Assembly: GCA_965153285.1 (NCBI GenBank)
Contig: OZ229110.1
Source of the DNA: Podarcis tiliguerta
Taxonomy: Eukaryota
Reading direction: 5' to 3' (one strand)
DNA: 64,000 nt
Shown: positions 1 through 64,000 of the stretch, piece by piece
How positions within the stretch are numbered: the first letter of the stretch is position 1
Layout of the letters: every line of letters starts with the position of its first letter
Made by a program: the position numbers and the translations under genes
The notes under the pieces: generated by a model
What the model saw: only the letters and a program-made list of their open reading frames with translations
The model's database searches: none
What the model was told of the DNA's origin: nothing

Positions 1-139
1 GTTACACTTTAATGGGACGATGTTCACTCTCTTTAATAGTGAACTTAGGTGGTGAGTGCTGACAGAAATGGAGCCAAAACAGGACCACTGATGGACAAAA
101 TAGATTATTTGGGGAACTCGGAAGATTTCATAAGAGTGT

Positions 140-518
140 ATGCGTGTGACGCTGTAGTCTAAACCACTGAACCTCTTGGGCTTGCCAATCAGAAGGTTGG
201 TGGTTCAAATCCCCACGACAGGGTGATCTCCCATTGCTCTTTCCCAGCCTCTCCCAACCTAGCAGTTCAAAAGCATGCCAGTGCAAGTAGATAAATAGGT
301 ACTGCTGCAGCAGGAAGGTAAACAGCATTTCCATGTGCTCTGGCTTCTGTCATGGTGTCCCATTGTGCCAGAAGCAGTTTAGTCATGCTGGCCCCATGAT
401 CTGGAAAGCTGTCTGTGGACAAACGCTGGCTCCCTCAGCCTGAAGCAAGATGAGTGCTGCACCCCATAGTCACCTTGATGGAACTTAACCATCAATGGAT
501 CCTTTACTTTTACCTTTA
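140..518 (+). mobile_element. Sauria SINE (lacertid POM-type), near full length
   Basis: Recognisable head gctgtagtctaaaccactga..ggttcaaatcccc, body cctagcagttcaaaagca..gtgcaagtagataaataggtac..aggaaggtaaac, and (ACCTTT)-type tail. Confidence 0.85.
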
Positions 519-808
519 TCTATCTGTCTATCTCCCAGTGAGCAAAAGAATCTCCCCAAACAGCCAGTGAAAACTGCACCTACTCAGGAGATACAGAATT
601 CTGAATGTCAGTTAGAAAATAAACATGGAGGTTGGCGGGCGGGTGCGGATGGAGAACAGAATACTCTCCTTGGAAGGCATGGCCCTCTGGAACCATGAAC
701 AGGAGCACACCTTAGGAGATGAGGAGACCCTGCAGCATCTAGTATGCTCTCATACTGAGTGGGCCAGGGGCCATTGTGTAACCTGCTCTCTGTCTGTTCT
801 GTCCCCAG

Positions 809-3800
809 GATGTGCAGGTCCCCGTGTGCCCACTCTGCAGCATCCCGATCCCTGTCAAGCGGGGAGAGATGCCTGACATTGTGGTGGGAGCACACATTGA
901 CCAGGACTGCAAATCGGACCCAGCTCAGCGCAAGCGCAAGGTAAGAGGCTTCATCCGTCCTCTCTGCTGCCTCTTGTGGGACACGTTGCTTTAAGTCCAA
1001 CAGAATCAGATAGATAGACATACAACAGTTGGATACAACCTTAATTTTGTGTTTTTCTATGCATATAGAAATATAATTTCCTTATAAATTAATATTTAAA
1101 CATATACACACACAAAATCTGATATGCCCTGTACTCTGGATTGTGTGTCTCAGCAGACTCTGGGTTCCACAAGCAGGTTTGGGGCCATTATTCAGTGATA
1201 GAGTGTGTGTTTTCTTACAAAAAAGTACCTGTAATTTCCAGGTCAGGCTGGGAGAGACCCCTGTCCCAAACGCTGCAGAGTCTTTGCCAGTCAATCAGCT
1301 AGATGGACCAATCATCTTGATATAACACAGCTTGCTATGTTCCTATGCAGTGTGGTCCAGATGGTTAGGGGTCCTTTCAATGGCAGAACTGTGAGCAACC
1401 CACAGCTAGGGATTTCTGTGGGTCTTTCTCTGGAGGGTATCTGAAGGGCTGGGATAACGGATGAGCTGTGCATCCAAACTGAGTAGCACAAGTGAGTTTA
1501 GACTGGCTGCAGAGTTCAGACTGGCTATGAGCCAAATTGGGGCCAGCCAAGTTAGAAGAACAAGCTTCAAAACAGGGATGGGGGAAATGTGTGGCCCTCC
1601 AGATATTGTTGGACTGCAACTCCCATTAACCCCAGCCAACATGGCCCATGGTTAGAAATGATGGGAGTTGTAGTCCAGCAGCATCTGGAGGCCTGTTCTT
1701 GGGGATTACTGTAATTTGGATGTAATTTCTCATTGGTTAGAGGCTTGCAGTTCGGCATTTCATTGTCATTTGGGCAGTCCAGGACCTCCATGCACACTGC
1801 CCAGGCTTGCGCCCCAGAGAGGTCACTTCGCAATGAGCAAAGGTCTCTTGTATGCATTTACAAAGCAGCTGTGTCCTGGGTGCCCTCCCCCCCCCAACTG
1901 TCTTGAATCACAACTGTGTCCATCTGCCTAGATCTTTACCAACAAGTGTCAGAGGCCTGGCTGCAAGCAACGAGAGATGATGAAGGTTTTGTGTGACCAG
2001 TGTCACGGCAACTTCTGCCTCAAGCACCGACACCCACTGGATCATGATTGCGCTGGCCCTGGGCATTCCCTCTCCAAGGCAGGGTAAAGGCGGGACAGAG
2101 GGCAGGGCTGGGCAAAACACTTGGCATGTGCCAGACACATGCCTGCAGCCATGCAGTAATGCTGGTGTGCATTCTTCAAGAGACATTGGTTTCCTCCCCA
2201 TCCTTGGTTGTTCCAGCACACGATTTGGGGACCTGTGGCCCTCCAGATGTTGATGGGCAACAGTTCACATTGTCCCTGAAAGGATAGTGCTGGAGTGGAT
2301 TCTTGCTAGTCTCAGGGGAAGGGGGAAGGGCTTGCTGCAATAGCGAGAGAGGTCTCCTGTTACCAAGAGTTACGTTTCCCATTTCAGGAGTGCCGCGATT
2401 GCCAGAGCTCAAAAACCTGCCAAAGCACCTACAAGCACTACACCCAGCAATGGAGCCACGAGAGCTGCTGCAGCTCTGCCAACCTCCAGCAGGTACAATA
2501 ATTGCCCGAGTCTGCGTTGTCCCCTACCCTTTCTTCTTATAGCAGCTAAGCCTACTGTACAGCTTCAGGAAGCACTGCACAAGCAACTCCCAATGGACGC
2601 AGGGGTTACGTTCCAAGGCACCCTGATGGATTATCCCTGGGGATTTTCCCTCTCCATCTTACACGCCTCACAAGTAGTGACAGTTGACATCTTTTTTTGC
2701 ACACAGAGCCAGTGAGATGGCAAGAGCACCTCCTCCGCCACAAAGCATATCTCCTCCGGTGGTTGCCCTGCAGAATGGATTGGTAAGTCCTGGCCAGCAA
2801 ACTGGGTATTTACACCATTAAACACAGTCTGTTGCCTTTTCCATTGCACATATGCCACTCTCCAGGTAAATGGCTGCAAAGCTGATATATGTTGGTGGGA
2901 TCACATTCCAGAGTATCCTGGGTGATTTACATAAGAGAAAACAAATGGCTTGCAAAACTGCTTGCAGTCTTAAGCAGGAAAAAATGGGAATAAGACAGAA
3001 ATACAAAGCTGTGTGTTTCCTGGTTTAAGACAGTAATCTGAAAACAGTTTTAAGACTGCAATCCTAGACCCACTGAGAATAATCCTCATTAAAATTGATG
3101 GTGCTTGCTTCTGAGATATATAAACTCCCTCTAGTGAAAACCTCCACAGTGGGGTAGAAGAGCTGAAAGAAAATTCACACCTTGCAACCAATGCATCCCT
3201 TTGGTTTGATAGTACATGGGTAGATGAGTCTAAAAAGTCTGGCCCTCTAGGGGCTGTGGTGGCTCATTTACCAGAAGTAATATTTTTAGTGTTCACTCTG
3301 GAAGTGTATAGTCGATTCTGACCAAACTATGCCTCGTAGGGTACAATATACATCTGGAGGCTTAGTTTGGTCTTGGCATATGCTTTGCCCTGTACCTATA
3401 AGCTGCAAGTTGCTGAGGCTGTTAGCCTCCTCCACGGCAGGCTGAATCTGCTTTTGTGTTTCAGAGTGAGGAGGAAGCGCTGCAGCGAGCCTTGGAGATG
3501 TCCCTAGCAGAGGCAGTGCCCACCCAACCACAACCCCGCAGGTACAGCACGGTTGCGCCAGCCCTGCAGAGATCAGCTGGCTTCGGCACCACTGTGCCAG
3601 GCTGCCTGCTTGGAATCTGCATATATGGGAGACTCTGGCAGAGAATGGAGGGGGGGAGGCTGTGTTAACATTCATGTGCCCAGAGGACTTTTGACATCAA
3701 TTCCAGTCCTCTGAGTGTAAGGAGAGCCTGCTGGATCAGGCCACTGGCCCATCTAGTCCAGCAGATGCCTGTGGGAAACCGGCAAGCAGGACCCGAGCTG

Positions 3801-5073
3801 GACCCCACTCTCCTCCTGTGGTTTCCAGTAAGTGGTATTGAGTAGCATTACTGCCTGCAGCTGTGGAGGCAGAGCATAGACGTCTGTGCTGCTTAGGCCC
3901 TCAAAGCATTAAATACAGATCTAAATGTGGTGAGATCACCGTGTGCACACCAACATACTGACCTCTGCTTGGAGGTTTTTATTATTTAAATGGAATGCAA
4001 GTTCTTGTTAAAATAAATCACTTCCCTATCTCCGGAGGAATGTGCCAGGAAGTTGCTGGGGGTACAGATTCTTAATTGTGCAGCATGCCTGACTCATCCA
4101 GTCCTGTGTCTCAAACAGCGCCCAGGAAGAGGAAGACCTTGCACTGGCTCGGGCCCTGGCGGCCAGCGAGGAGGAATACCGGCGGCAGCAGCAGCAGCAG
4201 CAACAGGTGAGCAAGATGAGGCGATTCCCACAAAGTCGCTTCTGATCCTCCTCCTGCACATAGACTCTGCCAATGTACCAAGGCTTCCTTGTGAGTAAAA
4301 GAGGACAAGCTCATCAAGGAAGTCCAAAGCCAAACCAGCCAACTAGAGCCCAAATCAGATCAGCTGCCTTTAGGGTCTTTTCCTATCAGCTTTTACTGTA
4401 TATAGAACTCTGGAGGCCAGATGCTCCTAGGTTTGGTAAATGCTTTTAGATGCAGGGAGGAGTAGGTTAACTAACTACACTGAATCATCCTGTCAGCTTG
4501 GGGAGAAGCAGGTATCCCAAAAGGTTAGACAGACTTGTGCACTGCAGATTTTTTCACATAGATTTAAATCTAACCCTTGGCCACCAGTCCTGTTTGCAAG
4601 TTGGGATTACAGAAAGATGGCCCTTTCCCTCTCTCCTTGCAATATATTGTCGTCATCCACTTGCTTTTATGCCACTTGCCCTCAAAACGGTGCCCAAAGC
4701 AGTTCACAAAATATCAAGTGAACAATTAAGTATAACCATTTAATATCTATATTAGAAATAATATCATCAATAAGTATAGCCATTCAAGTTTGGTTGTTTT
4801 AGACAACGTGATTTCACAGCTTAAAACAAAACAGGTGAGAGAGTAATGCCCTCCCCCATCATTTTATATATTTTATATATAATCATAGAATGTAAAGCAG
4901 TGTGCTTTGTGCATGTGGGGTGGTGTAAGGTTCTTCTGGTAGAAAATGGCCACTACTTTCTTGTTGGGCAGGGAGGGAAGGATGTGCTGCCCTCTCTGGC
5001 TGTTCTTACCCTCAGCATATTTGTGTCCTCCTAGGCTCGAAGCACAAAGCCCTCCAACTGCTGTCTGTCCTGA
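809..5073 (+). CDS. ZFAND2B: AN1-type zinc finger protein 2B (AIRAPL), 5'-partial; 7 coding exons in window
   Basis: Exons 809-940, 1932-2083, 2388-2492, 2707-2782, 3465-3541, 4119-4206, 5035-5073; all AG/GT bounded and phase-consistent. Translation: DVQVPVCPLCSIPIPVKRGE..HIDQDCKSDPAQRKRK / IFTNKCQRPGCKQREMMKVLCDQCHGNFCLKHRHPLDHDC (AN1 finger) / ...ALQNGL / SEEEALQRALEMSLAE (UIM1) / QEEEDLALARALAASEEEY (UIM2) / ARSTKPSNCCLS* (CaaX). Matches human ZFAND2B architecture and synteny with ABCB6/ATG9A. N-terminal exons lie upstream of the window. Confidence 0.96.
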
Positions 5074-5212
5074 GCACAATGAGACGCTATCAGCACGTGG
5101 ATCGTGCCTGGTCACCATGGTTCTTCTGTCCCCACCTGGGTTACCTCCTTCTGCCGCTCCCTCAGGACTACTAACAATGAACCAAAGGCTGAACTCCCTG
5201 CCTGGTCCTCAT

Positions 5213-5216
<4 letters not shown>

Positions 5217-5259
<43 letters not shown>
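5217..5259. repeat. (CT)n microsatellite in ZFAND2B 3' UTR
   Basis: Direct reading. Confidence 0.95.
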
Positions 5260-5262
<3 letters not shown>

Positions 5263-8200
5263 GATACACAGCTGTCACCTTGCACTGTGACCATCATACA
5301 CCTTCTGGGGTAGCTGGCAGTATTTCTCCCCCTGGATGGAGCAAGTGGTAGCCCTGGGGTAGGGTTCCCAGTCTTTCCACCAGAGCCGTGGCTGCCATAG
5401 GTCACAGCAGTGGAAAGGGGGAGTGGAGTGGCCGGCAGCACTGGCATCAGTTGGGTTAAACCTCAAACTGTCAGCTGTGTAGGGGAAGGTCTTACTGCTG
5501 TGGGGAGTTTGAAAGAGAGGCCCCCACTCTCTTAGCCTGTGGCAGTCCCAAAGCTGGACAGTAGGTGGTGCTAAACGCTTTGTAGAGAGCTTTCTCCCCA
5601 CCTTATTCTTGGTGCTGCTGGGCTTCCTCTTGCTACCTATCTGTTTAGGGGAAGCTGTGGGTGGGGAGATGTCTTTCTAAAGTTTATCTGTCAAATACTG
5701 GTGCTGCTGCTGCATCAGAAGCAACAGCAGGGACATTCAAATCATGGGAAGCACAATGCAACGCCCAGGTCCTCCAGGAAGAGGCGGGATTCGTGATAGT
5801 CACAGCGAGCAAAGGACGAGATCTCTGGGGCCTGTTCCATGTAATCCCTTTCCCTGCTGAGAAGACGTGTCAGGATTCTCCCCTTCTCTGTGTTTCCTGA
5901 CTAAGGCTGTTTTTGCCAGCACCCTTCATAGAACTGTAGAGTTGGAAGGGACCCTGACTTCTCCGAATGTCTGCCAAAGATCAGCCTTGACCGACCGATC
6001 GTCCACCGGCTGCCCTGTAATGCTAGGGAAGGGAGATCTCTGCTTCCAGTAGACGGCCAGCTTCTCTTAGACTGCATGTTGGCAAAGCTGGCTGGCCCCA
6101 AGCTGCACCCATACCTCAGTGACCACATGGATGTCTTTCTTCTGTCTGATGCATGCTTTGATCAGGCACTGTCTTCTACCAGATGTATAAAAGAAAATGT
6201 TTGTTTTTTACAGCCTTGGGCTTCAGCTGTATGCTGTGCAGCAATTATTAAAGTCCCTCCCTCTGCAGGGGCCACTGCATCATCCAGCAGTCTGTGCCTT
6301 TGCTATTATCACCTCCAGTGTTGTGGGAGGAAAGATGTGAAGGCAGGGCATTGTGGGAAAGCTGGTGGGAGCCAATAAAGTCACAGATAGAACCAGTTTG
6401 TCCTTTGCTTTCATGTTCTTTGTTTTTCTGGAGAGTACACAATACGTTCATCCTTTCCAGATGGTTGTGGGTGGGTGGGTGGGAAGGAGTTTGGATTTCT
6501 CTTAAGAAAATGCTCAGCATTTGGGAGTGGGAATAGCAATTCTAGTCTACTGTCCCCCTGTGCTGCTCAGGAGTAGCAGGGCAAAGCGTGTAGACTAGTC
6601 CAGGGGGATTAACTTCACGCCAGGCAATTTTTAAGTCATGATTTATGGTAACAACATTTTCTAGTTGTTTGTTTTTTAATCAAGTTTCCATTTCGACATG
6701 CATACGCTTCCAGAACAAGCATGCACATTATCTGGTTGCCAAAAGAAATAAAATCAATTGATTTGCAGTGAAAGAGAGCCTTTATGCAACCTAAAAGCCC
6801 AGTTCAAATCCTTTGGTCATGCAACCCAATATTATATGCTGAAAGACCAGACTTGCTCTCTTTTTCTTCTCTCTGTATGTATGCATGGATACTAAGGAAG
6901 ATGCTTTGCTTAAAGGCTGATGCACGCTGATCTGAAAGTAAAATTTTAGAATTGAACAAAAGCGCATGGATAGGATCGGGCTGCAGGGGCCTTCTAAAAT
7001 TTCATAAGCAAGGGCTCATCGTGGGCAAAATAAGGTTCATTCAGGACTTGGGCAATAGCTCCCAATGCTCTTTCAGTGGTAGAGTTGTATATGTTCATAA
7101 CTTGAAACTGAACACATTGCATAGCTGAGATAGGTGGATAGTATGCAGTTGGAAAATGGCTCAGTGGATGATTAGGATGGCATCTCTTGGCTCCTCATGC
7201 CTTGGATAAGCCTGGATCCAGCAGGAAGCCCACAATCATAAATGCAGTATTTTATTTTTATATTTGTTTTCTACATAGATGTGCACCTGAAGTATCAGGT
7301 GGCAGCTGTGTTTGGTTTTCTTTCTTACATAGCTCTGTGGGTGTGATTAACCTAGTGAAACGTTTCAACAGAAGTTCTCAGCAATGGGACTCCCTTCCTG
7401 TGCTTCCAAAAATCGGCACTGGAGATGGTCAGGAGAACCCCCAGAACAGTGGGGGAGGGGGATCATTCCATCTGGCAAGCTGATACACTCGCACAGACAA
7501 CATTCTTAATAGTGCAATGTTGGATTGGCCCATTGTGTTTGGTGCAACTTAGTTGTAAGCTTTGAACATTTTAGCTTTTTTATTTTGAACTCAAGTTTTT
7601 TGTTAATAAAGTTATTTTAGCCAATATACATATAAAACATTGAATTAAAATAAAGCTTTTCAATATTTTAAATTGCCAGGAATGGGGAATGATTAAACAA
7701 AAAGCTTTTTGATATTTTACAGCAACTATAACAGCATAGCAATGTTATCTGAGGATGGAGCAGGTGGATGCAGGGATATGGTCCCAGCAGCTGTCATTTG
7801 CAGCATAGTTAGGGCATCTGCCTAGAGAACGGGAAATGACCTTGAGCTAAAACAAGCCTTCAGGACATGGCAGGCACCAAGCTGAACCCAGCCCACCTGC
7901 CATCCAAGGCAAACCTTCACAGGACTGAAATCTGTATTTCCTGCCTTCCTGAGATGGGAGAAATGGAAGGCTGCAGAACACTTGGGAGGCAGCCGTAGGC
8001 AGTTGATGGGCTGCGTTTGGCTGCCTGCATCATAAATGGTGCAGGTTTGGCCTAAAACGTTGAGGGGTGTCCGATTCGTACACTAACATCGGGTGCATCA
8101 TCAGTGCTGTATATAAAGGAAGTGCATATTTGCAGTGGGGTGAATTTGGGCACTTGATGCAGCACTTTCTAATGCTGCCAGATTCACTTGCACCACTATT

Positions 8201-9779
8201 CATACATCACATTATCTACAAAGCCCCCACACTGTATGAAGTGGGGGCGACCGCTATGCATCCAATAGCCTATCTGACTTCTACACCATAGGTAGATAAC
8301 CTGTAGCCCTCCATGTGTTCTTTTTTTCTGAAGTTTTCCAAAATTTCACACATGCATTTCAACACATAATAAAACCATTTCCACCCCCAAACTTCCTACC
8401 CACTTTTCCATGGTGTTTCTGTTTCTCGCTCTGCTGCACTGTCTTCTGTCTCTTGAACCTTAACAAAACTACTATAATCTTTAATCCCTTCTGTTGCCCA
8501 TGGTTCAAATCCTGCTTGCGTGTTCATCCTATAATAATATTTAGCCCTCCATATGTTATTGACTACAGTTCCCATCATCCCTGTCCATTGTCCACCCTGG
8601 CTCTGCCTGCTGGGACATCCAGCTCTCAGTACATTACTGCAGTACTTGTGAATGGAACTTGCAGGAATTCTGTGACTGAATGCAGGGCCTCTCCTGGACT
8701 TACTGGACCGAGTCATAGGATGTTGGTGGCAACAGCAGCAGCAACCAGTGTGAAAAATTGCTACTTGAACCAACAGGAAGGACAGAGATCTTCTCAAACG
8801 TAGGGACTTTCAAGTTAGTTGCAAAATTGTTCTAATTTCCTAGGCCAACAACTGTCCCAGATTACTTAAATAGAGGCAGAAGGTGATAAGCCTATAAACA
8901 CACACAGGTTTCTCAACATCACAAGGTGAGAATTAAAGATCAAGGGAAGACAGGGTCAACTTTGATTACTGTAACACTGGACATTTCAAATCTAGGGCTT
9001 AAGTTAATGGGCGATAATTTGATTTCTGTTGTACCAGAAACAACAGCCACTAATCTTTATTTTAAATACTGAAAGAATAAAATCAGTTATCAGTGGTAAT
9101 CTCTTGCTGTGAAAAGAAGAGGCAAAGTGGTTTATTATTGCATTTGTGGTAGGAAAGTTCATTGCACTTTGCAATAGACCAATGAACTTCAGAGGCATTG
9201 CTGCACTTGTTCTTTTCTAAACAACAAAAAACCAGTGTCTGATACTTTTAAAAAATCCAACTCTGTTACATCCTAATTGTCCTTTGTGCTGTGATGTTGT
9301 CAAGCTGAAATGCTCTTGGTCTATTGATTTCTGGAGGTGACCTTCAATTTCTGAAAGTGAGGTTCTACTTTTGTTAATGCCCCCCTCAGCAGCCAGCAGT
9401 GCTGCGACAAAGTGTTAATGTACTCCTCACAACAGAAATAAACATTTCTCCTCCTCTCTTGCACACTGCTATTAATTCCATGCTTTACAATGGCTACATT
9501 CCTGGACGCCCTACACAAGAGAGTTTGGTAACTCCAATTTTTTTCACATTTTAAACTCACTTAAATCATAGCACTATCATGACTACAATAATAAAACAGG
9601 TGTCGCTTCTGTTTCTCAAATGGTAAGCACATTCATGCATGAATAAGTAGCATTTTGTTGAAGAAAGGGATAATGTGTTTTTAAAGAATAATAATAATGA
9701 GCCAATCATCTGTAATCATGTCATGCCCAGCCTGCAGTCCCTTATCTTTCTGTAAGAAGAACGAAAGGAATCCTGTCTT

Positions 9780-9985
9780 TCTTTGGCAATCACTCATAGC
9801 CGAGTAAGATTGTCTTCCATAAACACGGTTTTAACCATGAGTCCGTAAGTGACTGTGGAGGCCAATTCTGGACCCACACGTCCTTCCACAGCGGGGACAT
9901 TGGTTTCCGGGCGGGAGTTGATCACGGTGTGGATTTGCCAAGCCTGCCTTCCTCCTAGCAAGTTTCTCCCTTGCGTTCTGAGTTC
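9780..9985 (-). mobile_element. RTE-clade LINE 3' fragment
   Basis: Minus strand encodes REKLARRK..CPRCGRTCGSRIGLHSHLRTHG*, the C-terminal C2H2 finger typical of RTE-clade ORF ends, then a short 3' UTR. Confidence 0.7.
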
Positions 9986-11199
9986 CAGAGTATAACCAGC
10001 ATGAGTCCTGTTGGGCTCCATCGTGCCCCTTTCCGTCCAAGATGCTGATGCCAGGCCGATTTGCTGCTCCCCCATCTGCCACTCTTGGGATGGTCATTTG
10101 TCCTCCCTCCCCTCAAGCTTCAGGGCATTGGACTCTGGCTCCACGGCCGGCCCTATCTGCAACACTGATGTTCTTTGGCACACAGTGGGACTTACTTCCG
10201 AGTAAACATGCTTGGGTTTGCACTCTATCAGGGTGCGGAACGGGTCAGAAGGCGTCCAACGTGGGGCCTGCAACCGAGGAGAGGGCTCTATTGCTGCCAT
10301 CGTAGGGAGTCCAGGTCGGCGCATGACGCTCTTAGGCAGCCGCAGCAGCAGCAGCTCCCAATTAAGCCTGCAGATAACAAAAACACGAGTGCGCGCGCGC
10401 ACTCTGGGGCAGCCGCCTTCTTCCCGCCCCGTCGGGCCACCGGCTGCAATAACAGCGAGAGAGGGACCGAGCAATGTACGGAACAGTTCAGCGTCGGGGG
10501 ATGAAGTCGGGAGAGCTCTTTCAGCAACCCAAATAATTCGGTTTTCCCCAGCACAGGGCGCGCCTCCGTCCAAGTCATGCTCACCTTCATTCATTCATGA
10601 AAGAGGCCGTTGTTGCCTTCAGGAGCGCAGTGTTCAATATTTACCGACTGTGAACGTGGATTATTTCAATTCAGGTTTAATATGAGGGAAGTAAGTAACA
10701 CGGATCCCACCCGCGAGGTCTCGCCCCTCCGGGTGTGAGCTGGAGACAGGCTTCAAATGAAAGCTTATGCTCAAGAGTTCTGTGCCCCATGGAACGATGT
10801 TTCCATTCATTGGAACGGGAAACAGGAAAGCCACACTAAGCCTTACCACTTCTACTCAGATATAAACCCTCGAAAATTCAACGGGCCAGGTGGGAATTGT
10901 TGCGTAAGATTCTACATCGACTCTCCTTTTTGTGTGTGTGGGAGGGAGAGGTCGACCTGGCTAACTCTCCTGGGTGTTTGTCTATGTCCTACCGATGGTT
11001 AATGATGGCAAACACACTCTCCATACGTTTGGAGGCCCTTTTCTTCATTGTTTCTGTACATTTTTCAGGGCTGGGGCAGTTTAGAAATTTGAAAAATAAG
11101 TGCTTATGCCTTTCCTTGCGTTGCCTCCTTCCTCTTGACCCACGGGCGCCCAACTGGGGGGGTCTAAATCTGTCCTGGTGGATTCTTGTCGTTCTCCGT

Positions 11200-12010
11200 G
11201 TGGAGAGCAGACGAGGGCGCCGGGAGAGGAACGAGCCGCCCCGTCGGAGAGAAGCAGCAGGGGTAGCAGGGTGGGGCAATAGGAGCTGCCCAGGAAGCAG
11301 CAAAAGGGGACGCGGGGCTGGGAGGGACGCAGTCCTTGGCTCCCCCCACCCGCAGCCACCTCCGTCTCCTCCTCCTCCTCCTCTGTCGGGGCAGGGCGGG
11401 GACTCGGAGCCCCGCTGGCCGGGCAGAGCGCGCGGAGCTGCTGCGGGGCGCACGGCGAGGGCTCCAGCCGCCCCATGGCCCCGCTGCTGTTGGCGCTGGC
11501 CGCTGCCTCCCTCGCTTGGCCGTGCGCGGCCGCCCCGTCGGGGAACCGCTTCTCCGAGGCGCGGGTGGCGCGCTGGGCGGCGGCGGCGCTTCGGCACGTG
11601 GCGGCGGCGCAGTGTCCCGAGCGCGGCGGGCTCTTGCCGCGGCCGCAGTGCCAGCGCCTGGCGCGCCTTTCCCAGGGCCCTGGGCCCGCCGTCTATGTCT
11701 CCGAGCCCGCCCGCCCGGGCCACAAGGTGCGGGCGCTGCTGCCCGACGGCTGGGGAGACTGGCCCGGCGCTCCGCCCTTCGTGGCCGGCCGCAACCAGAG
11801 CAGCAGCCCGCTGCGCCCCACCGGCGCGCCCCCCGCGCAAGACGCCATCCTGGTGCTGGACCCCACCCCGGGCGCCAACTTCGGCCACCCGCTCCTTCTC
11901 TTCTATGTCGACTTCAACGTCAGCCCGCGCCGGTGCCGGAGCCGCGACAGCCTCTACGTGGGTAAGTGAATGCCGCATCCTTGGGCCACGCGCGCTCCGT
12001 GGACGACCAC
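11200..12010. promoter_or_regulatory. CpG island over promoter/first exon of the novel gene
   Basis: Very high GC and CpG density against a CpG-depleted background; contains GGGCGG boxes upstream of ATG 11475. Confidence 0.75.
11475..11961 (+). CDS. Novel gene exon 1 (signal peptide, N-terminal domain)
   Basis: ATG in gccgccccATGG context; hydrophobic leader; donor G|GTAAGT at 11961/11962. Confidence 0.9.
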
Positions 12011-15000
12011 TCCCAGCAGAGAACATATTGGCTTGCGCCCATCCCACCCCAGGCTTCCTATTTCCTCCCGTTCCATGGTGCCAGGACCCAGATCAGATCG
12101 GGCATTTGTGCTCAAATCTGCCCGCATTTCAATCCTAAACTACAAGGAGCAATCCTATAGAGGAGCCTGATCCTAAGCATATGCAGAACGCATATGCAGA
12201 ACCGCACCCAGCATCTGATCTGCGCTGTAAAGGCGTCCACATCAGATGACCCGGCATAAAATAAGGTGGTTTAAATAAACGTTGTACAGCGGTTAGATAT
12301 GAGATCTAGTCATATCTGAGGCCCAGTGCCGCTCTGGTTTACAAAACAGGCACTTGCGCCTACCCTTCCCCAAGATTCAGTATCCCAACTGCTGCACCCT
12401 GTGACCCGCCTTATCCTCGGGACATTCTTTTCTCACGAAAATTACTGGCTGGTTTATGCACCTTAATCCTCCTCCTGGTGTTCTTCCTCACGCACTGGAT
12501 CACCTCTTCAGATATTTTGTAGCTTCTTTTTCAGCATCGCTTGGGGCAGAGTGCCCTTTGCCCCAGTCTCTTAAAAGACAGGGAAGAGAATGTTGGGGTG
12601 GGAGATAAACTGTCCACTGAGGATGGGCTAATCTGGAATTAATTAAAAGCAGTTTTTATATTTGATTGATTGATTGAAAACATTTCTAGGCTGCTTAATA
12701 TTAAAAAACCTCTAAACAGTGTACAGAAATCCACAAAAAATAAAATTAGACAGTATCCTAAAAACAGATTAGAACATTAAAAAACAGCAACCCAGGAAAA
12801 CAGTTATTATAGAATCAGGGATTCAGGAAATGCTTGAGCCAAAAGATATGTCTTTTCAAGAAAATCAACTGATGGATGATACTTCAGGTATGGCAGAGGG
12901 AGAGACGTTACGCAGTATAGGAGCAATGTTTGGGGTTGCAAGATTATGTCCTTCCAGATAAGACTGAGGAGTGATTTGGGGTCTCCATCTTGTGACTTGT
13001 CTCAGTTGCTCGAGGGATCTAGTTGCCTGCTCTGCAGTAGTCCTGGCTCTTCCTCTATGCCAGACACTGATTTCCATGGTAGGAGCTAAACGCAGGGTAG
13101 AGGGTTTGGTGTGAGATGTGAGGAGCACCTGCTTACTATGGACTGGTCTTTGGGTTCCCTCTGATCCTATGAGCCAGTGAAATCTGGAAGGAAGGCTGCC
13201 TGGCTTCTCCAGCGTCCTCCTTTCACATATGCTCCTGTTCTCATCTCCTCTGCCTCCCACACACATGCTTTTATAACTGCAATTGGCAAGTGCAGTTGGG
13301 ACTGTTGGGGCTCTCACAGTGTCTTCTTTCCATCAGTGAGTTGTGTGTGACGCTGTCCCTAGCTCAGTGTTTGTGTCAGTCCTGTATGCAGTGGCATCCT
13401 GAGACCAGCCTGCAGGGGTTACTTGGAGAATTTGGGATAGCCAAGAGAGAGGATCTACTGCTGGAGGGGCATCTCCAGTTCCCTCCTGATCCTGGGATGC
13501 GCTGGGGAAAACTCCATCCCTACAGCCTTGAGGGGCTCTCTGGAGTCTAGTGAGCTTCTGTAATCTCAAGGCAGAGGTGGCATCAGCGGAAGAGTTTGGT
13601 ACAGGAAAGTTAGAAGGTGCTGCAGTGCAAAGGGTGACAGGTGGGAGGCTCAGTTGGGTGGAATCTCTCCGGCATGACTGTCATTGATGGGCTAATACTC
13701 AGGGTGTCTTTCAGGGCTTAGTATGAATCAGGGTTTAGCCCTTTGAACACAGGAATCCCAGAATCTGTGATACAAGATATGTGACAGGCAGAAATCAGCC
13801 AAATACTTGTGCTAGTGCAATAGGATTCCCTCCCCTCTGTGCCATCCCCAAATCTGATCCAGAGGGTTGAAGGGAACACCCAGAACAGATTTAAGGGGTG
13901 TGCAAAGGGGAGGAGAGGGAGAAAGCATTACATTGTGCAAGAATTCCTTGCTCTTCGGCGCTGAAAACGACAGTTTATCTGAGCCCAGGGAGCGTTTCCT
14001 TCACATCAGTCTTTCTTGCCGATGTTGAAAAGTAGGATTGTTGTTCTAATCCTAAACCGTCTCACCTGGGAGTAAACTCCATTGAATTCCATAGGATTTG
14101 CTTCTGAGTAGACATAGTAGTTTAGTTAGACATGCTTAGTTAATTAATTGATTTGTTCTATGTAAATGAGGAAATAAAAAAATTCTGAAAGCAGGGAAAG
14201 CATCCTTAAAAAGAAATATATTTATGTGCATTACTGTATATTGCAAGTCCCATATTAGAAGAGATTTTCACTTATGTGGCTGAGACAACAGAGGAGAAAT
14301 GCATCTTCTTTCTTTTAAAAATAATTAACCTTCATTATTTTAAAATGATTAACTTTTTTTTAGTGTGATTAATCATGGAGTCCTTTTTTTAGCCTATCAG
14401 AAATGTGTTTTAATCCATCAGCCTTGTGAATTAATTGGCCAAGCAGTGCAGCCTAACTGGCAACCAACTCCTTTCTTAAGCTCTCCATTTTTGGAGGGAG
14501 TTTTATACCCCATACTTTACACCTCTAGGAGGAAATCCTCTTTTATTCTTCTTGGGGAGACAAGATTCTGACTTGGTTCTGCAGAGTTTACAGTAGAGGT
14601 GTAGTATGCACAGGTGATTATGGCTTGTTGTTTTAATATTTTTATTGAAGTTTTAGATAATATATACAAACAAGAATGCAAAAAATATTGTGAACCCCCA
14701 GCAAAACAGGAGGCAAATGGTCATAAACAGTATATAATAAGACAAAATAAAGAAAAACAAGATGTATATTTTCTCTGGTCTTTCCACAGGGTTGAGGGCG
14801 TTGCACATGAATGCTCTATAAACTGCTCATCGATCACAACTGAAGCAAAGATTCATTCCCATCACCTGTTCCACAGAATCTACTAATTTGTTGGAACCTT
14901 TTTGAACTCTGCTTGTCCCATGGAGAAATTAAGAAAATCAAGAAAATTAAACCATGCACTAAAATAAAATAATATTAATGTATATATAATAATATATTAT

Positions 15001-18000
15001 TCTGTGTCCAGGGTAGCTTTCTACCAGCTCCATCTGGTATGCCAGCTGAGACCCTGCCTGCCTGTGCACTGTCTCGCCAGAGTGGTACATGCTCTGGTTA
15101 TCTCCCACTTGGACTATGGCAATGCACTCTGCGCGGGGCTACCTTTGAAGGTGACAACTAATCCAGAATGCGGCTGTCAGATTAGTGACTGGGAGTGGCC
15201 ACCAGACCATTTAACACTGGTCCTGAAAGACCTCCATTGGCTCCTGGTACATTTCTGAGCACAATTCGAAGTCTTGATGCTGACCTTTAAAGCCCTAAAC
15301 ACCCTTGGTCCAGTATACCCGAAGGAGCATCTCCACTCCATCGTTCAGCCTGGACACTGAGGGCCTTCTGGCGGTTCCCTCATTGCAAGAAGCGAAGCTA
15401 CAGGGAACCATGCAGAGGGCCTTCTCGGTAGTTGCACCTGGCCTGTGGAACAATGTCAAGGAAATAAACAATGATCTGACTTTTAGAAGACGCTTGAAGG
15501 CAGCCCTATATAGGGAACTTTCTCAGCAGGTTTCATTCCAGACATGTTTGTTCTTTGCCTGCAGGCGGCTACGAATGCTTGATTCCAGCCCAGAGGAGCC
15601 GCTGTGAGAACCAGCTGAAGCGCCGACCGGGCCGTGGCAAGGGAAGGAGCCAGCGGTCTGCGGGACGCATCCGCCGCGAGGAGCCGCCCGTCGGTCTCTG
15701 TGAGATCCATTTCCTGCCCATGGTAGTGGTGGCACAGGACCCCAAACACCTGCAAAGGCTGAACTGCGTGGGTAAGTCCCTGGATTGGACGGGCAGTGGG
15801 GTGGAGGGGGGCAGGGTTACAGGATCAGGATTGTAAACCACAAAGGAGACTTCCCCACTTTCAGGATTTAGGAAGTCCAAACGTGGGCAGTGGAGGAAGA
15901 GGGGATGCAGCAGGTAGATAACAGTCTGGCGCAGTGGTTAGATTGCCTGGTTAGGACCTGGGAGACCGAGGTTCAGATCCCCATTCACCTTGAAGCTCAT
16001 ATCTGGCACCTTGGGCCAGTCACTGTCTCTCAGCCTAACCTACCTGGTTGCGAGGACAAAATGGGAAGGGGGAGAACAATGTGACCACCTTTTTATTTAT
16101 TTATTTCAACAGTTTATATACCACTTAACACCTTAGTCCCTAAGCGGTGTACAGTAAGGTGAAAAAGATACACTAATCAGTTAAAACTGTAAAAAAGCAG
16201 AAAACTTTCTTAAAGTGCCTGCAGGAACAGAAAAGGTCTTCAATAGGTGTTGGAGTCTCAGCTGGAAGGGAGCACCACAGAACTGGAACTCAATTGTCCC
16301 AAGTTTGCCCTTGGCCTAGGGCACCTCAACTCACCAATCATTTTCTTATTTCCTGTGTCCAGAGGTGGATCTACTTTGAAACAAATGAAGTTTGAGCTTC
16401 AGGGCCCTGAATCCTGGCAGCGCCCCAGAAGTAACTTCTGTCCCCATCGCTTAAAAAATAATAATGGGTCTCTTAGACCTAATATGAGTGGAGTCATTTG
16501 TTGTTGTCTATATTTCAATAATCCCAAGGTCTGAGAGTCCGTAGAGCAGATGTTGTAAAGGTGTGGTGATCTGTTGTGGAATGACCCCATTGAAGATGAT
16601 AACAGTGGTTACCCAGACCTCGTTGTGAAGGGGCCCCCATGATGGTTCAAGTGTCTGTCTGGGTCTGCTCCATGGGCCTGAGCTTCTTTCACCTCCTCCT
16701 ATCCTGCTACACTTCCTTTTCTTTCCCAGATCTCCGTGGATACAGCCCCTGCCCGGAGCCCCTGCCCCTTGCGAGCTCTAGCTCCACAGCCGCTTACTGC
16801 GAACTCAACAAGAACACGCGGCGATGCCACCGGCAGCAGCTTCCGCTGTACAAGTCTTGCCGCATGTACCAGACGTGTGACCATGCTGTGCTGATTGCAG
16901 GTGAGAAGTGGTGCCTGGGGGCTGCGAGGAGCTGCTGGTTCTGGGAATCTGAAGCCATCAACGGTGTGAGGTGAAATTTTTCCTAGGGTAACAGTTAGGG
17001 CCAGAGGACCAGCTTGTGAGGGCGATAGCGGGAGGGGGCGACATTGTGTGAGAGAGAGCATCGCGCCTCCCTCCCTAAGCTGGCAGAAGCTTCCTGGGCT
17101 TTGGGAAGGAAGCTCCAGACTTTAATACTTCAATATTCTAATTTAGCAGGGACATTTAGGGGAGTAGCCTAGTCCCCCAGTCCACTGACCGCACACCACT
17201 GCAAGCCATTGCATTTGGCCAGCGGATAGATGAGGGTGAATCTGATTGGAGGCTCAGCCTTGTGTTGCGTCAGCCCATTGGTCCATCTACCTGAGTATTG
17301 GCCACTCTGATTGGCAGTGGCTCTCCAAGGCTTCAGACAGCGGACATGCCCAACCTTATCTGGAGATGCCAAGGATTGAACCCGGCTCTTTCTATGTGCA
17401 ACTACATTCTCTGCTACTGAGCTACAGCTTTGTTCTACTGGACATGAGCTTAAAGGGCCCCTTGTCTCCTTGAGGGGCAGTGTTAGTGCTCCTATGCCCC
17501 TTGCAACCAGCTTCAGCCTCTCTTCCACCATGGTTTTTTTCCTGGTATGCTTACCGCGCTTCTCCCCCAGGTGGCTGGCAGGAGCAGGTCACCTACCCCC
17601 GCCATGCGCAGAACCTGCTGCTCTTCTACCAGATGCTGCGACGGAATGGCTTCCGCCAAGAGCACATCAAGGCCTTCTTCGCGAGCGAGGGGCAGGCCTC
17701 AGGTACCAGCACGAAAGAGAGCTAGCTGTCGGCTGCAAGGGTGGGACGGGGCTCTTGGTTTCCTTAGGGGGGTGGGTGACTTTTCAGGGCCCATAGGTAG
17801 GGCTGGGCAATAACCTGGTTTTCAACATTGTGATATATCGCCAGCTAAATATTGTGATAGATTAATATATCATGATGTCTAAAATAAGGAGGAAGGAGGA
17901 GATAAGGAGGGGAGAAAGAAGCAGTTGATATACTTTGCCCGGCCCTACAGCTGAGCAAGTCCCCATGCCGCTCCTGCTCCTGCGAGCTGGAGGGACTTCC

Positions 18001-21000
18001 TTAAATTTCAGCATCAGCTAGCTTCACAAAACGGTGCTTTTTGCTGGCTGCTTCCAGGCGCACACGCACACACAGAAGGGAGGGAAGAGACCTGCTCATT
18101 CAACTCAGGGAGACACAGAAGCACTGGGTGGTTTCCTAGTTTTTCCAATATTGTGATTTTTGCATAATATGTGTGCACACACACACTCATACACACGTAA
18201 TTCACGATATATTGCCAGGTCATTTATTTTGAAACAGTTATCACAATGTGGCCAGAAACCGGTTTTGGATGATATATCAATATATCCCTCCAGCCCTACT
18301 CAGGGGTCGGGATGCCAAGAGCTGCTCTTCAGAGGCAAGACTCTGTTCCTAGCACTTCCTTCTCCCTGCCACCAAGGTTCTGCATTTGGGGGGGGGGTGT
18401 ATTGCATTTCAGAGTGTCACCCTACTTGTCCATCCCACTTGAGAAAAGGCTGGGTGTGAATGCATCTAGCCCTGCTGAAATCTCGCCTTTGGGTTACATG
18501 TCCCTGCAAAAATTACAGGCCTGCACGGCATAGACCAAACCACCTGTGGGGCATTTTGGAGAGTGGGCTAATGAGGGAGCCTAGCAAATATTCCCATGCT
18601 GCTCCAAACTCTGGCCCCTTCCCAGATGAGCAGGATGTGGTGGCAGGGAGCAAGTGGTGGTAGGAGGAATGAGGATGCCACGGGGAAGGTCTTCCCAAAC
18701 TGTGGTCAAGCTTCTTTCAGGTGGTTACCATTAAATACTCAATTGTATTTTCATGCTGCTTCATTTTTCTTTCCTTGCGTTTTATTACATTACAATTTGA
18801 ATCGACAGAACGTAAAAAAACACGTATAAGGAGGACTTGGAATACAGCTTGAAAAATCAGGCAGCATCTAGCATGGTGTATTCCAATTGGTACAACAGGC
18901 AGGAAAAAAATTAAGTGGTGTGCCAAGACCAATGGTTTTTGGGTGGTCTGTGGGAGGGGGGACTGCTGCTTTGGTGTACGAGACTGGAGTGGGTTGGAGA
19001 GAGGAGACAGGCCTTTGGGACATGGGATTAGCAGATCCCTCTCTCCCTCTTCTTTTCTGGACAGTGACTGTGGAGATGGGCGACGTGCACCCAGCCACTG
19101 AGAAGCTGGCCATTCGCTCCCACCTGGCCCTGGTCTGCAGGAGCCTCCACTGCGCCGACTCGCTGGTGCTCTACCTCAACAGCCCAGCAGCCAGCGATGG
19201 CACCATGCTGCTGTGGGATGCCAACCGTAATGGCATTGTAAGTGGGGGGTCAGGGCTGGAAGCGAAGGGAGCTGTCTAGGAGGAGCAGGGCAGCACTTGC
19301 CCATGGAGCCACCAACATTGGCTGTCCCAGGCACTCGTCTCTGTACTCTCTTTACAAAACATCACTAGCCATTTCTGTATTGATTGATTGATTGAATTTA
19401 TATACCACCCTATACCTGGAGGTCTCAGGGCAGTACACAGAAAAGATATATAAAATCAAAATAAGTACAATAACCCAATAACACCTCCCCCAAAAGAGCC
19501 ACATTTCAAAAGGGCATAGGAGACAAAATGAACCTGCTGCTGTTTTCTTTTTTTGAGGATTTAAAAAAAAAATGCCAAGCCAAGCTGATCTATCATCATT
19601 GTTGAGGTATGATGGGAATGGTCCAGTTTTTTTAGCCCTTTGGCCTTAGCTATGATAGGAGGAAGGTTCTATCCCATCCTCTGTCCCCACTATTGATATT
19701 AACCCTCTCCTACTGGAATTTTGCACGTGCAGACAAAACCCTCCAGAGCTTAAGGGTGGATAGGGTGTGCATTATCAGAGGGTGGTGGGGTGCCATGATG
19801 GATCCAGGTGTGACATCACTGTAGAAGGAGAGGAGAAGGGTATGTGCCTCTTTCCTCCCTCCCTCCCACCCACCGACCCCTCCTCTGGTGCACAACCTCT
19901 ATATGTGAATTAACGTGTGGGGGCACAAGAAATACAGTACTGCACAAGTTACAAAGTGGTGATGCTTATTTCACAGCAGGAATATCATCTCTTGGGGCAC
20001 ATCTCTTGCCAATTTATTGGGGGGAGTAACCCACCAGGTAAGTTAGGCAGAGGCAGAGAGAGATCAGAGGGAGAAATACTTTGAGGAAATGGTCTAAATT
20101 AGTCTCCTTGAGCAATGCTATTAAATACATTATTTTGTCAAGGAGTCTGTGGCTCTGCCCAGGAATTGTCTCCAGGTGAATTGAGGCAGCCGTACGCTGA
20201 CCCATAGAAATCCAATAGGAAACCCGTCATGGCGTTCTTCATTGCACCTCACTTTTAAAAAGTTAGAATTTTGAATCCGTGACAATAGCCACAGCCACAG
20301 GCCACCTGCCCAGTGTTCAGCCAAATGCTGATGAATGTTGCTTGTTGGGAAAAGCTACAGGTTGGTGCAGAATAAAGCAAGCAGCAGCAGCAGCAGGTTA
20401 ACTTTCAAGTAAAACCGCTTGGAGGTTTTACAGCAGTCAAGCGGTATATGCATCTTGTTAAATGAATGAATCCTACTTCATCATAATACATCCAAAAAAG
20501 GACCTTGGCTATTGATGCCAATGTCACCTGCCTAGCCAAGTAGGGAATGGGGATGCTAACGATATAAAGGAGACTTTCACTCATGCATTTATCACATGGG
20601 GGTAAGCTATGATCAATTGCTGGCAGGGAGCAGTGAAGTCGGGGTGCCAAGTAAACCCAACTGGGGCAGGAAAATGCGGAGTGGCTGCCTAAGATGCTTG
20701 TGCACACATACAAAGCGGCACCAGCCCTTCTCAAAGGGCTGCATTTGGCCATTTGCCAAGTTTCCTTTGGGGTTTCCTAGGCTGGAAATGGAAAGTGAAG
20801 TGAGCCACTTTTGGCAGTGGGGTGAAGGAGGAGGAGGAGGTCATCCCACCTGTCCCAGCATGTCCTGGGAAGCCTGACTGGAGGAAGGAGAGATGCTGAC
20901 AGAACTGCAGGTGGAGGCTGCAGCCCTCTCCTCTCCTCTGTTCCCTTCAAAGGGCCGTCCAGCTCTTTCATGTGTGCCTGCAGGGAGAAAACAACACCGG

Positions 21001-22870
21001 CCTTTGCAGTGGGTGCTCGCCCTGTCTTGCTCTTCCCCATTTAATCCGCTCCTTTTAACTCCCAGGCAGTGGAATCCCCTTGATCTCCCAACTGTGGAGC
21101 GGGGAGGGGTGTGCGTGTGTGTCCGTGACCAAGGGGCAGGTGCTGATGAGCTGTCCCTTCCCTGCAACAGGCAGATCCTAAGGAGCGGTACCCCATCTCG
21201 GAGCTGCTAGCAGACTTGGAGAGCTGCAACGCTCGCCGGGTTCTCCTCTTCCTTGACCAGAGCTATCCGGGGCCACTGACAAAGAAGCTGCGGGCATCAC
21301 GGCGCCATCCCAACGTGGTGCTCATACGTAGCACCACCACCGCGACTGCCACCACTACCGCCAGCGGTGGGTCGGCTTTTGCCGAGTTCTGGGCCGGACT
21401 GCAGCCTGACCAGTGCCTCCTCCAGCATTTGTTGCCGGTAAGTGCCGTGGAAGGAAGGTGAGCCGTGATTGTTCGGAGTCCAAGGCGTGGTGTTTGCAGA
21501 GAATAGGAACGTAAGGAGTCAGGCTAATTGTCCAATGTTGTCTACTCTGGCAGTGGCTCTCAGGTTTCATGTTGCCTGCTGTCAGGTCCTTTTAACTGGG
21601 GACACCGGGTTTCGAACCTGGTACCTTCTGCCTGCATATGCTCTGCCACCAATTTATGGTCCCTCAAGAGATGGCAAGAATGCATTTGTTTGTTCTGGAC
21701 ATAAATACCAGGAGGCTCAAAATAGTGACTAGGAAGCCCGTCCTCAAATTGCTTTTGGCAGGTGGCATTAGCAACAGGTGTCTCTCCAGTTCAAAGTGGC
21801 TGCTTCTAGTGGCAGCATCACTAACTGGGTGGCAGCAGTCCCTGGGCTCTACTCCCAGTTCCAGGGGAGGGGAGCGGAGAGTAGGGACATTGGTGCTTAG
21901 CCAATTAACATAGATGAAAACTGGCCTGAGCTGTGCAGCAAGTTCAGGGCAGATCACAGCTCCTGGTAAGGCCAAGCCATCTTATGCACCATCTTGCAAC
22001 CAGTTTGGTTTCTCCTGTGTGTGTAGGGAAAGAGTTGGGAATCAATTGGGCAGCACGGCAGACTGAGAAATAAATGCTTAGGTGTAGAGGCAGCAATGCT
22101 GAAAACTAGAACTTGGCAAATGGCCAGAGCCAACCTTTGCTCATGTAACTGACACACACGCCATCTGTGATGACAATTAGAGAATGACATCTGAAGTTTG
22201 TGGAAGGTAGCTTGCACTAAAGGAGTCTTTTGATGTGCAATATGGCACCTTTGGAAAGAAAAATGGGTGTTTTGTTACATCCCACCCAATTAGTTTTACT
22301 GCTCAAAAACAGACCATTGCCATTAAAAGGAAAAGGAGTGTACATTCAAGGTAGTTTGAACTGATTTTTTAATCAAGTGCAATGGATCCAGGCTAAATTG
22401 GTTAATTCCAAGTGATGGCACAGGGTTGGATGCAACAAACTAAAGGAAGTCACTGAAACTTACCATTTTTAAGAGCATGTGGAAGCCAGCCAGGCAGGCT
22501 TAATTCAGTTTGCTTTACTGGCCATCCTTACAGGCCGATTGTATAAGATACTGAGATAATGTACCTGAAACACTGATGCGTTGGAAGTGCTATATAAGCA
22601 TTAATGCTGATGACAGATTGAGTTGTGGCCCAGGGCAACCTTAAGTGAAGCAATCTCTCTCGTTCCTTGCAGGTGGGTCCGTGGTCTGCAGTCTTTGGCT
22701 CGGGCACCCCAGCCCAGTTGCTCAATGTCTCATTAGCAGGGGCACCCTGCCACTCTGTGCCACCCCTGGGGGAAGAGGAGCGCCAGCGCCGCTACCAAGG
22801 CTGCCAGAACCTTCCCACCATGTTGTGGTACCAGAGCAGGCACCAGCAGCTGCAACAGGACGACGACTGA
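11475..22870 (+). CDS. Uncharacterized secreted protein, 544 aa, 7 exons: signal peptide + Cys-rich N-terminal region + catalytically degenerate clan CD/C13 (legumain-like) domain
   Basis: Exons 11475-11961, 15565-15771, 16730-16900, 17571-17702, 19065-19237, 21171-21437, 22673-22870 (487+207+171+132+173+267+198=1635 nt, open, ends TGA). Intron phases 1,1,1,1,0,0 all compatible; GT donors (4 of 6 are GTAAGT) and pyrimidine-tract CAG acceptors. ATG sits in a CpG island; AATAAA at 23410-23415. N-terminus MAPLLLALAAASLAWPCAAA is a typical signal peptide; HAVLIAGGW..YPRHAQNLLLFYQMLRRNGFRQEHIKAFF resembles the legumain N-terminal strand/helix. Confidence 0.9.
15003..15520 (+). mobile_element. L2-clade LINE 3' fragment (degenerate ORF2)
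   Basis: VVHALVISHLDYGNALCAGLPLK..VLKDLHWL..RAFSVVAP.LWN motifs with frameshifts. Confidence 0.75.
15565..15771 (+). CDS. Novel gene exon 2 (basic stretch, RIRR furin-type site)
   Basis: ttctttgcctgcag acceptor; GYECLIPAQRSRCENQLKRRPGRGKGRSQRSAGRIRREEPPVGLCEIHFLPMVVVAQDPKHLQRLNCV; G|GTAAGT donor. Confidence 0.88.
15922..16090 (+). mobile_element. tRNA-derived (MIR/CORE-like) SINE
   Basis: A-box tggcgcagtgg, B-box ggttcagatcc, CORE-like ccttgggccagtcactgtctctcagcctaacctacct; inverse copy at about 49258-49460. Confidence 0.6.
16730..16900 (+). CDS. Novel gene exon 3 (Cys-rich linker, start of C13-like domain)
   Basis: ttttctttcccag acceptor; DLRGYSPCPEPL..YCELNKNTRRCHRQQLPLYKSCRMYQTCDHAVLIA; G|GTGAGA donor. 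Confidence 0.9.
17571..17702 (+). CDS. Novel gene exon 4 (RH motif helix)
   Basis: ttctcccccag acceptor; GGWQEQVTYPRHAQNLLLFYQMLRRNGFRQEHIKAFFASEGQAS; G|GTACCA donor. Confidence 0.88.
17798..18298. mobile_element. Probable non-autonomous DNA transposon
   Basis: tagggctgg ... ccagcccta terminal inverted repeats with repeated gatatatc subterminal motifs; TSD not clean. Confidence 0.5.
19065..19237 (+). CDS. Novel gene exon 5 (His-strand equivalent, first half of EF-hand loop)
   Basis: tcttttctggacag acceptor; [58 protein letters not shown]; |GTAAGT donor. Confidence 0.9.
21171..21437 (+). CDS. Novel gene exon 6 (Cys-strand equivalent)
   Basis: cccttccctgcaacag acceptor; ADPKERYPISELLADLESCNARRVLLFLDQSYPGPLTKKLRASRRHPNVVLIRS..SAFAEFWAGLQPDQCLLQHLLP; |GTAAGT donor. 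Confidence 0.9.
22673..22870 (+). CDS. Novel gene exon 7 (terminal)
   Basis: ctcgttccttgcag acceptor; VGPWSAVFGSGTPAQLLNVSLAGAPCHSVPPLGEEERQRRYQGCQNLPTMLWYQSRHQQLQQDDD*. Confidence 0.86.
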   Translation: MGPWSAVFGSGTPAQLLNVSLAGAPCHSVPPLGEEERQRRYQGCQNLPTMLWYQSRHQQLQQDDD

Positions 22871-23409
22871 GCCTCAGTGGGGTGCTGCCTTGGGACTTTC
22901 CTCAAGACTGGAGCCCCACTGATCCTTCCCCCACACCCCATGAGGTTCTTCTTGGTTTTGGAGGACATGGGTGGCGTTAGCGACAGCTAACAGACAGGAT
23001 TGTTGCTGTGCAAACTGCTGCACAGGACCCTCAAAAGCCGCTTCCGGCAGCCAGAGCTAAAAGAAGCCAGGTACACACACGCATATATAAATATATATAT
23101 AGCCAAGCCTATTCTGGCATCTTCAGATATGGCCAAGCATGCGGATGGAAGCAGTAGGGTGACAATCATGGCTAGACTAGTAAGTCAGAGCACAAGAGAA
23201 GTATGAGAAGAGCAAGTGGGGAACAGCAGCTGCCCTAATGCAGACACTGTGCTGCACAAACACGCCCCCCCCAAAAAATATGGCAGTTTCCTCCCCCCCT
23301 TTCACTTGGGAGCTAAAGTTGAAGAACTCTTGCATGTAAACCCTAAAGCACCCTCTGCTGAGAGTGATTGTGGGAATGGGGAATGTGCTGTAAAACAACC
23401 AGCCCCTGG

Positions 23410-23415
23410 AATAAA
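23410..23415 (+). promoter_or_regulatory. Polyadenylation signal of the novel gene
   Basis: AATAAA 540 nt after the stop, followed by a GT/T-rich downstream element. Confidence 0.6.
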
Positions 23416-24790
23416 AGGGCCACTGTTCTTGGCTTTCTCCTTCAGTTGCTGTTTTAACTTCTTGTGGTGCCTTCTTGGAGTTAGAAGCAGTAAGGCAATG
23501 AACTCATGTCTGATGCTGCAAAGATAAAGCTGAAACTGATCAGAACGAGGGATTGGCTCCTTTCCCCCTCTGTGTCTGTTACTCTCTCCAGCGCTAGGTC
23601 CATGGATAGTTCTGTCTAAAGATCTAGGGGCAGAATTCCCAGTGTCTTGGCCAGGGCCACCATCACTTGCCCACGCAACCCAAGACTGCCTGGAGCTGAA
23701 TAGCTTTACAGTAGGAACCATTTAGGTCCTTCTGAAAGCGGCCTCCATAGAGCCACCAAACAGAAAAGCAGCTACCTGGGCTGGGTAGGAGATGGAGAGG
23801 CGTTTCTTATTATTTTTCTGTGCCCTGCTCTTCCTTTCTACCCTGTCTCCATGACTCCAGGTCCCCTCTTGTTTTTCCATGTCCTTGTAGTCAAGGGATC
23901 CAAGTAAACCGGACCCATTTGAGAAGCACTTTCTCTCTGTGCTCTCCGTTTTGCAGAAGTGAGAAGGGTCTCCATCCCATCTGCCTGCCAGCCAAAACTC
24001 CTTTGAGATAGAGAACCTGTTGTTGTCAGCATGACTCCAAGCTCCCACCACGGCCCAATAAGGATGATGGGAGTTGTAGTCTGCCAACATCTGGAGGGGG
24101 GGCATGGGGTTCATTACCCTAACCCTTTTTGAATCCTTCTCCCCCGCAGGCAAAACTAGAAACGGAATCCAGGGATCTGAAAACACTTTTTCGAGTTTAT
24201 GAAAATTAAAACGGGACACCTCAAAATCAGAACTTACAAAAACACACACACAGCCATTCTGCAGGCATCTCCCTCTGTGGTTGTATACAAAGTGCTGGCA
24301 AATGTTCACGCATGCCCCCCACCTCCACACTCCATCCATCTTTGCAAGGGAAGACATTTTGCTGGGGAGAACAGTGGGGCAAGGCAGCCCTGGTCCCTGC
24401 CTCCCCTCACCCACCACCCTTTCGCAATTCCCTGATAATACACCTGGATCACCAAGCAACAGCTTTCCCAGGAACGCTGGCAGTAGCTTGGAGAATATAC
24501 TCTGAAGTTGCTCTAGCACTACGGGCAGGTCCTGCTCATGAAGAACTGCATGCTGGGAACCATACGCAGCCTGTAGTCTTCCTCCAGTTTGGTCTCCATG
24601 GCTTCACTGCTAACTTGGTGGATCATCTGTGTGCTTTGGGTGCCTGAGCATTTCCCCCTTTATGCCATACAGAGGAGGTTCAGAAATCTAACAGCAGAGG
24701 TGGCAGCTGCTGCCTTTTTGGCTTCGAAGCCACATCCTTGCAGGATTTGCTGTTGTCACTGTCAGCTGCTGAGTAGTTCTCGTTGCTTGG

Positions 24791-49199
<24,409 letters not shown>

Positions 49200-49257
49200 C
49201 CTGTCGGCTGGGGAGCTGCAGAAACACAGATGAAAGAAACAAGGAAATTAGAACATA

Positions 49258-49460
49258 TGCTTTATTTATATCCCACCTTTCCTTCAAGGAGCTCAGGGTG
49301 GCATACATAATTCTCCTCCTCCTCCACAACGAGCCTGTGAGATAGGTTAGGCTAAGAATGAGTGACTGGTCTAAGGTCCCCCAGTGGGCTTCATGGCTAA
49401 GTGGGGATTCAAACCATGGTCTCACAGGTCCTAGTCCAACACACTGCTTTGCCACACTGG
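49258..49460 (-). mobile_element. tRNA-derived (MIR/CORE-like) SINE
   Basis: Reverse complement homologous to 15922-16090 (ggtttgaatcccc B-box, agcctaacctatctcacagg core). Confidence 0.6.
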
Positions 49461-50999
49461 CATTATATTTCAACGCCGTCTGCAAATATGTTATATATAA
49501 TATATGCAAACCCACAGGCATATGATGTTCTCACGGGCTTAAATTCAAGTGCAGAAGTAAACATACCACATGGTGCTACACACACACACACACACACACT
49601 ATGCAGGCATGAGAGCAGTCACCAATCTTGGACAATTTTTTTAATCCTTCTTGCTCAATATGCCACCCCACCAAAAGAGGCAGGGTGAGACACTTTGTAG
49701 GGAAATGCAAAAGAAACCACACAGTATCTGGGGCAGAGATCTCACCTTGTTGTTCACCCCACCTCCTAGTTTAAGGAATTGCTTAGCACAAGGCATCAAG
49801 AACTGTCATACTTAAAATCAGAGTGACAGCTGAGCAGTGAGGAGCTGAATCTTGGTAACATTTTTCTTTTCCGAATAGTGAATAGATTTTGCTCATATTT
49901 AGGGCCTATCTGTTTACTCATGTTTAGGTTAGGTAGGAATTTTTTCACAATTTTAGATTTTCTAGTAGCCATGGGGAAGGTTGTCCCCCACTCCTTTTCC
50001 TTATGACTTGCTTTCCTAAGTGTTCTGCAGCAATTTTTGTGCAGACACTTTCTGTGATGCAGATATTCTGTGCTTGTGGCACACTGCTCTGGAATATTTG
50101 GGATGACCTGCCATCAGCTGGCAAGTAGATAGCCTTCCTTTATGGGAAGGGTTTACATATGTCAAGGGCATATGTCAAGGGCTGCTTTGGGGAAAGAGGG
50201 ATCTATTTCAGGCAGTAGTATTTCCCTCTCCTGCAATCCCAACGCCCCCTTCCCCTTGTCACCCACATGAAACTGGGGGGCAGGGTCACGTGTGGCACTA
50301 GTGCTGTGGGTTGCCACAGAGACATTTGGTCCCTCACAAATCTATTCTAGGATGGCAGTTTCGTACATGTTGATAAGACTCTTCTAATGAAATTGATCCT
50401 TTGAAAACAGAACAGAACCTCTAAGCCTGCTTTGTGTGTACAATAGCGTGATCCCAGATCATTGAGTTTCACAGGTCAACTATGGTAGCAAGTATGCACA
50501 TTAACCGGGGAATTAACCCCGTTGAGCCCAGTGGGGCTTACTTCTGAGAACACGTGCAGTGTGTGACTCCTTGCTGCCACTCTCCATAACCTTTTGCACC
50601 TTACTGCTTTCTCCTGGGTTTGAGTTCCATTAATGTTTAACCTCCTCTGAACCCAACCCATATGATTTGGTAGCTGAGACTTCGATAAAATAAACAAATT
50701 AAACATATTTGCAACGATTTGCTGGCTGGCATAATTTACAGTGCTGGTGCTACTAGAATGGATGCAATGCGCTGAAGTTTTTGCTCAGCTATCTTCCCTC
50801 TGCCCCACAGCTTTTACTACACAAATAAACCCTGAGCTACTTTCCCAAATGCTAGAAACTTGTCTTCTTTTTTTAAGGGCCACTGATATAGCCTTTTCCT
50901 CCATGAATATCCTCAGCGGATATTTCTGATGCCTTCCTCCACACCTCTCCGTGGGTTTTAATTCGTTCTTTCTGATGCACGATATCAAAATAGCACATC

Positions 51000-51920
51000 A
51001 TCACCGTGTTGTTATGACTACACTCCGCGCCCTCGAGTGGCGCTTTGGATTCCTGCCCTCCCCGGGTCCAGCTGCTGTGTGTTCCCACTTTCCAAGCGGT
51101 GAACTTTCCCAGGCAGAAGCCGCCAGCTTCCTGATTCAAGGGCACCCCGGGGAGCACAGCGAGCAGACGACGGTGCTGAGCACCCACCCTCGCTGCCTAC
51201 GCCTGTTACCCCACAGGCCTGGCTGCTTGGCAGTGGGCTCGGGCATAGAAGGAAGAGGAGGAGGTGGTGGAGATCAAGCCATGGGGCTGTGTTACCCCCG
51301 CCCCCTGCCGCCTCTCTGTGCTGCCAGCCGGCGAGGACGCAGCAAAGGGGCCGCCGCCGCCGCCCGCTTCCCCTCCATCCCACCCGCCTGCCCCCTTCTC
51401 CCACCAACGTCTACTTGCCTGCTCGGGTCTCGTCAGTCCAGCCCACCCACTCTCCCCACCGCCCGGTTGGCTCGGCCAATGTGCAGCGGCGCGTCCGCAG
51501 CCGAGCTTCGGGAGCCGCGGCAGGCCCGATCGGCGCCCCCGGGGTCCTAGCGCCGCCTTTTCCCAACACTGTTAGGCAGATTCCGCCTGGGTCCTAGCGC
51601 CCGCGGGTTCCAACCCAAGCGCTCAAGCTCCGGGCCGCTGCTCTTATTTAGGTATTTCCCGCCGAGCAAGAGCGCACGACGCGGGTTGCGAAGGTGGGAC
51701 GATCGAGGGCAGGGGCTGCTCTCAAATTTATCATGGGCCAGCGCTTCACCCCGATCCCGCTCCTCCGCGTTTGTACCTCCGCAGTCTAAAACAAGGATAC
51801 CGAACTGGAATGAGTCAGCACAATCCTAAGCATGTGTGTACACATCGCAAACCAGCCGGCGTCGGAGTGTGGCTTTGAATCCGGGTTCAGTTTGCTAACG
51901 CTGCTGTGAAAGGTGCGGCG
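51000..51920 (-). promoter_or_regulatory. CpG island, probable ABCB6 promoter
   Basis: CpG-rich block about 2 kb upstream of the ABCB6 ATG exon, which has its own splice acceptor at 49214; GC boxes and CCAAT (51476-51480). Confidence 0.7.
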
Positions 51921-53814
51921 GCGGCAAAGGAAAAAAAAAAAAAAAGCCTCGGGGGAAAGTGTGCGAACTTGAGCCTTTCACTTTTTCTCTGCCTCACAAG
52001 GTTGTTGTGAGGATATAAGGCAGAGCTGCTTAGAGAAGGACGGGGGCACCGCTGTGACTATAACTGTCGCGTTCCATTCAAACCTTAATTGAGCCAAGGC
52101 TCATAAAGTCTCTGCTCTGAAATATCTAAGACGTGAAAGGAACAGAGTGCACGTGAGAGCCTTAGGAGTGCCTTTTGCCGCTGTCACTACCCAGTATGTG
52201 TCCATCATTATGAATTTCATATTGGACAAGTTAACTACCTGAGTTTTATGAAACCAGTAATTTTAAGCTGTCAGCTGCAGAGTGGTGCCCTGGCACCAGT
52301 ATACAGTAGGATATAAATGTTGTAATAAATAAGCAAACCCAATTGTGTCAGTAACTTTCACTGAAATAATTAGTTAAATTATTATTATTATTATTATTAT
52401 TATTTAAATTTGAATAGATATTCATAGTATTGGATTATACCTCTTTTTAGATCCTGATGCAACCCTGATACAAGGATTTCCTAGGACTATTTTTAAGCAG
52501 TAAAAATGACTAGTTTGTTTTGTTTTAATTTGCTAGTTATGTATTAAAATCAGCTTGTCTTACAGATCCGTTGTATGCAGATATTATGGGCTTTTTATTT
52601 AACAAAGTTTATATACTGCTTGGAGTGAAAACTCTCAGCAATTTACAATAAATATTAAAACTATAAATAAAGACAGTTTAATTAAGATTATCAATAGAAA
52701 GGAGCATCCGAGAACCAGAAGTCAGAGCTTTAAATCTTAGTAATGACACAAAGTATATGTTGTCCCACGCACAGCTCTTTCCTTATATTGGCAGGCCTTC
52801 CTGTGGCTTGCCTCAGAAAAGGCAGTCTAATCCTTCAGATTAAGGATGGAGATAGGGATAAAGGAAGTTGTCTAGGTCAAGAGCATCACCACAGGTCATG
52901 GCCACAATTCTTAAACATTTAGCATAGATGCCCTCTGATCCTCCCTGTCCCCACGTCCTGACTTTTAAAAAAAATAAAATGAAAATACATTTTAAAATTG
53001 CATTCACACACAAAATCAGTATTGCTACATATGAGTTCTTAGCAGTATTTGGCTATAGAATTATAAACCCAAAAGTACCAGAATGCATTTAGCATGCCCC
53101 TTTAAATGTACCCAAACTGGTGCTATGTTCCCTATTAAAAAAAAACAAAACCAGCTCCTAAGTACATGGTAAATGCCAAATATATTTTTGCTCCTAGACG
53201 TGACACACTCATTTCTCAGCATTCAGTGGGGCCAGAAAATATGTGCCTCTTTGGATATTATAGCAGTCTAGGGCTTTTTTTCTGAGGGAACTTGTTGGAA
53301 CGCAGTTCTGGCACCTCTCAGGTGGGCGCCATTACCATTCTAAGAGAACACGAGTGTTCATGATGAGCTGCAATATCTCTTTTGAAAAATAGTGCATGTA
53401 TTGATATGTACAAAAATGCAGTAGATAGTAATTACCCCGGTAGCGCCACAAGCATTGTGATGATGGCCAACAATCCCATGGTCCACCTGGATTCATCTTG
53501 TAGGTGGCAGGCTGTTATCCTACCAGACACAATGAAAGACAATTCCACAGGCATGGCCACAGCGATCAAAGAATGGAACACCCCTCTTTATTCAGTAGAT
53601 ACAGCACTGTACAGGATGTCAGACATAAGCTCTGTTTTACAAACCACTTGCAGTGCTCCACATAACTCACAGGCCAGCCTCTAGTGTCACAAACGAAACA
53701 GGAGGCCACAGGTGGCTGTACCATGCACAAAAAGATGGGGGCAAAATCAAGACAAGCATAATACATGACAGCTAGAATTCCCACCCACCCCATGTTTTAG
53801 CCGAGAACGCTCCC

Positions 53815-53820
53815 TTTATT
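53815..53820 (-). promoter_or_regulatory. Candidate ATG9A polyadenylation signal (second candidate at 53587-53592)
   Basis: TTTATT on + (AATAAA on -) about 2.5 kb downstream of the ATG9A stop and upstream of the ABCB6 CpG island. Confidence 0.45.
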
Positions 53821-56283
53821 CACTGCTAGACCAGGGGTACAGTCACATTTCCACTAGGATGCAGCAGGCTCATCTCTGCCAATGGGGCTGCTCTGCAGCT
53901 GATCGCTGTAGTGCAGGGACTGTGGCCCTGTAGTTTTCCAGATGCTGTTGGACTCCAAATCCCATCAGCTCCAGCCACCATGCTCCATGGTCAGGGATGA
54001 TAGGAGCTGTAATATAGTAAAGTTTCACAAACTACAGGTTCCCCATCCCAACAGTACATAACCAGCACTGATCAAAGTTGCAATCTATGAAGCTATTCTT
54101 TCTACACTCCAGGGGATATGTATTTTGCAGGAAAGACAGCAAATTAATATTTTACCATCAGTTGTTTTGAATTCCTTAAAATGCACCAGTAATCTGAAGA
54201 ACAGGGGGAAATCCCAGCACCAGCCATACATCTAAACTACTGACAGCTTGAAGCTGCTGCTCACCAACTTCCCTTTTAGCATGTACCCCACAACACCAAT
54301 GACCACCCTTTTGTTAAACTAGGTTAGGGAGTGGGGAAGTACAGTATCCTTTTTGGGCATAATCTCCTTTCTAGAGCACGTGAACTACCAGCTGTAATCA
54401 ATTCATTGCTGAGTGCAAATAATCTCTTCAATTCTGAAAGAGGGCAAAGAAGAAAAGAAATCCCAAGAGTCCTGGCTCCCAAGACCTACAATGTCAGTTC
54501 CAAGGCCATATAGGGATCTCCATGTAACCCGGCCTGTGCCCACAGAGAGGAAGGGTGCATATTTTATCTGTGACAGTAATGGCAAGCTGCTTTTCATATG
54601 TACAACAGGAGCTTTGACAAACAGCTACTGGAGGTTGCAGTAGCCACTGTAAAAAAAAACAAAAAACTGGCCCCACAGAGAAGACAAAGGAGTCAAAACC
54701 ACAGGGCTAACCAAGACATATTGGGACCTGTAGCTCTGATGACAGCACTAGCATTACCCTAAGCAATGATTGGCTGGATTGTACCACACCCTCTGGGGAT
54801 GCAATGTTTTCACTGGGCAGTCCGGAAAGTATTCTTTCTGATGTTTGCTATGCAAACCATAAAAGTATTTTGCTGTTGTGCTAAGACCACATAGCCCATA
54901 AGAATTAGAGGACGACAGTGGAGCCGATGGCATGGTGTTCTTTAGTAATAAAGTGGGGGAACCAGTAGAACCAGCAGAACTTCTGTAGATTGTTCAAGAG
55001 AACGCCTTGTCTAGCCAGGCGAGAGGTTCAGCCCTTTCAACAAGAACCTGAAGCCCACCCCAGTTCTCAAGATTGTGACAGGTAATATATTTGGCATATA
55101 GGAACTCTTCTCTTGCTGGCACTTCCACAAGATCTGGATGTTTGCCATTAAGGCATCCATAGAAAAGAGACATCACAAGGAGGGCAGCACTAGCTTGGAG
55201 AAGAACCCAAACATGTGTGCCCACAGGAAGTATATGGGGAATCTGGGAAATATTTAAATAGAGCAATGGGGGCGGGGGCAGACAAGTGTCGCCTTCCTCC
55301 ACCCATCCCTCATACCCACAAGTACAGCACCTGGGGCAGAGCCTCATACTTGATTCTAGCAGGATGAACAAGGTGAGAGCAAGGGGCATCTTCAGAATGG
55401 AGCCATCGGTCTGGAGCTGGGTGCCATTTGGTATGTTTGAAGGAGACTTTGGTCGTTTCAGATATTGCCTCAAGCAAAACCTGGTACGGGCTGTGAAGCA
55501 ATACCCTGCGAAGCCTGTGCTTTGATACTGCCAGAGGGATGTGAAATAAACATGGCCCCAAACAGTAGAATCATTTGTGCCCACAGGAAGACAAAATCCT
55601 GCGGCATGAGTGGTGATGGCACTGCAAGAGTGCTTCTTTTGGCTTGGCTTCAAAGTTTGTGAATGAATGGTAAAGCAGGGAGGAAGATACGCACCCTTCT
55701 TGTGTGTGAAAAGCTTCTACCCAAGTCAGGCTCTGCCACTGGAGGAAGCCTGTGCCCCATTCCCATTACAAAAATAATCTCTTGCAGCCCTTCTTTTCCT
55801 GAGTCCAAATCTATCGCCTGATTGCATCTTTAATTACACGCTGTAGTCTGGACAGTGTTACAGCTCTTCCTGCCTCTGAACGGGGGTCCACACAGCAGGT
55901 CCTCCTCCTGCTACAGGATATTTCAGGCAGGGCAAGCATGGAAGCCAGTCTCCTGCACTGTAGTGCGCTCCGTGGCATACTGTGCAAGTCTCGGATGGTT
56001 CTCCAACATGGACGACACGGATGCAGACACGGACAAATATATGTAATCACACACACATCCAGCCCATGCCCAGCTAGCGTGCCACCGGCATGAGGCATGT
56101 CTGGATAGAGTTCCGGCCACGATGAAGGCACTGCTGTCTTCACACCTTCCTCACACTGGCACTGACGTCCAGGACATGGAGACTTGAGCCAACCCATACT
56201 TTGTAGGGCAGGGTAACCCAAAGTCCCACCAGCTGAGGCGGGCCCACAATGTGGAGCCCACACAGGATCTTCAGCCTTCACAG

Positions 56284-59200
56284 CTACACCTGGAAGGGAT
56301 TGGGAAGGCAAAGGAAGTTATTTGGGAAGGGGGACAGTGAGGAGAAAGACTGGGTCAAAGCAAAGCTCTGAATACTCCAGATTTTGTGCCAAACAAAGAT
56401 CCCATCTCCTGAAACTTTCAGTATTTCTTTTCAAGCAAGTTATAGGCTTTTTAGCAATATCAGCTGACTACATGCAAAGGAGAATAATGATCCTCCACCT
56501 CTAAAACCCATATGGAAGAGAACATTTTGACAGCTACAGCTGATGGAGGGGAAGAAATGCTGCATATACTGAAATTCCCCTTTCCAAGGCAGAAAATGCC
56601 CCCAGCCTTCTTTTGTGTGTGGCTAGCACACTGAAGCTAGAGATCTTTCACAGAATGCCTGCCATTGCTCTCTGTCCCTCCATAGCTTACTCCAGGCTTC
56701 CTCAACCTCGGCCCTCCATGTTTTGAGACTACAGTTTCCATCATCCCTGACCACTGGTCCTGCTAGCTAGGGATCATGGGAGTTGTAGGCCAAAAATATC
56801 TGGAGGGCCGAGGTTGAGGAAGCCTGGCTTACTCTCTCAACTTCTCATATTACTCTCTTCCCTCTTACCCTGAGATGACACTTTGGGGGGGGGGGGAGTC
56901 TACCAAACATGGCTTTCTTTCTTTAATTTATAAATTTAAATTTCTCCCCTCAACCAAGGAACACGGGGCAGTTTACAGAATAGCCTGGCCTGATTTATTT
57001 GGTCTGCCTTGTGTATGAGTTCCTGAAAGCCCAACTAGTTCGTATCAGTAAAGCCTTCCCAAACACAAAATCAAATTATTTTTGTACTAACTAGCCTCTG
57101 GCCAGGTAGCTCCTGGTGATGATAGTGCAGTAATACATATAGCTGCATTAAGAGACTGCGGATTCCTCTGGTTTCATGACACAGCCATTGACAATGCCCA
57201 AGTATCAACCAGGCTGTACCTTGTGTATCTGAGGTGGCAACTCATCTTCCAAACTCTCCTCTGGCACAGGCTCTGGGTGCCGAGCAGTCTGGCCATCTTC
57301 AGCCCACCCCCCAAGTGGCAGCCGAGCGAAGTGTGATGGGGCTCTGTGCACCATGCCAGGGTCTGTGGGAAAACAAAGAGGAAAAGAAAACCACCGGATG
57401 GGGCAGCCAAAGTTAAATGAGGTCAGCTTGCTGCAAAATCTGTTTGGGGCTTCCAGTCTGCTCTGTTCCCCATTACCAGCCACCCAACACAGATACAGTA
57501 GCTGGGTAGCAGTGGCGTAAGTGGAAATATAATATATTGCAAGTACTCTTGGTCTTTTTGCTCCCACCTGGTTCTCTAACCAAGTCCATTAAGCAACACC
57601 CTACCCTGCCAGCTTTGGCCATGCCCCTTGTTGAAAGAAATAAGTATATTGATAGCTTTGTGACCAGAACAATTAAGAGTCTTGTGGCACATTTAAGACT
57701 AATAAATTTATTATGAACCATAGTCTACTCCATCTGATGAGGTATGAATATGTCATAAATTAGTCTTTAAGGTGCCTCATGCTTTCATGGACTGACATGG
57801 TTACCCTTCTGGAAATTCATAACCAAAGAAAATTGAGCCTTCTGGAAAACTAAAGAAAATGAGAGCCCAAATCACAGAGGAAATGGTGCCTTCTGAAATG
57901 GCAGCAATGAAAGCAAAATGGATTTTTGAACTTCCCAAACTCATAATGCCACTCTTGTAGCACTGCTAGCCAGTGCTCCAAACCTGCTGATCAGCAAGGA
58001 GTGAAGGTTTGAGAGTGTAGGCAGCACAGGCAAAGGCTTGCCTCTTACATCTGATGCACTGGCCATGTCATCAAAAGGGTTCACCAAAACTGCCAAGCAG
58101 CATGTCAGACTGATATCTAATCTTTTTCTCTAGTTGCCCTGTAGTTAACAAGAAATGCCAGCATGTGTATGTGCAGGGTTTGGCAGGAAATAAAGCCTTT
58201 TCTGGCTAAGGAATATGGAAGCACTGTGAGTTTGGTGTTCCTGAAACATACCTGAGACACCTCCATATCGACGCTGGAAGCCGGCTTGCAGAGCAGCTGT
58301 CTCATCACCAGCCTGGCGAGGCGAGGCAAAAGGATAGCTGGCTGAGCGGGGAATGGCACTGCTTGGGGTGCCCTGATGAGCATCGGGCTCCTCCTGGGCG
58401 CTTTCACCACTCTCATCACTCTCTCGCCGGTGCCACAAGTGCCGCTCAGGCTCCAACTGGGCATGCTGCTTGTGTAACTGAGAATGGCAAGGGGGTATTA
58501 ATGGGCAGCCAACTAGAACACTATGGTGATATTGACGTGTGTCCCAAGCAAGCCCAGTTTGGGACTTGATACAATCCAAGTATCACAGGCCTCCACATAA
58601 ATATCCCATTTACAGCCTTAATTTCACATGCTTCTACACAGGTCAATGAAAGTCATCACCTGCATCCATGCAAGTCTCACTCACATCCTGCAAGCCTCTC
58701 TATTCATCTTCAGTTGTGCATAAATTGTCATAAATGGCCCAGTGAAGGGGGCCTTTGCTCCCAGCCTGATTTCTGTATAATGAAGGGCCTATCTCTTAGG
58801 TTAGGAACTATATCACAGTACAGAGGCTTATTCAATCCTCCTTTGCTGTGCTCATTCAGGTACAGATGTCTCAAGATGCAGGTCTACACAGAACCTTCAG
58901 GGCCCATTGCAAAGGCCTGCATGATTCTTGATGCTCAGCTCACCTCATGCATGTAGAGTGCATGCAGACTCATCTCAGTAGAGGCATATTCTGAAAGGAT
59001 CAGGCTCTGAAGCTGGCCTTCCCAGGCACTACTGCCAGAACTAGCTGTCCTGGCATCAACCCTGCAAGCCAGAAGGGAGAGAAGAGTCAAGTCACGATGT
59101 GTTAGAAAGAGTAATTTGGAGTCCAGAAGGCACCTTCTTGCCACTCCACACCCCAATAGTATGATTGCAGCAGCTTTCCCCCCTCCGAGTCTGAGCCTAG

Positions 59201-62200
59201 AAAGGGTGACATCAACCATACCACAGCTGTAGCCTGCTAACTAAAAGGATTGCAAAGTGTGTGTTTAGAACACCTCAATCTTTTGGGAAGCCTTGCAGAA
59301 CTGGATAGCTTTTCGCTATCCCTCATAACCTCAGCTCCAAACACAAGGAAACCCTAAGCCAAGGGTGGGGAGCTTGTGACCAGTCTTTGCCACTGGCCAT
59401 GCTAGTTGGCACTGATGGGAACTGGGAGTCCAATAGGAAGGAGGTAATAAAAGGCATGAAAAGCTCTTGCTGCTGCTTCAAAGGCACATCTAGAAGGCTG
59501 CCTCCTGCTCTAACACGCAGTAATGTATACCCGTGCTGGGAAAAGCCTCATGAAATAGTCCTCAGAGCATTCTGGGTAAAGTGCTGGTGAGGTGCTCAAT
59601 TCTTGGCTTTTTCCTCTAGCCCCTTGCAACATGCAGCTTCTTACCCTGAGCCTGCCATTGTGCCAGGACCCCGATGTTGGGAACCTTCTGTGTGGGAACT
59701 CCTGTGGGCCGCCTGCATTGACTGAAGAGGAGAGAAAGAACGCAGGGCAGATGCCACCTCAGACACAGCCGAGAGATGCCGCGAGGCCTGCCCATCACGG
59801 ACTGCCTGGTAGCCCAGGACTGAGGAGCCTGCAATCACATTGGCAATCAGGCTGTGTGGCTGCAGGGAGAGAACAGAGGAGGGAGGTGTGACCCAGGCAG
59901 GAAGATCCAAAGCCTGCCCCATCTATCTACATTCAACGCTTCACCACCACAACTGAACTTTGCAAACCACCCTGTGATTCTTGGATGAAGGGCGGTTTTA
60001 TTTTAATAAAAATAAATAACTTCACCTTTGCCTTTGCAAGGGGGATCCTGAATTCTTTCCAAATTTTGGAAAGTAGCCCACCCATCTCCAGCCCCCAGCA
60101 GTTCAAATGCTTTCTAAATAGTGACACTTGGAAGAGAAGATGCTACAGGTGTTGGGGGCCTTTCTTATAGGAAAGACAAGTGATTCAGTGAGAAGAGGAT
60201 TGTTAATCACATTAAGAGATCCTAAACACAAAAGGACCTTAGGTTTTTGATTGCAGTTGGATAAGTGAAATTGAAACAATGTAACCACAAGACACCAAGG
60301 ACTTTCTGGGGGTGGATGGGAGGGATGTTGCTTATTTATGTCTGACTTCATTTACATTTGAGTGTTATTTGTGCATCTTATTGAATAATATTGATTCCAA
60401 TATCAATTCATATCAACAGGAATCTCATTGATTCATCACAATTCCATTTTGCAACCTTTGAGACTTCCGTAAGCTTAAAACTTTCACAATAAAAATATAC
60501 AGAAAGAAAAGCAATAAGATAACCTAGGGAAAGGAACTGGGAAATAAAGGAGTAGGGAGAGAGGATGGGTAACGTGGAGACTCTGAAGGTACCAACTTTT
60601 AGGGGAGTATGACTAACTTTTGCTGAAGAGATAACAGGAGACAGAAGTAGCATGCTTGCAAGAGAAAGGTAGTCTAATTAGGTCACAATGAGACAGTGGC
60701 AGCCATACTACCATGGCACTCAAATGACTCCACACTGAGCCCAGAAGCCCACATAGAAACATTATCCCCATCCCACCAAAAAGAAACAGTTCACTCCAAA
60801 TCTCTCCCCACAATAAACCAGGATTATGTCCTGTTCTACCACACACTAGTTCCCAGTACCTCTGATTCTGACTGCAAGGACTGAATGGAGGTGAAGAGGG
60901 CATTGTCAGGCAGGACAGCCTGCTGGGCCAGAGCCAGGCTGCTGTCGCGGTGCACACGTTCCTTAAGCAAGCCGATGAAAGCCGTGCTCTCCCGAGGAGG
61001 TTGCCAGTGTGGGTTGGTGATAGCAAAGTGCATGAGGGACAGCTCCGTCTTCCCATCCTCGGCTTGTTGGTAAACAGAAGCCTCCGTCTTCCCGGCTGAC
61101 ATCCACTGCAAAACAAGAGAGGGACAGGGTGTTTTGTGCACACCATGCAGCTGCCTCAATGGGACTAGGAGCAGCCAGCAGACACAAGGGCACTGCAGAC
61201 CTGACCTGCGAGCAGCACCACAGCTGCATACTGGGGCAGGACAGGGGCACTGCAGGGTGTTTGTGACCCAGGACGAGACAAGGCATGTCGGGGCCATGAT
61301 GCTGCCCCTCACTGGGACCTACCGCAGGGTGTCCATGCCACCGCACATCCATCTGGGCAAAGGAGCAGGTATCTCCCACGCCCACCACCTCCACAGTGAA
61401 GTTGCGGAAGAAATCAATTATCTCCAGAGCTTTGGGCCTCAGACAGAAGATGAGGATCAAGGGAGTCACAATGGGGCTGAGCAGCTCTTCCAGGATGAAC
61501 ACCTTAAGTAAAGGAGACAAAGGCATTAAGTTCAACAACTGCACGGGTGTGTATCACTTGTGAAACCACAGCACAGCCTCAAGACATGATTGCAGGCACT
61601 GGGGAGAATAACTGGGGGAAATACCAGGGATTCTTTCCTCCCACATGCCCTGGGGCCAGAAAACCTCCCCCATTTTGGGGGGAACTCTACGGACAATACA
61701 TGCTTGGATCTAGTCAGGGTTTATGCAAAGGGCAGCTCTTATATGATTTCCTCCCACCCTACCCTGCCCCACCTCACCGCCTTGTACTGGAAGAGCTGGG
61801 AGAACTCATCTCGGGTTTCATAGCGGTGGGCGTTGCCCTGCCAGTGGTCAGGCATGTAGTGGATGTGCGCCAGAATCACCCGAAGCAACTGCTCTGGGCA
61901 GAAGACCAGGTGCTGGTCTGGGATGAAGGATCTGCAAGACAGATGGGACAGGTGTCAAGGAGAGCTACATTCCTTCATAAAAGCAAGCAGACAGGCACTT
62001 TATGTTCTAGGGGTCCCCAGCCCCATGGTTCCCTCTTCATGGAAAGATGAACACAGAGGAGTGTAGTGAGATAAACAATTCATCTCCCAGTAACTTCCTC
62101 AGTGGGAGACCCAGCAGAAAAACTTTTGTAGCTTAATGCAATGTTTGGTCAGCAGAATGCCTTTAATTATCCACCTGCCAATTCTCTGATTGGGTGCTCC

Positions 62201-63035
62201 TCATAATAATGGCAACCACCCCGTTGATGCCAAGACTCAGAGAACAAAAACAAAAACCCTTCTGTTCGCAGCCAATCTCAACTCACCTGCAGACAGTGAC
62301 AGCCACACCCAGGATGGTGACTGTGGTGAGGACATGCTCCACAGCAAGCACGTCTTCATCATAAATTGTGAGGGCAATGAGGACAGCGAGGATGGAGCCA
62401 GCAAAGAAGGCCACATTCTTAGCCACGACAGTGAACAGAGGTGAAATGAAGCAATTCATGTACTTGGAGGCTGGCTTGTAGCCCTTGCTGAGGCGCGAGT
62501 GCAACTCGTGGTCCAGCTCATTGAAGTGCCGCAGGTAGCAGCGGCCGTAGAGGGACCAGCAACGAGCCCCCAAGCTTCCTGGCTCTCGCTTCAGAATCTC
62601 TGTGTAGCTGAAGAAGGCGTAGAGGATCTGCCAGATGAGGATGAGTGGACAGAGCAGAAAATTAGCAATGCCAATCCAGAGGATGCGGGTGCCCAGCTTT
62701 TCAGCCAGCTCCAGACGGTTGCTGCCTCGCTTGTACTCGGCCTTGAGACTCCACTCATTCTCAAAGAGTGAGCCAGGGCCCCAGAAGAAGATGAGCTCAA
62801 AGTTGTACTTGAGGCCACGCGTATAGAAGATTGTATCGCCCAGTAGGGGGAGGTGGAAGCGCATAGGCAATAGCGACTTGTTCACCATGGCCACCATGTA
62901 GTTCTTGAAACGCAGGATGCGGTGGTAGATGTCCAGTTCTGTCAGCTCCTTCTTATGGATGCAGATCTGGTGTTCCTTCTGGATTTGGACAATCCGTGCC
63001 TGCACCTCCTGCCATGTGTAGTAGGGCAAATTGGA
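56284..63035 (-). CDS. ATG9A: Autophagy-related protein 9A, 5'-partial; last 9 coding exons
   Basis: Exons 63035-62287, 61931-61778, 61502-61323, 61105-60860, 59859-59645, 59061-58944, 58477-58252, 57362-57220, 56289-56284 (GTG TAG). Diagnostic peptides: TWQEVQARIVQIQKEHQICIHKKELTELDIYHRILRF, YLRHFNELDHELHSRLS, VFILEELLSPIVTP, QQAEDGKTELSLMHF, EMSLHALYMHE, WHRRESDESGES, EDELPPQIHKV*. Upstream exons lie beyond 64000. Confidence 0.97.
56693..56826. mobile_element. hAT-type palindromic MITE
   Basis: Long TIRs caggcttcctcaacctcggccctcca / tggagggccgaggttgaggaagcctg; exact 8-bp TSD gcttactc (56685-56692, 56827-56834). Related degenerate copies at about 1575-1695, 24020-24100, 45610-45750, 53930-54050. 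Confidence 0.85.
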
Positions 63036-63079
63036 CTGCAGGCAAAGAGAGGGATGTTGAGGTTAGTGGTGTGACAAGG

Positions 63080-63690
63080 CTAATCCTCATGATGGGGATA
63101 CACTCCCTTCTGAAGGAGCAGGTACACAACTTGGGGATAATTCTGGATCCACTGGTGTCCCTTGAGGCTCAGGTGGCCTCAGTGGCATGGAGTGCTTTCC
63201 ATCAGCTTTGGCTGGTGGCTCAGCTGTGACCCCAACTGGACAGGGATAGCCTAACTTCTCTTGCTCTGGCAACCTCTAGGTTAGATTACTGCAATGCACA
63301 TGGGACTGTCTCTGAGACATTTCGGAAACTTCAGCTGTTGCGGAATTCAGTGGCCAGGTTGCTCAACAAGGCAGGACAGTTTGAGCATGTAACACCAACC
63401 TTGGCCTGACTGCACTGGTTGCCAATTTTGGGCCCAATTTTCTGGGCCCAATTTTGACATATAAAGCCTCAAACATCTCAGGACTGCAATACCTCAAGGA
63501 CCATCTCTTCCCATATGAACTAACCTGGACCCAGCAGTCATCATCTAAAGTGCTTCAGAGGGTAGCAACATGAAGATGAGCCTTTGCTTTGGTGGCTCCC
63601 TATTTGTGGAATGCTCTCCACAGAGTGGTTCACCTGGCGCCATCATTATATATCTTTATGTGCCAGGCAAAAACTTTCCTTCATATCCAG
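63080..63690 (+). mobile_element. L2-clade LINE fragment in ATG9A intron
   Basis: LKEQVHNLGIILDPLVSLEAQVASVAWSAFHQL..TSRLDYCNA..LHWLP motifs, degenerate. Confidence 0.7.
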
Positions 63691-64000
63691 GCCTTTGGCC
63701 TTTAACTATCTGTGGCCTTTTAGAAGTGGGTAGGTTTTTTATGTATTTCTCCCCCCACCCCACAATGGTTTTGATGTATCTGGGGATGAGTTTTTTTGTC
63801 CATTTGGTTGTTTGTTTGTTGCTTTGAGTTGTCTTGGGAAAGATAAAGTGACTAACAGATTTAACAAACAAAAACTTTCCCCACTCCTGAAAAAGGGGAA
63901 GGGAATTGGTTATGCAGAGACTCAACTTCTAACACTCTTGGGCAAGGACCAAATAACAAACACTGGCAAACCAGACAATGACAGCTGAAGAACATACTAG

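Follow-up and report, generated by a model that had tools for sequence, protein, structure and literature searches.

A constrained legumain-fold protein without the catalytic His/Cys dyad is encoded in the genome of the lizard Podarcis tiliguerta

Here we show that a transcribed, seven-exon gene of Podarcis tiliguerta encodes a 544-residue, disulfide-rich protein in which the catalytic His/Cys dyad of legumain-type peptidases is absent, whereas the C-terminal part of the protein, as judged from a structural model, has the fold of these enzymes. The view that the protein is a constrained pseudo-peptidase is supported because the dyad is missing in nearly all members of its family, and because few parts of the protein are as well conserved as the loops that would have carried it. 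We consider it rather probable that the gene product is a transcribed, secreted C13-fold pseudo-peptidase, whose former active site has been remodelled for binding an extracellular partner and is probably stabilised by Ca2+.

The gene was found in a window of 64,000 nt, this being the whole stretch of DNA analysed, which belongs to contig OZ229110.1 of assembly GCA_965153285.1. It comprises 544 codons in seven exons at positions 11475-22870 of the + strand, has canonical AG/GT borders and contains no internal stops. Its exons and the features discussed below are the following:

11475..11961, + strand: exon 1, with the start codon, the predicted signal peptide and the N-terminal region, taken from the listing of open reading frames
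11859-11888, + strand: exon 1 motif D-P-x-P...F-G-H, invariant columns in alignment A4
15565..15771, + strand: exon 2, a Cys-rich linker, found as a phase-1/phase-1 AG..GT candidate
about 15618-15683, + strand: multibasic, disordered stretch of exon 2
16730..16900, + strand: exon 3, a Cys-rich segment followed by the first C13-like strand D-H-A-V-L-I-A
17571..17702, + strand: exon 4, the first C13-like helix, which includes Arg299-His300; joined to exon 5 in the transcript contig
17600..17605, + strand: CGC CAT, Arg299-His300, aligned to legumain Arg44-His45 in HMMER alignments
19065..19237, + strand: exon 5, a strand with the loop that formerly held the His, and the initial half of the Ca-type loop; both junctions in the transcript contig
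19178..19186, + strand: AAC AGC CCA, Asn371-Ser372-Pro373, the loop in place of the catalytic His-Gly
19217..19237, + strand: first half of the Ca-type loop, D-x-N-x-N-G-x, Asp384 to Ile390
21171..21437, + strand: exon 6, in which the Ca-type loop is completed and followed by a helix, the strand with the loop that formerly held the Cys, and one more strand; junctions in the transcript contig
21171-21185, + strand: second half of the Ca-type loop, A-D-x-x-E
21255..21266, + strand: GAC CAG AGC TAT, Asp419-Gln420-Ser421-Tyr422, with Ser where the catalytic Cys would be and Asp corresponding to legumain Glu187
22673..22870, + strand: exon 7, the end of the C-terminal domain with the motifs G-A-P-C and G-C-Q-N-L-P-T, and the stop codon

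In a tblastn search, P0001, the orthologue from Elgaria, matched all seven exons collinearly at 80-93% identity (86% for exon 1, 93% for exon 3, and 87% for exon 2, which corresponds to P0001 residues 167-235), and it is also the best database match of exon 6 alone (E 1.4e-39). A transcript contig of 1887 nt from run X2 joins exons 4, 5, 6 and 7 exactly at the predicted GT..AG introns and extends about 400 nt past the stop codon. The residue numbers 299/300, 373 and 421 used in an earlier note on this DNA agree exactly with the seven-exon model. The hydrophobic N-terminus suggests a signal peptide in exon 1, no membrane segment is predicted after it, and the protein is probably secreted. We gauged constraint by comparing exon with intron divergence and by reading the listed read differences as synonymous or non-synonymous. 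Close relatives show a divergence of 4-5% in introns and of 1.3-2% in exons; of the seven exon differences listed against run X2, six are synonymous by codon reading, as is one further listed difference seen only in run X1.

By its sequence, the protein represents, in squamates, an ancient family of the Bilateria, which is unnamed, has no Pfam entry, and appears in databases as "uncharacterized protein si:ch211-67e16.11" or under LOC identifiers. Its members are found in squamates, turtles, lungfish, fishes, sharks, amphioxus, echinoderms, molluscs, annelids, arthropods and some nematodes. The search with P0001 returned 162 proteins at E<=1e-5, ranging from squamates to sharks, and a profile of invertebrate members added 62 proteins from molluscs, annelids, nemerteans, echinoderms, hemichordates, arthropods, a cestode and nematodes. 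P0001 is 84-88% identical to its full-length squamate orthologues and about 50% identical to the shark members. All family motifs of alignments A1 and A4, namely D-P-x-P..F-G-H, C-E-I-x-F-L-P, N-S-P, D-x-N-x-N-G, D-Q-S-Y, G-A-P-C and G-C-Q-N-L-P-T, are found in the exon translations. Among the best 120 matches there was no genuine-looking protein from a mammal, bird or amphibian, and a literature search for "ch211-67e16.11" yielded no paper.

The fold was read from the AlphaFold model of P0001, whose pLDDT is 80-93 over most of residues 283-450 and falls below 50 at residues 181-206, in the region of exon 2. VIA-align superposed residues 283-523 of this model on residues 26-287 of legumain (4awb_B) with a Z of 17.4 and an rmsd of 3.0 Å over 201 residues, the superposition starting at strand 283-292, which is encoded by exon 3; the best Foldseek matches were PIGK (E 7e-7), legumain (E 4e-5) and caspases. 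As modelled, the C-terminal 260 residues have the caspase-hemoglobinase fold of clan CD and are closest to family C13. Sequence searches point to the same family at a lower level. PF01650 was the only recurrent Pfam family, matching 12 of 48 full-length relatives at E<=0.1 (best E 3.2e-5), and its scores in the five distant members for which they were listed, 15-21 bits, lie below the gathering threshold of 22.8. There was no relevant Pfam match for five exon translations and none for P0001. When PDB sequences were searched, exon 6 (phmmer) gave only chance matches to antibodies, P0034 alone gave no match, and profiles A2 and A5 matched only the first strand and helix of plant legumains and PALs, at E 0.15-0.5. 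Since the exon translations have no Pfam or PDB match, whereas the family and the model do, the likeness to legumain is visible only at the level of the family and the fold. Two other matches were discarded: that between the stalk and membrane segment of TNFRSF18 and the N-terminal D-P-x-P..G-H motif was a spurious chance match, and a putative C13 relative in Legionella, found by tblastn of P0034 against plasmids (E 9), is a hypothetical protein of 3,700 residues without a C13 domain. For the N-terminal region no fold match was found: a search of the ESM Atlas with exon 1 gave no usable lead, Foldseek returned nothing, and the best VIA Z of the exon-1 model with any chain was 4.1, several cystatin-fold chains scoring 2.8-3.6, which is noise level.

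Direct reading confirms that Arg299-His300 is encoded by CGC CAT at 17600-17605, Pro373 by CCA at 19184-19186, and Ser421 by AGC at 21261-21263, a codon that is one change away from TGC. The earlier note had placed Ser421 at the position of the catalytic Cys, and this assignment holds, as the Pfam matches of P0034 and P0025 begin nine residues upstream, within an ungapped strand, and a hallmark of C13, an acidic residue two positions upstream of Ser421, is kept. The [ED]-[AT]-C motif expected after this core strand is absent, and D-Q-S is found there instead (21255-21263). The proposed replacement of the catalytic His by Pro373 stands only in part: there is no His anywhere in the loop N-S-P-A-A-S-D-G, and a catalytic His-Gly is absent after the third core strand whatever the register, but the exact equivalent of the His depends on the register chosen and may be Asn371, Pro373, Ala374 or Asp377.

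Both loops are nearly invariant in a census of 139 members, a positive outcome of the check on N-S-P and D-Q-S-Y that the earlier note had proposed. In the first, N is found in 133, S in 134 and P in 138 of them; in the second, the acidic position is D or E in 137, Q is kept in 132, Ser in 136 and Tyr in 134. A His in the first loop together with a Cys in the second was found in no member of this census, nor in any of a set of 52 mostly invertebrate members. The 12-residue window that is best conserved in the whole protein, calculated from 47 sequences of less than 70% identity, consists of N-S-P and the strand leading to it. The near-invariant Ser that vertebrates have at the nucleophile position could also be read as a retained nucleophile. 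Taken with the Z of the P0001 model, the column census bears out the earlier claim of a legumain-like, C13-fold protein without the His/Cys dyad. The sequence facts and the missing dyad that had been reported are thus upheld, with the exception of the exact His register, and so is the interpretation of a dyadless C13-fold pseudoenzyme that is not a pseudogene, with the exception of a retained Asn-specific S1 pocket.

The segment D-A-N-R-N-G-I-A-D-P-K-E, located between the former His and Cys loops, has the ligand positions 1, 3, 5, 9 and 12 and Gly6 of a Ca2+-binding loop. Compared with the PROSITE-type EF-hand pattern, it is not a canonical EF-hand: two positions fail (Ala at 8 and Arg after 12) and, in the P0001 model, the loop is preceded by a strand instead of a helix. 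It fits a DxDxDG-type loop better, and may well bind Ca2+.

A comparison with known systems places the protein apart from each of them. With legumain (MEROPS C13, PF01650) it shares an alpha/beta fold of about 200 residues in which strands and helices follow one another in the same sequence. In this genome its first helix also has Arg-His, an acidic residue is kept two positions upstream of the former nucleophile, and, like legumain, it is probably a protein of the secretory pathway. However, the two are only about 13% identical; the lizard protein lacks the catalytic His and Cys as well as the C-terminal LSAM/prodomain, and has instead a 280-residue N-terminal extension without a fold match and the Ca-type loop between the former catalytic loops. 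GPI8/PIGK, also of family C13, gave the best Foldseek match (7w72_K, E 7e-7) and VIA Z scores of 15.4-16.8, but with a high rmsd of 6.5-7.4 Å; it is the catalytic subunit of the GPI transamidase, a membrane-anchored ER enzyme in a five-subunit complex, and has the His/Cys dyad that is absent here. The nearest ESM Atlas clusters outside the family are prokaryotic C13-like peptidases (feature similarity 0.90-0.91, TM 0.63-0.69 by query), leads that come without an alignment or E-value; these match PF01650 above threshold, presumably have the dyad, and have other domain partners. Caspase-6 (Z 14.6-14.8) and metacaspases (14.6-17.2) of family C14 score equal to or below legumain, and their Q-A-C-x-G motif is not found here.

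Few pseudoenzymes of clan CD are known: c-FLIP, a trypanosome metacaspase, and the caspase-like domain of Raptor. The metacaspase, Trypanosoma brucei metacaspase 4 (TbMCA4), is a pseudo-peptidase in which Cys is changed to Ser. The long form of c-FLIP, c-FLIP(L), is a pseudo-caspase of the same clan (PMC7586951). Like the lizard protein, c-FLIP(L) and TbMCA4 combine a clan CD fold and replaced catalytic residues with conservation and function of the protein, and TbMCA4 also has a Ser at the Cys position. Both, however, belong to family C14, are intracellular or parasite-specific, and pair with or are cut by active paralogues, whereas the lizard protein is C13-like, probably secreted, equipped with family-specific domains, and distributed across the Bilateria. 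Our literature searches for non-peptidase C13 homologues and legumain-like pseudoenzymes found no C13-type pseudoenzyme; the passages on "pseudoproteases" in a tick paper concern serine proteases.

According to the explanation that we favour, the catalytic His-Gly and Ala-Cys loops would have been replaced by N-S-P and D-Q-S-[YF]-x-G, probably before the bilaterian divergence. These new loops, the strands that carry them, and the adjacent Ca2+-type loop D-x-[DN]-x-[DN]-G-x-A-[DSE]-x-x-E would have been under strong constraint ever since. Peptide-bond cleavage is most likely absent, which we infer solely because the catalytic residues are missing. The remodelled face of the former active site, probably stabilised by Ca2+, most likely binds an extracellular partner, and binding would be its role rather than catalysis. 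A wider version of this history is possible, although we hold it more tentatively: a secreted legumain-fold family of the Bilateria would have dropped the dyad early; the N-S-P and D-Q-S-Y-x-G loops, the invariant Ca2+-type loop and a packed N-terminal region would form a new site, with either a Ca2+-dependent ligand-binding or a non-proteolytic catalytic role; and the gene would later have disappeared from mammals and, as it seems, from birds and amphibians, which would explain why the family has never been studied.

Other explanations fare less well. The earlier note proposed that the S1 pocket specific for Asn/Asp is retained, so that the protein would capture peptides containing Asn/Asp without cutting them, as a trap or receptor, or would serve as a cystatin decoy or an adhesion ligand. 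In legumain, R44-H45 line the Asn-specific S1 pocket. Arg299-His300 is indeed present here, and its alignment to legumain Arg44-His45 is also backed by its constant distance of 15 residues from the N-G motif; the equivalent of legumain Glu187 is acidic in nearly all members, as noted above; and many molluscs have R-H, as do many annelids and echinoderms, which makes it probable that the pair is ancestral to the family. The Arg, however, varies among orthologues, being R in 67, H in 47 and Q in 17 of the 139 members. It is His in the other squamates and turtles examined, Gln in many fishes, and Leu, through 17601 G>T, in a sister taxon, as seen both in its transcript contig and in its raw RNA reads (runs X2 and X24). 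His300 is kept in 123 of the 139 members, but among the 52 mostly invertebrate ones, arthropods, hemichordates, amphioxus and nematodes have neither residue. Because Arg299 is replaced by His, Gln or Leu in relatives, an Asn-specific S1 pocket is not supported, and we regard this explanation as unlikely. None of our results favours a peptide trap, a cystatin decoy or an adhesion ligand in particular. The argument for a retained pocket hangs on a single residue, at which even sister taxa differ, although the pseudoenzyme call itself was right.

Slightly less likely still is that the protein remains an enzyme with changed chemistry, using Ser421 as the nucleophile and a base from elsewhere, for instance His300 or the His of the F-G-H motif. 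The conservation of the Ser and of His300 would fit this idea, as would His138, the F-G-H residue of exon 1, which is invariant in 49 sequences and could in principle reach the former active site, and the trichinellid nematodes, which have H-G-P or H-A-P together with D-H-S. On the other hand, the Ser is replaced by Asn in spiders, a tick and a cestode, and by Cys in P0190, the only case of Cys, whereas decapods have A-G-P in the first loop. Because of these exceptions in several lineages, no pair of nucleophile and base is common to the family, and we know of no Ser-dependent enzyme in clan CD. Finally, it is extremely improbable that this is a pseudogene in decay, or an erroneous gene model, with a chance likeness to legumain: the exon translations alone have no Pfam or PDB sequence match, but the seven exons are intact and in an open frame, with canonical splice sites, a spliced transcript and mostly synonymous differences in close relatives, as the earlier note's claim of an intact frame would have it, and there are orthologues across the Bilateria and the high structural score of the P0001 model against legumain.

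In the reading of a remodelled pseudo-peptidase, this is an old, widespread and probably secreted family that is under strong constraint exactly where catalysis has been lost, as would be expected if this site had been repurposed for binding. As the zebrafish has a member of the family, si:ch211-67e16.11, the function can be tested directly by knockout and expression mapping. If the absence from mammals, birds and amphibians is true, an ancient extracellular component would have been lost in several tetrapod lines.

By its sequence, the gene on the plus strand at 11475-22870 encodes a pseudoenzyme, as the earlier note had proposed: the catalytic dyad is absent across the family. The gene itself is genuine, transcribed and under constraint. 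The residue numbering of that note fits exactly a single seven-exon model of 544 codons, whose exons all have AG/GT borders and whose frame is free of internal stops; the codons it had named were all found by direct reading of 17400-21500 and exon-wise translation:

11475-11961, plus strand, exon 1
15565-15771, plus strand, exon 2
16730-16900, plus strand, exon 3
17571-17702, plus strand, exon 4
17600-17605, plus strand, Arg-His codons CGC CAT
19065-19237, plus strand, exon 5
19178-19186, plus strand, Asn-Ser-Pro codons AAC AGC CCA (Pro at 19184-19186)
21171-21437, plus strand, exon 6
21255-21263, plus strand, Asp-Gln-Ser codons GAC CAG AGC (Ser at 21261-21263)
22673-22870, plus strand, exon 7, stop included

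Searches used the exons singly, with P0001, an Elgaria protein of 544 aa, as the whole-protein proxy. P0001 is the top match to exon 6 (86% identity there), and in tblastn it matched all seven exons in order at 80-93% identity.

Public sequencing runs of close relatives were aligned to 17571-22870. A contig of 1887 nt from run X2 (word depth 50; organism B, a very close relative) contains exon 4, skips 1362 nt, contains exon 5, skips 1933 nt, contains exon 6, skips 1235 nt, and runs through exon 7 past the stop. These three gaps, all GT..AG, are exactly the introns predicted between exons 4 and 7, and spliced mRNA therefore exists in organism B. The 714 nt of the contig 5' of exon 4 suit in length exon 3, exon 2 and part of exon 1, the junctions seen being those of exons 4 to 7 only. 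Two bulk RNA-seq runs of organism B gave only a few reads, on exons 4, 6 and 7, which indicates low expression in those samples. Genomic-looking contigs of run X1 (organism A) differ from the window by 4-5% in introns and by 1.3-2% in exons 6 and 7. Seven exon differences are listed for X2, and by codon reading all but one are synonymous (21341, 21344, 21383, 22702, 22718 and 22744), as is 22726, listed in X1 only. Together with the intact frame, the spliced mRNA and the mostly synonymous differences bear out the view that this is not a decaying pseudogene. In each of the four runs, many loose ends fall in three short intron stretches (17813-17850, 18256-18286 and 19385-19445); in the first and third of these, read or contig depth is also far above that of the surroundings. 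All three behave like interspersed repeats.

Likeness to legumain is weak at the level of sequence. Pfam searches gave no match for the exon pieces or P0001, and five distant members match PF01650, the family of the C13 (legumain/GPI8) peptidases, at 15-21 bits, with registers that agree with one another. Among 48 members, 12 match PF01650 at E<=0.1 (best 3.2e-5), and it is the sole Pfam family matched by more than one of them. In the AlphaFold model of P0001 (mean pLDDT 71, pTM 0.72), the likeness is clear at fold level: most of 283-450 has ten-residue block means of pLDDT 80-93, and strands and helices alternate in the model as they do in clan CD. Foldseek placed PIGK at the top (E 7e-7), followed by legumain, caspases, metacaspase and MALT1. 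VIA-align superposed residues 283-523 on 26-287 of legumain 4awb_B with a Z of 17.4 (rmsd 3.0 Å, 201 residues); Z was 15.4-17.2 for plant legumains/ligases and PIGK, 14.6-17.2 for metacaspases and 14.6-14.8 for caspase-6. The nearest ESM Atlas entries outside the family, which serve as leads only, are bacterial and archaeal C13 peptidases. By its profile matches and predicted fold the protein belongs to clan CD, where it would be a non-peptidase homologue of family C13.

The replacement of the catalytic Cys by Ser421 is well supported. A strand R-V-L-L-F-L is followed by D-Q-S-Y-P-G, where the C13 pattern has a strand and then [ED]-[AT]-C-x-[SG]-G, and the PF01650 matches of two family members, P0034 and P0025, start inside that strand, nine residues before the Ser. 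The Ser accordingly falls on position 160 of the 258 in the profile, which would be the place of legumain Cys189 provided that legumain is roughly collinear with the model. Where legumain has its catalytic His, a strand ending in L-Y-L-N leads into the loop N-S-P-A-A-S-D-G. A Tyr-anchored ungapped alignment gives His to Pro, as claimed earlier; nematode H-G-P or H-A-P and the small residue next to it point to Asn371 as the equivalent, and anchoring on the conserved D-G places Ala374 or Asp377 there. A downstream T-A-H-G in Trichuris is aligned by Pfam to the same part of the model. Whatever the register, the loop firmly lacks a His; that part of the claim stands, and Pro373 becomes one of several candidate registers.

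Both loops, whose invariance the earlier note had proposed as a test, proved nearly invariant among the orthologues (132-138 of 139 per site).

Census of 139 members (P0001 numbering; window number = P0001 number minus 4)
N375, 133/139
S376, 134/139
P377, 138/139
D/E423, 137/139
Q424, 132/139
S425, 136/139
Y426, 134/139

Variants include D-Q-N in spiders, a tick and a cestode, D-[AT]-S together with A-G-P in decapods, and H-G-P or H-A-P plus D-H-S in trichinellid nematodes (Soboliphyme, Trichuris). D-Q-C occurs in a single protein, P0190, with N-S-P still present. This Cys and the His of nematode proteins P0045 and P0186 are possibly remnants or reversions of catalytic residues. No member of the census or of the invertebrate set has His and Cys together, which leaves the pseudoenzyme reading unrefuted; the lack of a nucleophile common to all members speaks against a hidden Ser enzyme. 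In 47 sequences less than 70% identical to one another, conservation over 12-residue windows of the whole protein peaks at the strand plus N-S-P; the first strand of the domain ranks second and an N-terminal D-P-x-P..F-G-H motif third.

The pocket argument fared differently. The alignment of Arg299-His300 to legumain Arg44-His45 was confirmed, with the same 15-residue spacing to an N-G at the helix end in both, and the equivalent of legumain Glu187 is kept as Asp/Glu. The retained Asn-specific S1 pocket was not upheld: the Arg column holds R in 67, H in 47 and Q in 17 of 139 members, with His in the further orthologues inspected from squamates and turtles and Leu in sister-taxon reads, and both residues are absent in many invertebrate lineages. 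The adjacent His is better kept (123/139). The sole non-synonymous listed difference, 17601 G>T, which turns CGC (Arg299) into CTC (Leu) in the X2 transcript contig and in 4/4 raw RNA reads of another run, X24, alters in a closely related taxon the very residue called retained. Arg-His is probably the ancestral state, retained in molluscs, annelids, some echinoderms and some vertebrates, and its constraint is unlike that on the former catalytic loops. This variable dipeptide is the one support for the ideas of an Asn-specific pocket, a cystatin decoy or adhesion.

Further features may relate to function. The N-terminus looks like a signal peptide and some 17 Cys are nearly invariant, which suggests secretion and disulfide bonding. 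The pattern D-x-[DN]-x-[DN]-G-x-A-[DSE]-x-x-E, located between the former catalytic loops, is nearly invariant across Bilateria from nematodes to reptiles and has the ligand arrangement of a Ca2+ loop:

19217-19237, plus strand, D-A-N-R-N-G-I, first half of the loop
21171-21185, plus strand, A-D-P-K-E, second half, beyond the exon 5/exon 6 intron

A canonical helix-loop-helix EF-hand was rejected, with Ala at position 8 and a strand, not a helix, before the loop in the model. Pfam matches nothing in the first 280 residues; a model of the exon-1 part by itself gave nothing in Foldseek and a best VIA Z of 4.1, several cystatin-fold rows at about 3 being at noise level. Exon 1 holds D-P-x-P-x-x-x-F-G-H (11859-11888), invariant in 49 aligned members. 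A multibasic stretch in exon 2, K-R-R ... R-x-R-R-E-E (about 15618-15683), of very low model confidence (disordered), might, speculatively, be cut by a proprotein convertase; in invertebrate members, [KR]-R stands immediately before the next conserved Cys.

With regard to range, a phmmer search of 1.84 billion representatives with exon 6 found 55 matches. P0001 matched 162 proteins at E<=1e-5; every one bears the label 'uncharacterized protein LOC...' or 'si:ch211-67e16.11', and no Pfam domain is precomputed for any of them. Their sources are squamates, turtles, lungfish, bowfin, gar, teleosts, sharks and rays; the best 120 of the 162 include no genuine-looking mammal, bird, crocodilian or amphibian protein. 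The sole mammalian label, Mustela P0163, falls in one cluster with a cichlid protein, which suggests contamination. Further taxa came from cluster look-ups and a profile search: amphioxus, hemichordates, echinoderms, molluscs, annelids, nemerteans, one bryozoan, chelicerates, a millipede, decapods, a mayfly, a cestode and trichinellid nematodes. The zebrafish gene name si:ch211-67e16.11 was not found in the literature searched. As regards neighbouring genes, ZFAND2B-like exons lie upstream (869-3563, plus strand), matched at 45-92% identity per piece by the N-terminal part of P0006, a 450-aa predicted protein joining a ZFAND2B N-terminus to parts of a si:ch211-67e16.11-type gene. This fusion is probably a read-through mis-annotation and suggests that the two genes adjoin in that genome too. 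ABCB6-like ABC-transporter exons lie downstream on the opposite strand (about 26600-31100, minus strand).

The protein would most likely act by binding through its remodelled former active site, with the Ca2+-type loop alongside. The bilaterian family to which it belongs, otherwise unnamed, is first described here.

What the first reader, a model, noticed from the sequence alone, without database searches (positions are those of the whole stretch)
19217..21185. Canonical EF-hand-type Ca2+ loop (DANRNGIADPKE) assembled across the exon 5/6 junction inside the peptidase fold
Seen only after splicing: D384-A-N-R-N-G-I|A-D-P-K-E395 fits the 12-residue loop D1-x-N3-x-N5-G6-x-x-D9-x-x-E12. It lies between the His- and Cys-strand equivalents and would account for their longer spacing (48 aa vs 41 in legumain H148-C189). 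The motif also supports the splice model. Legumain has no such loop. Inference: Ca2+ regulation beside the degenerate active site, a DxDxDG-type loop outside a helix-loop-helix.
Basis: partly seen in the sequence, partly recalled or inferred. Interest (0 to 1): 0.7.

Follow-up and report, generated by a model that had tools for sequence, protein, structure and literature searches.

The report
Calcium loop on a dead protease
This reptile gene encodes a protein with a legumain-like fold that lacks both catalytic residues and is likely secreted; it keeps an acidic loop, conserved from sea anemones to lizards and shared with bacterial relatives that retain those residues, which is predicted to bind calcium as a structural clamp rather than as a true EF-hand switch.

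Summary
A 7-exon gene (11475-22870, +; 544 aa) carries D384..E395 across the 19237/21171 junction, a GT-AG joint seen in contigs of 4 of 8 runs laid (related species, RNA status guessed). Positions 1, 3, 5, 6 and 12 fit in 117 of 124 close (vertebrate-type) homologues and 38 of 43 distant animal rows, while non-ligand positions vary freely: a metal-loop signature. It is not an EF-hand: the model gives strand-loop-one helical turn-strand, position 8 is Ala, and half of the bacterial relatives have an 11-residue version. It is a Dx[DN]xDG-type loop in the caspase/legumain fold (Z 16.6 to legumain), a context not listed in the motif survey I read. The protein (zebrafish si:ch211-67e16.11 family; the acoel wound gene wie-1 is a member) has Pro and Ser at the His and Cys sites. 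A scattered bacterial C13-like group shares the loop and an N-terminal region but keeps His-Gly and Cys (34 of 35). So the loop is older than the intron and likely older than the loss of catalysis. Calcium binding is predicted, not shown; a structural role is more likely than regulation.

The parts
11475..11961 (+). Exon 1: hydrophobic N-terminus (likely signal peptide, by inspection and helix 2-21 in the model) and start of the N-terminal region with the D-P-x-P-x-A-x-F-G-H-P motif shared with bacterial homologues
   Evidence: not covered by any laid contig
15565..15771 (+). Exon 2: N-terminal region, basic low-confidence linker
16730..16900 (+). Exon 3: Cys-rich linker and first strand of the peptidase-like domain
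17571..17702 (+). Exon 4: helix with the R/H-H-A-x-N motif that aligns to the legumain R-H-Q-A-D stretch
19065..19237 (+). Exon 5: His-strand equivalent and loop positions 1-7
19184..19186 (+). Pro373 at the catalytic His position
19217..19237 (+). Predicted Ca2+ loop, positions 1-7 (D384, N386, N388, G389, I390 carbonyl)
19238..21170 (+). Phase-0 GT-AG intron inside the loop (1933 bases)
21171..21185 (+). Predicted Ca2+ loop, positions 8-12 (D392, E395)
21171..21437 (+). Exon 6: end of the loop, helix, Cys-strand equivalent
21261..21263 (+). Ser421 at the catalytic Cys position
22673..22870 (+). Exon 7: C-terminal part and stop codon

Best explanation
The 12 residues D384-E395 are a conserved acidic loop, predicted to bind one Ca2+ in the Dx[DN]xDG manner, set in the surface hairpin between the His and Cys strands of a legumain-fold protein that lacks both catalytic residues and is likely secreted. 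Shown: splice junction, fold, loss of the dyad, conservation pattern, the same loop in bacterial homologues with an intact His-Gly/Cys pair. Inferred: side chains of D384, N386, N388, the backbone carbonyl of I390, E395 and (through water) D392 hold the ion; at extracellular Ca2+ the site would be filled all the time and would stiffen the hairpin next to the old substrate cleft, which the pseudo-enzyme would use as a binding surface. The loop was likely inherited from an active C13-like ancestor, and the intron was inserted into it later.
For: Conservation: 117 of 124 proteins match W-D-x-[DN]-x-[DN]-G-x5-E-x-Y; 3 misses lack the region, 3 are gene models that leave the frame at this junction, 1 (P0012) has Cys at positions 4 and 6. 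In 44 distant animal rows, of 198 domain columns, positions 1, 6, 12, 5, 3 rank 3, 7, 12, 28, 30 for conservation, and non-ligand positions 2, 4, 7, 10, 11 rank 188, 117, 173, 127, 178; positions 3 and 5 swap almost only between D and N. Fold: model of orthologue P0003, pLDDT 83.8, pTM 0.85, loop blocks 93; legumain 4aw9 Z 16.6, rmsd 2.9, 201 aligned. Dyad: Pro 44 of 44 and 38 of 44, Ser 44 of 44 and 28 of 44, Cys 0 of 88 animal rows; profile alignment to the bacterial group 99.7%, E 3e-25. Bacterial group: loop region found in 35 of 39 proteins, 34 of 35 with His-Gly and D-Q-C, 26 of 35 starting D-x-[DNS]-x-[DNS]-G; N-terminal region also homologous, 93.6%, E 2e-7. Solved precedents outside EF-hands: a D-x-N-x-N-G loop (3c68) and a loop with the extra ligand five residues on (2zxq), and the stated bias of such motifs to secreted proteins, structural when permanently bound (PMC3123361).
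Against: Vertebrate loops have Asn at both 3 and 5 (low charge). 9 of 35 bacterial loops depart from the start pattern; the tapeworm member P0248 lacks the loop and P0155/P0242 have a shifted one, so it is dispensable in some lineages. The signal peptide was judged by eye. The tree (loop and dyad columns removed) joins animals with the bacterial loop group at 99/89, but an AU test on 32 of those 65 rows does not reject animals + legumain (p 0.44); only 6 outgroups were used and the bacterial group was found with an animal profile.
Confidence: 0.7

Rival explanations
1. Regulatory Ca2+ switch: the loop fills and empties with local Ca2+ (secretory pathway, wound fluid) and gates the old substrate cleft or a partner contact; in the bacterial enzymes it would gate activity.
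For: Metacaspases have an allosteric Ca2+ site from Asp residues in the same His-to-Cys interval (TbMCA2 D173/D189/D190 plus D220; PMC4357240 passages); some Dx[DN]xDG sites are regulatory; two Asn ligands could tune the affinity into the high-micromolar range (inference); the acoel member wie-1 is wound-induced.
Against: The animal protein has no dyad to switch on; no second paired site or EF-hand; a secreted protein sees near-constant millimolar Ca2+ (established knowledge).
Confidence: 0.13
2. The loop binds no metal in the animal protein: it is an Asx-rich turn or partner-binding surface kept for its shape.
For: In vertebrates the whole stretch is conserved, including A8 (115 of 117) and K11 (113 of 117), so vertebrate conservation alone does not single out ligands; the model folds the loop confidently without an ion.
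Against: In distant animals and bacteria only the ligand positions are held, with D/N exchange at 3 and 5 and Glu at the end; AlphaFold2 often gives the ion-bound shape without the ion (my knowledge).
Confidence: 0.12
3. A true canonical EF-hand grafted into the fold.
For: 12-residue spacing with Glu at 12 in nearly all animal rows; positions 10-12 form one helical turn in the model; 6 of 43 distant animal and 5 of 11 bacterial rows fit the PROSITE-style pattern.
Against: A strand, not a helix, enters the loop and the exit helix has 3 residues; 0 of 44 vertebrate rows fit the pattern; no Pfam EF-hand hit at E up to 1 in 8 orthologues; Glu falls at position 11 in 17 and at 10 in 1 of 35 bacterial loops.
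Confidence: 0.03
4. The protein is an active hydrolase that uses Ser421 as nucleophile, with Ca2+ as cofactor.
For: Ser is invariant in 44 of 44 vertebrate rows; D419 and a His in the first helix are conserved in vertebrates.
Against: The same column holds Asn in 9, Thr in 2 and other residues in distant animals; the general-base position is Pro; the helix His is present in only 11 of 32 distant rows with a residue there.
Confidence: 0.02

Closest known systems
[quoted passage not shown] 2011, PMC3123361)
   Same: D1-x-N3-x-N5-G6 start, later acidic ligand, loop between regular secondary structures, secreted host protein; 3c68 has the same D/N/N ligands, 2zxq the same five-residue gap.
   Different: Host fold is caspase-hemoglobinase; 'caspase', 'legumain', 'peptidase' occur 0 times in that paper's main text and in 2 of its 3 supplementary files (1 was a picture and not searched). 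Binding not shown here.
Canonical EF-hand
   Same: Spacing 1-3-5-7-9-12, Gly at 6, Glu at 12 on a helical turn.
   Different: No entering helix, no full exit helix, Ala at 8, unpaired, length variants.
Legumain / GPI transamidase PIG-K (peptidase family C13)
   Same: Fold (Z 16.6 and 16.2); first strand and helix match weakly by sequence (E 0.004; Pfam C13 over cut-off only in the lungfish member).
   Different: His>Pro, Cys>Ser; about 260-residue N-terminal region; no legumain-type C-terminal prodomain matched; extra loop. This genome's legumain lies elsewhere on the contig and has no loop.
Metacaspase and gingipain Ca2+ sites (clan CD)
   Same: Ca2+ bound on the same fold; in metacaspases largely within the His-to-Cys interval (PMC4357240 passages).
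   Different: Those sites are built from separated Asp residues and activate live enzymes; this one is a single contiguous loop on a pseudo-enzyme.
Unnamed bacterial C13-like group (Acidobacteria, Planctomycetota, Ignavibacteria, Krumholzibacteria where named)
   Same: Same loop, same flanking W and Y, same cysteines, homologous N-terminal region.
   Different: Intact His-Gly and Cys; a second acidic D/N-rich loop after strand 2 that vertebrates lack; varied C-terminal anchors (FlgD-Ig, dockerin, TIG, hydrophobic tail).

Membership tests
Canonical EF-hand | 12-residue loop with O ligands at 1, 3, 5, 9, 12 and Gly at 6 | tested here: met
Canonical EF-hand | Hydrophobic I/L/V at position 8 | tested here: not met
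   Ala in the window and in 115 of 117 matching homologues
Canonical EF-hand | Helix-loop-helix | tested here: not met
   strand 384-385, coil, 3-residue helix 397-399, strand 400-401 in the P0003 model; predicted model, pLDDT 93 here
Canonical EF-hand | Paired second hand / Pfam EF-hand match | tested here: not met
   one motif match in the protein; no EF-hand family at E up to 1 in 8 orthologues
Dx[DN]xDG-type loop (non-EF-hand) | D-x-[DN]-x-[DN]-G linear motif in a loop | tested here: met
   position 5 is Asn as in 3c68
Dx[DN]xDG-type loop (non-EF-hand) | Further acidic ligand after the motif | tested here: met
   Glu12 in 117 of 117 matching close homologues and 40 of 42 distant 12-residue rows; its contact with an ion is inferred
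Dx[DN]xDG-type loop (non-EF-hand) | Backbone superimposes on the calmodulin loop (RMSD under about 0.6 A) | not testable with these tools
Dx[DN]xDG-type loop (non-EF-hand) | Bound Ca2+ | not testable with these tools
   needs experiment or ligand-aware modelling
Clan CD (caspase-hemoglobinase) fold | Alpha/beta sandwich matching caspase, legumain, metacaspase | tested here: met
   Z 16.9-13 for the top 15 rows, all clan CD; Foldseek E 2e-5
Peptidase family C13 (active enzyme) | Catalytic His after strand 3 | tested here: not met
   Pro373
Peptidase family C13 (active enzyme) | Catalytic Cys after strand 4 | tested here: not met
   Ser421; Cys in 0 of 88 animal rows
Peptidase family C13 (active enzyme) | Pfam PF01650 over cut-off | tested here: inconclusive
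   0 of 7 window exon frames; 1 of 8 orthologues; most bacterial relatives at or near cut-off
si:ch211-67e16.11 / wie-1 family | Full-length similarity to named members | tested here: met
   exon 6 is 78-84% identical to squamate proteins; profile hits to fish members; wie-1 P0187 at E 1.8e-25, grouping with the other acoel member at 100/98

The most novel reading that the evidence does not exclude
Animals before the cnidarian-bilaterian split took up a bacterial secreted C13-like protease, killed its active site and kept its calcium loop; the resulting pseudo-protease is a conserved secreted wound-response factor (the Egr target wie-1 in acoels) whose Ca2+-clamped cleft binds a partner, retained in fish and in lizards and possibly lost in mammals and birds.
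Probability: 0.1. Interest if true: 0.82.

Novelty: new variant of a known kind. Interest (0 to 1): 0.5.

Why it matters
The loop type is well known, but I found no report of it on the caspase/legumain fold, and no paper on this gene family (searches named in the full report). The loop ties an uncharacterised animal-wide secreted pseudo-enzyme to a group of bacterial proteins with an intact dyad, which gives a direct way to test both what the calcium does (activity with and without Ca2+ in the bacterial enzyme) and what the animal protein lost. It also gives a fold, a dead active site and a mutable site to wie-1, a wound-induced gene of the acoel regeneration network, and names its likely lizard and fish counterparts.

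Tried and rejected
Pfam on the seven exon frames: nothing relevant. Sequence search of PDB with the close alignment A1: 0 hits at E up to 10; with A2 only weak plant legumain hits. Atlas feature search on the N-terminal region: no usable hit; structure rows under TM 0.5 outside the family; that region was not folded alone, so its fold is open. Earlier findings of the scan: nothing by place, sequence or words. Paralogues: exon 5 finds only itself in G000, 4 candidates scored. RNA runs: no holder on record as RNA was listed; raw RNA runs X21, X23, X24 had thin cover and did not list the 19237>21171 joint. Exon-6 skipping (annotated isoform P0023) was not listed as a joint in the 8 runs laid. A Ca2+ site on PIG-K, which I half recalled, is not mentioned in the main text of PMC9098846, so I dropped it. 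Gehrke et al. 2019, the source of wie-1, is not held. A search for legumain primed-side structure papers gave nothing useful, so I make no claim about which subsite the hairpin forms. Exon shuffling as origin of the loop was rejected: bacteria have it in one piece. The AU test did not reject animals + legumain, so transfer from bacteria is not shown. No complex prediction was run: no partner is proposed. The bacterial model is of low confidence (pLDDT 59; loop blocks 55-73) and was used only for fold identity (legumain Z 19.3, rmsd 3.3, 210 aligned).

Full report
Observation. The region holds exons 5 and 6 of a seven-exon gene on the + strand (11475-22870). Joining the exons by coordinates gives 544 residues with AG/GT at all six introns. 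The joint 19237>21171 is present in contigs of 4 of the 8 runs I laid (X2, X3, X4, X12; three studies; related species; RNA status is the tool's guess) together with the neighbouring joints; it was not listed in X1, X21, X23, X24. Exon 1 was not covered and rests on orthologue similarity. A loose version of the motif arose in 18 of 100,000 shuffles, a post-hoc figure.

What the gene is. Exon 6 finds uncharacterised squamate (78-84%), turtle, lungfish and fish proteins; a profile finds 171 proteins, 120 listed, many named si:ch211-67e16.11. A full HMMER scan gave 498 hits at E up to 0.001, 150 listed. I looked up names for 30 of these: they include sea urchin, amphioxus, tunicates, a chiton, crustaceans, insects, nematodes, flatworms, two acoels and Nematostella. 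One is named wie-1 of Hofstenia miamia. Passages of PMC10163032 and PMC13046036 describe wie-1 as a member of the wound-induced Egr network, highly expressed only in muscle; I saw no functional test of it, and the original paper is not held. No named hit was a bird, crocodilian or amphibian; one cluster led by a tilapia protein also carries a ferret label (P0115), which I take for a mislabel. These lists are capped, so loss in mammals is not shown. Exon 5 finds no paralogue in the genome.

Fold and active site. AlphaFold2 on orthologue P0003 (same 12-mer) with 99 aligned rows gave pLDDT 83.8, pTM 0.85. The C-terminal half matches clan CD: metacaspase 6w8r Z 16.9 (rmsd 3.1, 201 aligned), legumain 4aw9 Z 16.6 (2.9, 201), PIG-K 7w72 Z 16.2 (3.5, 208), tied within 1; Foldseek agrees. 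The His position is Pro (44 of 44 vertebrate rows, 38 of 44 distant animal rows) and the Cys position is Ser (44 of 44; 28 of 44, with Asn 9, Thr 2, others 4, one gap); no animal row has Cys. wie-1 has a His near the His column but Ile at the Cys column. The animal family is thus a pseudo-peptidase by sequence. The spacing is 48 against 41 in this genome's legumain, which has a short turn there.

The loop. 117 of 124 proteins match W-D-x-[DN]-x-[DN]-G-x5-E-x-Y; the 7 misses are explained in the For line. Vertebrate conservation is not selective, since A8 and K11 are also nearly fixed. The distant animals are informative: 38 of 43 rows with the region aligned match D-x-[DNS]-x-[DNS]-G-x5-[ED] (44 rows, one without the loop; two of the five misses look like gene-model errors), and ligand positions 1, 6, 12, 5, 3 rank 3, 7, 12, 28, 30 of 198 columns while 2, 4, 7, 10, 11 rank 188, 117, 173, 127, 178; position 9 ranks 69 and is mostly D/E/S/T. 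That is the pattern expected if side chains 1, 3, 5, 12 and a backbone carbonyl at 7 hold an ion. In the model a short strand enters the loop, positions 10-12 form one helical turn, and a strand follows: not helix-loop-helix. PMC3123361 (I read parts 1-2 of 7, keyword passages, and keyword hits in 2 of 3 supplementary files) documents such loops in 16 contexts, with variable distance to the last ligand, biased to secreted proteins; its figure S1 text shows a D-x-N-x-N-G loop in 3c68 and a five-residue gap in 2zxq. The abstract of PMC10536834 gives a protease precedent (PepX) where the role of such a loop stayed ambiguous.

Bacterial relatives. The same scan returned proteins matching only the peptidase domain, with S/T-N-H-G and D-Q-C at the dyad positions; more were found (10 loci among 185,579 genomes by exact peptide patterns, a lower bound; named ones are Acidobacteria, Planctomycetota, Ignavibacteria, Krumholzibacteria; many others are unnamed metagenomic proteins that I treat as bacterial by similarity). 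Of 39 proteins the loop region was found in 35; 34 keep both catalytic motifs; 26 start with D-x-[DNS]-x-[DNS]-G; the closing Glu is at 12 in 17, at 11 in 17 and at 10 in 1. Profile alignment to the vertebrate family is 99.7% over 193 columns, and the N-terminal regions also align (93.6%, E 2e-7; 20 of 24 animal and 20 of 20 bacterial rows). Five other bacterial C13-like proteins examined as outgroups lack this loop at that place, one having a different acidic insertion nearby. A tree of 65 rows with loop and dyad columns removed gave one animal clade (100/99), one bacterial loop clade (94/98) and the two together (99/89); but with 32 rows the data do not reject animals + legumain (p-AU 0.44), legumain is a long branch, and PIG-K was not included. 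Shared loop, cysteines and N-terminal region argue for close kinship; direction and transfer are not shown.

The intron. Eleven divergent, mostly unnamed, genomic open-frame fragments stop after loop position 7 and go on with Val, as a GT read-through would (11 of 25 fragments examined; the other 14 look vertebrate), so the phase-0 intron is likely old in animals. As bacteria have the loop unbroken, the junction did not create it.

Mechanism. Shown: splice, fold, dead dyad, selective conservation, shared ancestry of the loop with dyad-intact proteins. Inferred: secretion, Ca2+ binding, ligand roles, constant occupancy, use of the cleft for binding. I put 0.70 on a structural Dx[DN]xDG-type Ca2+ site, 0.13 on a regulatory switch, 0.12 on no metal, 0.03 on a true EF-hand, 0.02 on a Ser enzyme. 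Ca2+ sites in clan CD are known (metacaspases, gingipain, clostripain; passages of PMC4357240) but are described there as sets of separate residues.

Novelty. 'ch211-67e16.11' occurs in 0 papers of the library. Searches for clan CD/C13 with calcium, caspase-hemoglobinase pseudoproteases, inactive legumain-like proteins and calcium-binding loop with legumain/C13 (0 papers) showed, in their listings, nothing on this family or loop. Subscription journals are mostly not covered, and one supplementary figure was unreadable. Verdict: a real, conserved feature; a known loop kind in an apparently unreported fold context; interest 0.5, most of it from the bacterial active relatives and the wie-1 link rather than from the motif itself.

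Noticed in passing
P0187 (UEC49169.1): The acoel family member is wie-1, a wound-induced, muscle-expressed Egr target in Hofstenia; it keeps the loop (D1, N3, N5, G6, E12).
   Followed up: partly
L001:2671-4086 and related bacterial proteins (P0183, P0259, P0321): A second D/N-rich loop after strand 2 of the bacterial group looks like another Ca2+ site; cnidarian-type members (P0336, P0346) keep a trace of its start, vertebrates do not.
   Followed up: partly
window 11475-16900 (residues about 25-280): N-terminal region with confident strands and conserved cysteines, shared in part with the bacterial group; no known fold assigned; may be a prodomain in the bacterial enzymes.
   Followed up: partly
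window 15565-15771: Basic disordered linker ending R-I-R-R, a possible furin site; R-x-[RK]-R is present at this place in only 33 of 114 homologues.
   Followed up: partly
window 21171-21437: Exon 6 is phase 0 at both ends; an annotated isoform (P0023) skips it, which would cut the loop after position 7 and remove the Cys strand. Not seen in the runs laid.
   Followed up: partly
window 869-3563 (+) and about 24000-35000 (-): Neighbours: exons of an AN1 zinc-finger gene upstream and an ABC transporter gene downstream on the other strand; I recall these as ZFAND2B and ABCB6, adjacent in human without this gene between them (recalled, not checked).
   Followed up: no
window 21327-21365: Short Thr-rich repeat insertion (TTTATATTT) in exon 6, longer than in the orthologues aligned.
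   Followed up: no
P0248 (Hymenolepis), P0012 (Euleptes): The tapeworm member lacks the loop; one gecko protein has Cys at loop positions 4 and 6 and an aberrant gene model, possibly a decaying copy.
   Followed up: no
window 14960-15560: Repeat-derived sequence in intron 1 with very high read and contig depth and frames resembling a LINE reverse-transcriptase tail (by eye).
   Followed up: no
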